In this document: piece after piece, positions 1-64,000 of the stretch | Layout of the letters: the number at the start of each line of letters is the position of its first letter | How positions within the stretch are numbered: the first letter of the stretch is position 1 | The notes under the pieces: generated by a model | What the model was told of the DNA's origin: nothing | The model's database searches: none | Seen by the model: only the letters and a program-made list of their open reading frames with translations | NCBI GenBank assembly: GCA_041178425.1 | Contig: JBEGVH010000016.1 | Coordinates: 160,802-224,801, forward strand | Origin: Pseudomonadota bacterium | GTDB taxonomy: Bacteria > Bdellovibrionota > Bdellovibrionia > Bdellovibrionales > Bdellovibrionaceae | DNA length: 64,000 nt | Reading direction: 5' to 3' | Made by a program: the position numbers and the translations under genes

Positions 1-729
1 GGGCTCCGTCTCGATGACAAAATCAGTGGCCTTCATATTTTGAACACTATTAACAAGTTCTCTGACTTTATTTTGATCCAAACTCCATTTTGGCTTCAAA
101 ACAGAAATCCAACGCCCCTCGTTCAAAACCAATCTAACTTCATCGTCACCCTTTTTGAGGCTAAACCCCTTCAATGCCGTTAGGGGCTGCCTTAAGATTC
201 TTTTGTCTCGAAGGTCTTTCATATTTCTTTCAGTCAGGGAGCTCCAAACTGGAGCTCCCACATACACAACTTTATCGTTGCTCTTACGAATAAAAGTGTT
301 CCCCTCAAAGTTTTTTCGAGCAGAGACCTCAATAGTTATCTCTCGGCCTGAGGTGAGAAAAATCTTAATGGATGATCGCGGCGAATCTAGCCCGTAAGTA
401 GCCCAATCAATTTCCTCACCCGCGCCAATTTTTTCTAACGACTTTTCGGTTGTCAGTGCTTGTAACCAACCATTGATTTCATCCTCTGCCGCAAGATCAA
501 CAACTGGCTGTTTCAGCTCCCAATCGCCCTTCTCGCGGGAGAGCTGAAGATCGCCTGAGGTATTTTTTAACTCAATTTTTTGAATTTCGTTTTTAGGAAC
601 TGGTAGGAGAATGGCTGCTTGCTCCTCTGAACTTTTACTTTCTTCACCCCTGTAGTAGTCAAAGTAATAAACTCCAATGACAAGCAGGAATACGAACAAG
701 TAAAAGTAATTAGCCCCCTTCTTTTTCAT
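1..729 (-). CDS. DUF4340-type protein (N-terminal membrane anchor), partial; runs off the window start
   Basis: Not in the ORF track. ATG at 729-727 overlaps the TGA of the upstream gene (ATGA). It translates MKKKGANYFYLFVFLLVIGVYYFDY...IQKIELKNTSGDLQLSREKGDWELKQP...ATYGLDSPR, typical of the DUF4340 gene that follows GldG-like genes. Confidence 0.75.
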   Translation of the reverse strand, partial: MKKKGANYFYLFVFLLVIGVYYFDYYRGEESKSSEEQAAILLPVPKNEIQKIELKNTSGDLQLSREKGDWELKQPVVDLAAEDEINGWLQALTTEKSLEKIGAGEEIDWATYGLDSPRSSIKIFLTSGREITIEVSARKNFEGNTFIRKSNDKVVYVGAPVWSSLTERNMKDLRDKRILRQPLTALKGFSLKKGDDEVRLVLNEGRWISVLKPKWSLDQNKVRELVNSVQNMKATDFVIETEP

Positions 730-2255
730 GCATTTCTCCTACGATACCAGAGAGCACCACTCGAAATAAGCATTATCAAAGGAAGAGGAATGACAAATGC
801 AAATAAAAACATATAAAACTTGTTTTCTGTTAACGTTAACTCAGTAGCCGATATTTCTTTAGGACTGATGCTCACCATATTTTCTTCTTTTGCCAGAGTA
901 AAAATCGAGTTTAGCAATAAGTCTCTATTAAGATTTTTTTTCAGCAATTGATTAGTTAAAAAATCAGAATCTCCAGCGACGACCAATTGAAATTCGTTTG
1001 AACTGTTTGGCCATTTCCCCTTCACCGATGCAACCAAGGTAAACGGCCCTTTTGACCCCTCACCTTCGAATTTATTATCTTTGAACCCATAGGCATTATC
1101 ATCGGTCTTTACGAGTTCATCAAAGCTCGCGCCCTCTGGGAGCATTCCCTTACCCAAAGATTGAGGCATTCTGAAGAGGACGAATTCATTTCGACCAAAT
1201 ACTTTCGTAATATTATTAGTCGACGAGAACTCTGCCCCTGCCGTGGCTGACGGATCTGACACCTGGCCATAGGCTGTTTGAATCACAGTAATGATGTAAT
1301 CATTTTTCAGTTGAATACCAGCCCTATCTAACAGGCCTGTTAAACCGTGGGCCGCGGCGGGATCCACAGCCACAAATAAGCCACCACCCTTTTGTAGATA
1401 TTTTTCAAGGGCCTGAATTTCGAGGACAATGAATTCCTGCTTGGGCCCAATAATCAGAACACTATCAGCGTCTGGAGGAACTGCACCCACTTTTGCCAAG
1501 GGAAGCTCCTTCAATACGTATCGATTTCCCTCTAAAAGGCTCCTCAACCCCGATAAACCTTCTGGATCCTTAACACTTTCTAGAGTTCCTTCGCCATGTC
1601 CAGTAACCAGATACACGACCTTGTCTTTCTCTCGGGTTGCTTTAGCTATAGCTCCAGTGATCTCTTGCTCCTCGATTTTTTCAATACGATTGCGCCTACC
1701 TTTATATTCAACAAATACGACACCGCTCCCTTTGTTCACACCATATTGTTCTGCGAGGTCAGGCCGTTTATTCACTTCGACGAAGTCTAAGCTTACCCTC
1801 GGCGATTCATCTTGGTATTTCTTGACCAGGAGTTGAAATGCTTTTCTGCTCTGCTGTGCCTCTTCAGCTCCCTCTTTGTAAAAGAACGTAATCTTTAAAT
1901 CAGAATCTAAAGCTTTCAATAGTCGAATGGATTGATCCGAGAGCGTATTTTGTTTGGCGATGGAAAAATCGAAGGTTTTATAGTGGCGCATGGAAACAAA
2001 ATTAATAGCCGAAAGCATGATGACAACCGAAAGAATCATCGCTCCCATATTCATACCATGCTTTGTGGTTTTCATCGAAAAGAACTCCACATACATTTTT
2101 CTATCGGCCCAAAAGGCTCCAAGCAAACATATAAGAAAGGCTCCGAAGGGAATCCAAAGAGCGGGGTGAAATCCATTCAAAAGAAATCGGGTTACTACGA
2201 AGGCTACTAAGCTGAGACCTGAAATAAGAAATAATATTTTCGCTAGTCGACTCAT
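726..2255 (-). CDS. GldG-like ABC transporter auxiliary component
   Basis: N-terminal TM helices, 'FDFSIAKQNTLSDQS', thioredoxin-like segment, 'VYLVTGHGE', 'LVVAGDSDFLTN...NRDLLLNSI', C-terminal TM followed by RRR. Confidence 0.85.
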   Translation of the reverse strand: MSRLAKILFLISGLSLVAFVVTRFLLNGFHPALWIPFGAFLICLLGAFWADRKMYVEFFSMKTTKHGMNMGAMILSVVIMLSAINFVSMRHYKTFDFSIAKQNTLSDQSIRLLKALDSDLKITFFYKEGAEEAQQSRKAFQLLVKKYQDESPRVSLDFVEVNKRPDLAEQYGVNKGSGVVFVEYKGRRNRIEKIEEQEITGAIAKATREKDKVVYLVTGHGEGTLESVKDPEGLSGLRSLLEGNRYVLKELPLAKVGAVPPDADSVLIIGPKQEFIVLEIQALEKYLQKGGGLFVAVDPAAAHGLTGLLDRAGIQLKNDYIITVIQTAYGQVSDPSATAGAEFSSTNNITKVFGRNEFVLFRMPQSLGKGMLPEGASFDELVKTDDNAYGFKDNKFEGEGSKGPFTLVASVKGKWPNSSNEFQLVVAGDSDFLTNQLLKKNLNRDLLLNSIFTLAKEENMVSISPKEISATELTLTENKFYMFLFAFVIPLPLIMLISSGALWYRRRNA

Positions 2256-2258
2256 AAA

Positions 2259-3032
2259 TTACCTCCAACGATTTGATTCTACGACTCTCTCGGCAAGAAA
2301 GACGAACAGTCCGACGACACTTAAAAGGAATACTATTGCACTCGTACGAACGGTTCCCTCCACAAATGATGAGAGATGTGCATTCAATGAAATGTGTTCA
2401 AAAAATTCTCTGATAGTTTGACTGTCACTCACTTCTGCACCGATCCCTACAAACCAGATTGAAATGTTCATAATCACCGCCATCACGAAAGATCCTAAAG
2501 CGCTTTCTGTGAGGGACGAACAAAATAAATCCATGGCCGCATAGACGGCACCCACCATAAAAAGCCCCATAAAGGCAATCGTTAAAAGAGGCCAAGAGAA
2601 GGTTGCAAAGAAGCCAGTCCATGCACAGTATAGATAGGCCAGAAGAACGATTCCAAAAACAGCACCCAATGAAGCTACATATTTTCCTAAGACAATCTGT
2701 AGACTCGTCACAGGGCTTGTTAACAAAAGATCAAATGTATGCATTTTCTTTTCTTCTGAAAGTAAGCGCATAGAAAGAGCTGGAACAATCAGAATTAGCA
2801 TCAAATTCAGATAAGACAATTGTCGTAAGAATAATCCGTAATGGATATTAAGCTGCTGCTGAGGAACACCAGGCTGAAACATCATGTTTTTCGCCATTTC
2901 TGAAAACTGGGCCAATTGAATTGGAAACACCCAACTCAATACTAGGGTACACAAAAACGCGACCATGTAAAAAACTGGGCTGCCAAAGAAGGCCTTCAAA
3001 TCTTTTAATAATATTGTTAAAAATCCTCTCAT
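2259..3032 (-). CDS. ABC-2 type permease, GldF-like
   Basis: Multi-TM protein with 'PALSMRLLSEEKKMHTFDLLLTSPVTSLQIVLGKY'. Confidence 0.9.
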   Translation of the reverse strand: MRGFLTILLKDLKAFFGSPVFYMVAFLCTLVLSWVFPIQLAQFSEMAKNMMFQPGVPQQQLNIHYGLFLRQLSYLNLMLILIVPALSMRLLSEEKKMHTFDLLLTSPVTSLQIVLGKYVASLGAVFGIVLLAYLYCAWTGFFATFSWPLLTIAFMGLFMVGAVYAAMDLFCSSLTESALGSFVMAVIMNISIWFVGIGAEVSDSQTIREFFEHISLNAHLSSFVEGTVRTSAIVFLLSVVGLFVFLAERVVESNRWR

Positions 3033-3042
3033 CTCTTGCTCC

Positions 3043-3972
3043 CTATTGATCTACTGAACCGTAAGTTAGTTTGATGAAAACATCTTCAAGTTGGGCCTGT
3101 GAGTGCATTTCTAATAATCCTGCCCCAGCACGTACTACTTCACTCGATAAATTTTCGATTACTTCATCTTGCCCATTGAATTCCGCAATAACAGTGTTAG
3201 GAGTCGCCCCCTTCACCACATTGATGACTCCGGAGAGTGCTAGTAATCTTCCGATGAGTTCATCCGAATTACGACGAATTCTAAAGGTTACTTGGCGAGC
3301 CCCTTTTGCCATTGCTCCAATGTTGCTTAAACTTTCCTGGGCAACGATTTTTCCTTGGTTAATGATTATAATTCTCTCGCAAGTCGCTTCGACCTCAGGC
3401 AGAATATGGGTTGATAGGATGATTGTATGTTGACCTCGCAACTCTTTGATAAGATCGCGAATTTCTGCAACTTGTTTCGGATCAAGTCCTACTGTTGGTT
3501 CATCCAGAATGAGAACATCAGGATCACTCACCAGTGCTTGCGCAATTCCAACCCTTTGCCTGAAACCTTTAGATAAATTCTGGATTAATCGATTTTGCAC
3601 CTGACCCAAGTTCGTCTTTTCTATCGATTGTTGCACCAATTTCGAGATACGTGACTTTTCAACGCCTTTGAGATTAGCCACAAACTCGAGATATTCTTTT
3701 ACAAACATTTCGCCATAGACAGGGGGGTTTTCTGGAAGATAACCAATTCGACGCTTCACTTCCAGCGGCTCTTCGAAAACATCAAATCCAGCAACTAAGG
3801 CCTGCCCTCCGGAGGGAGCCATAAACCCCGTGATAATTTTCATGGTGGTCGATTTACCAGCTCCATTGGGCCCCAAAAAGCCAACGACTTCCCCTTTATT
3901 GACTGAAAAATTCAACGAATCAATCGCTCTTCGCGATCCATAATCTTTCGTTAGATTACGTACCTCAATCAT
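3043..3972 (-). CDS. ABC transporter ATP-binding protein, GldA-like
   Basis: Walker A GPNGAGKST, signature LSKGFRQR, Walker B ILDEP, H-loop STH. Confidence 0.95.
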   Translation of the reverse strand: MIEVRNLTKDYGSRRAIDSLNFSVNKGEVVGFLGPNGAGKSTTMKIITGFMAPSGGQALVAGFDVFEEPLEVKRRIGYLPENPPVYGEMFVKEYLEFVANLKGVEKSRISKLVQQSIEKTNLGQVQNRLIQNLSKGFRQRVGIAQALVSDPDVLILDEPTVGLDPKQVAEIRDLIKELRGQHTIILSTHILPEVEATCERIIIINQGKIVAQESLSNIGAMAKGARQVTFRIRRNSDELIGRLLALSGVINVVKGATPNTVIAEFNGQDEVIENLSSEVVRAGAGLLEMHSQAQLEDVFIKLTYGSVDQ

Positions 3973-4119
3973 AATTGAACCTCACCTTAAGCTAAATAAA
4001 CCTGATAGAGAGTTTGTGCCGACTTTGTACCACAGTCAAGAGTCTAGGCACGCTCCTACTTTCTCAATTTGACTCAAAAATTCGCAATGAATTCAAACGA
4101 AAATGGACTTCTGGCGATC

Positions 4120-4146
4120 TAAATTTTTTGCCCACCGAACCGATGA
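4120..4146 (+). promoter_or_regulatory. sigma28 (FliA)-type promoter candidate
   Basis: TAAA(4120-4123)-N15-ACCGATGA(4139-4146) against consensus TAAA-N15-GCCGATAA, 9 nt before the ATG at 4156. Confidence 0.55.
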
Positions 4147-4155
4147 ATTGGGGGT

Positions 4156-4431
4156 ATGAAATCTGATCAATTATTAGAAATATTTTATAGACACCTTAAA
4201 AAAACAAACTCAAATCCCGGCAACACCGAGGACTTTGTTCACAATGTGGTAGCAGACTACATGTTCTACTTAATGAACATTGGTCACATTCCGAACAAAG
4301 TTTGCGATGCCTTGGAGAATGACCTTAAAGAGGAAGTCCTCGAGCTCTACACCAGGCTTCAGGCTGGACCTATCAAAAAAGTTCAACAAACTATCAATAT
4401 GGCACCTTCAAAGGTCAGACGTCTTAATTAG
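4156..4431 (+). CDS. small hypothetical protein
   Basis: 91-aa ORF filling the gap, with a sigma28-like promoter upstream. Its 3' end overlaps the convergent gene by 24 nt. Confidence 0.7.
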   Translation: MKSDQLLEIFYRHLKKTNSNPGNTEDFVHNVVADYMFYLMNIGHIPNKVCDALENDLKEEVLELYTRLQAGPIKKVQQTINMAPSKVRRLN

Positions 4432-5298
4432 AAGACTCGAATACATCGGACCGAAACCCGCTCGGTCCGGCAAGTATATCAACCCATGGTCGGTCACTTC
4501 AAAATTCGGGCCTCGATTTCTAATATCAGCGACCTTAGCCTCTTTTTTCTTTTTTAAGAATTTCTCGATAACTCCATCATTCTCCAAACGTGATATAGAG
4601 CAGGTTGAGTACATTAATCGCCCCCCGGGTTTCAACGCAAGCCACGCCGAACACAACAAGGAATATTGCTTCTGAGCTAGTCCTTTCGTTCGACTCTCTT
4701 TCCATTGGGAAAGCTCTTTTTCGTTTTCAATTAAATGCCTCTCCCCAGAGCAAGGTGCATCGAGCAAAATGGCATCAAAATAGCTCTGAATTTCCAAGCC
4801 CAAGCGGGTTCCATCTTTTCCCTTTACCCATATTTGATCTCGAATGTTTCTTGGAATGTATTGCTGAACAACTTTTTTTAGGCGTTCTCGACGATCCATA
4901 CTCAGCTCATTAAGAACTAATTCACTGGTCGCCGATGGCTTATTAAATAGCGCTTGCGCCAAGACCAAACTCTTTCCACCAGGGGCAGCGCAAAGATCAA
5001 GAACTTTCTCACCAGGAACAACTGATAAATTATCCGCCACCAAAACGCTTGCTGGATCAAGCACGTAGTAGGCCAAAAGATCATTGTCCGCTCTGGGTAT
5101 AATTTCAGAGGTTACATGCCATTCGCAGTTTTTGATCCAAGACAAATGGGAACTTGCCCCACCGACTATATCCATTGCCAAGGAATTCCAGAGTCGAACT
5201 TGTTTTTCAGACTGCAAAAGAGCCATTTTCAACGCTTCCCAGCGTTCTCCATAAAGGGCACCATAGTATCGATTAAATTCCTGTTGAATTACTCTCAT
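4408..5298 (-). CDS. RsmB/NOP (Fmu/NSUN) family RNA m5C methyltransferase
   Basis: Motifs VLDLCAAPGGKS, ILLDAPCSG and YSTCS. Confidence 0.9.
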   Translation of the reverse strand: MRVIQQEFNRYYGALYGERWEALKMALLQSEKQVRLWNSLAMDIVGGASSHLSWIKNCEWHVTSEIIPRADNDLLAYYVLDPASVLVADNLSVVPGEKVLDLCAAPGGKSLVLAQALFNKPSATSELVLNELSMDRRERLKKVVQQYIPRNIRDQIWVKGKDGTRLGLEIQSYFDAILLDAPCSGERHLIENEKELSQWKESRTKGLAQKQYSLLCSAWLALKPGGRLMYSTCSISRLENDGVIEKFLKKKKEAKVADIRNRGPNFEVTDHGLIYLPDRAGFGPMYSSLLIKTSDL

Positions 5299-5336
5299 CA
5301 AGCACCTATTTTTTTACTTTTGAGAAAGGAACTTCC

Positions 5337-7976
5337 ATGTCACAAGAACCAGTTAGACAGTATCTCAAAGATTACCGAGCTCCGGCCTTTGTCATATTAG
5401 AAACCCATCTCACGTTCGAAATACAAGAAAAAAAGACAATTGTAACTAACCAAATGAGACTGGAGAGAAAAGCGCCCGGCACATTAACGCTCACCGGACC
5501 CGCTTCTGGTTGTCAGAGCCTCACACTTCACTCTAACGGTTCAACTTTGATTTGCAGAGAGGGGTCTGATTATTCTCTTAATGGAGAGACTCTGACTCTC
5601 AATACCTCATTAGACCGCTTTGAAATCGAAGTGGTTACTCACCTTGTCCCTAGCGAAAATACTGCTCTCATGGGGCTTTATCAAACTGGAACTGGCCTTT
5701 GCACTCAGTGCGAGCCCGAAGGCTTCAGAAACATCACTTTCTTTCTCGACCGGCCAGACGTTATGGCTCGTTATTCGACTACGATCATTGCTGACAAAAA
5801 CAAATACCCAATCCTCTTATCAAACGGCAACCGTATTTCGAAAAAAGATCTGACGGATGGCAGACATCAGGTAGAATGGCAGGATCCATTTCCTAAACCT
5901 AGCTATCTATTCGCAATCGTTGCAGGCGACTATGGTGTCATCAAAGATTCCTTCATTACGAAAAGCGGAAAAAAGGTAGAACTAGAGATTTACTGCGAAC
6001 ACGGAAATGAATTCCAGTGCCATCATGCACTCGCGGCGTTAAAGCGCTCTATGAAATGGGATGAAGAAGCCTATGGGAGAGAGTACGATCTCGACCAGTA
6101 TCTCATTTTAGCGGTCGATGATTTTAATGGTGGAGCTATGGAAAACAAGGGTCTTAATATTTTTAATAGTCGCCTTGTTTTTGCCGATACTACAACGGCT
6201 ACTGATGAAGACTTCGAACGGGTTGAAGCGGTCATTGCCCATGAGTATTTTCACAATTGGACCGGAAACAGAATTACGCTTCGCGATTGGTTTCAATTGA
6301 GCCTCAAAGAGGGTCTCACCGTTTTTCGAGAACAACACTATATGAGCGACATGGCCTCTGAAGCTCTCAAACGCATTGATGATGTAGAACTACTCCGTAA
6401 CAGACAGTATCCCGAAGACGCCGGGCCCAATGCCCATCCTGTTCGCCCCGAATCTGCTCTCGCAGTGGATAACTTCTATACGCTCACGGTGTACGAAAAA
6501 GGAGCGGAAGTTATTCGAGTTCTCAAGCAACTTCTAGGCGATGACCTTTTTAAAAAGGGAATGAATTATTATTTTGATAAACACGATGGCCAGTCTATCA
6601 CTATCGAAGATTTTTTAAACTGCTTCGAACACGTTTCTAAAAAGGACCTCGACGCTTTTAGCCGATGGTACTCTCAGGCGGGAACTCCCAAAGTCAGTGT
6701 CACTGAACAGTATGACGAAAACTCAAAAACGTACTCTCTTGAATTCAATCAATCTTGCTCACCTTCTCCTGGCCAGGATTCCAAACTGCCATTTGTCATT
6801 CCAGTAAAATTAAGCCTCTTTTCACCAACTACAAAAAGAGCGATCAAACTGACACCAGATCAAACTGAAATTGTTTTGGAATTAACCAATCCTACGTTAA
6901 GTTGGTCGCTGAAAAATTGCGAAGAACGCCCTATTGCTTCCCTACTCCGTGGCATGACTGCACCAGTCAATCTTGAATGGAACCCTTCTATTGAAAACCT
7001 CGAGTTTCTAGCAACTCATGATAACGATGGTTTCAACCAATGGGAGAGTGTTCAAAAACTAGCTTTAAGAGAACTCACCAATATCTACCACCAAGTCTCC
7101 CAGGATAAACAAGTTAGTATTACCAATAATTATGTTACGCTTTTTGAAAAAATATTGCAATCTTCGCTCGAAAAACCAGAACTGACCTCACGATTACTTC
7201 AACTTCCCAGCCAAGATTACTTTTTACAAACTCTTCCTCTCGGATTTAATCCGGAGTCGCTCAGTCTGGCATTTGAACATTTGGAAAAAGAAATTTCTAC
7301 TCAATTGAATCAAAAATTATGGTTGATTGAAGAACAAATCAATAAGTTAGATAATCCTAATGATTACTCTTTTAAGGCCATGGGACTTCGTCAGTTGAGA
7401 AATACCCTTTGGCACCTACTCGGAAACCTTCCAAGCAATACGAGCCGCCTCGGAGATCGATACAACAACGCCAAATCAATGAATGAACAAGCTGGTCTTA
7501 TGGAGGCTCTAAACATTTTGCCTAGCAAAGAACGTTTTGATGCCTTCGAAAAATTTGAAAAAAAATGGCATGACAATTCTCTTGTTATGAACAAATGGCT
7601 CGCATGGCAGGCAAAATTTAATCACCATGATAATCTTTCAAGAGTCAAAGAATTGAGTCAATCCACTCATTTTAAAGCTTCTAACCCAAACAAGGTAAGA
7701 TCTCTTTATGGAGTGTTCGCCACTACTTGTTGGAGGGGATTTCACCGCAACGATGGTAAAGGTTATGAATTTTTTGGAGAAAAAATTCTCGAAGTTGATG
7801 CCCTCAATCCCTCGACGGCAGCCCGCCTCTGCGCAGCCTTTGAGAATTGGTATCGTCTCGAGCCCCTACGCCAGTCATTAGTTCAAAAAGTTTTAGAACG
7901 CCTAGTAGCCCAACCAAAACTTTCGAAGAATAGCTTTGAAATTTTGAAACGATCACTTGATTTTAAGTTACACTAA
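5337..7976 (+). CDS. pepN: aminopeptidase N (M1)
   Basis: TQCEPEGFR, GAMENKGLNIFN, HEYFHNWTGNR...KEG zinc motif, NFYTLTVYEKGAEV. Confidence 0.97.
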   Translation: MSQEPVRQYLKDYRAPAFVILETHLTFEIQEKKTIVTNQMRLERKAPGTLTLTGPASGCQSLTLHSNGSTLICREGSDYSLNGETLTLNTSLDRFEIEVVTHLVPSENTALMGLYQTGTGLCTQCEPEGFRNITFFLDRPDVMARYSTTIIADKNKYPILLSNGNRISKKDLTDGRHQVEWQDPFPKPSYLFAIVAGDYGVIKDSFITKSGKKVELEIYCEHGNEFQCHHALAALKRSMKWDEEAYGREYDLDQYLILAVDDFNGGAMENKGLNIFNSRLVFADTTTATDEDFERVEAVIAHEYFHNWTGNRITLRDWFQLSLKEGLTVFREQHYMSDMASEALKRIDDVELLRNRQYPEDAGPNAHPVRPESALAVDNFYTLTVYEKGAEVIRVLKQLLGDDLFKKGMNYYFDKHDGQSITIEDFLNCFEHVSKKDLDAFSRWYSQAGTPKVSVTEQYDENSKTYSLEFNQSCSPSPGQDSKLPFVIPVKLSLFSPTTKRAIKLTPDQTEIVLELTNPTLSWSLKNCEERPIASLLRGMTAPVNLEWNPSIENLEFLATHDNDGFNQWESVQKLALRELTNIYHQVSQDKQVSITNNYVTLFEKILQSSLEKPELTSRLLQLPSQDYFLQTLPLGFNPESLSLAFEHLEKEISTQLNQKLWLIEEQINKLDNPNDYSFKAMGLRQLRNTLWHLLGNLPSNTSRLGDRYNNAKSMNEQAGLMEALNILPSKERFDAFEKFEKKWHDNSLVMNKWLAWQAKFNHHDNLSRVKELSQSTHFKASNPNKVRSLYGVFATTCWRGFHRNDGKGYEFFGEKILEVDALNPSTAARLCAAFENWYRLEPLRQSLVQKVLERLVAQPKLSKNSFEILKRSLDFKLH

Positions 7977-7978
7977 AC

Positions 7979-8013
7979 AAAAAGGGCTGGTTTTTAAGGC
8001 CAGCCCTTTCTTT
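7979..8013. terminator. bidirectional intrinsic terminator
   Basis: AAAGGGCTGG...CCAGCCCTTT hairpin between convergent pepN and the lipoprotein gene. Confidence 0.8.
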
Positions 8014-8028
8014 AAGATTTTCTACAAA

Positions 8029-9180
8029 CTACTCTTTTGGGCAACCATAGCGAAATCGAACCTTACTGCTAGCGTCAAGATTCCTATCGAAAAGAACCCT
8101 TCGCCCTTCTAAATGGTAACCAGTTCGAGCCGACTCCGGAATAAACGTCACTTGAAAGTCGATCGGGTTCTCGCAATGTAAGCCAAAATATTCTACTTGT
8201 TTCACAATGGCCGCACCGATTTCACCCATTTGCGATCCATAATCAGTGTCACACACATTTCCAATCACGCCACCTGTTAATTTCGAAAGCTGTTCGTAGA
8301 CAGTTCCGTACTGACCCTTTACTAATCCATTCATCTGGGCATTTTGAGCATTCAAACAAGCTGTATCATTTGACCTAACAACGATGGAATGAACAGAAAG
8401 AGACTTACTCGGATATTTATTTGCAACAGAATTGATCAATGTTTGAGGTTGATCTTCTGATGTCAGCGCGTAGCTACTACTCGCGTCGGTTAAGCCCCAA
8501 GAACGTTCGTTTTCATCGGAGATAACAACAATAGCCAGGTGTGATTTATCACGAATAAACTGATCGGCATTGTTATTGACTGCTCGCAGGGCTGCCACGA
8601 TTCCTCTTTCATCTCCCGAAGGACAATTATTATAATACCCTTGCTGATACTCAGCACTTGATTGTCTAACTCCCGCAGCAAAGGAATCCTGAATGAACTT
8701 TTCACATTGTAAAGTTTCTGGTCTCGCCATCGACTCCAAGAACAAATTAGATTTACCTGAAGTATTAGGCTCAAGAAATTTTGTGGAATTAGAAAACGAA
8801 ATCAATCGACCATTTTGAAGTGCACCATTCTGATTAATAGCCCGAGGGGGGTTACTAGCACTCGAAATGTCGGTAGTTGTGATTCCAATCCGATAATCCA
8901 ACATTCGATCATCGAGCTTTTTCAAAAAGGTAGGAAATCTCGAAGATATTTTATTTTGTTCGAAAGACATTGAACCAGAGTTATCATCGACAAAAAGGAT
9001 ATCAACCATTCCACCACTGATAAAGATCGTCTCATCAAAGGAACAAGCTCCTGTATCACTCATACATTTAGTGCTAATTCCTTTTTCAAAGTCGCCCTTT
9101 GAGCAACCGATGAGACCCACGACAGCGCCGCCAACAAGAATAAGATTGATAAAATTTCGGGCTGTAAGGCTTGCAAACAT
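8029..9180 (-). CDS. vWA-domain lipoprotein, Cys-rich
   Basis: GGGAGG RBS upstream of ATG 9180; lipobox 'LIGC'; MIDAS-like 'DILFVDDNSGSM', 'YRIGITTTD', 'LAIVVISDENE'. Confidence 0.75.
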   Translation of the reverse strand: MFASLTARNFINLILVGGAVVGLIGCSKGDFEKGISTKCMSDTGACSFDETIFISGGMVDILFVDDNSGSMSFEQNKISSRFPTFLKKLDDRMLDYRIGITTTDISSASNPPRAINQNGALQNGRLISFSNSTKFLEPNTSGKSNLFLESMARPETLQCEKFIQDSFAAGVRQSSAEYQQGYYNNCPSGDERGIVAALRAVNNNADQFIRDKSHLAIVVISDENERSWGLTDASSSYALTSEDQPQTLINSVANKYPSKSLSVHSIVVRSNDTACLNAQNAQMNGLVKGQYGTVYEQLSKLTGGVIGNVCDTDYGSQMGEIGAAIVKQVEYFGLHCENPIDFQVTFIPESARTGYHLEGRRVLFDRNLDASSKVRFRYGCPKE

Positions 9181-9208
9181 TGTCACGGGTCCTCCCAAAG
9201 GTAGGTAT

Positions 9209-9224
9209 TACAAGGGGCATGCCA
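9209..9224 (-). promoter_or_regulatory. sigma54-like promoter (variant -12)
   Basis: TGGCAT-GCCCC-TTGTA on the minus strand just upstream of the RBS of the vWA lipoprotein. Confidence 0.45.
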
Positions 9225-9322
9225 ACAAAAGCCCTCCTCAAACCCGTATCAAAATGATTTAGTTGCCTATTGAAGTGACAAATTGTTTGACAGATGTAGA
9301 GTGTCCAACGCATTGATGGGGT

Positions 9323-10621
9323 ATGACCCAAATTTTTTCTGATATTCCACGCCCTATCGCAATTGTTGGTTTAGGCATTACGGGAACCGCTGTTCAGAAT
9401 CTTCTAATGGCCGGGGGTGTACCATCTTCAGAAATTTTTACCTTTGACGAAAAATCCCCCCGAGCCAATTTCAAGGAATCCCAACGACTAATGACTGAGA
9501 TTGCTCCCAAAACACTCGTGGTTTCGCCAGGAATTCCTCTTGCGAGTGATTGGATTCAAACGGCCAAAAAAAACGGCATCTACATTACCAGTGAATTGAG
9601 TCTTGCTTATCGACTTTTGAGTTCTGAAAAGGTGATTTCTATTACAGGCTCTGTGGGTAAAAGTACTACCACGTGTCTATTGAGAGCTGCATTGGAGCAA
9701 TTTTCCTCCTCTTTTTTTGTTGGGGGAAATCTTGGAATCCCATTGGCCATATATGCTACAGATTTATTAAACAGAAAAAGATCGACCGCCGATTGGGTTG
9801 TTCTTGAGCTGTCTAGCTACCAGCTTGAAAACTTTCCCGAATTAAAATCTGAATTTAGTGTAATTACCCATCTTACCTCTAACCATTTGGAACGATATCC
9901 GAGCAAGGAAGAGTACTTTCAAACGAAGTGGAACTTAGAGAACCATACTAAATCGTATTTTGTTTTAAATAAAAATGGTGGCGAACTACAAAGCTGGGCA
10001 ACAACGAAGGTTCCTAAAACACCTTGGATTTGGACCGATCGAAATAGCATTGCAGTAAATCAACATCGCCTCAATGATTGCCAACTTTTAGGCTCTCATA
10101 ATCTCGATAATATCGCTCTTGCGGCTGAAATCGTGCAACAAGCCAAGTGGCCAAAGTCTGCCTTTTTGGGTCTTAAAGAATTCTCGGGCCTCGCGCATCG
10201 TGTAGAAAACTTGGGAGTCAAATTGGGCGTACGCTATATTAACGATAGTAAAGCCACAACAATGGAAAGCGTTCGAATTGCGGTGGCTAGCGTTCTCGAG
10301 TCTATGGAAAGCAATCAAAAGCTCCACTTATTGCTAGGAGGAAAGGATAAAAATCTTCCTTGGGAAGAGCTTTCTTTTTTAAGTAACAATTCTCAAATAC
10401 AATTCTACTTTTTTGGCCAATGCAGAGGTATCGCCCAAACTAAGAGTTTACTTAACGGCCAATCCTACGAAGCGATGATCGCAGCTTGCGACTCTGCGAG
10501 AAAAAACGCCAAACCAGGAGATTCGGTTTTACTAAGTCCTGGAGGAACGAGCCTCGATGAATTCAAGAACTTTGAACACAGAGGCGATATATTTAAAGAG
10601 TTCGTATCGAATATTAAATAG
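9323..10621 (+). CDS. murD: UDP-N-acetylmuramoyl-L-alanine--D-glutamate ligase
   Basis: VVSPGIP, ITGSVGKSTT, VLELSSYQLE, HLERY, INDSKATT, GGKDK, LLSPG...FKNFEHRG. Confidence 0.95.
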   Translation: MTQIFSDIPRPIAIVGLGITGTAVQNLLMAGGVPSSEIFTFDEKSPRANFKESQRLMTEIAPKTLVVSPGIPLASDWIQTAKKNGIYITSELSLAYRLLSSEKVISITGSVGKSTTTCLLRAALEQFSSSFFVGGNLGIPLAIYATDLLNRKRSTADWVVLELSSYQLENFPELKSEFSVITHLTSNHLERYPSKEEYFQTKWNLENHTKSYFVLNKNGGELQSWATTKVPKTPWIWTDRNSIAVNQHRLNDCQLLGSHNLDNIALAAEIVQQAKWPKSAFLGLKEFSGLAHRVENLGVKLGVRYINDSKATTMESVRIAVASVLESMESNQKLHLLLGGKDKNLPWEELSFLSNNSQIQFYFFGQCRGIAQTKSLLNGQSYEAMIAACDSARKNAKPGDSVLLSPGGTSLDEFKNFEHRGDIFKEFVSNIK

Positions 10622-10631
10622 CGAGCTACAA

Positions 10632-10844
10632 CTATTGTTTCTTATCTGGATAGTCGCTGCCAATACCATCCCAGATCTGCCCCCAACGCTTGATAATGAC
10701 TCCCGGATTATCGCCATAAGCCGTTAGACTCTTGACCAAGATATTTCCGATGGTCAAACCAATCATCAGCAAGAGAACATATTCAATGAGAATCTGACCA
10801 GACTGGTTTCGATGCGAAATGCCCTTTGAACTCGATGCACTCAT
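10632..10844 (-). CDS. Flp/Tad-type pilin-like small protein
   Basis: Prepilin-like motif 'SG|QILIEYVLLLMIGLTIG' (Gly-1, Glu+5, Tyr+6) followed by a hydrophobic helix; 70 aa. Confidence 0.65.
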   Translation of the reverse strand: MSASSSKGISHRNQSGQILIEYVLLLMIGLTIGNILVKSLTAYGDNPGVIIKRWGQIWDGIGSDYPDKKQ

Positions 10845-10853
10845 GCCCTTCGC

Positions 10854-11312
10854 CTATAATATTTCAGGCGCCAAGCCTATACGAAGTGGCGCAGAACGAA
10901 TTACTTCAGCCAAACTCTCAGCGTCCCAGCGTTTAAAAATGCCGGACAGCTCATCCATGAGCTGACCAACATTATCTTCAATTACGGGTGCCAAAAGGCC
11001 AAACACGCACTCTCTTTCTTCACGTGCCATCGCAAAGTTACTAGGCGCCACCGACTTTCCTTCAAAGGCTTTTTGAAAGCTATCCTCGGTGGGGTAGATC
11101 ATAATTAGCAGAGTCTTTTCGCTTTTTTTTGCGATGTCTTTGTAGTGATTGAGTGCTTCTTTAAAGTGGTCCTGGAGCATGAAATAAATTTTCAATGCAT
11201 AACTCTCATGAAATTGAACAAAATAAATTCGAATGGGACCGTCAAAAATAGCAGAGTTGAATGCCGGATGATAAAATTTCGAATTTGTAATTGCCGAAAA
11301 TCCAGGCGTCAT
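10854..11312 (-). CDS. hypothetical protein
   Basis: 152-aa ORF with GGAG RBS, 9 nt upstream of the pilin-like gene; no family recognised. Confidence 0.7.
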   Translation of the reverse strand: MTPGFSAITNSKFYHPAFNSAIFDGPIRIYFVQFHESYALKIYFMLQDHFKEALNHYKDIAKKSEKTLLIMIYPTEDSFQKAFEGKSVAPSNFAMAREERECVFGLLAPVIEDNVGQLMDELSGIFKRWDAESLAEVIRSAPLRIGLAPEIL

Positions 11313-11522
11313 ATTCTAACTCCATTTTTTGGTCTCAACCCTAAGCCTAGAAATAGCGGGTCTAGATAGGCAATGAGTTTTTTTAAGAAAATGTAAGATT
11401 TTAATTATGTTTCATTTTTCAAATGGGTTTAACTAGACCTTGGTCTAGAATCATGAAAGCATTATGACTAAATAAAACTAGTCTGACATGTATTGATTGG
11501 TTCGATCAACAAGGGGGACCTC

Positions 11523-12806
11523 TTGAAAAACAGCAAAGCAAAGATGATGAATAAAAGAACCCAGGCCATTCACGGAAAGTACACCACTTCCGCTTGGCAA
11601 TTTGATAAGCACCTTATCCCGCCATTGACCTCTTCGACCACTTTTCGATTAGAGAGCCTCGAACGAGGCGCCCAAGGATTTATAGAATTTGCCGATGGCT
11701 CCACGAGCGAAAAACCAATTCTTATTTATGATCGACTCGATGAGCCATCAACCTTGATGCTTGAGGAGCAACTCGCCCAAATGGAGTCTGCAGCTTGCGC
11801 CGTCAGCTTTGGCAGTGGAATGGGAGCTATCAGTGCAGCCCTTATGGCCACTGCAAAGAGTGGCGATGAAGTACTCGCTCATCGCACCCTTTACGGTTGC
11901 ACTTACTCTCTTCTTAGTAATTGGCTCCCGCGACTTGGAATTCAAACAAATTTTGTGAACCTCAATGATCCCTCGGTGTCTAAATTGCTAAAAAATAAAC
12001 GTGTGCGCGTCATTTACTGCGAATCCGTTTCAAATCCGTCACTTGAAATTATCGATCTCATTAAACTAGTTGCCCTCGTGAAGGCTGAAAACAAAACACG
12101 CCCCAAAGCCGAAAAGATTAACATTATTGTCGATAACACATTTGCAACGCCATGGGGAATGCGACCGCTCGACTTAGGTGTTGATTTTGTCGTGCAAAGC
12201 CTGACGAAAAATATCTGTGGATTCGGAACCGAAATGGGAGGAGCAATCCTCGCTCGAAGCTCCTCTTTTGCTCACCAGCTAAAAATGATTCGAAAAGATT
12301 TTGGTGGTATCATTCATCCATGGTCAGCATGGCATATTTTGGTCTATGGAATTTCGACGCAGGCTCTGCGATTCGAACAACAACAAAAAAATGCAATGAC
12401 TGTGGCACAATTTCTCGCAGAGCATCCCAAGGTGGAGCTCGTCGTCTATCCTGGCCTCACTAGCCATCCTCAGCACAAATTAGCTAAAACACTTCTTCAG
12501 TCTCCCGAAGGAAAATTCTCACCTGGGTTTATGATTAGCTTTCGCCTTAAGGGCGATGACAAGACCTGCGCACGTTTCGTCAATGATATCGCCAAGAACT
12601 CCTACACCATAACACTGGCCGTCAGTCTCGGCCTTACCAAGACATTGATTGAAGTACCAGGATTTATGACCCACTCAGCGATTCCTAGTAAAAAACAAAA
12701 AGAAACTAATCTCAATCCAAGGGATATTCGCCTTAGTGTTGGACTAGAGTCTATCGAAGATCTTATTGACGATCTCGAAAAGGCTCTAGGAAAATTAAAG
12801 GTATAA
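11523..12806 (+). CDS. PLP-dependent trans-sulfuration enzyme, probably methionine gamma-lyase
   Basis: FGSGMGAI, LYGCT (Cys typical of MGL), IVDNTFATP, SLTK (PLP Lys), LAVSLG, IRLSVGLE. TTG start at 11523 after an AAGGGGG RBS. Confidence 0.85.
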   Translation: MKNSKAKMMNKRTQAIHGKYTTSAWQFDKHLIPPLTSSTTFRLESLERGAQGFIEFADGSTSEKPILIYDRLDEPSTLMLEEQLAQMESAACAVSFGSGMGAISAALMATAKSGDEVLAHRTLYGCTYSLLSNWLPRLGIQTNFVNLNDPSVSKLLKNKRVRVIYCESVSNPSLEIIDLIKLVALVKAENKTRPKAEKINIIVDNTFATPWGMRPLDLGVDFVVQSLTKNICGFGTEMGGAILARSSSFAHQLKMIRKDFGGIIHPWSAWHILVYGISTQALRFEQQQKNAMTVAQFLAEHPKVELVVYPGLTSHPQHKLAKTLLQSPEGKFSPGFMISFRLKGDDKTCARFVNDIAKNSYTITLAVSLGLTKTLIEVPGFMTHSAIPSKKQKETNLNPRDIRLSVGLESIEDLIDDLEKALGKLKV

Positions 12807-14353
12807 TGTTTGAAACAATTGTCTTATTGCTCTTTTTAAATCTAAATTCAATGGCGCTTCCCCTTGAAGATCAGTGCTCAATAGCACACGGAGAGCTCAG
12901 GGGAAGAGGCTGTTACTGCTCCTTTCTAGGAATATACATAGACCCTTTCAAGGATTACTGCTTTCCGGTAAAACTTAACCAGGCCCTAAATGAAGTACAA
13001 ACACTAACGGGTAAGAAATGTCAGTGGGATCCAAACAACCAAATTAAAATAAAAGACTCCCTCATCTCCAAGGATCGCACCGAATTCTGCAGTGATCCCT
13101 CAAAAATTCTCTGTGATGAACGGTATAATCCCCTGATGATTAAAACCAAAGAAGCTGAAACCAATTTTGATTTACTGAAACGAAAGATTGAGGGAACTCA
13201 AAAAATTAAAAATTACATCGCATCCCAATCTGCAGGCGAACTTCAACGATGCTCCCAACTTAAACTCGATGCCTGGAGAAAATGTCAGTCTTTAATTGAA
13301 GATCAATTAGAAAAAGAACTCTATTCCCCTCAGAGAAAACAGCGCGCTCGAGAGATTTTTCTACAGGCCAGGAGTTCTATAGTTGCGGTTCTAAAAGAAA
13401 AGAAAAAGCAAATTGAGCAATCAGGTCCGTCCGAAAGCCTACCCACGATCAACCAGATGATTGAATCCGTTGAGGAAACAGAAATTCATTTTGGCCCTTT
13501 TATCGAAAAAGATCCCACAACATTCAATGTTTCTCTTAAGGCCATGATCCCTTCAAAAGCCCAAAAATGGGCAGAATCTGATTTGGATCAAAATTATCGA
13601 AATACTCTTTATTTAGAGGGAATGATTCTCTATGCCGATGAGGCTCCGGAGGCCCTGCTCGCGGCTTTTGTCGGTGAATTAGCGCATATTGTTGGCCCCG
13701 GAAGCAGTCGATTTTCGATCAATAAAGCAAGCCCGCGAAATCCATTTTTAACCGAATTAAACTGTCTCAAAAGCAAGGTCTCTATCAATGCTCAACCGGG
13801 AGATGCCAATTGCTATCAAAAATTAGCTCAAAAATATAAATCGATTGATCCCCGCAAAGCTGAGAGCCTAAATGCCACCGCCCAAAATATCAATCGTAAC
13901 CCTGAAATGGCCTGGTCGTCTCCAATCCTAGACACAACAGAAAAATGTCAAATGGGTCAAACAGATGAAGCTTTCACTGACTGGCTAGCTACAGAGGCCT
14001 TTGCCCTACAAGATATTAATTCGCCAGAAGGCCTTAACAAAGAGAAGGCCTCTATCAACAAATCACTCATTCTCTTGCAGGAACAATTGGTCTCTTCAAA
14101 AAGAATTCTCGGTTTCATCGCTAGACGATGCAATAATCTTCCAATTGAAAAAAACGAAGATTTGAAAGGTGATTCACGTCTGAAGGCTTTAGATCAGCTC
14201 AACTCAATACTTTTAAATCATCCTAAAATCAGAACGACCATTGGTTGTGAACCGACCCAACGACCGACTGTGCCCACGGCAAACAATCAAGAGTCTCCTA
14301 AACCCAGCTATTGTGGACACCAATTGAACCCTCCAACAGGGTTGAATAAATGA
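12806..14353 (+). CDS. secreted Cys-rich protein with degenerate zinc-metallopeptidase motifs
   Basis: N-terminal hydrophobic signal; 'AFVGELAHIVG' and 'EAFTDWLA'; start overlaps the upstream stop (TAATG). Confidence 0.65.
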   Translation: MFETIVLLLFLNLNSMALPLEDQCSIAHGELRGRGCYCSFLGIYIDPFKDYCFPVKLNQALNEVQTLTGKKCQWDPNNQIKIKDSLISKDRTEFCSDPSKILCDERYNPLMIKTKEAETNFDLLKRKIEGTQKIKNYIASQSAGELQRCSQLKLDAWRKCQSLIEDQLEKELYSPQRKQRAREIFLQARSSIVAVLKEKKKQIEQSGPSESLPTINQMIESVEETEIHFGPFIEKDPTTFNVSLKAMIPSKAQKWAESDLDQNYRNTLYLEGMILYADEAPEALLAAFVGELAHIVGPGSSRFSINKASPRNPFLTELNCLKSKVSINAQPGDANCYQKLAQKYKSIDPRKAESLNATAQNINRNPEMAWSSPILDTTEKCQMGQTDEAFTDWLATEAFALQDINSPEGLNKEKASINKSLILLQEQLVSSKRILGFIARRCNNLPIEKNEDLKGDSRLKALDQLNSILLNHPKIRTTIGCEPTQRPTVPTANNQESPKPSYCGHQLNPPTGLNK

Positions 14354-14787
14354 GATTGCGTATTTTTATTCTTATTGGTCTTTTAAGTTATGGACCCGGA
14401 GCGTGGACAGCCCATTGCCTCTTCGCCTTCAGTATGAAAGGCCACAAGGCTGGCAGCCTGTCACTCAACGATGAAATCAGACTGTGCCACGCCAACAAGA
14501 AAGACGTCTTACTCGAAATTGATTACGCCACTCAACTAACCCGATCGCTGGTTTTGTCCGAAACCACTTACTATCAATTTGTGACAGGCTTTAAAAACAC
14601 TTTCTCAAGCCTCTCCTCTGCACCATCTAAAAATAAAACCTGTCGCCATCGACTTCATGTTAAAATTGATTGGGAAGGAATCCAGAAAGAACTTTACAGC
14701 TGTGAAGGCGATTCAAACTTCACTATTCTTACAAAAATGAATGAACTCGTGAGAGATCTCTATTATCTCCCCGATCAGATGAGATAA
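14350..14787 (+). CDS. hypothetical secreted protein
   Basis: 145 aa, signal-peptide-like N-terminus, ATGA overlap with the upstream gene. Confidence 0.65.
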   Translation: MRLRIFILIGLLSYGPGAWTAHCLFAFSMKGHKAGSLSLNDEIRLCHANKKDVLLEIDYATQLTRSLVLSETTYYQFVTGFKNTFSSLSSAPSKNKTCRHRLHVKIDWEGIQKELYSCEGDSNFTILTKMNELVRDLYYLPDQMR

Positions 14788-14799
14788 AATCGACTTAAT

Positions 14800-16050
14800 T
14801 TAATTTTGTTTTGCTCGCAATCCTCGAACAAAAACTTCCATCGTTGGATTTTTTCCCGCTTGATAAAATAGACCCTGCCAATCAGTTTCAATAATTTGCA
14901 GATCTGCAGAAAAACCCTTTCTTAAACAACCAACATCATCCAACCCAAGGGCATGAGCCCCACCAACGGTCCATGCTGCAATGATTTCTGGGAGACTCAT
15001 TTGCATGTGAAGACGTGCAAGTAATCCCACGAGCTGTATGTCCTGACTTGGACAACTTCCTGGATTAAAATCGGTTGCGAGGGCAACTCTAGCCCCCGCA
15101 TCAATGAGCTTGCGCGCGGGCGGATAGTCACACTTCATATATAAATCGGCCATAGGCAGTAGGACGGCAGTAGTTTCGGACTTCGCAAAAAGCTGAATTT
15201 CCTCTGGGCCAATTTGAATAACATGATCTGCGCTATGTGCATGAAGATCAACAGCAGTGCGTGATCCACCAGAAAGGGAGAGCTGATCAGCATGAACCGT
15301 TAAGGAAAATCCGAGATCTCTGGCTTTCTCTAAGTAAGTTTTCGCCGATGAACCTTCAAAAAAGTTCTTCTCGATAAAAATATCAACGCGATCGGCGAGC
15401 TTTTTCTTTTTTATTTTTGCAAGGACATTCTGGGTAAGAAATTCAAGATATTCTAAGGCAGTACTAAACTCGGGAGGTTTAGCATGCGCCCCCAAAAAAG
15501 TAGTAATAATTCGAGGTCCGCGAAGACTGCGAGCCACCTCGAGCTGCTTTACTTCACCCTTTAAATCGAGAGCATATCCCGATTTCACTTCGACAGTGGT
15601 AACGCCTTGACGCAAAAATTCATTGATTCGCTTTTGCGAAACCTCAAAAAGATTTTTTTTACTTTCGGTTCTAGTGGCTCGCATGGTGGATAAGATGCCA
15701 CCACCTTTTTGAGCGATCTCTTGATAGGTTGCACCCTGGCAACGCATTTCAAACTCTTGCCATCGGTTTCCGGCAAATACGGAATGGGTATGGCAATCAA
15801 TCCAACCTGGAAGAACTGTTCTCCCCTGAGCATCGTACTCTTTAGTAATTTTCTTAATCGAAGCAGGCAGGCTTTTCAGCGCCGACCGAAGGAATTTTTC
15901 AGGACCAACCCAAAGAATTTTTCCTTGGTGAATAAGAATGGCCGCCTTGGGTATAATCCCCAAGTCGGCCTCACTTATGCGGCGACCAGCTTTTTGCCAA
16001 GCGCCTTCGAGCGTCAGTAATTTTCCGATTCCCCGAATAAGAGTCGCCAA
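14800..16050 (-). CDS. hutI: imidazolonepropionase
   Basis: PGWIDCHTHSVFAGNR, GGGILSTMRATR, VEVKSGY, HADQL, ALATDFNPGS. Confidence 0.95.
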   Translation of the reverse strand: MATLIRGIGKLLTLEGAWQKAGRRISEADLGIIPKAAILIHQGKILWVGPEKFLRSALKSLPASIKKITKEYDAQGRTVLPGWIDCHTHSVFAGNRWQEFEMRCQGATYQEIAQKGGGILSTMRATRTESKKNLFEVSQKRINEFLRQGVTTVEVKSGYALDLKGEVKQLEVARSLRGPRIITTFLGAHAKPPEFSTALEYLEFLTQNVLAKIKKKKLADRVDIFIEKNFFEGSSAKTYLEKARDLGFSLTVHADQLSLSGGSRTAVDLHAHSADHVIQIGPEEIQLFAKSETTAVLLPMADLYMKCDYPPARKLIDAGARVALATDFNPGSCPSQDIQLVGLLARLHMQMSLPEIIAAWTVGGAHALGLDDVGCLRKGFSADLQIIETDWQGLFYQAGKNPTMEVFVRGLRAKQN

Positions 16051-16071
16051 ACCGTGCCTCGCTGTTAAAGT

Positions 16072-16821
16072 TTATGCTTTTGCTTTACCCTGATTGGCAA
16101 CCGCCTCCATGGCCTTCGCCACTTCTTCAGGATCACCGACGAAACGCTTTTCAATGACCTTGAGATCTTTATCGAGGGAATAAACAAGCGGAATCCCCGT
16201 TGGTAAATTAAGCTCCATAATTTGGGCCGGCGTCATATTTTCTAAGTGCTGAACTAAAGCCCTAAGACTGTTGCCGTGGGCCACTAAAACAACTTTTTTA
16301 CCCTCACGAATTTGCGGCACAATCGTCTCTTTCCAGAAGGGTAAAAAGCGGGCAACGGTATCTTTGAGAGACTCACAGGCCGGAAGTTCATTGCGCGGAA
16401 CATCATTGTAACGGAGATCATGGCTGGGGTGCCTAGGATCTGAGCTCTCCATCGCAGGAGGAGGAGTGTCGTAACTTCGTCTCCAGATCTTAACCTGTTC
16501 ATCTCCATGCTTTGCCGCTGTTTCAGCCTTGTTAAGACCTTGCAGAGCCCCATAATGCCGTTCATTGAGTCTCCAGGTTTTGTTAACTGGAATCCAAAGA
16601 AGATCCATCTCTTCAAGAACTAGCCAACAGGTACGGAGAGCACGCTTTAAAACCGAGGTATAGGCCACATCAAAATGAAAGCCTTCCTTTTTTAGGGCCA
16701 CTCCGGCCTTTTTTGCCTCGGCGATTCCCGTTTCAGCCAGATCAATATCCTGCCACCCGGTGAAACGATTTTCTTTGTTCCATAGACTTTCGCCGTGCCT
16801 AATTAATACGACCTGGTACAT
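16072..16821 (-). CDS. gpmA: 2,3-bisphosphoglycerate-dependent phosphoglycerate mutase
   Basis: [33 protein letters not shown]. Confidence 0.97.
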
Positions 16822-16908
16822 GTACCTACTCCTTCTGCAAATGATTGCTGACTCTTGAAAAAATCGGTAGCATAAGCATTGTCTGAAATCATCAAAAAAG
16901 GATCAATT

Positions 16909-19644
16909 GTGGACAATCAGCAATTCACGAATCGTAACAATTTGGAATTTATTGAACAACTCTACACACAATACAAATCCGACCCTCAAAGCATTTCTAA
17001 CGATTGGAAAATGTTTTTTGATGGAGTGGAGTTCGCACAAGGAACGAGCCTGGGCCTTTCCAGCAAAGAACTCGATGTTTATCACCTCATCAACGCTTAT
17101 AGAAACTACGGCCACTTCGAAGCTCAAGTAGATCCACTCAGCAATTCTCAGACCCCCTCTGATGAGCTATCTTTGGCCCGCTTTAATTTAAAAGAATCTG
17201 ATCTCAATCAATCGTTTCAGATCGGAAGCATCGTTGGTAAGCCCAACGCAAAACTAAAAGACATCATTGCACATTTGCGCCAGTGCTATTGTGGTAAATT
17301 AACGGTACAGGCCGCAGAGGCCCTTCCAAATATTCGCAATTTTTTCATCAAAGAATTTGAGCAACCCTCAACCTTTAAACTATCAAACGATGAAAAATTA
17401 GCGATCCACGCAACATTAAACAAAACGGAAGGTCTTGAAAAATTCATCCATACTCGTTTTGTTGGCACCAAGCGTTTCTCTGTCGAAGGTGGCGATGCTC
17501 TTCTTCCAATGCTCGAAGCCCTCACCTCTCGTGCCGTTAAAGCAGGCGTTGAAGAAATTGTTTTCGGAATGGCCCATCGTGGTCGCCTCAATGTTCTTGT
17601 AAATTACATGGAAAAAAATGTAGGCCAGCTTCTTGCCGAATTTTCTGGTCCTGTAGAGCTCACTGAAAAAATTGAAAACTACGATAGCGACGTGAAGTAC
17701 CACATGGGCGCCCACGTCACTAAGAAAACCGCTTATGGCCCTTGCGAAGTCACAATGGCCTATAACCCATCTCACTTAGAGGCCGTTAATCCAGTGGTGA
17801 TCGGAATGGCGCGTGCCGCTCAGCGTATTCGTAAAGATACTGAAAAACGCAAAAAGGTAATCCCGATGCTGATTCACGGTGATGCCGCTTTTGCCGGTCA
17901 GGGAATTGTTGCCGAAACCCTACAAATGTCTCAAGTACGAGGATACCGCGTCGGCGGAACCATCCACCTTGTAATCGACAACCAAGTTGGCTTCACCACT
18001 AACCCAGAAAATAGCCGTAGTTCTCATTACGCTTCTGACATTGCAAAAATCTTGGCGATTCCCGTTCTTCACGTAAACGGCGATGATGTGGAGTCATGTA
18101 TTCGCGCCATCGACATCGCGCTTCGCTATCGCCAACAGTTTGGCCAAGACATGGTAATCAACATGACCTGCTATCGTCGCTTTGGTCACAATGAGGGCGA
18201 TGAACCAGCTTATACTCAGCCCCAGATGTACGAAATCATCAAAAAGCACCCGACTCTGCGAGAAATTTATAGCAAACAATTGCAACGCGATAATGTGATC
18301 AATGCACAGCAGGCAGAGCAGGGTCTGAATGACGAAATTAATCGCTTGCAAGGCATCTTTGACGAAATCAAAGCTAAACCACCAAAAATTCCAGCAAAGA
18401 AATTTGAAGGACCATGGGCAGGGCTTCGTCGTGCCACCACTGAAGATTTTGAAAAAACCACCGACACAAAGGTGGACGCAAAAGTTCTTCAATCCATCGG
18501 TGAAACATTGGCGAGCTATCCCAAAAACTTCAATCCGCATCCAAAACTTCTCAAGCTTCTCGAAAGCCGCCGAAACATGGCCCTCGGAAAAGAACAGGTC
18601 GACTGGGGAATGGCAGAATTATTGGCCTACGGAAGCCTTCTCAACCAAGGCACTTCCATTCGTCTTACTGGACAAGACGTTTGCCGAGGAACATTCACGC
18701 ATCGCCATGCCGTCCTTTGCGATCACAAAACGGGTGAGTATTTTTCTGCGTTAACTACGATCAATACCGAAAAAGTAAAATTTTGTGTCTACGACAGCGT
18801 TCTTTCAGAGTATGGCGTTCTTGGGTTTGAATATGGGAATTCTGTTTACGACCCTCGCTTTCTCACTCTCTGGGAAGCTCAATTTGGCGATTTCACTAAC
18901 GGCGCCCAAATCATCATCGATCAATTTATTGCCTCTGCTGAAACTAAATGGCAGCAAATGAGTGGCCTCGTAATGCTCTTGCCACATGGCTTCGAAGGCC
19001 AGGGTCCCGAGCATTCTAGCGCCCGTTTAGAGCGATTCCTTCAACTCTGTGCTCAAAACAATATGCAAGTGATGAATTTGACAACACCGGCGCAGATTTA
19101 CCATTCACTTCGCCGACAAATGTGTCGACCATTCCGAAAACCAATGGTCGTCATGTCACCCAAATTATTATTGAGACATCCTAAAGCCGTATCTTCTATG
19201 GATGAACTTGCAAATGGTTCCTTCCAAGAGGTTATCGACGATGCGTCGGCTCAAGCGGCAAAAGTCGAACAAATTATTCTTTGCTCGGGTAAGGTGTACT
19301 ACGAGCTTCTTGAAGAACAAGCTAAACAAGCCGACCCTTCAAAGTTCGCTATCATTCGCATCGAACAACTTTACCCGTTCCCAGAAAAAGCGTTGGCGAA
19401 GATTCTCTCTAAATTCAAAAAGGTGCACTCCTATGTTTGGGCCCAAGAAGAGCCAAAAAATAATGGAGCATGGAGTTTTGTCTTCTTCAAACTGCATGAG
19501 TTGCTAAAGGGAACAAAAGGGGCTGCTCTCTACTACGCTGGCCGAGACGAAAGAAGCTCACCGGCCGTTGGAGCTACTTATAAACACAAGGTTGAACAAC
19601 AAGCCTTGTTAACGGATGCCTTTACTTTGAAGCAATCAAAGTAA
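16909..19644 (+). CDS. sucA: 2-oxoglutarate dehydrogenase E1
   Basis: KRFSVEG, GMAHRGRLN, DVKYH, HGDAAFAGQG, WEAQFGDF, GQGPEHSS. GTG start after AAAGGA. Confidence 0.97.
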   Translation: MDNQQFTNRNNLEFIEQLYTQYKSDPQSISNDWKMFFDGVEFAQGTSLGLSSKELDVYHLINAYRNYGHFEAQVDPLSNSQTPSDELSLARFNLKESDLNQSFQIGSIVGKPNAKLKDIIAHLRQCYCGKLTVQAAEALPNIRNFFIKEFEQPSTFKLSNDEKLAIHATLNKTEGLEKFIHTRFVGTKRFSVEGGDALLPMLEALTSRAVKAGVEEIVFGMAHRGRLNVLVNYMEKNVGQLLAEFSGPVELTEKIENYDSDVKYHMGAHVTKKTAYGPCEVTMAYNPSHLEAVNPVVIGMARAAQRIRKDTEKRKKVIPMLIHGDAAFAGQGIVAETLQMSQVRGYRVGGTIHLVIDNQVGFTTNPENSRSSHYASDIAKILAIPVLHVNGDDVESCIRAIDIALRYRQQFGQDMVINMTCYRRFGHNEGDEPAYTQPQMYEIIKKHPTLREIYSKQLQRDNVINAQQAEQGLNDEINRLQGIFDEIKAKPPKIPAKKFEGPWAGLRRATTEDFEKTTDTKVDAKVLQSIGETLASYPKNFNPHPKLLKLLESRRNMALGKEQVDWGMAELLAYGSLLNQGTSIRLTGQDVCRGTFTHRHAVLCDHKTGEYFSALTTINTEKVKFCVYDSVLSEYGVLGFEYGNSVYDPRFLTLWEAQFGDFTNGAQIIIDQFIASAETKWQQMSGLVMLLPHGFEGQGPEHSSARLERFLQLCAQNNMQVMNLTTPAQIYHSLRRQMCRPFRKPMVVMSPKLLLRHPKAVSSMDELANGSFQEVIDDASAQAAKVEQIILCSGKVYYELLEEQAKQADPSKFAIIRIEQLYPFPEKALAKILSKFKKVHSYVWAQEEPKNNGAWSFVFFKLHELLKGTKGAALYYAGRDERSSPAVGATYKHKVEQQALLTDAFTLKQSK

Positions 19645-19700
19645 GGTTTGCGAGTCATTAAAGAAAAACTTTTAGAATTGAATAAATAAAGAGGTGTTTT

Positions 19701-20957
19701 GTGAAATTAGAAGTAAAAATTCCTTCCGTAGGTGAATCAGTTACTGAAGCAACGGTATCTAGTTGGAACAAAAAGAGTGGTGAGTTTGTTCGTGCTAACG
19801 AATTACTCCTCCTTATTGAGACCGACAAAGCCAGTGTTGAAGTTGTAGCAGAAAAAGAAGGTGTTTTAACTATCACTACTGAAGCTGGCTCAACGGTTCC
19901 AATCGGAACAGTGGTTGGTTCTATTGATACCTCTGCCTCCGCCCCAGCGGCAGCCCCTTCCGCCTCAAAAGCTGCGCCAACCATAGCAACTCCTACTGCC
20001 GCCCCAGCAAGCGTTTCTGCTGCGGGTTTTGAAACATCGACTCATTTGAGTCCCGCAGTTCAAAAAATCGTAACAGAAAAAGGCTTAGATCCTTCTGAAA
20101 TTAAAGGAACAGGCAAAGATGGTCGTCTTACAAAGGAAGATGTTTTAACAGCTAAGCCAATGTCAGCGAGCACTGCGACAACCGCAGCTCCTATGACCAC
20201 TCCTCCCAAATCGGCACCAGTCACAATACCTGCACCCGCCCGCGTTGGTAGCCGCCAGGGAGAAATTGAGCGCGTGCCCATGAATAACATCCGTCGCCGT
20301 ATCGCCGAAAGATTGGTCGAAGCTCAGCACACGGCTGCCATTCTAACAACTTTCAATGAAATCGACATGACTCGCGTTAATGAGGTGCGAGCAAAATACA
20401 AAGACATCTTCAAAGAAAAATATGGCACAAGTCTCGGTTTCATGGGTTTCTTCACAAAGGCTGTCATTGAAGCACTCAAGGCCTATCCCGCAGTCAACGC
20501 CTCTATCGAAGGCACCGATATCATCTATAAAAAGTTTTTCAATATTGGTTGCGCTGTTGGAACTGAAAAAGGTCTCATCGTACCAGTGATCAAAGATGCA
20601 GACCTTCTCTCTATTGCAGGTATCGAACAGGCTATCAAACATTTTGCTTTAAAAGCCAGAGACGGAAAAATCACTGTTGATGATCTCTCAGGTGGTACAT
20701 TTACTCTTTCTAATGGTGGAGTGTACGGCTCGCTTATGTCGACGCCAATCTTGAATTATCCTCAGGTAGGGATTCTCGGTATGCATAAGGTTGAGGATCG
20801 ACCAATGGCTATCAATGGTAAGGTTGAGATTCGACCGATGATGTACGTGGCTCTTTCTTATGATCACCGAATTATCGATGGAAAAGAAGCCGTAGGCTTC
20901 CTTGTTAAAGTTAAAGAATGCGTTGAAAATCCAGAGCGCTTATTGTTGGAAATTTAG
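19701..20957 (+). CDS. sucB: dihydrolipoyllysine-residue succinyltransferase E2
   Basis: Lipoyl domain ETDKA, Ala/Pro linkers, [12 protein letters not shown], catalytic DHRIIDG. Confidence 0.97.
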
Positions 20958-20969
20958 TACGAGGTAATT

Positions 20970-22379
20970 ATGTCGGAAATGCAATTTGATGTTGTTTTTA
21001 TTGGCGCTGGTCCTGGTGGATACGTTGGAGCTATTCGAGCCGCTCAACTTGGTTTGAAAACGGCTATCATCGAAAAAGAAAAGACCTTCGGAGGCACGTG
21101 CCTCAATGTAGGCTGTATCCCATCAAAGGCCCTACTCGAGTCGTCAGAACACTTCGCCGCTGCCAAGCATGATTTCAGCAAACACGGAATCGAGCTCGAA
21201 GGTGTTAAGTTAAATCTACCTATGATGTTAGATCGTAAAGACAAAGTCGTAAAAGATCTAACTCAAGGAATTGCTTATTTGATGAAGAAAAACAAAATTA
21301 CCACCTTCAACGGTGTGGGTAAGATTGTTGGTGCCAATCAAATTGAAGTGACTATGAGCAATGGTCTCAAACCTGTTGTGACAGCAAAAAATATTGTGAT
21401 TGCAACCGGAAGTGCGCCCATCGAATTGCCCTTTTTAAAATTTGATGAAAAGCGCGTGGTGTCTTCAACAGGTGCTCTCTCTTTGACTGCAGTTCCAAAA
21501 CGTATGGCGATTATTGGAGCTGGTGTCATCGGCCTTGAAATGGGAAGCGTGTGGAGCCGCCTCGGAGCAGAAGTCACTTTTATCGAATTTGCAGATAAAA
21601 TTGGTGGCGCTATGGATGCGTCGACGATGATGGCTTTCCAGAAAATTCTCCAAAAGCAAGGCTTCAAGTTCTTACTCAAAACGAAGGTCGTTGGAGCCGA
21701 AGTCACCGATAAAGAGGTTTGCTTAAAATACGAATCGATGACGGACTCATCAACTAGCCTCAACGCTGACGTGGTGTTAGTGGCTGTAGGTCGCCGCCCA
21801 TACTCTTCGGGCCTCGGACTCCAAGAGCTCGGTATCGAGCTCGATAAGGCTGGACGAGTGGTTGTGAATGACCATTTTCAAACACCTCAATTTAAAAATA
21901 TCTATGCCATCGGTGATGTCATTCAAGGGCCTATGCTTGCCCATAAAGCTGAAGAAGAGGGTGTCGCTGTTGCGGAAATCATCGCTGGTCAAGCTGGACA
22001 CGTGAATTACAACACGGTTCCTGGGGTAATCTATACTTGGCCCGAAGTGGCCAGCGTCGGAATGACCGAAGAACACCTTAAAGAAAGCAACATTCCTTAT
22101 AAAGCAGGAACCTTTCCTTTCATGGCCAATGGCCGTGCAAAAGCTCTTGGATTTACAGAAGGACAAGCAAAAGTTTTAGCTCATCAAGAAACAGATAAGA
22201 TTTTAGGTGTCCACATCGTAGGCCCTCGTGCATCGGAACTCATCGGCGAGGCTGTTGTTGCGATGGAATTCGGAGGTAGTGCCGAGGATCTTGCTCGTAG
22301 CTTTCATGCCCACCCCACCCTCTCTGAAGTTGTGAGAGAGGCTGCGCTCAATGTTGATAAGCGCGCACGCCAAATGTAA
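20970..22379 (+). CDS. lpdA: dihydrolipoyl dehydrogenase E3
   Basis: GAGPGG, GGTCLNVGCIPSK, HAHPTLSE. Confidence 0.97.
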   Translation: MSEMQFDVVFIGAGPGGYVGAIRAAQLGLKTAIIEKEKTFGGTCLNVGCIPSKALLESSEHFAAAKHDFSKHGIELEGVKLNLPMMLDRKDKVVKDLTQGIAYLMKKNKITTFNGVGKIVGANQIEVTMSNGLKPVVTAKNIVIATGSAPIELPFLKFDEKRVVSSTGALSLTAVPKRMAIIGAGVIGLEMGSVWSRLGAEVTFIEFADKIGGAMDASTMMAFQKILQKQGFKFLLKTKVVGAEVTDKEVCLKYESMTDSSTSLNADVVLVAVGRRPYSSGLGLQELGIELDKAGRVVVNDHFQTPQFKNIYAIGDVIQGPMLAHKAEEEGVAVAEIIAGQAGHVNYNTVPGVIYTWPEVASVGMTEEHLKESNIPYKAGTFPFMANGRAKALGFTEGQAKVLAHQETDKILGVHIVGPRASELIGEAVVAMEFGGSAEDLARSFHAHPTLSEVVREAALNVDKRARQM

Positions 22380-22402
22380 TTCTCTCCAGATGTGAAGACC
22401 AC

Positions 22403-22432
22403 AAAAGCCCCTAAAACTAGGGGCTTTTTTTT
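22403..22432 (+). terminator. intrinsic terminator of sucAB-lpdA
   Basis: AAAAGCCCCTA-AAAC-TAGGGGCTTTTTTTT. Confidence 0.85.
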
Positions 22433-22450
22433 ATTTAATATTTAAACAAT

Positions 22451-22477
22451 CTTAACAGTTCCTTAAATATCCCTTAA
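22451..22477 (+). promoter_or_regulatory. tandem CTTAA repeats with 11-bp period (OmpR/PhoB-family, PmrA/QseB-like box candidate)
   Basis: CTTAA at 22451, 22462 and 22473. Confidence 0.45.
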
Positions 22478-22615
22478 CAATCTTTCACTACATTAAACCT
22501 AAACACTGTAGCCTTATTTTTAATACAGTAATTACAAATCGAATCGTGGATAGCTCATGACACAATCTCAGGGACATAAGAGATTGCCACGATGCAACGT
22601 TTTGGGAGGGACACC

Positions 22616-23149
22616 ATGGAGTTTGTTTTATCTTTTATAATCTATTTTACTTTAGCACCAATTGTTCTTGGTTGGCTGCTAATTACAATAAGTCCTCTAA
22701 TTATTTTTTTATTGGCGACTGTATATTTGATTCAAATTGCCAGTGAAACGGAAGAAGTCACTGACGACTCTTGTATCTTAGTGGTAGATGACGAGTTTCA
22801 ATCTGTTCTTCCACTTATCAACTTACTAGAGAAAGCGAAAATTCCATTTAGATATGCAAAAAGTGGGGTTGAAGCAATTAATGAGCTTAGCCATAGGCAT
22901 TTTCGACTTATTTTTATGGATTTTTATATGCCAAACCTCACAGGAGTCGAAACCCTCAATCGAGCTGACAAAGTCATCGACGAGCAAGCGCCCCCTACAC
23001 CGGTCATCTTTTATAGCGGCAAGGGAGATTTTGCCTATTCTTCATTAGCTTTCCGCCATCTTTCGGTTGTTGATCGCTGGAGCAAATCTATGAACCTGCA
23101 GAATTTAGGCCTTCAACTCCACCGCTATTTAGACTTGAATCCGAGCTGA
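22616..23149 (+). CDS. membrane-anchored single receiver-domain response regulator
   Basis: GGGAGG RBS before ATG 22616; ~40-aa hydrophobic N-terminus, then ILVVDDE, IFMDFYMPNLTG, FYSG and a conserved Lys. Confidence 0.8.
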   Translation: MEFVLSFIIYFTLAPIVLGWLLITISPLIIFLLATVYLIQIASETEEVTDDSCILVVDDEFQSVLPLINLLEKAKIPFRYAKSGVEAINELSHRHFRLIFMDFYMPNLTGVETLNRADKVIDEQAPPTPVIFYSGKGDFAYSSLAFRHLSVVDRWSKSMNLQNLGLQLHRYLDLNPS

Positions 23150-23166
23150 TACCTTACCCACCTCAC

Positions 23167-23198
23167 CGCAGAGGTCTCCGGCTCGGGAGGCCTCTGCG
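23167..23198. terminator. GC-rich hairpin between convergent genes
   Basis: CGCAGAGGTCTCC...GGAGGCCTCTGCG; no clear U-tract. Confidence 0.5.
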
Positions 23199-23219
23199 TC
23201 CCTCCAGTTTTAGCGTCGT

Positions 23220-24470
23220 CTACCCTCCTAAAACCTCCACTAAACGCTTTTTATTAAGATCCGATTCCCACGCTGAAACGGCAATTGTCGCAACTCCATT
23301 TCCAATCATATTTGTAATCGCTCGAGCTTCAGACATGAATCGATCAATTCCAATGAGCAGGGCAAGCCCCTGGATGGGAATGGTTGGCACCACAGAGAGA
23401 GTTGCCGCAAGAGTGATGAATCCAGCTCCGGTTACTCCCGAAGCTCCTTTTGAAGTGATCATTGCCACTCCCAAAAGTGTCAGCTGCTGCACCCATGTTA
23501 ACTCTTGATTCAATGCTTGGGCGACAAATAGGGCCGCCATACTTAAATAGATATTAGTTCCATCCAAATTGAAGGAATATCCCGCCGGCATTACGAGCCC
23601 CACGACTGAACGAGAACAGCCTAAATTTTCAAGTTTATGCATCAGTGGAACTAATGCACTTTCGGAGGATGACGTTCCAAGAACAGTCAAAAGCTCTTCT
23701 TTAATATAGGCTAAGAAACGAAAAATACTAAACCCTACCCAGCGGGCAATAAAGCCTAAGATGAGTACAACAAAAATCAAGCACGTCAGATAGAAGGTTC
23801 CCATGAGTGAGAATAGAGGCCGAAGGGATTGCAATCCGTATTTACCAATGGTGAAAGCCATAGCACCACCAGCTCCTATTGGTGCAAGCCTCATCACCGC
23901 ATTCATCATAGCAAAAAAGATATGCGACACTGAATCTATAAAATGGTGAACGGGCTTACCTTTCTCACCCATGTGATTCATGGCATAGCCAAAAAGCAAC
24001 GCAACCACCATAACCTGAAGTAAGTCACCTTTTCCTGTAAATGCATCTAAAAATGAAGTGGGTATTAAATGCAGAAAAAATTGAACAATCGAAGTCTCTT
24101 TTGCCTTTTGTGCATATTCACCCACAATCGCACCATCAAGACTATTAGGATCGATATTAAATCCTAAACCAGGCTTTATTGTGTTGACCAAAATTAATCC
24201 AATGATCAGAGCCAGCGTAGATACAATTTCAAAATAAAACAGCGCTTTAATGCCCACTCGCCCCACTTTTTTTAAATCCCCCGCATTTGCGACGCCAAGA
24301 ACAACTGTGCAAAAAACTATGGGCCCCACCAGCATTTTGATTAATGAAATAAAGCCATCCCCCAGAGGCTTCAACGCCACGCCCAATTCTGGCCAGTAAT
24401 AGCCAGTGAACCCACCTAAAATAATAAAGACGATGACCCAAAGGTACAGTTTCGAGCTTGAAGTTTTCAT
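23220..24470 (-). CDS. dctA: C4-dicarboxylate/H+ symporter (DAACS family)
   Basis: [52 protein letters not shown]. Confidence 0.93.
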
Positions 24471-24579
24471 AAGTCCTCAGCGATGAATGCGTTAGTTCCA
24501 TAAACGTCGCACGGCGCTCGTCATTATGGAAGGTCTTTCCACTTGCCAAACAAATGTAATAACGACTACGCTTTCTGCT

Positions 24580-25296
24580 ATGAATTTAAAAAATAATTTC
24601 CTTATCGTGTTTGTCGTTTTCGTTCTATCAACCACATTGAACCACAGTAGCTTTGCTCAAACTGAGCAAGAAACTCTTGCTCAATCGGCTGGAGAAAAAG
24701 AAGCCAATCAAGTTGTCCTCTCCATGAAAATGGACACCAAGAAACATGTTTTCATTAAAAAATCTCTTGATCATATTTTTAAACTTGTTGTCTATCGACT
24801 CAACCAAAGAGGCCTCACAAAAGAAGCACTTCAAATTCAAAATGAATGGAATCAAGTGAAGTCTTTTTATTTTCAGGCTGGGTTTGATAGTTTTCAGCTG
24901 GGTGATCATCCGCCTCTCAGCCATTGGCTCACAGAGACCTACAACTATATTGAAAGTCTAATAGGTAATCGACTTTGCGTCATGTATCATATTAACGATA
25001 TCAAACTGATTAATTACGGCATTCCTGTTTCACTCTCACCAGAGATAAACACCACGACTCAAACCCCCTGGGGCCAAGAGGAATATTTAGCCCACTTTGT
25101 TCCAATGGCAGGCGCGGTCTCTTATTGGTCAGGAGTGATGGTATGCGAAGCTGCACTCCAATCCGTTGCCTCTATGTTTTGCTCGGCCTCTCTTGAGATT
25201 TCTCGATACGGAATTGAAGAATTTCTAGCCCCTTGGGTTGGCGAGCAGATCTATGAGCATTATAACCCTAAGCCCACAAATCCAACAAGGCCCTAA
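24580..25296 (+). CDS. hypothetical secreted protein
   Basis: Signal peptide ending SFA|Q; TTGCCA-18-TACGCT promoter-like element 7 nt before ATG 24580. Confidence 0.7.
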   Translation: MNLKNNFLIVFVVFVLSTTLNHSSFAQTEQETLAQSAGEKEANQVVLSMKMDTKKHVFIKKSLDHIFKLVVYRLNQRGLTKEALQIQNEWNQVKSFYFQAGFDSFQLGDHPPLSHWLTETYNYIESLIGNRLCVMYHINDIKLINYGIPVSLSPEINTTTQTPWGQEEYLAHFVPMAGAVSYWSGVMVCEAALQSVASMFCSASLEISRYGIEEFLAPWVGEQIYEHYNPKPTNPTRP

Positions 25297-25306
25297 AGGA
25301 TACCTC

Positions 25307-26095
25307 TTATTTTTGATCGGCGTCGCAGGCCTTTATCGCTTCACTAGAAAGCATATAGGCCAAATAGTCCGATGCTTTTTGAGTTAAAGGAACACTCACA
25401 GAAAGTAGTAAATGCGGATTGGGTCCGAGCTTGTCCTCTCTCGTCTCGTTCTTGAAAAAGTTATCATTCTCGTCCATTTCAAAAATCACAAATAGAGGAT
25501 CATTTCCCGGTTCAGGTTTTTTGCCGTTGATCAACTTATGAGAATTCATACTGGCAACTGCACAACTTCCCTTCATGGGGTACCTTTGATTATTTTTGGT
25601 TATTAGATCGGCAAAACAAAAGAGCTCGTCCTCCTCAAAACGAACCTCAAAATTTTCTAGCTGAAATTGATTTTCCAATTTCGTGAAGGCTTCCATGGGC
25701 TGTTTCGTGGACTCTTGTTCAGTCCATTGACAGCCATGAATATTCAGCTTTCCAACTTCAAAAAGAACTTTGCTATTAGGAACACAGGCATTTGATTTAA
25801 ATTCAGAAACACTTGCCGGCGTTAAATCGTTGACGTCTTCAACTTCAATTTCACAAGATTTCAATGCCACTTTGTTACGAACGTAAACCGGAATTTCAAA
25901 ACGATTTTCTGCTTCCAATAAAATTCCTAGAAGTGGATAGTCACCCGCATCATCATCACTGTTTGAATCGAGAGTGGTCTCTTTAGCGTCAATCTCTTGC
26001 TCTAATTGCGAGATAGCGGCCTGAGCGCCAAAGAGCGTTACCAAGCTAACCGCACACAAAACACTGTAAAGGTATTTCTTCTGGAGAATTTTCAT
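25307..26095 (-). CDS. hypothetical secreted acidic protein
   Basis: Signal peptide ending AQA; ATGA overlap with the upstream SLT-like gene. Confidence 0.7.
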   Translation of the reverse strand: MKILQKKYLYSVLCAVSLVTLFGAQAAISQLEQEIDAKETTLDSNSDDDAGDYPLLGILLEAENRFEIPVYVRNKVALKSCEIEVEDVNDLTPASVSEFKSNACVPNSKVLFEVGKLNIHGCQWTEQESTKQPMEAFTKLENQFQLENFEVRFEEDELFCFADLITKNNQRYPMKGSCAVASMNSHKLINGKKPEPGNDPLFVIFEMDENDNFFKNETREDKLGPNPHLLLSVSVPLTQKASDYLAYMLSSEAIKACDADQK

Positions 26096-26925
26096 AGATT
26101 TCCACTCCTGACGTGACCGTAATGTTTCGCTGAACGCCGGCTATGACTATAGCGCGAACCAACTTTTTTACCGCCACAAGTTTTATATCGACGACATTGG
26201 GACTTAACACCCACACGAACCTGCTGCGCTGGTGAATTAGTCTTCCATAGACCTGTTCGTACACAATTCGAAACAAAGCGCCCGTACGCATATTTATATC
26301 GTGGGTGCCCATTGTATCTCTGAGCGAGTGCCTCACTTGATTTTAGCCCACTATGCTTTGCTTCTGCACAGAGGTGCGTTGCCGCCATAGCTACGGCTGT
26401 GTCACGATCCAGCGCGTGGCGACGATTGAGAACACATTTGTTGTCTTTCTCATTTGGACGCCCAACTAAATCCCAAAAATAATCATAGTTATCACCCAAC
26501 CCTGTCGAAAATGATTGCCTCACATAGGAAACTCCAGCAGATGTGAACTGACTCATACCACAGCCATTTTTTCCACACGGGTTATTCGAATACCGACCCA
26601 CTTCGCGTTTGAAAATACACATCAGCAATGGGGCGGTGACTTTATTTTTACACCGAGGTTCTCTCTCATAGGCCTTCTCTGCTTGTTGTGCCACCCATTG
26701 AATACAACTAAAGCTTCTCTCTTGTTTTTTTCCATTGATCGCGGAACACTGGCGAGCAACTTCGGATCCATCGGAATCGACCTGGGGCGGTGCGACCTGA
26801 GCCCTACAATAATTCAGCTTTTTGTGAGTTTTCTGGTGTTTGCGCGCGAAGGTCGTCTCGTGCGCAAACAATAAAGCCAATAACAAGCCGAATTTAAAAA
26901 ATAAATTCAAAGATAAAGATTTCAT
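26092..26925 (-). CDS. secreted Cys-rich lytic-transglycosylase/lysozyme-fold-like protein
   Basis: Signal peptide ending TFA; 'IFKREVG', 'GMSQF' and 'QRYNG' occur in SLT motif order. Confidence 0.55.
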   Translation of the reverse strand: MKSLSLNLFFKFGLLLALLFAHETTFARKHQKTHKKLNYCRAQVAPPQVDSDGSEVARQCSAINGKKQERSFSCIQWVAQQAEKAYEREPRCKNKVTAPLLMCIFKREVGRYSNNPCGKNGCGMSQFTSAGVSYVRQSFSTGLGDNYDYFWDLVGRPNEKDNKCVLNRRHALDRDTAVAMAATHLCAEAKHSGLKSSEALAQRYNGHPRYKYAYGRFVSNCVRTGLWKTNSPAQQVRVGVKSQCRRYKTCGGKKVGSRYSHSRRSAKHYGHVRSGNL

Positions 26926-26938
26926 GTCATTATGACAA

Positions 26939-26954
26939 TACAAAGAGGATGCCA
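26939..26954 (-). promoter_or_regulatory. sigma54-like promoter (variant -12)
   Basis: TGGCAT-CCTCT-TTGTA on the minus strand, 13 nt before ATG 26925; same variant as at 9209-9224. Confidence 0.45.
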
Positions 26955-27133
26955 GTCTCGACACCCATCTCTTAAAACTCTAAATCAAAATAAACATCTT
27001 CCAGATCAAAAGCGTCTCAAAGTGATACAACCCTTGGCCGCCCGAAAAACCTTATTTTCAAATGTAACAAAATTCATTTGTCATTGATCAAACTGTCGAC
27101 ACTCGATGCTATACGCCCCTCGATCAAAAAGGC

Positions 27134-28630
27134 CTATCTCGCCAAGAGGGACCACTCGACTAATTTATCTAGTATTCTTGAGAGCGGCATTTTTTGCGCT
27201 GAACCGCGTACGCCAATATTAAAATATTCAGTCGGTAATGGCATGACTCCCTCCCAAACAGGGAGTGTTTCTTCTCCATTAACAAACGCCATCGACCCAT
27301 CTGCAGGTTTCCAAAGCATATCAGGATGAGCTTGCTGATACCATTCTCCCCCGATGATGTTAGCGTCTTTATCCAATTCGAGATCGTAGTAATAAGTCAC
27401 TGCCACTAATCTCTCTAATGGGTTACTGATTGAGTTACGATGATTAGCATCCTCCTCCACCACATATTGAATATCTGAAATCACACCAACGAGGTATTCA
27501 GTGCCCGGTGATCGATATTTTTTATAAGGATCTTTTTTAACGTCAGAGTATTTGACAATGGAATTTTCTAAACTGGTTATTTTCTGAGTTTCGGGATTAA
27601 AATAGCTCAAACGATAACTAGAAATCGGTTGATTCCAAACTTCGTAATCATAGGTCGCATCAAGCACAAAACTTTGTTTTTTTAGTCCAACCCAGTGAGT
27701 GAGAGCCAGATGCCAAGTAGACGGGTTCACATCAAAGCATTCCGAGCTAATAACTCTCCCATTAGAGTCGGTTTTTGGATGCTTATCATTACAACGCCCA
27801 CCAAGAAAATTATAGTTAAAGCTTGCTTGAGCCCAGAGCTGTGAAATGAGTCCCTTGAGGTCATGGGGATAAATACGTAGAGTGCCTTTTTCTTCTTTGA
27901 GATCAATGTCAAAGGCCTTCTTTGGTTCAGGAACACTAAACGCTGCAGGTGCCCAGCCATGACAAATTCCAAACCAAGTTTCAACTTTTCCATACATATC
28001 TTGGTATATTTTCCCCTCGGTCCAAACCGCTTGGGTTAGGCTCCATTTTTTATCTCCGAGAAGGTAATCATACTTTTCTGCGGGAGATAGTTTTCCAAGT
28101 TCATCAGGATCACCATTTAAGGGCTTGAGATAATTATTTTGATAGTACTTATAATTTATTTTGAAGCTTTCTGAGCGCGGAAATTTAGGATCTGCATAGC
28201 GATTTCCAAGACCGCCTTGATACATGGGCCAATAATAGCCTGCCCAAGGGATTTCTTTTACGTTTCCTTCATCCAAGGCTGATAACTTTAAAATATTTCT
28301 TTCGTAGCCTCCTCCCAGAAAGGCCCTCAATTGAATTTCATCACTAAATAATTCAAAAAGCTGGTATTCTGCCGAGTCCTGACAAACTTCTCCGGGAGCA
28401 CTGGCCTTACAAAGCTTTTTGCTACGAAAGTCATCTTTTGCGGCCACAAAAGCTTTTCTAGAGATATCTGTGCTTGAGAATTTCAAAATGGAAGCAGCTC
28501 CTGTTTTTCTGGGAAGCTCTTCAGAAGCAAGTGCCGGATCTTTAAAATGTCTCTCTAAGAAGCTATGGTCTTGAGCTAATGCTATATTTTTAATCAAAAC
28601 TATTAGGGTTAAGATAAAAAGTTGTTTCAC
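27134..28630 (-). CDS. secreted transglutaminase-elicitor (GP42-like) family protein
   Basis: PWAGYYWP, LSPAEKYD, WFGICHGWAPAA, DLKGL, GGRC, DVNPSTWH, EVWNQP. GTG start after AAGGGGG. Confidence 0.75.
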   Translation of the reverse strand: MKQLFILTLIVLIKNIALAQDHSFLERHFKDPALASEELPRKTGAASILKFSSTDISRKAFVAAKDDFRSKKLCKASAPGEVCQDSAEYQLFELFSDEIQLRAFLGGGYERNILKLSALDEGNVKEIPWAGYYWPMYQGGLGNRYADPKFPRSESFKINYKYYQNNYLKPLNGDPDELGKLSPAEKYDYLLGDKKWSLTQAVWTEGKIYQDMYGKVETWFGICHGWAPAAFSVPEPKKAFDIDLKEEKGTLRIYPHDLKGLISQLWAQASFNYNFLGGRCNDKHPKTDSNGRVISSECFDVNPSTWHLALTHWVGLKKQSFVLDATYDYEVWNQPISSYRLSYFNPETQKITSLENSIVKYSDVKKDPYKKYRSPGTEYLVGVISDIQYVVEEDANHRNSISNPLERLVAVTYYYDLELDKDANIIGGEWYQQAHPDMLWKPADGSMAFVNGEETLPVWEGVMPLPTEYFNIGVRGSAQKMPLSRILDKLVEWSLLAR

Positions 28631-28784
28631 AACGTACCCCCTTCTTGCCTCTTCATTACCCCTGGTTTTGTCACCTTCTACAGAGGAGTCAATTGCAAGC
28701 GGCAATTTGTCTGAATCTTAATCCATAATGGTTGAAATAGTCCCACGACCGATCTATTGTCGCCTCCATGAATTGGAGGCACTT

Positions 28785-28874
28785 ATGAAAGTAAAAAAAG
28801 TCCGCAAAGCTAACAAACTTCACGCACGACGTTTGGCGAAGAAAAGAAAACTGATCAAAAAAAATAAAAAGTAA
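28785..28874 (+). CDS. 29-aa highly basic peptide (below the ORF-track cutoff)
   Basis: GGAGG RBS 5 nt before ATG; MKVKKVRKANKLHARRLAKKRKLIKKNKK*; followed by a terminator hairpin. Confidence 0.65.
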   Translation: MKVKKVRKANKLHARRLAKKRKLIKKNKK

Positions 28875-28881
28875 AGTTTAC

Positions 28882-28914
28882 GGGTGAGTCTTAAAGGACT
28901 CACCCTCATTTTTT
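28882..28914 (+). terminator. intrinsic terminator after the basic peptide gene
   Basis: GGGTGAGTC-TTAAAG-GACTCACCC then TCATTTTTT. Confidence 0.7.
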
Positions 28915-29625
28915 GTGATTTCAGTCATTTTTGAAGATTCCGATTACATAGCGATCGACAAGCCACCAGGCTATCACGTGCATCCTCCCGAAAACTCTCA
29001 ATGGAAAGTTCCCAGAGATCTCATTTGTCTCTACTGGCTGCGCAATTATTTAGGATCCTACGTTTACCCAATCCACAGGCTGGATGCGGCTACGGGAGGC
29101 GTTGTTCTGTTTGGAAAGCACTCAGAAGCTGCTGGAAAAATCCAGCACCTCATTCAGACCCAATCTATTAGTAAACAGTACGTTGCCGTTACTCGTGGTT
29201 ATTGTGCTGATGAGGGGGTTAACGAAAAACCGCTCTTAAGTGACTCGTCAGACCTAATGCTAGAATCACGAACTGAGTTTCAATTACTTTCAAAATTAGA
29301 ACTCCCCTTTGCTGTTGGCAAAAAACACACCACAAGTCGTTACAGCCTTCTGAAGGTAGAGCCGAAAACAGGACGGTATCATCAGATTCGACGCCATTTC
29401 GCCTCTGATTCTCACCCAATCATTGGAGACATTATGCATGGAGATTCCCATCATAATCGTTTTTTTAGAGAAAACCTAAATATTCCTGGATTGCTTTTAC
29501 ATAGTTTCGAATTATCTTTCATGCACCCTTACCAAGACGTCAGTGTAATTATTAAAACACCCTGGAGTAAGCGATGGGAAAACGTATTCAACCTGTTCAA
29601 ATTCTCAGATATCAATTTGCTCTAG
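28915..29625 (+). CDS. RluA-family pseudouridine synthase, TruC-like
   Basis: IDKPPGYHVH, HRLDAATGG, PKTGRYHQIRRHF, HPIIGD..HGD. Confidence 0.88.
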   Translation: MISVIFEDSDYIAIDKPPGYHVHPPENSQWKVPRDLICLYWLRNYLGSYVYPIHRLDAATGGVVLFGKHSEAAGKIQHLIQTQSISKQYVAVTRGYCADEGVNEKPLLSDSSDLMLESRTEFQLLSKLELPFAVGKKHTTSRYSLLKVEPKTGRYHQIRRHFASDSHPIIGDIMHGDSHHNRFFRENLNIPGLLLHSFELSFMHPYQDVSVIIKTPWSKRWENVFNLFKFSDINLL

Positions 29626-30629
29626 TTTTATTTTTTGTTTTTTTTAATGTTCAGCCGGCCCAATCCTGGGGTGGGCGGGGTCATTCTCTCATTTGCGAAT
29701 CTGCGATTCATTTGGTGAAAAATAACACACTCAAGCAATACCTCATAAATAAAACGAATGCGATAACTTATCTTTGTAATCTGCCAGACACTTATTGGCG
29801 GAGTGTTCCTGGCGCTGAATCAGGGGGGGCCACCCACTTTTTTGAGATTGATTTGGTGGGTTTGACTATTCAGAGTGTTTCGGTGAACAAATCCTTTGGT
29901 CAATTAACCCAAGATTTCAAGGGTAAACAGAATCTAATAACCAAAAGACCAATTCTTTCTGTTTCACGCGAACTTGGGTCTAGCTGGTGGAGAGCCAATC
30001 AATTTTTTAATAAGGCGGTTTTGGCCGGTAAAAAGGCAAAACTAAAAAAGACTCTCGATCGTGATGATCAAGATATCTTTGAATTCTGGGTCATGATGGG
30101 CTTACTCGGGCACTTCGTGGCCGACAATGCACAACCATTCCATAACACCAAAAATTACGATGGCTGGGAAAACGGCCACGGAGGAATTCATGGTTACTAT
30201 GAGTCTGATTTGGTGAATGCCTTACCTTCCTCGGTCATTGTCGATGTGATCAAATCCTATCCGTCTATAGAAAAAGAATTAGATCTAAAGAACTCTAAAA
30301 CTATTTTAGTGAACATGCGTAATCTTTCGGTACTCTCCTATGCTGACCTGTCCATCATCATGAAAAATGATCCACTCCTTGAGCCCTCTACCAGTCGAAA
30401 AGAGAAGGGAATGGAGCTAAAAACTCCCGCAAAGCGCAAGAGCCCCGATGCTGTTATTCAGATTTTTCAGCCCATGCTAGTCACACACCTAGCGCGAGCC
30501 GCAGCCCTGCTAGCGCATACCTGGGACCAGATTTTTGAAGCTGCAGGAAGCCCCCCTGTTGAATTAGATCATTCGTTTAAGTTTCCACATCAGTTTCCGT
30601 TCGTCGAACCTGATTATATTGAAGATTAG
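29574..30629 (+). CDS. secreted S1/P1 nuclease / zinc-dependent phospholipase C family protein
   Basis: Signal peptide then WGGRGH; PD, HFFEID, GHFVADNAQPFH and IHGYYE as candidate metal ligands. Confidence 0.75.
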   Translation: MGKRIQPVQILRYQFALVLFFVFFNVQPAQSWGGRGHSLICESAIHLVKNNTLKQYLINKTNAITYLCNLPDTYWRSVPGAESGGATHFFEIDLVGLTIQSVSVNKSFGQLTQDFKGKQNLITKRPILSVSRELGSSWWRANQFFNKAVLAGKKAKLKKTLDRDDQDIFEFWVMMGLLGHFVADNAQPFHNTKNYDGWENGHGGIHGYYESDLVNALPSSVIVDVIKSYPSIEKELDLKNSKTILVNMRNLSVLSYADLSIIMKNDPLLEPSTSRKEKGMELKTPAKRKSPDAVIQIFQPMLVTHLARAAALLAHTWDQIFEAAGSPPVELDHSFKFPHQFPFVEPDYIED

Positions 30630-30823
30630 GTATTTAATCTTTTCTCATCAAACAAGATTTATTTTTACATTTCTCACTTCGAAACGTTCATTAAAGAATC
30701 AAAACCCAGGCCAGCTCATTTTTATCTTAAAATTAATCATTAAATTCCAGGGCCTTTCAACAAGGGCTCCTATACCTTAGACTAGGGATTGACGAGAGAA
30801 AGATTGTCTCGCTAGGAGGTCAA

Positions 30824-31144
30824 GTGACCTTGGTAAAATCAGATGGAGTTGGTTTTCGAATCTTGGGCCCCCAAGATCTGCCGCAAGTATTTGAGGGCAG
30901 CTCATCGTCGGATAGCGGAATTGAGCCCATCGATACGAATAACTCGCCCGACTCTAATTCACAGCACTCATCACCAAGCGACGACCCCCTTCTTGAATTC
31001 CTTGAACGGCGAAAAAAAAATAGAGAATTGTATGAGAGACGTTATAGTCGAAAAGCAATCGGATTAAAGGCTTATGACGAGCAAAAAGAATACAAACCCC
31101 TATTTGATGAACTCCCTGAATTTCAATTTAAGAAAGCAGGCTAA
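30824..31144 (+). CDS. hypothetical protein
   Basis: AGGAGG RBS before GTG; Ser/Asp-rich middle region and charged C-terminus. Confidence 0.65.
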   Translation: MTLVKSDGVGFRILGPQDLPQVFEGSSSSDSGIEPIDTNNSPDSNSQHSSPSDDPLLEFLERRKKNRELYERRYSRKAIGLKAYDEQKEYKPLFDELPEFQFKKAG

Positions 31145-31155
31145 TGCCCAATCAC

Positions 31156-31863
31156 CTATGGTAATTCGCTAATAATTTTTTCACATGCCTTTACCGGAGA
31201 CTGAGCTTCCAAAATGGGGCGCCCAACCACAATTGCTGTGGATCCCGCAATAATTGCATCCCGAGGCCCCATAACTCTCTTTTGATCTTCACCGGGCTTC
31301 ACCTCTGTTCGAATTCCTGGCGTTACCAAATATAGATTTTGGTACTTTGACAGAGTGGGGAGCTCATGGGGACTACATACAATTCCATTCAGTCCCGATT
31401 CCATAACCAAGACTGCTAGTTCATCGACATGATGGGCAATGCTTTGATCTTTTAAAACTGATGGTAAAGTTTTTTTATCGAAACTAGTGAGCATTGTGAC
31501 CGCGAGGATTTTTACTGGGGATGTTTTTCTATACTCTTCTTCAAGTTTGGATAAATGTGAAAGTGCTTCTATTCCCGCTTGAGCATGAACCGTTACCAAG
31601 CTGGCGCCAATATCTAAAGCCGAGCGCACGGCAGACACCATGGTAGAGGGAATATCAAAAAATTTCATGTCGAGAAATACGGGAGATTGTTTAGCAACGT
31701 GTTTTAAAAACTGGGGTCCGTAGCGAAGCATGAGACGAGGACCAATCTTAATTCCACCAACAATGCTGGCCGTTTGTTCGACCAACTCGTAGGCTTTTTT
31801 TTCATCATCAACATCCAAAGCCAAAATCAATGGATTTTTTAATGGCGAAAAAGACCTCATCAC
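31156..31863 (-). CDS. pyrF: orotidine-5'-phosphate decarboxylase
   Basis: LILALD, FLDMKFFDIPST, VTPGIR, DQKRV, VVGRPI. Confidence 0.96.
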   Translation of the reverse strand: MMRSFSPLKNPLILALDVDDEKKAYELVEQTASIVGGIKIGPRLMLRYGPQFLKHVAKQSPVFLDMKFFDIPSTMVSAVRSALDIGASLVTVHAQAGIEALSHLSKLEEEYRKTSPVKILAVTMLTSFDKKTLPSVLKDQSIAHHVDELAVLVMESGLNGIVCSPHELPTLSKYQNLYLVTPGIRTEVKPGEDQKRVMGPRDAIIAGSTAIVVGRPILEAQSPVKACEKIISELP

Positions 31864-31882
31864 AAACTCCTTTTTTTATTTT

Positions 31883-33616
31883 TTAACCGAGTATCTTTTT
31901 TACGGTTTCCGCTACTTTATCGGGGGCCACTTTATGAACCACTTTACCGCTGCGTTCGACAACTTCGATTTCACCGGCATCAACACCCCTAGCTCCAATA
32001 TTTATTCTAATTGGCATTCCCAGTAGATCGGCGTCTTTAAATTTCACACCAGGTCGTTCATCTCGATCATCAACCAGAACATCAATTCTCATCTCGGTAA
32101 AACAACGCTCGAGCTTTTCAGCAATCTCCACCACTTTTTCGTTTTTGATATCAAGAACACAAATGTGAACATGAAATGGCGCAATGCTCTTTGGCCAAAT
32201 GATACCATCAGCGTCGTGACATTGTTCAATGGCCGCTTGTAGGGTACGAGTCACTCCAATACCATAACATCCCATTTCGATGAATTGAGCTTTACCATTT
32301 TTATCAAGATAGGTGGCTTGCATCTTTTGGGAGTATTTTGTCCCCAGGTAAAAGACGTGCCCCACTTCGATTCCTCGGTAAGACTTCAGAGTGCCTTTTC
32401 CAGAGGGGCACTTATCCCCTTCTTTTGCCATTCGCAAATCGGCCACCTTCGTGGCTTGAAAATCACGACCGACATTAACGTTCTTCAAATGATAGCCATC
32501 TTCATTGGCACCAACGATAAAGTTCGTTAGTTTCTCTACTCCATTATCTAAGTATATCGGGATTTTGAGGCCAACGGGGCCGCAACTTCCTGGCCATGCA
32601 CCGGTAACCTCTTTGACTTCATCGTCCGTTAACATGAGCGGGGGATTTACCATTCCTAAGAGATTTTTTAGTTTTACCGGATTAACTTCATCACCACCTC
32701 TTAGTAAAACTGCGAATGGCTTAAGTCCCTTATCCTTTGAGTCAAATCCTTCATTGGCAGAGAAAAAAAGCGTCTTGACTAGGGAATTACTCGAAATCTT
32801 CAAGGCATCCATCAACTGCTGTATAGTCTTCAAACCAGGAGTGGAAAATTTTTCCAGTGATACCATTTCCTCTTTGGCAGCCATCACATCATCGGGGTCA
32901 ATGGCAGGAGCCACTTCGACATTGGCTGCAAAATCTGAATCCGTACTCACCAGCAAAGCATCCTCGCCAGCTTCAGCAAGAACTTGAAATTCATGGGTTT
33001 GGCTACCACCAATATTACCAGCATCGGCTTGAACTATTCTAAAATCTAATCCTAGTCGGCTAAAGATTGCTTTGTAAGCCTCATACATTTGATCGTAGGC
33101 TTTTAGTGCAGCCGCATGATCAACATCAAAGCTGTAGGCATCCTTCATAATAAACTCACGACCACGCATGAGACCAAAACGAGGTCGAATTTCATCTCGG
33201 TATTTTGTTTGAATCTGGTAGATATTCCTAGGCAGATCTCGATAACTCTTAATGTCGTGACGAATGTAATCGGTGACTGCTTCTTCATGAGTTGCCGCTA
33301 AACAGAACCAATGCTGATTGCGATTTTGAAACTTTAGAAGTCCGGCACCCATTTCATTCCAGCGCCCCGTTTCTTCCCACAGTGAAGCCGGATGCACCAC
33401 AGGCATTAAAACTTCAGTACAGCCACGTGAGTCGAGCTCCTGTCGAATGATATCTTCAAACTTTTTCAACGAACGAAGCAAGAGGTGGCTATAAGTATAA
33501 ATGCCTGGAGCCAGCTTTTTAAGATATCCACCCCTCACCATCAACTTATGGCTAATGATTTCCGCATCGGCGGGAGCTTCTTTTAATGTATAAATATGAC
33601 ATTGCGACCATTTCAT
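31883..33616 (-). CDS. proS: proline--tRNA ligase
   Basis: THEE, YQIQTKYRDEIRPRFGLMRGREF, INS editing domain, GCYGIG. Confidence 0.98.
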   Translation of the reverse strand: MKWSQCHIYTLKEAPADAEIISHKLMVRGGYLKKLAPGIYTYSHLLLRSLKKFEDIIRQELDSRGCTEVLMPVVHPASLWEETGRWNEMGAGLLKFQNRNQHWFCLAATHEEAVTDYIRHDIKSYRDLPRNIYQIQTKYRDEIRPRFGLMRGREFIMKDAYSFDVDHAAALKAYDQMYEAYKAIFSRLGLDFRIVQADAGNIGGSQTHEFQVLAEAGEDALLVSTDSDFAANVEVAPAIDPDDVMAAKEEMVSLEKFSTPGLKTIQQLMDALKISSNSLVKTLFFSANEGFDSKDKGLKPFAVLLRGGDEVNPVKLKNLLGMVNPPLMLTDDEVKEVTGAWPGSCGPVGLKIPIYLDNGVEKLTNFIVGANEDGYHLKNVNVGRDFQATKVADLRMAKEGDKCPSGKGTLKSYRGIEVGHVFYLGTKYSQKMQATYLDKNGKAQFIEMGCYGIGVTRTLQAAIEQCHDADGIIWPKSIAPFHVHICVLDIKNEKVVEIAEKLERCFTEMRIDVLVDDRDERPGVKFKDADLLGMPIRINIGARGVDAGEIEVVERSGKVVHKVAPDKVAETVKKILG

Positions 33617-33619
33617 AAT

Positions 33620-34996
33620 CTATTCACCCTTCAATTCAATTCCATAGGATTTTATTTTTCGATGGAGATAACTTCGCTCCAATCCAATAATCTCAGCAGT
33701 TCTTGTGATATTTCCACCATTTTCGCCGATCTTACGAATTAGAAATTCTTTTTCAAATTCTGCCCTGGCTTCACGAAATGTTCCAGAATCTTCGGCAGAT
33801 GGCGCATCAGACAATGGAACCCTGAGGCCGGCAAAACGTAAATCATGAACATCGACAAATTCACCGGGAGTTAGAATGTAAACCCTCTCGACAAAATTTC
33901 GGAGTTCACTGACATTTCCAGGCCAAATGTAATTTTGAAGACAACTCATCGCTGGAGCACTGAGATTTTTACGGACTGTCTTTCCTTCTCGCACGAACTG
34001 ATCGGCAAAGTGGCTCAATAAGGCAGGGATATCTCCAACTCTCTCCCTCAACGGCGGAATAGCGAGCTTTACCATGGCCAACCGTTCATAGAGCTCTCGA
34101 CTCCATCGCCCCTGACGGACCTCTTCTTCAAGATCTTTGCTGGTAGATGCGATGATTCTAACATCTACCTCTACAGGCTCGGTACCTCCAAGCCTAACAA
34201 ACGATTTCTCTTGGAGAAACTTTAGCAAATGAGCCTGAGCCTCAGGTGTGAGCTCAGCAATTTCATCAATAAATAGGGTGCCAAGATTTGCCAACTCTAA
34301 GCGACCTCGCTTAGATTTATCAGCTCCTGGATAATACCCTTTTTCGTAACCGAAAAGCTCAGATTCAATGAGTTCCGGAGACGTTGAGTGCACAGCAAAA
34401 TCAACAAAGACCCGTCCCGCTCTGGAGCTAAGGTAATGAATATTTTGAGCCGCAAGTTCTTTCCCCGCTCCGGTTTCACCTTGAACTAAAATCCAGCTCT
34501 CTGTTGGTGCGACCCTCGAAATCATTTGCTTGAGTGCAAGCATGGATGGTGCCTCTCCGAGAATGGCAATGTTTTTACGAAGGCGATTGAGAAGCATTAG
34601 TTTCTCATTTTTCTCACTTCGGTAAGCTAGTAAATTTTGTAGAGTCACAATAATCTTGTCCATCGACAGAGGCTTTTCGATGAAATCCCATGCCCCTAAA
34701 CGAGTGGCCCTAACAGCCGTTTCAATGGTTCCGTGCCCTGACATCATCACGATATCAATTTGGGGAAAATCGCGACGAGCCTCAGAGAGGACAGCTAACC
34801 CATCAAGACGCCCTGGCATCCAAATATCCAACAAAACAACTTCAGGCTGAAAATCTCTCATCATAGCCAGGCCAAGTTCTCCATTCTCGGCCATTTGCAC
34901 TTGGTAACCCTCATCTTGAAGGGTTGCCGACAAAACTTGGCGAATGGGACCTTCATCATCAATAATTAACACCTTTGCTTTTTCTTGTATCTCCAC
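33620..34996 (-). CDS. ntrX: NtrX-like response regulator (REC-AAA+-HTH)
   Basis: LLDIWMPG, MMSGHGTIETAV, GETGAGKE, FIDEI, WPGNV.EL, HTH 'NITRTAEIIGLERSYLHRKIK'. Confidence 0.85.
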   Translation of the reverse strand: MEIQEKAKVLIIDDEGPIRQVLSATLQDEGYQVQMAENGELGLAMMRDFQPEVVLLDIWMPGRLDGLAVLSEARRDFPQIDIVMMSGHGTIETAVRATRLGAWDFIEKPLSMDKIIVTLQNLLAYRSEKNEKLMLLNRLRKNIAILGEAPSMLALKQMISRVAPTESWILVQGETGAGKELAAQNIHYLSSRAGRVFVDFAVHSTSPELIESELFGYEKGYYPGADKSKRGRLELANLGTLFIDEIAELTPEAQAHLLKFLQEKSFVRLGGTEPVEVDVRIIASTSKDLEEEVRQGRWSRELYERLAMVKLAIPPLRERVGDIPALLSHFADQFVREGKTVRKNLSAPAMSCLQNYIWPGNVSELRNFVERVYILTPGEFVDVHDLRFAGLRVPLSDAPSAEDSGTFREARAEFEKEFLIRKIGENGGNITRTAEIIGLERSYLHRKIKSYGIELKGE

Positions 34997-35016
34997 GTCT
35001 ACCCCATCAACACATC

Positions 35017-37254
35017 TTAATTACGTCCAGCTGTAATCACCGGCAACTCAATCACTATCTTGGCACCCTTAGGCTCATTGGCCAGCGCTCTAATGAAACC
35101 ATCATGATCTTCAACAATTTTTTTAACGATGGCCAATCCCAAACCAGTACCACCGGACTTTGTCGAATAATAAGGCTCAAAAATTCGCTGACGGTCTTCT
35201 GGAGAGATTCCCTCTCCATTATCACAAACCGTCAACTTCACCAGTTTTAAGCTTTTATCAAAGGCCGTCTCTAATTGTATGACGGCACAATGACCCGCGG
35301 GTACCGCATGGATAGCGTTGTCGACCAAGTTGCTTATCACCCGCTTAATTTGCTCAGGATCAATTTTAAAATCAGGAAGTTCGGGATCGGCCTTAAATTC
35401 AATTTGATGCTGACTGTGAGCGGATCGATAAAGAACAAGGGCCTCATCAATCACTTTATTTAAAGATCCCACGACTTTTCGTGCCTCAGGCAATCGAGCA
35501 AATTGATTAAACTCATTTACTAATCGACGTAACTCATCTGTTTGCTTGATAATCATGGTAGTGCATTCAGAAAATGCGCTATCGGCTACCTGACTGCCAA
35601 ATTTTCTCTGTAGTCGCTCCGCAGACAACTTTATTGGAGTGAGAGGGTTTTTTATCTCATGGGCAATACGGCGAGCAACTTCGGTCCAGGCCGCCGCTCT
35701 CTGTGAATTAACAATTGGAGTAAGATCGTCAAAAACGAGAATTCGACCTAACTCTAATCCACGATCGTCTCGAAGAGTGCTTATCGTTGCCTGCAGAGGT
35801 ATTGCCTGTCCTGAAACCGTAATCACAACTTCTTTTTGTATATTATCGTGTCCTCGCTCCTGCATGATTTTAAAAATATCTGAGAGCGTTTTATAATTTT
35901 CCCGACTCAACAATTCTTTAACAGTCCTGCCTACGTAATCACTTGGATCAACATTTAAAAGCTGCCCTGCTTTGCGATTCAAAGTTGTTATGATTCCCTC
36001 TGGATCAACAGCTAATACGCCAGTACTCACATTTGCCAGAACGACTTCGACGTAGCGAGAATGCTTGTCAAGATTCTCAAGTGTGATTTCGAGATTTTCT
36101 TGAGCTTGCGTCACTTCCCTCTCTGATTTGGCAAGGTTAGAGGTCATCAAATTAAAGCTCTTAACAAGCTCCATAATTTCTTCCGACCCCGATTGAACAG
36201 CCACTTCAGAATAATCTCCGTCAGCGACTCGACGTGTAGCGCGCCCTACTAATACGAGGGGAATCGACAACTGTTTTGCAAGATAAAAACCAAACCACGT
36301 GGCCGCTAAAAGAATAACGAGTGTCATGAGAAATAAAATAATGGTGTAAATCGATTTAAGAGGATACTCCAGCGGATTTACGTCCCGAAAGTCTTCATAA
36401 GCAGAGGATATGTCGTTCATCTTTGAAATTAAGGAAAGTGGAACATAGCTGGAGACAACAATGGCCCCGCGGCCTGATTTTTCGTCGACTGGCACGATCA
36501 CTCGAACGAGGTTACCTTCTCCGAATTGGTGAATGGTGCTAGCTTCAACTTTATTTTTAATTCCTTTTTGCAAAAACTCCAAAGAAAGAACTGGAAGTCG
36601 ATCAATGGATTGATTGGCCGCAATCGCAGCAATACGATCATCAAATAGCGACGGATAGTACTCAACGGCATCAAGACTAAATACCTGCCTAAGCTCCTTT
36701 AGCCGCTCTGCCACTTGTTTACTTGATGATAACCTAGCAACTTGGCGAGCTACCTCGTTGGCAAAATGATAGTTTCTTTTTTTAGCGTTAAAATAATAGG
36801 CATTCGTGACTTCGAGAGAACTCTTCAAAACCCCCGCCATTTTAACACTAAACCACTTATCAAAACTTGAATTGATATAAAATACCGAAATCGAAAACAT
36901 CAACACAGTCGGAATAAAACTAAAGGCCACAAAGGCAGCGATTAGTTTTGCTTTCAGACTGCTGCCAATTATTTTTCCCCTTTTTTCAACAAACACCTTA
37001 ACGACATTTCGAAAGATCAAAAACAGAAGTAGTAGCAACAAAATGATGTTAAAATTGACAAGACCAAAGAAGAAAATTGAATGAACAAAAGGTAGCTCTT
37101 TACTGATGCCAAATAAACGTATCTGAAACCAAGTTAACAATAGAAATAGGAACGACATAAGAACCACAAAAAGCATTTCTCGTCGCCGCTTCTTGAATTC
37201 TCCGGGTCCTGGAGCTATGGGCTCTTGGTCTTTTAGATCCTCTTCTAAAATCAC
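35017..37254 (-). CDS. ntrY: NtrY-like sensor histidine kinase (HAMP-PAS-HisKA-HATPase)
   Basis: [45 protein letters not shown]. Confidence 0.9.
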
Positions 37255-37754
37255 TTTCTACTTGTCACCTTCTTAGGTGCCTTTTTCTTCGCAATTTTTT
37301 TTGATTTCACTTTTGATAACTTCTTAAAATTTCTGACTTGGGCCAATACATCCAACATCTCTAACACCGTCATTGCGGCTTCAGAGCCCTTGTTACCATG
37401 ATGCCCTATCGTTCGAGCAAAGGCCTGATCTTCATTTTCTGTTGTCAAAACCCCAAACCCAATTGGCTTTCCCACCTCAAGCATAAGATGAGTCACGCCA
37501 CGCTCAACACTCTGACAAACGTAATCGAAATGGGCCGTTTCACCGCGAATAACAGCACCTAAAGTTACAACCGCATCACAGCCTTGTTCAAAGAGGGCTT
37601 TAGCCGCTAGAGGAATTTCAACGGCCCCTGGAACCCTCACTGTCCAAATCTGCCCATCAGTCAAACCGGCCATTTTGAGAGCTGAGAGCGCTCCTCTTTC
37701 AAGTTCAAGTGTTATTTCACTATTAAATTTTGCGGTTACAACGCCAATGATCAT
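37251..37754 (-). CDS. ribH: 6,7-dimethyl-8-ribityllumazine synthase
   Basis: [39 protein letters not shown]; Lys-rich C-terminal tail. Confidence 0.95.
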
Positions 37755-37857
37755 TTGCGGACTCCATCATGTTAGAGCCGCATTAAACAAAATGTTAGAG
37801 CAAAAGTCGAGAAAAAGGCTTCTCCTAATCGAGAACTTCTTCTGCTGAAGACCTTAG

Positions 37858-38955
37858 TTAAATTCCTTCAACGTCTACAATTTCTAACCCGTAGGCTTTC
37901 AATCCAACTTTCTTATCTGGTCGACGAGAAAGCAGTTTGATCTTGTGAACTCCAATTTTGCGAAGAATTTGGGCACCGATTCCATAATCTCTTCCATCCA
38001 TCGCACCCGAGCGTTCGGAGACTCCTAGGAGTCCCTTTACCTCACTCTCGATACATTTGGTTTTAGGAAGATTTGCACCCCGTAACATCACAAGAATACC
38101 AGAGTCAGCCTCAATAATTTTTTTTCTAGAAATAGCAATGGAAGTATCCGACTGGATCATGGCGGCCACAGAATCACGAAGGGGATTTTCCACATGCACC
38201 CTCACGAGGGTTGGGTGATCGCCCTTAATTTCTCCCTTTTGAAGCACAACATGCTCCATGCCATCTATGCTTGATTTGAAGGTTCTCAGCTTGAGGCCAG
38301 GCTCTGGCAAAGCAATTGGCTCATGGATTTCTTCCACTAGTGACTCATTTGCCAAGCGATACTGAATGAGATCAACGATGGTTCCAATTTTTAACGAATG
38401 CTTCTCTGCGAAGCGCTTAAGATCAGGAACCCGAGCCATTGTTCCATCCGGATTCATCACTTCGCAAATAACCGCCGCTGGCGATAAGCCCGCTAGCCGA
38501 GCCAAATCAACACTTCCTTCGGTGTGACCCGCTCGCTTCAAAACCCCGCCCTCTTGAGCGCGAATAGGAAACACATGCCCTGGAGTGTGAATGTCGGAAG
38601 CCTTTGCATTTCGACTGGATGCGACTCGAATGGTATGCGCCCGATCTGCTGCTGATATTCCCGTCGAAACACCATGGGCTGCCTCAATACTGACAGTAAA
38701 GGCCGTTTTATTCGGACTGTAATTTTCGTCTTCACGCACCATCAAGGGTAACTCAAGCTTCTGAATCTGTTCGCGCGAAAGAGCCAAACAAATAAGCCCT
38801 CTTGCTTCCGCGGCCATAAAATTAATCATAGTAGGGGTGATAAAATCGGCGGCACAAACGATATCACCTTCATTTTCGCGATCTTCGTCATCAACTAAAA
38901 TAACCATCTTTCCAAGGCGGATATCCTCGATGAGCTCTTCAATTTTATTAAACAT
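37858..38955 (-). CDS. ribB: DHBP synthase fused to a degenerate GTP-cyclohydrolase-II-like domain (RibBX type)
   Basis: [24 protein letters not shown] and ICE are intact. The C-terminal domain keeps VRVH and DYGIGAQIL but lacks the zinc Cys motif. Confidence 0.9.
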
Positions 38956-39568
38956 CGCTACCTCCCGAACAAATCAATCCGCTTTCAAGCGCATTGGCAA
39001 TGGCTTTAGCGAAAGAGTCGGGCTCAAAGCATAACTTTTCCCCTACCATAACTAAGGCCAGATTGGTGCGTTTCTGAGTTTCTGGAATTAAGCACACCTC
39101 AACAACATTATTTTGGACTGAATTAATTGTGAGACTGACCCCATTGAATGCCAAACTGCCTTTTTTCCAACAAAATTTTTTAAGATCTGTCGGTAAAAGC
39201 GCCGATAGAAGCCAATTTTCTCCAAGGGCCTCGCTCTTAACAACTTCGAGCATAGCTTCAACGTGCCCCGTGACAAAGTGACCATGTACTCTGGCTCCAA
39301 AGGCAAGTGATCGCTCTAGGTTTACGGGTTTTAGAAACCAACTCTTAAAGGAGTCGCCAAGCACTGTCAAAGTCTCAAACCCTAATGTAAATGTCATCGT
39401 ATCCAAATCAAAACTCTCTACAGTAAGGCAAACCCCATTAACGGCAATGCTATCCCCTACCGAAAGATCATCAAAAGTGGACGGTCGGCGTATCACAATA
39501 AGGTGGGCCTGATCGAGGGCCCGATGACTAGTAATGGGTTCAACAGCTTCGATAATTCCTGAAAACAT
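38948..39568 (-). CDS. ribE: riboflavin synthase (alpha chain)
   Basis: MFSGIIE start at 39568, [39 protein letters not shown]. Confidence 0.93.
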
Positions 39569-39669
39569 GCCTTGGGGATAGCCCTTAGGACCACCAAGGT
39601 CAACCAAAACTGCCACCATTGACTCGTTCAAACATTCCCAGTGTAATTCTCACCTCTACAGGAGAATTT

Positions 39670-40245
39670 ATGGTTTTATATGGATCTCAAACATCCCCTT
39701 TTGTGCGCAGGATTCGTCTTCTTTTGCCCGAGGATAGCTATCGATTCAAAAAGGTCGATATTTTTAATCCCACCGAACGCAAAGAGCTCTTCAACCTCTC
39801 CCCAAGTCTCAAAATCCCGATACTCGTCATTGAACAGCAGCCGATCTGGGATTCTCGAATTATATTTAATGAACTTTGCCGAAGAGGATACCACCGGAAC
39901 CTAACTATTGATGAGGAAAACCTACTAACGGCCATAAGCGACCTTTCAGACAGCCTCATTCAAAATCTTTTAGCCCAGCGGTCGAACGTTATTTTTGCAA
40001 AAGGAACTCCGATCGAAACAAGCCACTCCGATAGAATTACAAACACTCTGACCTATCTCAACGAGCAACTTTATACACGTTCGTTTAATGAATGGAGTTT
40101 TCTTTCAATGAGTCTTTTTGCTATGGTTGACTGGGTTGAATTTAGGGCTCTGACCAGCCTTACCCCCTACGGAATGCTCAAACAATTTCACAAAGCCAAC
40201 CTCGATCAACCGCGTGTTGCCCTCACCGACCCGAGAGCAAATTAA
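39670..40245 (+). CDS. glutathione S-transferase family protein
   Basis: AGGAG RBS before ATG 39670; LYGSQTSPFVRRIR, KIPIL, WDSRII. Confidence 0.85.
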   Translation: MVLYGSQTSPFVRRIRLLLPEDSYRFKKVDIFNPTERKELFNLSPSLKIPILVIEQQPIWDSRIIFNELCRRGYHRNLTIDEENLLTAISDLSDSLIQNLLAQRSNVIFAKGTPIETSHSDRITNTLTYLNEQLYTRSFNEWSFLSMSLFAMVDWVEFRALTSLTPYGMLKQFHKANLDQPRVALTDPRAN

Positions 40246-41116
40246 TTTGCTTAAATTCTTTATCCACTTTTTCTATTGAGATTATTTCTTCGCCTTCACA
40301 ATGATCACCCAACTGACAACTATGAGAGGCTTTACAAGCCTCTGATTCTTTTTCGTCAAAGTCTTCCTCTCCCCCGAGCAGAATTCCTGCTAATCTCCCT
40401 TTTTTATCAAAAATTGGAGATCCCGAGTTGCCCTCATACGAATCAATAGAAGCAAAAAAATGATCGCGTTTTTTCGAAATCAGCGCCCCTTCGGCCCACT
40501 TCATTGGAAGCCCCAAGGGATACCCTAAAATTTCAAACCCCATTGGATTCTTTTGAAGTTGGTGATCAAGTATAACTTCAAAACGATCATCTGACCTCCA
40601 TGTGGAGCCAGACTCTTCCATTCGCAGAAACGCAATATCGTGCTTTTTTGAAACTCTAATCTCCTTGCATGACTGCACTTCTTGCTGAGAAAAAAAGAGA
40701 GTGAACCTTTTCTCTGAGCTAAAATTATCTACGATTTTAAATTCGGCGCAGGAAAGATCTTCGACACAATGTTTTGCTGTGACAATCCAATTTGCGGACA
40801 TTCTAAAACCCGTACAAAAACTAAGGGTTGGCTGATCAAAAAAACGCTCCTGTTGACAGAGACCATACTCTTCACCCAGTGATTTTTGTCGGCCCCAAAA
40901 TCCCTCAACCCCAGCAACAAGATCTTGATTTTCAACGAGTGCGACGGTGAAAGGTATCCAACGTCGGATTTCTTCGTGACGGACCTCAGAGATCTCTGTG
41001 CGAGAATCAACGCCATAAATGGTTTGAGCCCTCTGGCGAGCAAAGGCCCGACCTTCACCGCCCAACGCACAAAGAAAAACAAGCGCCTGGAAAAATCGAA
41101 AAAAGGCTACATGCAT
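40223..41116 (-). CDS. secreted trypsin-like serine protease
   Basis: Signal peptide, IYGVDSR, catalytic triad TAKHC / HDIAF / GNSGSP. Confidence 0.88.
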   Translation of the reverse strand: MHVAFFRFFQALVFLCALGGEGRAFARQRAQTIYGVDSRTEISEVRHEEIRRWIPFTVALVENQDLVAGVEGFWGRQKSLGEEYGLCQQERFFDQPTLSFCTGFRMSANWIVTAKHCVEDLSCAEFKIVDNFSSEKRFTLFFSQQEVQSCKEIRVSKKHDIAFLRMEESGSTWRSDDRFEVILDHQLQKNPMGFEILGYPLGLPMKWAEGALISKKRDHFFASIDSYEGNSGSPIFDKKGRLAGILLGGEEDFDEKESEACKASHSCQLGDHCEGEEIISIEKVDKEFKQINLLSGR

Positions 41117-41169
41117 TTAAAAACTATAGAAACGTCATTCTGAAAGTTCAATCTTATTTCAAACAATAA

Positions 41170-42054
41170 TTATTTTTTATGTTTGTCTTGTACCTGATAG
41201 GCATAATTGAGATAAGGATAAACTCTCGGCGCTTTTTTCGCACCCTCAACATCGGACAAAATTAACCCCAGTGTGCGATATTCGATAGCTTGGTATTTAA
41301 ACTTTATTAGTTGATCCTTGGCGGCACTCTTTTTCTCCTGAATTTGACGAAGAATACGATACAGTTGATAAATCGTTTTTTCGTATTGATCTATAGTTGC
41401 TATTTCTGATCCAATCGCCCATAAGGCAATAAATTGCTCTATGTTTTTCAATTTTAGATCCCAACTTGCAAGATCAGAGCTGCTCTCAAAAAAATTATTT
41501 TCGATTGGAAGGCACCTATGAAAAGCTATCCCCACGGCACACCCCTTGTTCGTACCCGATGGCTTTAGTGGAAGACAGTTTTTAATCCAGGCCTTATTGG
41601 GAGACGAAAACATTTCCTCAAAGGTTTGCAGTCGATATGGAAATTTTGGCGACGGACTTGTTTTTGAAAAAACCTTATCTTTTTTATCAAAAACAAAGCT
41701 GTGATAGTGCCCGTGGCCACTCCAAGTCAATGACCCAAGATCTCCACTCTGAAGGGTATCGTGTTCAGAAAGAGCTCGGCAATACTTAGACTGCATCCAA
41801 AACCAATACTCTCCCTTCGAGACAAAACGAATGGATCGTGCTAAACCCGCACTCATAAGAGCGGCATTCCAACAATTTGGCCCCTCCGTTTTGAGTTTAA
41901 GATTATCCAATTCCTGAATTTGCGAGCGCTGAGCGAGGCCAGACACCAACGCCAATGTCTTTGCAGGAGGAGCAAAAAGTGAAATAACTAAGATTGTTGC
42001 CAGTGAACGCCAAAGTGCCATAAGTAGAAGGGTTTCAAGAGCTGTGCCCTTCAC
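41170..42054 (-). CDS. hypothetical exported protein with papain-like Cys/His motifs
   Basis: GPNCWNAAL, LQSGDL, HYHSFVF, VFSK; hydrophobic N-terminus; start uncertain. Confidence 0.6.
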   Translation of the reverse strand: MKGTALETLLLMALWRSLATILVISLFAPPAKTLALVSGLAQRSQIQELDNLKLKTEGPNCWNAALMSAGLARSIRFVSKGEYWFWMQSKYCRALSEHDTLQSGDLGSLTWSGHGHYHSFVFDKKDKVFSKTSPSPKFPYRLQTFEEMFSSPNKAWIKNCLPLKPSGTNKGCAVGIAFHRCLPIENNFFESSSDLASWDLKLKNIEQFIALWAIGSEIATIDQYEKTIYQLYRILRQIQEKKSAAKDQLIKFKYQAIEYRTLGLILSDVEGAKKAPRVYPYLNYAYQVQDKHKK

Positions 42055-42286
42055 GTCGAGTCATGCGAAAAAAAATAGCCCTTAAATTTCAGATATTTAA
42101 TAATAAAATACCCACCACTTATTGTTTACCAAATGGTCAGAAGGCCCAAGCGCGTCTTCGGAAGCCCCCGAGAAATCATACGCATGTTGTCGATTCGACA
42201 CTGCAATTTTAAATATTTGTAGCTTTCAATTAGACGATTCCGTGCTATAAAAGTTCGTATTAGTGCTTTGCAAAGAAGGAATAAAG

Positions 42287-43159
42287 ATGGTCCAAAATCA
42301 AAATCCACACACTCATTTTCAACCAATAAAGCCAGTGGTGCTACAAACTTCTCGTGGCCCAATAGAATGGGGAAGCCTTAAACACTGGGTTCTTTTCGCA
42401 GGTCCTGACATTATTGAAGACGAAGGATTAGTTCTCGAAGTCGCTCAAGAGCTAAAAAAAATAACCCAACAAATGGGTATTCCATGGATTCTTAAATGCT
42501 CCTATGACAAAGCGAATCGCCAGAGCCTCGGCAGTTTTCGTGGACCTGGCCTGAAAGCTGCCCTCGAGCAGCTCGGAAGAATTAAATCTAAAGTTGGCTG
42601 TGCCCTTCTTACCGATGTACACGAAACAACCCAGGTTGAGGCCGTCGCAGAGGTTGCGGATGTTATTCAAATACCAGCCTTCCTCTGTCGACAAACCGAT
42701 CTAGTCGTAGATGTCGCAAAAACTGGAAAAGTCATGCACATCAAAAAGGGCCAATTCATGGCTCCTTGGGATATGGGTGCGATTATTAAAAAGGCTGAGA
42801 GCCAAGGTAACGATAAGATCCTTCTTTGCGAAAGAGGCACCACATTTGGTTATAATCGCTTGATAAACGATATGACTGGGCTTGTGGAAATGCGAGCTTA
42901 CGGAAAACCAGTGGTTATGGATATTACCCATTCTACGCAAATGCCCGGAGCCAACAACGGAACCAGCGGAGGACGCAGAGACCTCGCTCCCGCTCTCGCA
43001 AGAGCTGCGATGGCCGTTGGGGTTGATGGTATATTTGTTGAAACTCACCCGAATCCAGAGGCAGCATTGTGTGACGGCCCAACTTCGATATATCTCAATC
43101 AAATGCCTCACCTTCTGAGCCAAATTGAACGCATCTGGCAGACACACTTTATTAAGTAA
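42287..43159 (+). CDS. kdsA: 3-deoxy-8-phosphooctulonate (KDO8P) synthase
   Basis: SYDKANRQS, LTDVHE, QIPAFLCRQTDL, KKGQF, CERG, DITHS, ETHP..CDG. ATG 42287 after AAGGA. Confidence 0.95.
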   Translation: MVQNQNPHTHFQPIKPVVLQTSRGPIEWGSLKHWVLFAGPDIIEDEGLVLEVAQELKKITQQMGIPWILKCSYDKANRQSLGSFRGPGLKAALEQLGRIKSKVGCALLTDVHETTQVEAVAEVADVIQIPAFLCRQTDLVVDVAKTGKVMHIKKGQFMAPWDMGAIIKKAESQGNDKILLCERGTTFGYNRLINDMTGLVEMRAYGKPVVMDITHSTQMPGANNGTSGGRRDLAPALARAAMAVGVDGIFVETHPNPEAALCDGPTSIYLNQMPHLLSQIERIWQTHFIK

Positions 43160-43170
43160 CGAGGAAAACT

Positions 43171-44295
43171 ATGAGCACTATTCCATTTATTGATCTTAAA
43201 GCACAATATAGAGCCATCAAAGGCTCCGTGAACGAGCGAATTCAAAAAGTTTTAGAGCATGGAGCATTCGTCAACGGACCTGAAATTTCTGAACTCGAAA
43301 GAGCTCTCGAAAAGTATACAGGCGCAAAACACGCTTTAGCGTGTGCCAATGGCACTGACGCCCTTTTGGTTCCATTAATGGCCTTGGGGATCGGCCCGGG
43401 TGATGAAGTGATCACAACTGCTTTTTCGTTCATTGCCACAGCGGAGGTGATCGTTCTTGCAGGAGCAACTCCTGTTTACGTCGACATTGACCCTAAAACA
43501 TACAACATCGATGTTAATCAAATTGAAAAGGCCATTACGCCAAAAACGAAGGCGATAATGCCTGTATCGTTGTACGGTCAGATCGCTGACATGAATGAAA
43601 TCAATGCGATCGCTAAAAAGCACGGGCTCCACGTCATCGAAGATGCGGCCCAATCGTTCGGCGCAACCTACAATGGAACTAAAAGTTGTGCGACCTCAAA
43701 TTTTGCTGGCACCAGTTTTTTTCCTGCTAAACCATTAGGTTGTTACGGAGACGGTGGCGCGATCTTTACCAATGACTCCGATATGTTCACTGCCATGAAG
43801 GAAATACGGGAACATGGCTCTGAAAAACGCTACTACCACACTCGAATTGGCCTCAATGCTCGTCTAGATACCCTTCAGTGCGCTATTTTGCTCGCTAAAC
43901 TCGAAAGATATGAATGGGAAGTCGAACAGCGCGATCGCCTTGCCAATGCTTTCAACCACGCTTTTAAAGAACTAGCCAATTTAGGAATTTTTGTGCCTGA
44001 GGTTAAATCCGATCGCAAAAGTGTCTGGGCACAATACACTGTACGCACTAGCAACCGCGATGTTTTTCAAAAGAAACTCACGGAGCTGGGAGTTCCAACG
44101 AGCATTCATTATCCTATGATAATGGCCGATCAGCCGGCATACAAAAAACTAACTGGGGATACTTCTCATCTTGTTCAGGCAAGAAAAGCGGCACAAGAGG
44201 TTTTAAGTCTCCCTCTTTATCCAGATATGCCAGAAGATATCTTTCAACAAATCGTTGAAAAGGTTCGCGCGGCAGCCATTTCGTCGAAAGGTTAG
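43171..44295 (+). CDS. DegT/DnrJ/EryC1/StrS PLP-dependent sugar aminotransferase (WbpE/GnnB-like)
   Basis: IPFIDLKAQY, ANGTDAL, IEDAAQSFGA, SFFPAKPLGCYGDGG, NARLDTLQ. Confidence 0.92.
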   Translation: MSTIPFIDLKAQYRAIKGSVNERIQKVLEHGAFVNGPEISELERALEKYTGAKHALACANGTDALLVPLMALGIGPGDEVITTAFSFIATAEVIVLAGATPVYVDIDPKTYNIDVNQIEKAITPKTKAIMPVSLYGQIADMNEINAIAKKHGLHVIEDAAQSFGATYNGTKSCATSNFAGTSFFPAKPLGCYGDGGAIFTNDSDMFTAMKEIREHGSEKRYYHTRIGLNARLDTLQCAILLAKLERYEWEVEQRDRLANAFNHAFKELANLGIFVPEVKSDRKSVWAQYTVRTSNRDVFQKKLTELGVPTSIHYPMIMADQPAYKKLTGDTSHLVQARKAAQEVLSLPLYPDMPEDIFQQIVEKVRAAAISSKG

Positions 44296-44307
44296 TGGCA
44301 GTCATTC

Positions 44308-44523
44308 ATGGAATATAGTGTTTTTTTAATATTCATGATTGGCTCCCTGATCGTTTATGGTCTGCTGTTTTGGATGTGGATCGCCAAGTGGGTTTCTTTA
44401 AAGCTAATTCTTACTGTGGTCACCGTGAAATTCATTGTGACCGTCGGTTGGGCTTATGGAATCAAGGCTAAAAATATTTTAGATAAACATAAGCGCAAGC
44501 CACCCCCAAATGATCCAGAGTAA
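44308..44523 (+). CDS. small two-TM membrane protein
   Basis: 71 aa, two hydrophobic segments and a basic tail; sits in-operon. Confidence 0.6.
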   Translation: MEYSVFLIFMIGSLIVYGLLFWMWIAKWVSLKLILTVVTVKFIVTVGWAYGIKAKNILDKHKRKPPPNDPE

Positions 44524-45802
44524 CTATAATTTCTTTAGAAATTTCATTTTTGCAGGGCTTGCAATCATCGGGTTGTTAATCTTTATCAACTTAGAGAATC
44601 CACTCACAGGCACTCATAAAATCCGCCAGGCTGACACCTTGTTTACGGGTTACTCCTATTGCATCGGTGACTCTACTTTTTTGTTTCCAAAAATAGCTCA
44701 CCGTGAATCTACTTCGGGCGTCGCAATTGGCGAGTTCCCTCTCTTTAGCGCCCTAATAAGTATTCCCTGTCAATTAACAGGTCATTGGTCTGAGGTCCCT
44801 CCAAAAATTATTACTTATTTTTTGTGGTTATTGAATTTATTGATTTGGACTCAATGGTTTAAGCGGAGAACATCAACTCAAAACCATGCAAATCCTTATG
44901 CCTTTCAGTTGTTTTTTATTTTTAGCCCACTTCTCTTAACCTATCTTCTTATTCCCTTGCCAGATGCTTTGGCTGTTTTGATTCTGGGACTCGCAGCTCT
45001 GTGCTGGCAAAGGCTGGATTCAAAAAGACTGCAGTGGACTGGAACGTTCCTCTTTTCCCTTTCATTTTTAATGAGGCCTTATTTGTTTCCGACCTTGCTT
45101 ATTTTGGCCCCTACTAAAAATGTGACCTTAAGAACATTCGGAGTTTGCGGGATCGCCTATCTTTTATGGTTCAAATACTGGATACGCCATACTGAAATTT
45201 GGTATTACCTTACTGACATTAAGCCATTGAGCAGCCTTTTAGCTTCAGGCTGGAAGGCGCCATCTGCTCTTTTGCAGCAGGTATCACTTAATCATATGAA
45301 TTATATAGGACTCATTCCTTTTTACTTTGCAGTAAAGAGAAACAAAAAGCTTTTCTTTGCCTGGCTTAGCTCAATTCTTTTTATTGTAGTACTGAAAAGC
45401 GACCATTTTGTTAACCATGCTTATTATTTTATGGCCACGGGTCTAATTACAGTTGTCGCTATGGCCGATGGTTTTTTGGAATTAAACCTTAAAAAACAAA
45501 AAATATTTACTGGTCTTTTTGTCGTTATGGGAGTTTTGGCTATTCAACACAATTGGCGGCCTCCAATAAATTTGAGACACAAAAATCTGCCCAAGATAAT
45601 CAAAGAGAACAACGTCGCTTTTGAGGAAAAGATTGCCGTCTACGATACTTTCGATCCACAAACTTTATATCTTGCCAAACGAGTTGGATGGTATTTCGAA
45701 AAAGCCGATTGGAACGGTCCCCAATCCTGTCCGACAACTGCTCGATGGGCCCTCCTTTTTGACTCCAAGGATAATCCACACTTGATAGCTTGTCAGAAAT
45801 AA
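44510..45802 (+). CDS. multi-pass membrane glycosyltransferase, GT-C (ArnT/PMT-like) candidate
   Basis: N-terminal TM then loop 'HKIRQADT', 'EFPLF', 'PLPD', 'HAYY', about 10 TM segments and a soluble C-terminal domain. Confidence 0.65.
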   Translation: MIQSNYNFFRNFIFAGLAIIGLLIFINLENPLTGTHKIRQADTLFTGYSYCIGDSTFLFPKIAHRESTSGVAIGEFPLFSALISIPCQLTGHWSEVPPKIITYFLWLLNLLIWTQWFKRRTSTQNHANPYAFQLFFIFSPLLLTYLLIPLPDALAVLILGLAALCWQRLDSKRLQWTGTFLFSLSFLMRPYLFPTLLILAPTKNVTLRTFGVCGIAYLLWFKYWIRHTEIWYYLTDIKPLSSLLASGWKAPSALLQQVSLNHMNYIGLIPFYFAVKRNKKLFFAWLSSILFIVVLKSDHFVNHAYYFMATGLITVVAMADGFLELNLKKQKIFTGLFVVMGVLAIQHNWRPPINLRHKNLPKIIKENNVAFEEKIAVYDTFDPQTLYLAKRVGWYFEKADWNGPQSCPTTARWALLFDSKDNPHLIACQK

Positions 45803-45845
45803 GCGAGCCCTCTATCATTTTAGTGTAGGACATGATGGAGGCGCT

Positions 45846-46373
45846 ATGAGCTTTTTGTTACAGCAAATTTTTGGTTTTTTTAAGCTGCTGAACTCTGATA
45901 CGGGTCACAATCAAATAGCCTCCGGGATCGCTCTTGGGCTCATTCTCGGACTGTCTCCCGCCTTATCACTGCAGTCAGTGGTGGTTTTTATACTAATCTT
46001 TTTATTCAGGGTACAATTAGGCGCCGCCTTGATGTCAGCCTTCTTTTTTAAATTTGCTGGCTATTTTCTTGATCCTATAGCTGATCCTCTCGGTCGCTGG
46101 ATACTCGAAATGCCGAGCCTTCGCCCATTATACATTCAGCTCTATAATATGCCATTAGTACCCCTAACTCGCTTCAATAATTCAGTGGTTATGGGTTCTG
46201 GCATTTTAGCTATTCTACTGAGCCCAATTATATTTTTCGCTTCAAAAAAAACCATCATCAAATACCGAGCACTTATCGTTAAACGTTTCAACGACTCTAA
46301 ACTATGGAAGGCTTTTTCTGCCACTGGTTTCTACAAGTGGTATAACACTTATCAATCCTTATACGGGAAGTAA
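45846..46373 (+). CDS. TIGR03546-like membrane protein
   Basis: 'FKLLNSDTGHNQIASG', 'LYNMPLVPLTRFNNSVVMGS'; adjacent to a TIGR03545-like gene. Confidence 0.8.
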   Translation: MSFLLQQIFGFFKLLNSDTGHNQIASGIALGLILGLSPALSLQSVVVFILIFLFRVQLGAALMSAFFFKFAGYFLDPIADPLGRWILEMPSLRPLYIQLYNMPLVPLTRFNNSVVMGSGILAILLSPIIFFASKKTIIKYRALIVKRFNDSKLWKAFSATGFYKWYNTYQSLYGK

Positions 46374-46385
46374 GAGGAGATTATC

Positions 46386-48368
46386 ATGGATGAAACTAGC
46401 TTTAAAAAATCAAAACAAAAAAGTTTTATTCGCTGGGAAGCCTTGTTCCCGGCATCGATAATTCTTGGCCTCGTGATTGCCTATTTTACCCTTTTTTTTG
46501 ATTCCCACTTTAGAAAAGGGATTGAATTTGTGGGCTATAATACCTTGGGAGCCGAGGTGAATGTTAGTTCCCTGGAAACTAGCTTTCGAAGAGCATCTAT
46601 AATCATTCGAGGCCTTCAGCTTACCGACAGCGAGCAACCAACTCATAACCTTTTCATCATCGGCGAAATCAAGTTTGATATGAGTTGGGATGCACTTCTG
46701 CGAGGAAAAATACTCATCGAGGTGGCAGCCATCGAACAAATTCAATTTCATTCTCTTCGCAAAAAGCCTGGCAGACTTAAACCTCCTGAAAAAGCATCAG
46801 ATGAACCCTCCCTAATCGAGAAGGAAGGGCAAAAGCTTGCCAAAGAGGCTCTTGAAAAGGCTAAAACAAATTACGATGATAACATTCTCGGCGACATTGC
46901 CAATCTACTTTCTGGAGGGTCTTCGCAAGAGCAAATTAAGAATCTAGAAAATAACCTCAAATCAAAATCTTTAATTGTTGAGATCCAAAAAAACTTTACC
47001 GATAAGCAGACACAATGGAACGAAAAAGCTAAAAATCTGCCTCAACAGAAAGATCTCAATGCTTGGAATGAGCGCTTCAAAAAAATTAAAACAAACAATT
47101 TCAAAAGCCCCGACGAGCTTCAACAATCTCTCAAACAGTTTCAGGAACTCCTTAAAGAGGCTGACCAACAGGTTAAAGAGTTAGAAAAAACCGGGGAATC
47201 TTTCTCTGCCGACTTAAAGACAATCGATGGCCAGCTAAAAAATCTAGAAAAAACGGTTCAGGAAGACGTCAAAGACCTAGAGGCACACTTTAAAATTCCT
47301 AAACTTGATACAAAGGCTATTTCTAATTCTCTCTTTAAAAGATACGCCGGGCCTTATTTGGAAAAGTTAAATGAGTATCAGGCTCTGGCTCATGAATATT
47401 TGCCACCAGGTCTTTTAGCGAAAAAGAGTGACGGAGAAGAAAATCTTCAGATTCAACCTCGCCCGCGTGAACATGGAATTAGTTATGAGTTTGGCAAACC
47501 CAATTCATACCCCTTCTTTTGGCTAAAGAAAGCAAGAATCAGCTCAAAAGCAACCCCTGGAGAACCCACTTTAGGAAACTTAGCGGGCGAAGCACTCAAT
47601 ATTACATCCAACCAGGCTCTCACTGGTGTCCCCATGGTGATCAAAATCAATGGTGACTTTCCTGAACTAAAGATAAGCGGAATTGGCGCTGAAATATCCA
47701 TAAATCACACTAAGAGGCCGTATCGAGAATTACTTAGCGCAAAAGTTGATGCCTACCCGAGCGACAAAAAAATGCTTGTGTCTAGCAAAGATATTGAAGT
47801 GGGTTTTACAAAAGCTGTGGGCTCTGCACTCATCAAAGCCTCTTTTGAAGAGGATCTGATTGAATTTTCAATCTTTAATTCATTCAGTCAGCTGGACCAA
47901 ATCGTGATGGCCTCAAACAAGGAAATCAATGATATTTTAGGCAAAGTAATGTCGGGAATTCCCAATTGGACTATAGAAGCGAGTGGCAAAGGAACTCTTC
48001 GCGATTTACCAATCGAAATAAAGTCTAATCTCGGAACTGAAATTGCTCGCGGTTTTGAAAAAGTGCTGAATGAAAAGATCGCCGAGGCTAAAGCTAAGGT
48101 AAAAGGCATTATTGATGAAGCCATTGCGAAAGAAAAGTTAAAGCTCGAAAATGAAATTAACAAAGCCAAGAATCAATTCAATACAGAGTTTAACAATGTA
48201 AAAGAAGTACTCGCAAAGCAGAAAAATGAAATTCAATTCAAAATTGAGGATACAAAGAGAGAAGAAACCAAAAAAGCCCAGAAACAAATAGAGGCAGAAA
48301 TTCAAAAACGCCTTGGGCCTGATGCCAATAAGAAACTAGAGGACCTTAAGAAAAAGATAAAATTTTAA
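46386..48368 (+). CDS. TIGR03545-like protein (N-terminal anchor, AsmA-like beta regions, coiled coils)
   Basis: 'FIRWEAL', TM, 'GAEVNV', 'YPFFWLKKA', long coiled-coil segments. Confidence 0.78.
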   Translation: MDETSFKKSKQKSFIRWEALFPASIILGLVIAYFTLFFDSHFRKGIEFVGYNTLGAEVNVSSLETSFRRASIIIRGLQLTDSEQPTHNLFIIGEIKFDMSWDALLRGKILIEVAAIEQIQFHSLRKKPGRLKPPEKASDEPSLIEKEGQKLAKEALEKAKTNYDDNILGDIANLLSGGSSQEQIKNLENNLKSKSLIVEIQKNFTDKQTQWNEKAKNLPQQKDLNAWNERFKKIKTNNFKSPDELQQSLKQFQELLKEADQQVKELEKTGESFSADLKTIDGQLKNLEKTVQEDVKDLEAHFKIPKLDTKAISNSLFKRYAGPYLEKLNEYQALAHEYLPPGLLAKKSDGEENLQIQPRPREHGISYEFGKPNSYPFFWLKKARISSKATPGEPTLGNLAGEALNITSNQALTGVPMVIKINGDFPELKISGIGAEISINHTKRPYRELLSAKVDAYPSDKKMLVSSKDIEVGFTKAVGSALIKASFEEDLIEFSIFNSFSQLDQIVMASNKEINDILGKVMSGIPNWTIEASGKGTLRDLPIEIKSNLGTEIARGFEKVLNEKIAEAKAKVKGIIDEAIAKEKLKLENEINKAKNQFNTEFNNVKEVLAKQKNEIQFKIEDTKREETKKAQKQIEAEIQKRLGPDANKKLEDLKKKIKF

Positions 48369-48388
48369 ATTAAATATCGAATGAAAGT

Positions 48389-48424
48389 AAAAAAAAAAGC
48401 CCAGCGATTTGCTGGGCTTTTTTT
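48389..48424. terminator. bidirectional intrinsic terminator
   Basis: A-run GCCCAGC-GATTT-GCTGGGC T-run between convergent genes. Confidence 0.88.
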
Positions 48425-48440
48425 GTGAATCCTATTTTTA

Positions 48441-49967
48441 TTATTTATTACACCAAGGGGCATCAGGGATAACGCCGCAGAGTGCTTGACAGGTAGCAGG
48501 ATCCTGAACAGGACACTCACCCATTCCTGGGTCATCTCCTGGATCACCAGGATCACTCGGTGGGTTACCAGGCTTTGAACCTGCTTTACCGATGTGGAAA
48601 ACTTTAGAGAAAGTTTGCAAACCATTTACATCAGTTGCTGTTATCGTGGCATCACCTTCTTGACCTGCACTGGCAGTTCCATCGGCGGCAACTTTTAACA
48701 CAGCTTCGTTAGAGCTTTGAAACTGGACATTTCCGTTGTTGTTGAAAACCTGTATCTTAAAGGTTTCATTTGGGTTGTACGTTCCAGCGGCAGGAACCAT
48801 GTACATCTTTTTGTCTAAAACCATTTCCGTTGCAGCTAGAGCATCTACTCGGCAATCACACTGAGTAGAAATATTCACCTTTGCGCCAGTCGTCTGCAAA
48901 ATAGCTTTAACCTGGGCTCCTGTGAGTGATTGATCTTGAGCTTTGAGGAATGCCACGAGACCAGAAACAAGTGGAGTTGCCATTGATGTTCCTGACATAT
49001 TTTCGTATTTCCCACCAGGAACTGTGCTCATAATATTCAAACCAGGTGCAGCAACGTGGACCGATTTAGGTCCGTAGTTTGACCAAGATGGTTTTTCATC
49101 ATTGGGACCAGAAGCCGCAACCGAGATGAAATTTTCAAAGTTTGCGTTTGCAGGGTATACTTCTGTTTTATCGTTGTTTTTTCCATCGTTGGCGGCGGCC
49201 GCTACAAAAATAACTCCCGCTTTTTCAGCTCTCTGAATAGCTTCTAGAAGTGGAGTCGCTTGAGATCTTGAAATTGTAGCTCCCCAGCTAGCAGAGATAA
49301 CATCAACTTTTTTGGAAATGGCATAATCGATAGCTTTGATACCATTGTTAAGATCGCCACCACCATTTTCGCCAAGAAATCTAATTGGAAGAATAGAAAC
49401 TTCTGGGCTAATTCCAATCGTACCACCTTCAACAACTCCCGTTGCACCAATGATTCCCGCGCAATGGGTCCCGTGACCTGGGTTTTGAGAACCCGTCGTA
49501 TCCATAGGATCACTGTCGTTCTGGTGAAAATCGTAACCACTGATCATGTTTGAAACAAGAGATGGATGATTGTAATCAACCCCTGTATCGATCACGGCCA
49601 CTAGGATCTTTTTTGAACCTTTGTTCCCAGCTCTTGACCACGCTTTTTCGGCATTAACTTTAGCGATGTGCCATTGAGCTTTGAGAGCTTGTGGCTCCAA
49701 AGGCGCCGTGAAAGCGTGAACTCTAGCATTTGGTACAATGTACTCAACTCCCTCTTGTTGATACATTTGTCCAAGAACTTGAACCAATCGATCTTTTGGA
49801 ATATCGATTTTAAGTAATTCTGCCTCAGCATTTAAATCTTCAACTGCGAAGCCGTGCATCGATAGCACTTTAGAATATCCAACCGAATTAAACTTTACTA
49901 AGAACTCAACAGCCCAAGATGGCGCTGATGCTAGTAAAGCCCCTATCAATAATAGTTTTTTTATCAT
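48441..49967 (-). CDS. secreted subtilisin-like S8 serine protease with Ig-like C-terminal domain
   Basis: Signal peptide; VAVIDTG, HGTHCAG, AAAN, GTSMATP. Confidence 0.95.
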   Translation of the reverse strand: MIKKLLLIGALLASAPSWAVEFLVKFNSVGYSKVLSMHGFAVEDLNAEAELLKIDIPKDRLVQVLGQMYQQEGVEYIVPNARVHAFTAPLEPQALKAQWHIAKVNAEKAWSRAGNKGSKKILVAVIDTGVDYNHPSLVSNMISGYDFHQNDSDPMDTTGSQNPGHGTHCAGIIGATGVVEGGTIGISPEVSILPIRFLGENGGGDLNNGIKAIDYAISKKVDVISASWGATISRSQATPLLEAIQRAEKAGVIFVAAAANDGKNNDKTEVYPANANFENFISVAASGPNDEKPSWSNYGPKSVHVAAPGLNIMSTVPGGKYENMSGTSMATPLVSGLVAFLKAQDQSLTGAQVKAILQTTGAKVNISTQCDCRVDALAATEMVLDKKMYMVPAAGTYNPNETFKIQVFNNNGNVQFQSSNEAVLKVAADGTASAGQEGDATITATDVNGLQTFSKVFHIGKAGSKPGNPPSDPGDPGDDPGMGECPVQDPATCQALCGVIPDAPWCNK

Positions 49968-50117
49968 AAATCCCCTCCGTGACCTGGAAGCTTTATTGAT
50001 GACTCTTAATTTGACAAAGATTTTTTAATGATTTCAGCTTTTTGCTGATGCAAGTCATTGCAATTGGACCAAAAACAAATAAGTTTATTTTATACATAAA
50101 AATTAAGGAGCTTATAG

Positions 50118-50888
50118 ATGAGCTTTTTTGAGGTATTTGTTCTTTCTTTAATAGAAGGCCTGACGGAATTTCTTCCTATCTCGTCTACTGGTCATTTAAT
50201 TATAGCGTCGAAATTTCTTGGTATCGAAGGGGATTTCGTCACTCAATTTAATATTATCATTCAGTTTGGGGCTATTTTGGCGGTTCTTGCCCTTTATTGG
50301 AAAAAATTTTTTCCAATAAACCTTTATTTTTATAAAAAAGTTGTCGTTGGATTTCTACCCACCGCTATCATTGGCCTTCTCGTTAAGAACCATATTGATA
50401 CATTACTGCAAAGTATCACCGTTGTTGCCTGGGCTCTCCTTCTGGGTGGAATTGTCCTTATTACCCTCGATAGAAAAATCCAGCTTGAGAAGGAACAACA
50501 CCATCTCTTACACATCAATGATCTGCCGCTTCGGACATGTGCTTACATCGGTTTGTTTCAGTGCTTGGCGTTTATCCCCGGGGTTTCAAGATCGGCAGCT
50601 ACTATACTGGGCGGAATTTTACTCGGAATGGACAAGCGCCATGCCACAGAGTTTTCTTTCTTTTTGGCTGTTCCAACGCTGGCAGGTGCAACTCTTTTGA
50701 AAACTCTAAAAATCTATCCAACCATACAACACGATCAGATTATCACCCTCAGTCTCGGTCTCGCACTCTCCTTTGCGTTTGCCATACTTGCAATAAGAGG
50801 CTTTGTCGCCCTGGTTAGCCGAGGAGTCTTCAAATGGTTTGGATGGTATCGAATTGCACTCGGGGCTTTGATACTTCTCATGCAATAA
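50118..50888 (+). CDS. uppP: undecaprenyl-diphosphate phosphatase
   Basis: EGLTEFLPISSTGHL, IQFGAILAV, PGVSRSAATI, EFSFFLAVP. Confidence 0.96.
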   Translation: MSFFEVFVLSLIEGLTEFLPISSTGHLIIASKFLGIEGDFVTQFNIIIQFGAILAVLALYWKKFFPINLYFYKKVVVGFLPTAIIGLLVKNHIDTLLQSITVVAWALLLGGIVLITLDRKIQLEKEQHHLLHINDLPLRTCAYIGLFQCLAFIPGVSRSAATILGGILLGMDKRHATEFSFFLAVPTLAGATLLKTLKIYPTIQHDQIITLSLGLALSFAFAILAIRGFVALVSRGVFKWFGWYRIALGALILLMQ

Positions 50889-50907
50889 AATTTCGTGAAA
50901 AAATGGA

Positions 50908-50940
50908 AAAAGCTGTTCTCAAAGATTGAGGACAGCCTTT
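50908..50940. terminator. hairpin/terminator between convergent genes
   Basis: AAAAGCTGTTCTCAA-AGA-TTGAGGACAGCCTTT imperfect stem. Confidence 0.55.
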
Positions 50941-50970
50941 GAAGAGATCAAACGAATAACGCTAATAACT

Positions 50971-51594
50971 CTATTTATGGAGAGACACTTTGGATTGATG
51001 AAGGGTATTTAATCTTGATTTGGCCTTTGTTAACTTTGCTTGTATTGCTTTTCGCGTTGTGACCTGATTTTTTTGCTTAATCTTCAACACTCGAATCTCT
51101 GCCTTCAACACTCTCTCTTTTTTTATGGCCTCACGGAGCTGTTCATCTAACGACGCATTGGCCGCTTTCAGTTTATCGTTAGCTATGAGCAAATTATTTT
51201 TTTGTTTTTCCACTTTACTGAGAGCTATTTGTGCTGACTTAGCCTTTGTTTGCGCTTGTTTTTGCTTCGATTGTAGCTCAGCCTTCTTCTTCTTCATTTT
51301 GGCCACAAATTTTTCTGTCTCCATTTTTTTTTGGAGCGCATTTTTTTCTTCTCTTTGTGCCTGAGAAATGGCCGTTTTGGCTTCATTGATCATCGAAACT
51401 GAATTTAATTTTTCTTCTTCGAGACTTCGTTGAGCCTCAGCCGCCTCTTGCCTTGCCGATTCTGATCTCGCCAAAGCTTCTTCCGACTCAATTGTTGCTA
51501 CGTCGGATTCAATTTGGCTAGCAAATACCAACGGACTCTGAACGATTAACAATAAAAAGAACGCTAAATTCTTGGTGTTTATATAATGGCCCAT
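50971..51594 (-). CDS. secreted coiled-coil protein (acidic N-terminal half, basic C-terminal half)
   Basis: AGGAG RBS before ATG 51594; signal peptide ending VFA|S; E/K/A/Q-rich heptads. Confidence 0.7.
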   Translation of the reverse strand: MGHYINTKNLAFFLLLIVQSPLVFASQIESDVATIESEEALARSESARQEAAEAQRSLEEEKLNSVSMINEAKTAISQAQREEKNALQKKMETEKFVAKMKKKKAELQSKQKQAQTKAKSAQIALSKVEKQKNNLLIANDKLKAANASLDEQLREAIKKERVLKAEIRVLKIKQKNQVTTRKAIQAKLTKAKSRLNTLHQSKVSLHK

Positions 51595-51869
51595 TCTAAA
51601 AGACTCCTTCTCGAAACGCTTGAGACACAAATACCAACAGAGGTGCCACACAGCTTTCGATCTATTATGGGACAGCTCTATTGGATAAGAGGCCTTTCGA
51701 CAAGAAGGCGTTTTTTGCCTTTTTAGGCAAAGTTTGTCACCTTCTCTTAAATAACTGTTTTCACTGGCTTTCAATAGCCTATCTACCAAACAAAAGTACT
51801 TTGTAAATAAGTGAGAGCCAATCTTGGGCACTTTATTCCGCCCAACCATTGCTAAAAACTACCAGACCA

Positions 51870-51885
51870 TGGCACAGGGGTTGCT
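51870..51885 (+). promoter_or_regulatory. canonical sigma54 promoter
   Basis: TGGCAC-AGGGG-TTGCT, a full match to the -24/-12 consensus. Confidence 0.75.
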
Positions 51886-51895
51886 CATAGGATAA

Positions 51896-51950
51896 AGTAC
51901 CCCCTTGAAGCGGCCTGGTACCCCCCCCCTCCAGGTCGCTTTATTTTTCT
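51896..51950 (+). ncRNA. candidate small RNA with C-rich loop and intrinsic terminator
   Basis: Lies directly downstream of the sigma54 promoter. Stem AAGCGGCCTGG/CCAGGTCGCTT (one G-U pair), loop TACCCCCCCCCT, then TATTTTTCT. Confidence 0.5.
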
Positions 51951-52017
51951 CCCATGCTCTTGGTCTAATTTTTTAAACTGGGCTCCCCATCGAAGCTAAC
52001 TCAATTAAATTAAAATT

Positions 52018-52731
52018 ATGACGAAATCGTTTTTAATTCTTCAAATTATTTTGGTTGTATCTCTCATTTCTCTTCGTGTTTCGGCCTACACCATTATTAT
52101 CGACCCTGGCCATGGAGGCGAAGATAACGGTGCCATTAAAGGCAACGTCATTGAGTCTCGTATAACACTTCAGGTCGCTCTTAAACTGGCGGCCAAATTC
52201 GAGCAGGATAAGGATACCAAAATAGTGTTAACGCGAAATCGCAATTCGAGTATTTCGCTTAAGGATCGCACCCAAGCGGCTGAAATAAATGATGCCGATC
52301 TCTTTGTTAGTATTCATGGCAATTCATCAACAGATAGTCGTGCCAAAGGCGCTGAATTCTATTTTGGCGCATCAAACCGCAGTAACGCTTCTGCTACGTC
52401 AAAAGAGCAAAAGGACACTAAAGCTCCCACAACAATTGAAAACATAATTAGTAGCCTTGAGCACAATGCTCGGCTTTACAGAAGCAGTTACCTCGCCAGC
52501 GACACCTTTCATACATGGAAAAAAGGCACTGCAACCCAGGCACGAGCTATTCGGCAGGCGCCATTTTACGTCATCAACAAAAACACAATTCCTTCTGTCT
52601 TGGTTGAGATAGGCTTCATTACCAATCGTAAGGAATCGATGGAACTCATAAGAGAATCGGCCCAAGATCAGTTAGCAGAAAGCTTATACCAAGCCATTTC
52701 TTCCTATCGCGAAAAAAGCAAATTGAACTAA
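52018..52731 (+). CDS. N-acetylmuramoyl-L-alanine amidase (Amidase_3), secreted
   Basis: IIIDPGHGGED, E, FVSIHGNS, VLVEIGF; signal peptide. Confidence 0.92.
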   Translation: MTKSFLILQIILVVSLISLRVSAYTIIIDPGHGGEDNGAIKGNVIESRITLQVALKLAAKFEQDKDTKIVLTRNRNSSISLKDRTQAAEINDADLFVSIHGNSSTDSRAKGAEFYFGASNRSNASATSKEQKDTKAPTTIENIISSLEHNARLYRSSYLASDTFHTWKKGTATQARAIRQAPFYVINKNTIPSVLVEIGFITNRKESMELIRESAQDQLAESLYQAISSYREKSKLN

Positions 52732-52805
52732 AATAGGGCGCGACTTAGTTTAATTTACGACGACACCTAAGATACTTAATTCAAAACTCCTGACATTTTA
52801 CGTCC

Positions 52806-52821
52806 TGGAACAATATCTGCA
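52806..52821 (+). promoter_or_regulatory. sigma54-like promoter
   Basis: TGGAAC-AATAT-CTGCA (GG-N10-GC) upstream of the MltD-like gene. Confidence 0.45.
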
Positions 52822-52916
52822 CGTAGAGATTCTTTGACGTTCAAAGCGAAACTCCGTCTCAATTCTACCTTTATGATGACGTTTTTCGCAAAGAACCGGC
52901 AAGGAGTCTCAAAGTT

Positions 52917-54221
52917 ATGGCCCTCTCAATAAGCGAAAAATTTAAAGCCTACTCGCTGTCATTTAAAGTCATCTCATTTGTGGGTGCTGGCTTATTCTTT
53001 TTGACACTTGGATTCTCTACATCATCTGATTCATCTTCAAATTTAAACCATTCACTCCTTCAGGAAGAACCAAGCGAAGCAATTAAACTCAGCGACCAAC
53101 CTAACTCAGCATCATTAATGTCCTCTCCGTTTATTATTCCTGAAGGGTTCGGTGAACGAGTCGATTTTTGGATTAAGATTTATTCTCAATACACCTCCAA
53201 TGATGCCGTTTTCCATGATTCCCAAGATCTATCAGTCATTTACAAAGTCATCGACCTTAGGCCGATAATGGATTCCGCTCTCCACCCTTTTGTTAAAGAA
53301 TTTAAGACAAAAAAACTCATTGAGCGGGAACGAAAAATTTTAATCAGGGATCTCCTGGCCATTAAAACAAATTGGAGTTCTCAATCTTTTACTCCTGCTC
53401 AACAGGAGCTTCTTAAGGCACTGAAATATCCTCAAAAAAAATCATTTGTTTCAGAAGCTATTAAAAACCTTCGAATGCAGATTGGCCAAAAAACTTTTAT
53501 CGAAAAAGCCATTAACAATGCAGATCTCTATCTTCCGATGATGGAACAAATCTTTTTAAAGAAAGGACTCCCCGTTGAACTAACGAGAATGCCTTTCGTC
53601 GAAAGCTCTTTCAATCTTGCTGCCAGATCTCGTGTGGGCGCTAGCGGAATTTGGCAGATAATGCCCGCCACCGGACGCAAATTAATGCCAAATAAATTCG
53701 TTGATTACCGAAATGACCCCATTAAGGCCACTGAATTTGCAGCTTCTTTACTTAAGTTTAACTACAAAGTTCTTGGCGACTGGCCGCTCGCCGTTACAGC
53801 CTACAACCATGGCCCCACCAGCATTTCAAAGTTAACAAAAAAATATGGAACCAAAAATTTATCGACCCTCACAAAAAGAGTTTATGGTTCGCATGCTTTT
53901 GCTTTTGCATCAGCCAACTTTTACGCTTGTTTTTTAGCAATTTTAGAGATTGAAAAAAACAGGCCTAAGTATTTTCCTGATGTTCCAAAAGTCGAACCGA
54001 TTTCTTTAAAAACAATTCAAATTAAAAAGCCCCTTCGCTATACGCGACTACTAAGTTGGTTCGATAGAGATGCCCTCAAGGCCGAATTGTATAACCCCCA
54101 TCTAAGCGGAATGATTCGATCTGGAAGAGTTGAAATACCCCGTGGGACTATTGTTTATATTCCTACGAATGCTTCCCAAGTGGCTGTGCAAGAACAGCGG
54201 CCCTCTTTGACGGAGCTATAA
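52917..54221 (+). CDS. MltD-like lytic murein transglycosylase
   Basis: PFVESSFN, SRVGASGIWQIM, WPLAVTAYNHG. Confidence 0.9.
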   Translation: MALSISEKFKAYSLSFKVISFVGAGLFFLTLGFSTSSDSSSNLNHSLLQEEPSEAIKLSDQPNSASLMSSPFIIPEGFGERVDFWIKIYSQYTSNDAVFHDSQDLSVIYKVIDLRPIMDSALHPFVKEFKTKKLIERERKILIRDLLAIKTNWSSQSFTPAQQELLKALKYPQKKSFVSEAIKNLRMQIGQKTFIEKAINNADLYLPMMEQIFLKKGLPVELTRMPFVESSFNLAARSRVGASGIWQIMPATGRKLMPNKFVDYRNDPIKATEFAASLLKFNYKVLGDWPLAVTAYNHGPTSISKLTKKYGTKNLSTLTKRVYGSHAFAFASANFYACFLAILEIEKNRPKYFPDVPKVEPISLKTIQIKKPLRYTRLLSWFDRDALKAELYNPHLSGMIRSGRVEIPRGTIVYIPTNASQVAVQEQRPSLTEL

Positions 54222-54313
54222 AATTTAGATTGTTTTAATAGAGAGATGCACTATAACTTTTAAAATCCAAGTTATTATCAATAAAGATTAATTCCAATGC
54301 CGGAGGAGAGAAC

Positions 54314-55048
54314 GTGAGAACGGATGGGCGACTTTTTAACGAACTAAGAAGAGTAACAATTTCGCCAAATGCCTCTGAATACGCGGAAGGCAGTGTTTTA
54401 GTTGAATTTGGAAAAACCAAAGTACTTTGCACTGCTTCACTAGATGAAAATTTTCCCAAGTGGTTACAAAACACAGGTAAAGGTTGGGTGACGGCAGAGT
54501 ATGGCATGTTGCCGCGATCAACTCACAGTCGCATCAAAAGAGACAAATCGATGAATAGCGGCAGAACGCAGGAAATTTCTCGCCTGATTGGGCGGTCACT
54601 TCGTTCAGCGGTCGACCTAAAGGCTCTTGGAGAAAGGCAAATCATAGTAGATTGTGATGTACTTCAGGCCGATGGAGGTACTCGAACGGCCTCAGTCACG
54701 GGGGGGTTTGTCGCCCTTGCTTTGGCTCTTAAAAAGCTTCACGCCGTATCTGAAATTAAGTCAATTCCACTGAGCCAGTATGTTTCTGCAATCAGTGTGG
54801 GACTGAAAAACAACACTCCCTATCTTGACTTGAATTACGACGAAGATTCAACCATTGAAACTGATATGAATTTTGTGATGACGAACAAGTTAGAATTTGT
54901 CGAAATCCAAGGCACTGCAGAGGGAGCGACCTTTAGCCAAAAACAATTGACACAAATGCTCGATGTAGCAACCAACGGCTGCGTTCAGCTTTTTAGAGAA
55001 CAAGAAAAAATAATCGGATCGTTTTTTCCTCTTAAAATGGAAGTATAA
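54314..55048 (+). CDS. rph: ribonuclease PH
   Basis: GWVTAEYGMLPRST, GRTQEISRLIGRSLR, DCDVLQADGGTRTAS. Confidence 0.97.
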   Translation: MRTDGRLFNELRRVTISPNASEYAEGSVLVEFGKTKVLCTASLDENFPKWLQNTGKGWVTAEYGMLPRSTHSRIKRDKSMNSGRTQEISRLIGRSLRSAVDLKALGERQIIVDCDVLQADGGTRTASVTGGFVALALALKKLHAVSEIKSIPLSQYVSAISVGLKNNTPYLDLNYDEDSTIETDMNFVMTNKLEFVEIQGTAEGATFSQKQLTQMLDVATNGCVQLFREQEKIIGSFFPLKMEV

Positions 55049-55050
55049 GA

Positions 55051-55644
55051 ATGGAACTTTGGATAGCAACCGGTAATAAGGGTAAACTCACTGAATTTAA
55101 AGTTCTTCTGAATTCACTTTCCCATTTAAAAATTCTCTCTATCGCCGATCTTTCGGTGTTTTCACCACCCCCAGAGAATGGAAAAACGTATCTAGATAAT
55201 GCACGCATCAAAACCCGCGCATTAAAGTCAGTAAAACCAGAGCAATGGGTAATGGGTGAAGACTCAGGCCTAGAAGTTTTGGGACTTGGCAATTTGCCTG
55301 GCGTTCACTCTGCTGTTTACGCCGGCCCAAAAGCGGCCGATAGCGAGAACCGAGCTAAGCTCCTTAAAATGATGCAAATTCGCCATGTAGCCGACAGAAC
55401 AGCGCTGTTTAAATGTTGTATTGTTCTGTACTCTCCCACGGGCGAAGAGTTTATTTTTGAAGGTCAACTTGAAGGTAAAATCGCTCTTAAAGAAACTGGT
55501 GATCTAGGCTTCGGCTATGATTCTATCTTTATCCCAAAGGGTGAAACTAAAACGCTTGCAGAACTGGGACCCGCTTTTAAAAATAAAAACTCTCACAGAA
55601 GTCTCGCCGTTCAACAACTGCGGGCTAAACTCGAATCGATCTAG
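55051..55644 (+). CDS. rdgB: non-canonical purine NTP pyrophosphatase (RdgB/HAM1)
   Basis: ATGNKGK, EDSGLEV, PGVHSA, GFGYD, SHR. Confidence 0.93.
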   Translation: MELWIATGNKGKLTEFKVLLNSLSHLKILSIADLSVFSPPPENGKTYLDNARIKTRALKSVKPEQWVMGEDSGLEVLGLGNLPGVHSAVYAGPKAADSENRAKLLKMMQIRHVADRTALFKCCIVLYSPTGEEFIFEGQLEGKIALKETGDLGFGYDSIFIPKGETKTLAELGPAFKNKNSHRSLAVQQLRAKLESI

Positions 55645-55657
55645 GCTCAACCAAAAC

Positions 55658-55692
55658 AAAAAAAGGAGAGTAACCCACTCTCCTTTTTTTTT
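55658..55692. terminator. bidirectional intrinsic terminator
   Basis: AAAAAAAGGAGAGT-AACCC-ACTCTCCTTTTTTT. Confidence 0.85.
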
Positions 55693-55715
55693 ATCATTTA
55701 TTGTCAGATCCAACT

Positions 55716-56105
55716 TTATTCAATAGCAGGTTCGACGAGAATCTCTGCAATAGCCTCTTTAAATTTATGCTCCATTTGCAGTGGGATGACCTCCCAAATA
55801 CTATTGATCTCTCTTAACTCTTTCCAGCTTACAAAAATATCGATATGTCGTTTAATTCTCTCGTTGGCTCCCATTATAACAAGGCGACCACCTGAACCCG
55901 AGAGGTATTGAGACATTTGATTAATGTAACGAATTGCACCGATACTTAAAAAGGAGGCCTTCGTTAGATCCATTATAATGTTTTTTCGACCCCCATCGAT
56001 ATAATCAGCGAGGGAATCAATAAACACCTTGGTATGGATGGAATCTATGGTCCCCATCACTTCAAAAATTGACCAACTACCTATCGATTTACTACTTAGT
56101 CTCAT
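55716..56105 (-). CDS. STAS-domain (anti-sigma-factor antagonist-like) protein
   Basis: 'EVMGTIDS', 'IIMDLTKASFLSIGAI', 'GGRLVI'. Confidence 0.8.
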   Translation of the reverse strand: MRLSSKSIGSWSIFEVMGTIDSIHTKVFIDSLADYIDGGRKNIIMDLTKASFLSIGAIRYINQMSQYLSGSGGRLVIMGANERIKRHIDIFVSWKELREINSIWEVIPLQMEHKFKEAIAEILVEPAIE

Positions 56106-56271
56106 ACCCTTATTCTATAGAAATTAAACCTTGAGTCAAAGCCATCGAATTCTCCTCGACTCAAACTTGACCCCAGACCCGAAACTCCCACCAAAAACTC
56201 ATTTTATGTTTTTTAACTAAACAAGAAAATCCTAGTGACTTAAAAAAAACCCTAGGCTAGCCTTCCTCACC

Positions 56272-57216
56272 ATGACAGGACTTAAGATTTTTTCCGGCAA
56301 TTCAAATCCCCATTTGGCAAAAAAAGTTGCAGAGGCCGCAGGCGTAGAGCTAGGCTTTTGCCAAATTTCAACGTTCGCGGACGGAGAAATCCAAGTTGAG
56401 ATTCATGAGAGTGTTCGTGGGCAAGATGTGTTCGTCATCCAAAGCACTTGCACCCCAGTGAATCAAAATTATATGGAACTCTTTGTAATGCTTGATGCTC
56501 TAAAGAGAGCCTCGGCCGCGCAGATAACTGCAGTTATTCCTTACTATGGATACGCTCGCCAAGACCGCAAGGTGGCTCCGCGAGCCCCCATTTCCGCGAA
56601 ATGTATGGCAGATTTGATTACAACGGCCGGAGCAGATCGAGTGGTCGCCGTTGATCTACATGCTGCCCAAATTCAAGGCTTTTTTAACGTCCCCGTGGAC
56701 CACCTTTTTGCAATCCCTACATTGGCCCGGGCCTGGCGCGAAACAGAAGGCTATGGCGCTGAATTCGTAGTCGTAAGCCCAGACGCCGGTGGGGTTGAGC
56801 GCTGCAGGGCTTTCGCAAAACGAATAGAATCGTCGATTGCCATCATTGATAAGCGTCGATCCGGCCCAAATGAGGCCAAGGCACTCCATTTGATTGGGGA
56901 TGTGAGGGGTAAAACGGCCATAATCCTTGATGATATGATAGATACCGCAGGAACTTTAACACAAGCTGTTGACAGCCTTATGAAGAATGGTGCAAAAAGG
57001 GTCTTCGCCGTGGCGACCCATCCGATATTCTCAGGAGCTGCAATCAGTCGTATTGTAGAGAGTCCTCTCGAAAAAGTTTGGGTTTCAGACACAGTTCCCC
57101 TAAAGGAAGCTGCGCAAAGCTGCGGAAAAATTGAAGTTGTTTCAGTTGCGCCCGTTATTGCCGAAGCAATAAAGCGTATTCACGGAAATGACTCTGTAAG
57201 CTCGTTGTTTGATTAG
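56272..57216 (+). CDS. prs: ribose-phosphate pyrophosphokinase
   Basis: FADGE, PYYGYARQDRK, DLHAAQIQGFF, SPDAGG, DDMIDTAGT. Confidence 0.98.
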   Translation: MTGLKIFSGNSNPHLAKKVAEAAGVELGFCQISTFADGEIQVEIHESVRGQDVFVIQSTCTPVNQNYMELFVMLDALKRASAAQITAVIPYYGYARQDRKVAPRAPISAKCMADLITTAGADRVVAVDLHAAQIQGFFNVPVDHLFAIPTLARAWRETEGYGAEFVVVSPDAGGVERCRAFAKRIESSIAIIDKRRSGPNEAKALHLIGDVRGKTAIILDDMIDTAGTLTQAVDSLMKNGAKRVFAVATHPIFSGAAISRIVESPLEKVWVSDTVPLKEAAQSCGKIEVVSVAPVIAEAIKRIHGNDSVSSLFD

Positions 57217-57230
57217 TAGAGGAAGGTACC

Positions 57231-57893
57231 ATGAAAGAACGTATTGAATTATCGGCTGAAGCAAGAACCACAGGAAAAGCTAACTCTCGCGCTTTGAGAA
57301 AAGACGGGAAAGTTCCTGCTGTGATTTACGGCGCTCACAAGAACGCTAACCTATTTGTTGAAGAGAAAGCGATCAAAAAGTACAACGTACGTGCTTACGA
57401 AAACGCTCTTTATACCCTCAAGAGTGGTACCAAAGAATTGAATGACGTTGTTGTACTTATGAAAGAAGTTTCAGTTCATGCGCTCACTCAACGCCCTGTT
57501 CATGTTGATTTTTATGCTATCGATCTGAAGAAAACAATTCGAGTTTTCGTTGAAGTACGCCTCGACGGTAAACCAATTGGTCTTGCCGATGGTGGATTAT
57601 TGAACATCGTTACTCGTGAAGTAGAAGTTGAATGTCTTCCAACTGAAATCCCTGATGCTATCACAGTGGATGTTTCTGGTTTAGGTGTGGGTCAAGCTAT
57701 TCACGTATCTGATCTTAAACTTTCTGGTGGTGCAAAAATGGTTTCATTGAGCCATTTAACTGTTGCCGTTGTAAATAAAGAAGATGAAAAGGCCGCTACT
57801 CCAGCCGCTGCTGCTGCTCCGGCTGCTGCTGCTGCTCCAGCTAAAGGCGCTGCTGCTGCTCCGGCTGCTGCAAAGGCACCTGCTAAGAAATAA
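57231..57893 (+). CDS. rplY: 50S ribosomal protein L25 / CTC
   Basis: SRALRKDGKVPAVIYG, HVDFY, GGLL, IHVSDL; Ala/Pro C-terminal tail. Confidence 0.95.
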   Translation: MKERIELSAEARTTGKANSRALRKDGKVPAVIYGAHKNANLFVEEKAIKKYNVRAYENALYTLKSGTKELNDVVVLMKEVSVHALTQRPVHVDFYAIDLKKTIRVFVEVRLDGKPIGLADGGLLNIVTREVEVECLPTEIPDAITVDVSGLGVGQAIHVSDLKLSGGAKMVSLSHLTVAVVNKEDEKAATPAAAAAPAAAAAPAKGAAAAPAAAKAPAKK

Positions 57894-57933
57894 TCTACTC
57901 AGCATCTCAATAAATATGAGATGACGGGCGCTG

Positions 57934-57988
57934 AAAGCGGGATCAAGAACAAATGGAGTCAAAGACTCCAAGTTCTTTCCCGCTTTTT
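57934..57988 (+). terminator. long interrupted hairpin terminator after rplY
   Basis: AAAGCGGGA..AAGAAC..TGGAGTC-AAA-GACTCCA.GTTCTT-TCCCGCTTTTT. Confidence 0.7.
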
Positions 57989-58021
57989 AATTTTTAGATT
58001 GTTAAGTTTGAGAGGTTTTCT

Positions 58022-58612
58022 ATGTGGATGATTGTTGGGCTGGGAAATCCTGGGGCTAAGTACGCTTTCAATCGTCATAACATCGGATTTTTAGCCCTCG
58101 ATGTAATTCACGAATCATTTGGTAGACCAACCTGGAAAACCCAAGAGAAGGCGCAAGTTTGTAAGGTGGATTGGAATGGAAAGTCTTGCCTTTTAGTTAA
58201 ACCCCAAACTTTTATGAATCGCTCTGGGGAATCTGTCATCCCGCTCCTCAACTTTTACAAGATTACCGTTGAAAATTTGTGCGTGGTTCAAGACGACATC
58301 GATCAATCCTTTGCACAAATAAAACTTCAAACAAACCGTGGCCACGGTGGTCACAATGGAATAAGGAATATTACTGAGCTCTTGGGACACCCCAATTATG
58401 CTAGATTAAAAATTGGTGTAGGCCGCCCTAGTATCGAGAAAATGGACGTTGCTGACTGGGTTTTACAAAATTTTTCAAACGAAGAAATGGAAACTCTTCC
58501 AAAATTACTCGAATTAAGCACCAACGCTTTAGAAGCGTTGATAGAGATTGGGTTTCAAAAGGCCTCTACCCGTTTTAATGGCAGCTCAGCACTAAAAAAA
58601 GACTCTAAATAG
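58022..58612 (+). CDS. pth: peptidyl-tRNA hydrolase
   Basis: VGLGNPG, RHNIGF, KPQTFMNRSG, GHGGHNG, RLKIGVGRP. Confidence 0.97.
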   Translation: MWMIVGLGNPGAKYAFNRHNIGFLALDVIHESFGRPTWKTQEKAQVCKVDWNGKSCLLVKPQTFMNRSGESVIPLLNFYKITVENLCVVQDDIDQSFAQIKLQTNRGHGGHNGIRNITELLGHPNYARLKIGVGRPSIEKMDVADWVLQNFSNEEMETLPKLLELSTNALEALIEIGFQKASTRFNGSSALKKDSK

Positions 58613-58625
58613 AAAGGATATTAAA

Positions 58626-59726
58626 ATGGCTCTTCAGGTTGGTATCGTTGGATTACCCAATGTTGGAAAAAGTACTCTCTTTAATGCATTAACAGCAGCA
58701 AAGGCAGAGGCGGCGAACTATCCTTTTTGTACAATAGATCCAAACGTAGGTGTTGTCACAGTTCCAGATCCTCGCCTTGATAAAATTACTCAATTTGTAA
58801 AACCTCAAAGTGTTGTTCCAACCACCATGGAATTCGTTGATATTGCCGGCATCGTGGCTGGAGCCCACAAAGGAGAAGGCCTTGGGAACCAATTCTTGAG
58901 TCATATTCGTTCGACAGATGCTATTGTTCACGTCGTGCGATGCTTTGATGACCCTAATATCATCCATGTATCTGGAAGCGTCGATCCACTTCGCGATATG
59001 GAGGTCATCAATACTGAACTTATGTTGGCGGACCTCGACAGCCTAGAAAAGAAAAAGCAACGAATTGAAAAAACCGCAAAAACCACCACTGACAAAAAAC
59101 TTAAACTCGAGTTTGAAGTCGTTAAAAAAATTCATGAAGCTCTTGAAAAAGGACTGCCTGCTCGATCAGTTACTCTCGATGAACTGGAGCTCCCCATGGC
59201 AAAGGAGCTTCACTTACTTACCTTCAAACCAGTTCTTTATGCTTGTAATGTGAAAGAGGATGACTTTGTAAATGGCGGAAACCAGTGGGTTGAAGCTGTT
59301 CGCAAAAGAGCTTCAGAAGAGGGTAATTCGTCGCTGATGATCTGTTCGGCCATGGAAGCAGAAATTGCTCAACTACCCAAAGAGGAGCAAAAGGAATTTT
59401 TATCCTCACTTGGCGCAACAGAACCTGGTCTCAATCGCTTGATAATGGAAGCCTATAAACTACTTGCGCTCTATACCTATTTTACGGCGGGAGTAAAAGA
59501 AGTCCGTGCTTGGACGATCAAAGCTGGCATGAAGGCACCCCAAGCAGCTGGTGTCATTCACACTGATTTTGAACGCGGCTTTATTCGGGCAGAATGCTAT
59601 CACTGCGAAGACCTATTTAGTTTAAAATCGGAAGCGGCCGTAAAAGAAGCCGGAAAATACAGACTAGAGGGTAAGGAGTACATCGTTAAGGATGGGGATA
59701 TCCTCTTCTTCCGTTTCAATGTTTAA
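58626..59726 (+). CDS. ychF: redox-regulated ATPase YchF
   Basis: [32 protein letters not shown] domain. Confidence 0.98.
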
Positions 59727-59768
59727 TCACAATTAAAACATTAGACCATCGAGCCAATAGTCATTTCT

Positions 59769-60566
59769 CTATTGGCTCAATTTTTCTGCGTTTAAAAAGA
59801 GTAACTTTAAACTTAGAATTGTTATTGATAAAAACAAGGCCGGGGCCAACACAACGTGAGGAAATACCTGGAGGGATCTCCATCCATCTTGAATTAAAAT
59901 TCCCCAGCTAGTATTGGGAGGTTGAACTCCTAACCCCACAAAACTCAAAAAACTTTCAGCTAAGATGTAGTTGGGGAATTGATAGATTACGAACGTTTCC
60001 ACCACCGCGAGTAAGTGCGGAACCAAATGACTTCGCATAATTTGTAAGTTTGAAGCACCTATGATTTTTGTCGCTACCACAAATTCTCGATTTCTTAGAG
60101 CTTCTACTTCGCTCCTCACTATGCGCGCAAGCCGACCCCAATGGGTCAATCCAATAACAACACTAACGAGAATCAACGAATCTCTTTCTCGTACTAAAAG
60201 CATTGCAATAACAATGGCCAAAACGCTCGATGGCAAGCTCATCCAGACGTCTAAAATAACCATCAACACCCAATCGACTCGTCCTCCAAACCATCCAGAC
60301 ACTGAACCATAAACCAGAGCCAAAATTGTACTAATCAGTATTGAACTCGCCGCCACTAGAAGACTCGTACCACTACCCTTCAAAATTCTGAAAAATAAAT
60401 CTCTGCCCATAGAGTCTGTTCCCAACCAATGGGCACCTCCCGGCAAAGAGAAAATGTTTTTAGCATCGACAAGCTCACTGATATTCAGAGAGCCCAAATG
60501 AATTAAGATTGATCCAAGCACGATCGACCCTAACCATAAGATTGAAATCCTTTTAAGTATGATCAT
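59769..60566 (-). CDS. oligopeptide ABC permease (OppC/DppC-like)
   Basis: HWLGTDSMGRD, EAA-like 'REFVVATKIIGAS', ESFLSFVGLGVQPP..SWG. Confidence 0.9.
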   Translation of the reverse strand: MIILKRISILWLGSIVLGSILIHLGSLNISELVDAKNIFSLPGGAHWLGTDSMGRDLFFRILKGSGTSLLVAASSILISTILALVYGSVSGWFGGRVDWVLMVILDVWMSLPSSVLAIVIAMLLVRERDSLILVSVVIGLTHWGRLARIVRSEVEALRNREFVVATKIIGASNLQIMRSHLVPHLLAVVETFVIYQFPNYILAESFLSFVGLGVQPPNTSWGILIQDGWRSLQVFPHVVLAPALFLSITILSLKLLFLNAEKLSQ

Positions 60567-60569
60567 GAG

Positions 60570-61487
60570 CTACCTAACAAATTCTTGATCAATTTTATCT
60601 TCTCTACTTATAAACGAATTAATAATCTCGGCCAACCGATGTCCTATTTGAAGAGTTAGGGTAAAAACCAAGACCACTCCAAGAAATAGTGGATAATCTC
60701 TTTGCATTAATGATTTTACAAACAAACTTCCCAAACCTGGAAGAGCAAAAAGTAACTCTACAAGAAACAAACTTGACACTATTTGCCCGAATAAATTTCC
60801 GGAAGCTGTAACAAATATCCTTAAGCTATTGGGCAAAATATGTACCATCCAAATTGAGGCTGGACGCAGTCCCTTCGCGTACGCTGTCAACACGAACTCT
60901 GAACGAGAAGTTTTTATTAATTGATCACGGAAAATTCGAGTAAGAAAAAAAATTGGGCGCACAGACAAAGCTATGGTTGGCAAGACCATAGCTTTTGCTC
61001 CCTCCCAGAGGGCCGATGGAAGTAGATTCCATCGAATCGAAAAAAAATAAATTAGAAGAGGAACTATTAAAAATGTAGGAAGGGTACTTATAAAAAGTCC
61101 CGCATAGGATATTAAGGCCTCAGTACGAGTACCCATTCTAACGGCAGAAAACAATCCAAGGAAACCTCCCCCGATTATACTAATGGTCATCGACAGCAAA
61201 AAAAGACTTATCGACACGCTACTATCTCTTCGAATTATTTCTCCAACTGAATAGTTTGTATTCACCCGAGAGGCCCCAAAATCTTGGCGTAAACAATTGA
61301 TCCAAAAGATTCTATTCTGGGACCAAAAAGACGGCCTAGCTAATTCACTCTGCTCACTCAACGACGTATCTGAATCATAAGTCGCAAAATCTGGCAGACA
61401 ATTCAGTAGACCAATAACTATTCCCATTACAGCGACTGTTGTAATCAAGATCTGGAAGGCCAGTTTTCCTATTTTAGCTGACGTCAT
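60570..61487 (-). CDS. oligopeptide ABC permease (OppB/DppB-like)
   Basis: DFGAS, 'EFVLTAYAKGL', 'VELLFALPGLG', RDYP. Confidence 0.9.
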   Translation of the reverse strand: MTSAKIGKLAFQILITTVAVMGIVIGLLNCLPDFATYDSDTSLSEQSELARPSFWSQNRIFWINCLRQDFGASRVNTNYSVGEIIRRDSSVSISLFLLSMTISIIGGGFLGLFSAVRMGTRTEALISYAGLFISTLPTFLIVPLLIYFFSIRWNLLPSALWEGAKAMVLPTIALSVRPIFFLTRIFRDQLIKTSRSEFVLTAYAKGLRPASIWMVHILPNSLRIFVTASGNLFGQIVSSLFLVELLFALPGLGSLFVKSLMQRDYPLFLGVVLVFTLTLQIGHRLAEIINSFISREDKIDQEFVR

Positions 61488-61502
61488 CAGAACTCTTTTC
61501 GG

Positions 61503-63956
61503 TTACTCCCAATTTTCCTTACTTTCTGGATTTCCAGCCACCTGCACGGGAACTGCATCTGTAAGATTAATCGAATCGCCGAGATTACGTCCATAAAGTT
61601 CATTGTATGCTATGTAATTCATCGTGACTTTTTTAACGTAATTTCGAGTTTCAACAAATGGAATGTGCTCGACCCACTCATCCATTTGCATATAGCCAAA
61701 ATGGTAGAGCCATTGGCTCACTCGGTGGGGACCGGCATTATAGGCGGCGGCCATAAGCTGAACGGAGTAATCGAATTTTTTACCGAGTCTCTCAAGGTAC
61801 TTGCTTCCAAAACGAATCGCATGAGCGGGCTCAAGAAGCATCTCGGGGGCAAATGATTTTACATTTAACATGCCTGCAATTTTTTGGCCGGTAGTAGGCA
61901 TCACTTGCATGAGTCCAAGGGCTCCAACAGAAGACTTAACCCATGGCTGATACATACTTTCAGCTTTCATAATTCCCCAGATCATAGCCGGAGATACATT
62001 ATTTTCTTCACCGTATTTTTCAACATACTCAGAATAGGCCTTCGGGTAAATCGACTCGTAAACTATTCGGTTTGAATTTAAGTTCGCTCGACCAATGAAA
62101 TTATGACCCAAAACGGTCATTTTATTGTATAGACCCATCATTCGGTACTCTTCGACAATTCTTTTGAAAAGATCAAAATTTCTCGAAAATCTCTCTAAAT
62201 CTCCAACCTCTCTTCTCGCTAAATCCTCGAGCCCTAACATCCAGAAGGCTTTGGCTCTTTCTAGTTTTTGATTGGCTTCTGTCTGGGTGAATAGATCCTG
62301 ATTAAAAAGATCGACATTATCAGATACCTTTTCGTCTTCATCGATAGTATTTTCTTCCTCAACGGTAGAAACAGATGGTTCCCCGCCAGACATCTGCAGT
62401 AGTCCTAAGCTCTTTATTCCATCTTGTGTGGTCGGCAGGGGGGCCGCCTCAATGTAGGGGGTAAAATAGGGAGCTCTACCCGCAACAGACACTTGAGCTA
62501 CTGATGAACTCACTGATTTTTCTGAGGCCGGACTTCTCAAGTGAATTTGCTTTAGCCGCTCGGTCGCAAGGCCAGAGTAATAATTCAATCCTGATTTTGC
62601 CGTTAACTTTTGAAAAATCGGACGGGCTTTTTCCAACTGATTCATTCTGAAATAGGTCATACCCATCCAATACCTGACACGATCAGATGATTCTTTCTCA
62701 TTTTTCAACATGGCCTGAAAACTCTTTTCGGCTGCCACATAATTTCCCTTGAGGTATTGAATCCAAGCCAAATACCATTGAATCTCTTTGCGCATGTTAC
62801 GAGATAAATTATTTGAATAAACTGATCTGAGCCTCAACTCAGCGTTTTCATAATCTCGCATCTGATAAGCCCAAACGCCCGCCTGATAAAATGCCATCGT
62901 CCCTTTTTTATTTTTTGGAAGTGCCTTATGAATGGCAAGCGAACATTCAACAGCTAGTTTCAAATCTCCCGCTTTAGCTGCAGCGTAAGAGAGAGGAATC
63001 AAAACCTGAATATCATTGGGTCCTGATTTAGCATTTTTGAGCATCTGTAAACCTTCATCGACATGCCCCTCCGCCATACTTTGTTGTGCTTGCAGAATTT
63101 TTTGTTCTTTTTCACCCAACTTTGTGATTGAGAACCACTTTGCTAATTCTTCGGAAGCTTTTTTGATATCGCCTCTAATATTTAAAGAACGACGTCGCTG
63201 ATCAAATTCTTTCGGAGTCACAGCACAGTCTAAGACTTTTCCACCTAAATTTATATTTCTGATCTCTGGGGCTACGTCTTTAAACCAAGGGTGATCTGGA
63301 TGATTGATATAGAGCTTTGTCACTGATGTGCATGCTATCGCCATCGATTGAGATTTAATTTGAGCTAAGGCCAGGTTTTCTAAAATTGGAATATGGAAAT
63401 CAGTCCTACTGCTTGGTCTCTCAATCTGCCTTAGAACTTTAGCCGCCTGTGCCCATTTTTTTGATTCGATTAACAAATAAGCGTCATAAAAGTTTTTTTC
63501 TACCTTTAAATCGCCCTTTAAAGGCGCCTTTTCTATGGCTTTCAAATTTTTTTTCAATAACTCAATGTTGCCAGATTGATAGGAGAGGCGAGCCAGGATG
63601 AGCTTTGCCCAGCTAAAATAGAGACTTGTCTCCTTGATAGGTTCAAGAAGCTTAATGCTTTCATCCAGCTTTCCTTTACGCTGAAGCACAATCGCTTCAA
63701 CCAAACTATAGAGGTCTTTGTTAGCTTCATTTGCTGCGTTCTCTTGGAGGGCCTGAATCTTATTAACAGCGGCGTCCCAATCCTGCTTTTGCATTGCCTC
63801 ACGCAAAGCGGAGTCTTTGTTATTAGGAATACTGTCAGCCATCACTGGCAACAGGAATATCAACCCAAAAAAAATGCTCATCATTGAAGCCAAAACGTCC
63901 TCCATGAACGAATATTGCGCTAGCCGAGATTTAATGCTAACCAATGTAGATGGCAA
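61503..63956 (-). CDS. Slt70-like soluble lytic transglycosylase with TPR/helical N-terminal region
   Basis: IMKAESMY, GALGLMQVMP, AAYNAGP, IPFVETRNYVKKV. The true start is probably ~20 codons downstream, after GGAGG. Confidence 0.9.
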   Translation of the reverse strand: MPSTLVSIKSRLAQYSFMEDVLASMMSIFFGLIFLLPVMADSIPNNKDSALREAMQKQDWDAAVNKIQALQENAANEANKDLYSLVEAIVLQRKGKLDESIKLLEPIKETSLYFSWAKLILARLSYQSGNIELLKKNLKAIEKAPLKGDLKVEKNFYDAYLLIESKKWAQAAKVLRQIERPSSRTDFHIPILENLALAQIKSQSMAIACTSVTKLYINHPDHPWFKDVAPEIRNINLGGKVLDCAVTPKEFDQRRRSLNIRGDIKKASEELAKWFSITKLGEKEQKILQAQQSMAEGHVDEGLQMLKNAKSGPNDIQVLIPLSYAAAKAGDLKLAVECSLAIHKALPKNKKGTMAFYQAGVWAYQMRDYENAELRLRSVYSNNLSRNMRKEIQWYLAWIQYLKGNYVAAEKSFQAMLKNEKESSDRVRYWMGMTYFRMNQLEKARPIFQKLTAKSGLNYYSGLATERLKQIHLRSPASEKSVSSSVAQVSVAGRAPYFTPYIEAAPLPTTQDGIKSLGLLQMSGGEPSVSTVEEENTIDEDEKVSDNVDLFNQDLFTQTEANQKLERAKAFWMLGLEDLARREVGDLERFSRNFDLFKRIVEEYRMMGLYNKMTVLGHNFIGRANLNSNRIVYESIYPKAYSEYVEKYGEENNVSPAMIWGIMKAESMYQPWVKSSVGALGLMQVMPTTGQKIAGMLNVKSFAPEMLLEPAHAIRFGSKYLERLGKKFDYSVQLMAAAYNAGPHRVSQWLYHFGYMQMDEWVEHIPFVETRNYVKKVTMNYIAYNELYGRNLGDSINLTDAVPVQVAGNPESKENWE

Positions 63957-64000
63957 AAAACAAGGTTCGTACGATATACTCCTGTCAAAATTGTGGAGCT

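Follow-up and report, generated by a model that had tools for sequence, protein, structure and literature searches.

The window, by which we mean the whole 64,000-nt stretch of DNA analysed here, contains a short element in the gap between two divergent genes, one for a coiled-coil protein and the other for an amidase, both outside the predicted RNA (Table 1). The first-pass annotation had read this element as a full-consensus -24/-12 promoter followed by an 11-bp stem that contains a single G-U pair, an exposed C-rich loop and a U-rich tail, with a sequence repeated at 51897 and 51918, and the amidase starting about 70 nt past the tail. Inspection bears out this description. The TGGCAC-N5-TTGCT promoter is exact and has no second exact match anywhere in the window (0.05 matches expected; 5/100 shuffles), GTACCCCC begins at both positions, UACCCCCCCCCU forms the loop, and the tail ends at 51948, with the amidase ATG at 52018. 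In sigma-54 promoters the start site lies 12 nt from the C of the -12 box; the 5' end of the RNA was inferred at that distance, and its 3' end was placed at the U-tail.

Table 1. Features of the element, of its flanking genes and of related terminators (window positions unless a genome and contig are given).
Feature	Position	Strand	Basis
Coiled-coil protein gene with signal peptide, divergent neighbour	50971..51594	-	no Pfam match; HD100 Bd2697 is the positional counterpart
Sigma-54 -24/-12 promoter, TGGCAC-N5-TTGCT	51870..51885	+	sequence; GG-N9-TGC in homologues; genome has rpoN
Predicted small RNA, ~53 nt	51896..51948	+	sequence, homologue length, covariance model R1
Seed 1: C-rich single-stranded 5' arm, GUACCCCCU	51897..51905	+	predicted unpaired, p >= 0.98
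Terminator hairpin, AAGCGGCCUGG / CCAGGUCGCUU	51908..51941	+	fold z -4.26; covariation
Seed 2: C-rich hairpin loop, UACCCCCCCCCU	51919..51930	+	loop C-richness in homologues
U-rich terminator tail	51940..51948	+	sequence; alignment A2 of homologues
N-acetylmuramoyl-L-alanine amidase gene (Amidase_3), downstream neighbour	52018..52731	+	Pfam PF01520
3'-UTR terminators with C-run and C-loop	G000:C30:229484-229545 (+); C14 near 137500 (+); C11 near 13140 (-)		

The predicted RNA folds into a single hairpin with arms at 51908-51918 and 51931-51941, including the G-U pair, and in the minimum free energy structure the stem reaches 13 bp by running into the tail. The + strand fold gave -21.4 kcal/mol (z -4.26), a value equalled by none of 200 shuffles, and folding of 51896-51948 favoured the + strand over the reverse strand (-21.1 versus -15.9). 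Both C-runs are unpaired in the prediction (p >= 0.98). Exact duplication of GUACCCCC is a trait of the window's genus (L001-L004, L034), while most relatives keep the C-runs only. Regarding coding potential, the claim that no ORF fits holds in part: a 23-codon frame does open with TTG at 51905, but it is unlikely to be coding, because the loop lengths of the homologues are spread over all three frames (52, 29 and 26 of 107). Searches against Rfam 15 gave no match over the element (window 51000-52600, E 10), and 16 homologous loci yielded two weak overlaps only, with E values of 2.7 and 4.5, far under the cut-off. According to these searches, the element has no Rfam 15 family.

We searched 53 of the 64 parts of a genome collection with a pattern made of the C-run, stem and tail, in which the promoter was left out, the loop was unconstrained and several stem positions were fixed. 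This gave 119 loci, 12 of which were excluded for carrying titles of other phyla (one of the 12 had GG-N9-TGC), and the remaining 107 were counted, L126 and L175 being kept despite their non-Bdellovibrionota titles. Records bearing the element have titles of Bdellovibrionales and relatives, and include named B. bacteriovorus strains such as Bd5 and Bd16. The GG-N9-TGC signature was found within 45 nt upstream in 104 of the 107 loci, compared with 183 of 8087 background windows (2.3%), and also in 32 of 32 inspected covariance-model matches. Among the 104 promoter-bearing homologues, the predicted RNA measures 50-59 nt in 97 and the C-run starts 14-16 nt past the -12 C in 86. Loops differ in length and sequence yet remain C-rich, with at least four C in all 107 homologues and at least five in 101; 23 of them carry the anti-SD-like CCUCCU, and in one large group the loop is CCUCCUUAC, a near match to the 16S 3' end, GAUCACCUCCUUUCU.

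An alignment of the stem from 72 copies had 720 of 720 cells paired, with five of the ten pairs altered on both sides. One of these changes is a U-A/A-U swap in a 41:30 ratio with no unpaired cell, and none of 500 shuffles attained any of these measures. Such shuffle counts overstate significance, since some letters of the stem were set by the pattern and the copies are kin; the 41:30 swap without mismatch is not imposed by the search pattern. The covariance model R1, built from the aligned copies, matched 124 of 150 genomes of the class and 39 of 41 relatives (36 of 36 among the high-quality ones), mostly once per genome, and 26 of the 29 genomes of the order in a sample of the phylum. When 20 of the 26 class genomes negative for R1 were searched at lower stringency, two gave a C-loop hairpin, with no promoter in the 50 nt inspected beside it. 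The comparison with relatives thus finds promoter, spacing, stem and C-rich loop conserved across the order, with compensatory changes in the stem, and lends strong support to the annotated stand-alone, sigma-54-driven RNA of ~55 nt with C-rich seeds. We conclude that the element is very probably a real, transcribed small-RNA gene conserved in Bdellovibrionales.

Beyond the class, R1 gave weak matches in 14 of 120 genomes (E 0.05), the best of them at 2.5e-4. Three of the 14 were inspected and none had the promoter; these matches were rejected as generic terminators. Four genomes of one genus in which the RNA was not found (L460-L463) have terminators with the same GCGGC/GCCGC stem ends as the RNA and neither C-rich loop nor promoter; these could be remnants or chance.

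One could argue that the promoter-terminator unit matters as DNA, either as an insulator separating divergent genes or as a sink for the sigma-54 holoenzyme and its activator, with a functionless transcript. The element does sit in the divergent gap in most genomes, as such a role would have it. However, this would leave unexplained the 5' C-run, the C-rich loop and the fixed length of 50-59 nt, and a CCCC loop is found in just 4 of the 207 terminator-like hairpins of the genome, the hairpin of the RNA included. A role as DNA is, in our opinion, quite improbable. The other three CCCC-loop terminators end genes for secreted proteins or lipoproteins, two of which begin at perfect TGGCAC-N5-TTGC sites, of which the genome has nine. 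Besides, a C-loop terminator stands behind a gene of ~60 residues with a sigma-54-like promoter in Bd5 (L440), second promoter-bearing copies of the element were found in HCB337 (L438) and G036, and the 2.0 Mb of G027 showed no C-loop terminator placed behind a gene. These numbers are small, and the terminators may be sibling RNAs derived from 3' UTRs or a trace of the origin of the stand-alone gene.

The alternative put forward with the annotation was an attenuating leader, in which read-through would govern the amidase operon. Among 69 flanked loci, the next gene is a same-strand amidase in 48, in agreement with this idea; in the others the element is inverted toward the coiled-coil gene (10 loci), faces a convergent gene (7) or precedes another gene (2), or no next gene is visible (2). 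The positional counterpart of the coiled-coil gene in HD100, Bd2697, labelled 'Ccrp', drew no paper in our literature search. Its start site was mapped at 2,619,972, and the -50 to +1 string printed for it takes in the element's 3' arm together with its U-tail (start-site table of PMC3627812), so the downstream gene of HD100 starts beyond the terminator. By arithmetic from this start site, the HD100 RNA would lie at ~2,620,058-2,620,002 on the minus strand. Given the 17 of 69 loci that are inverted or convergent and the separate start site in HD100, the element is not an amidase leader. In addition, the predicted fold of the read-through transcript formed no antiterminator, and there is no fixed position before one gene family, as would mark a cis attenuator or riboswitch. 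Inversion, rearrangement and the HD100 start site contradict the leader, which is largely refuted and which we consider very improbable.

Three further features of the neighbourhood were recorded. Start regions of the amidase (window 52000-52018 and homologues, L062-L141) are AT-rich and contain GGAGG or AGGAG in none of 53, which suggests that its translation may be leaderless or SD-independent. On the minus strand, a near-consensus sigma-54 site, TGGCAC-N5-TTGGT (window 51633-51648), lies 39 nt before the coiled-coil ATG at 51594; it is not conserved, just 2 of the 110 homologous loci showing a similar one. Finally, a weak Rfam match to RT-2 on the minus strand of 51586-51780 (E 0.045, 19.9 bits, cut-off 40) was taken as chance.

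The genome contains rpoN and 11 strong matches to the enhancer-binding domain of sigma-54 activators, which together with the GG-N10-GC promoter are the sequence components of a sigma-54 unit. Allowing two mismatches, we found the palindrome CTGTC-N9-GACAG upstream of 62 of 137 copies of the element, in comparison with 6.65 in shuffles and 9 downstream; its centre lies 50-80 nt ahead of the -24 box, as expected of an activator site. The palindrome is absent upstream of the window's own copy. In five named Bdellovibrio genomes, the combination of palindrome and promoter gave 19 matches, compared with 3 when the pattern was reversed as a control. Of the 12 matches inspected, 10 precede genes with secreted-looking products. 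At the Bdellovibrio loci L415, L417, L422, L423, L426, L428 and L431, the related TGTC-N9-GACA stands 35-65 nt ahead of the sigma-54 promoters that serve genes for secreted proteins; these loci are a candidate activator regulon. When palindrome-bearing Bd5 genes were placed onto HD100 tags, one could be mapped tentatively, by position, to Bd3240, which is listed on the 'predatosome' sheet of PMC2797640. There are weak hints that the RNA may be induced on prey entry.

Putting these elements together, we propose that an enhancer-binding protein would fire the sigma-54 promoter through the upstream CTGTC-N9-GACAG, and that an RNA of ~53 nt, ended by its own terminator hairpin, would accumulate. 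Its two unpaired C-rich seeds would then pair with G-rich ribosome-binding sites and block translation initiation without Hfq, probably on several mRNAs, with fliA (sigma-28) and a LuxR-type regulator as leading candidates. We give a probability of roughly 0.6 to the reading that the RNA is a stand-alone, chaperone-independent repressor acting by anti-Shine-Dalgarno pairing. Blocking of initiation is the simplest mechanism by analogy with 6C, sX13 and LhrC, and the predicted conserved, unpaired C-rich motifs in a stable small RNA scaffold are what defines this functional class. The chaperone search covered the Hfq family (PF17209), which had no match in the 100%-complete genome and matched 5 of 14 controls. 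Start regions with GGGGG amount to 164 of 2758 (6%) and those with GGGG to 375 of 2758 (14%), on crude gene calls.

In order to contextualize this proposal, we compared the RNA with known ones. The C-rich loops of 6C of M. tuberculosis bind many target mRNAs directly and with no chaperone (PMC6486639). The likeness lies in these C-rich loops proposed as chaperone-free mRNA-binding sites; 6C, however, is actinobacterial, has several C-rich stem-loops and matches Rfam, whereas the predicted RNA combines a single terminator hairpin with a C-rich 5' arm, is preceded by a sigma-54 promoter and matches no Rfam family. The Xanthomonas sX13 is a 115-nt, Hfq-independent RNA with three stem-loops that represses through C-rich loops (PMC3771888). 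Both RNAs present 4C/5C motifs, which in sX13 face, and here would face, G-rich motifs near start codons, both appear independent of Hfq, and in both organisms about 5-6% of genes have a G-run at the ribosome-binding site. They differ in length and number of stem-loops, no sequence or model similarity was found between them, and the sX13 passages of PMC3771888 do not report sigma-54 control.

A parallel in regulation is Pxr of Myxococcus xanthus, with a predicted sigma-54 promoter, an upstream enhancer region and an hfq-less host (PMC5684412, PMC11928866). Both RNAs come from hfq-less predators and have targets that are still uncertain, and both have a predicted sigma-54 promoter with an enhancer-like region upstream, a likeness judged by sequence only. 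Pxr differs in having three stem-loops and an adjacent activator gene (pxrR/pxrK). The predicted RNA has one hairpin and no activator gene beside it, its neighbours being the coiled-coil and amidase genes, and the Pxr model RF01812 had no match in the genome at E 10. Our best reading is that the RNA would work like the C-rich, chaperone-independent sRNAs, yet be a member of neither Pxr, 6C nor any Rfam family.

In LhrC of Listeria, C/U-rich motifs in single-stranded regions and in the terminator loop pair with targets, and there are sibling copies (PMC4132741). The predicted RNA shares the location of its C-rich motifs and has putative siblings. In Helicobacter, HPnc5490/RepG pairs through a C/U-rich motif in its terminator loop, and the staphylococcal RsaE is another sRNA with a C-rich loop. 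LhrC and HPnc5490/RepG belong to other phyla and have other promoters and lengths, and the predicted RNA matches no Rfam family. CsrA-sponge RNAs such as CsrB/RsmZ carry repeated GGA motifs in their loops, unlike the homologues found here, whose loops are C-rich and contain at most three G. RNAIII, Qrr and HPnc5490 are mentioned in PMC3771888. Regarding the same group of organisms, B. bacteriovorus has eight reported attack-phase RNAs, APsRNA1-7 and merRNA (PMC3627812), and a 261-nt RNA at bd0103-bd0108 (PMC3818213). All are intergenic like the element, but they measure 98-655 nt and lie at other HD100 coordinates, the element being beside Bd2697 near 2.62 Mb. We found no prior description in the literature searched, which was composed mainly of non-subscription papers.

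The RNA might also be real and serve as a decoy or sponge whose C-runs bind a G-rich regulatory RNA or a poly(C)-preferring protein. For the latter, a KH-domain protein, S1, a cold-shock protein or Rho would be conceivable partners. It would fit a decoy that C content is conserved rather than an exact seed, that the candidate targets show no covariation with the RNA, and that the C-run and C-loop terminator recurs in the 3' UTRs of unrelated genes, like a protein-binding tag. On the other hand, the loops converge on the anti-SD-like CCUCCUU (23/107), which suits pairing better than poly(C) binding. An RNA of ~53 nt is rather short for Rho to load on, and the decoy reading names no specific partner. 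We regard a decoy as rather unlikely and retain pairing with ribosome-binding sites as the preferred reading.

The two candidate regulators were picked among genes whose start region has GGGG in G000 and again in G027, the latter being covered for 2.0 of about 2.2 Mb (976 gene pairs). Among fliA start regions across the order (G000:C10:51489-52274 (-); L327-L356), GGGG was present in 16 of 30 and GGAGG or AGGAG in none. For the LuxR-type HTH gene (G000:C14:30041-30421 (-)), 29 of 30 leaders were extracted and every one ends in GAGCAAGG-ATG, mostly after a GG(G)AGG; the leader is nearly invariant across the order as GGAG(G)GAGCAAGG-ATG-CTC-AG (L357-L386, L480-L509). By comparison, GGGG was found in 0/53, 0/48, 4/45 and 2/24 start regions of four neighbour genes, and in 11/24 of an unrelated control gene. 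Pairing of each RNA with the target of its own genome was no better than permuted for fliA (24 genomes; p 0.15, 0.32) or the LuxR-type gene (25 genomes; p 0.64, 0.66), and fliA ranked just 604 of 2758 in its own genome. GGGG before fliA occurred in 6 of 10 genomes with the RNA versus 4 of 10 without a detected one. Within one family, the LuxR leader had GGGG in 9/9 genomes with the RNA versus 2/10 where it was not found, these samples being hand-picked and several RNA-negative genomes small and fast-evolving. The core of the leader is retained in most genomes in which the RNA was not found. We take this core to resemble a CsrA site. CsrA is present in the genome, and Bdellovibrio CsrA was active in a heterologous assay (PMC13443453). 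The leader looks like a conserved site of post-transcriptional control, for CsrA and/or the C-loop RNA. Hence, fliA and the LuxR-type gene are unproven candidate targets.

Conservation of G-run start regions between G000 and G027 (OR 1.75-2.5) was not above that of ordinary Shine-Dalgarno words (OR 2.5-3.2). Two other ideas were discarded: G-run start regions do not mark FliA-promoter (attack-phase) genes (odds ratio < 1), nor are they specific to secreted genes, where the OR of 2.0, on a crude signal-peptide call, is accompanied by 1.7 for GGAGG. As a separate observation, the start region AAGGGGGTAC (window 28630 (-), gene 27134-28630) is perfectly complementary to the 5' arm over 10 bases and gave the best 5'-arm score of the genome, -19.9 kcal/mol.

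In HD100, 30 min of predation bring both fliA (Bd3318) and Bd1826 down to about 0.55-0.6; by 3 h the two have diverged, fliA being low and Bd1826 high. Bd1826 is the only HD100 gene annotated LuxR, and its orthology was assumed from label and length. Its high level 3 h into growth (7092 RPKM versus 675) would agree with an RNA whose pairing with G-rich sites on mRNAs has an activating or stabilising effect, for instance through the opening of a G-rich structure, or mainly affects mRNA decay; the G-rich motifs of sX13 targets also serve as enhancers (PMC3771888). Such an outcome seems improbable to us, given that the candidate G-runs occupy the Shine-Dalgarno position, where pairing normally blocks ribosomes, and that Bd1826 falls at 30 min.

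The RNA is a probable core non-coding gene of a predatory order, with no entry in Rfam and no mention in those Bdellovibrio sRNA papers that were searched. Its design is minimal, with a promoter, two C-rich seeds and a terminator in a lineage without an Hfq match. B. bacteriovorus, which is genetically tractable, carries it at a position that follows from a published table. The sharp switch of Bdellovibrio from its attack programme to its growth programme is an open question (PMC3627812), and a sigma-54-driven RNA with fliA and a LuxR-type regulator as candidate targets offers a testable answer. In a speculative and rather doubtful extension, prey contact would fire a sigma-54/enhancer regulon made of secreted predation proteins and the RNA, together with C-loop siblings processed from the 3' ends of sigma-54 mRNAs, silencing translation of FliA, the sigma factor of the attack phase, and of Bd1826; if true, this would be the missing post-transcriptional switch from attack to growth phase. 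Finally, a further perfect sigma-54 site (G000:C14:48335-48560 (+)) has behind it a structured stretch that carries CCUCCUCCUCC and GGAGGGG motifs; no start codon is evident over 330 nt, and the site could belong to a second non-coding RNA.
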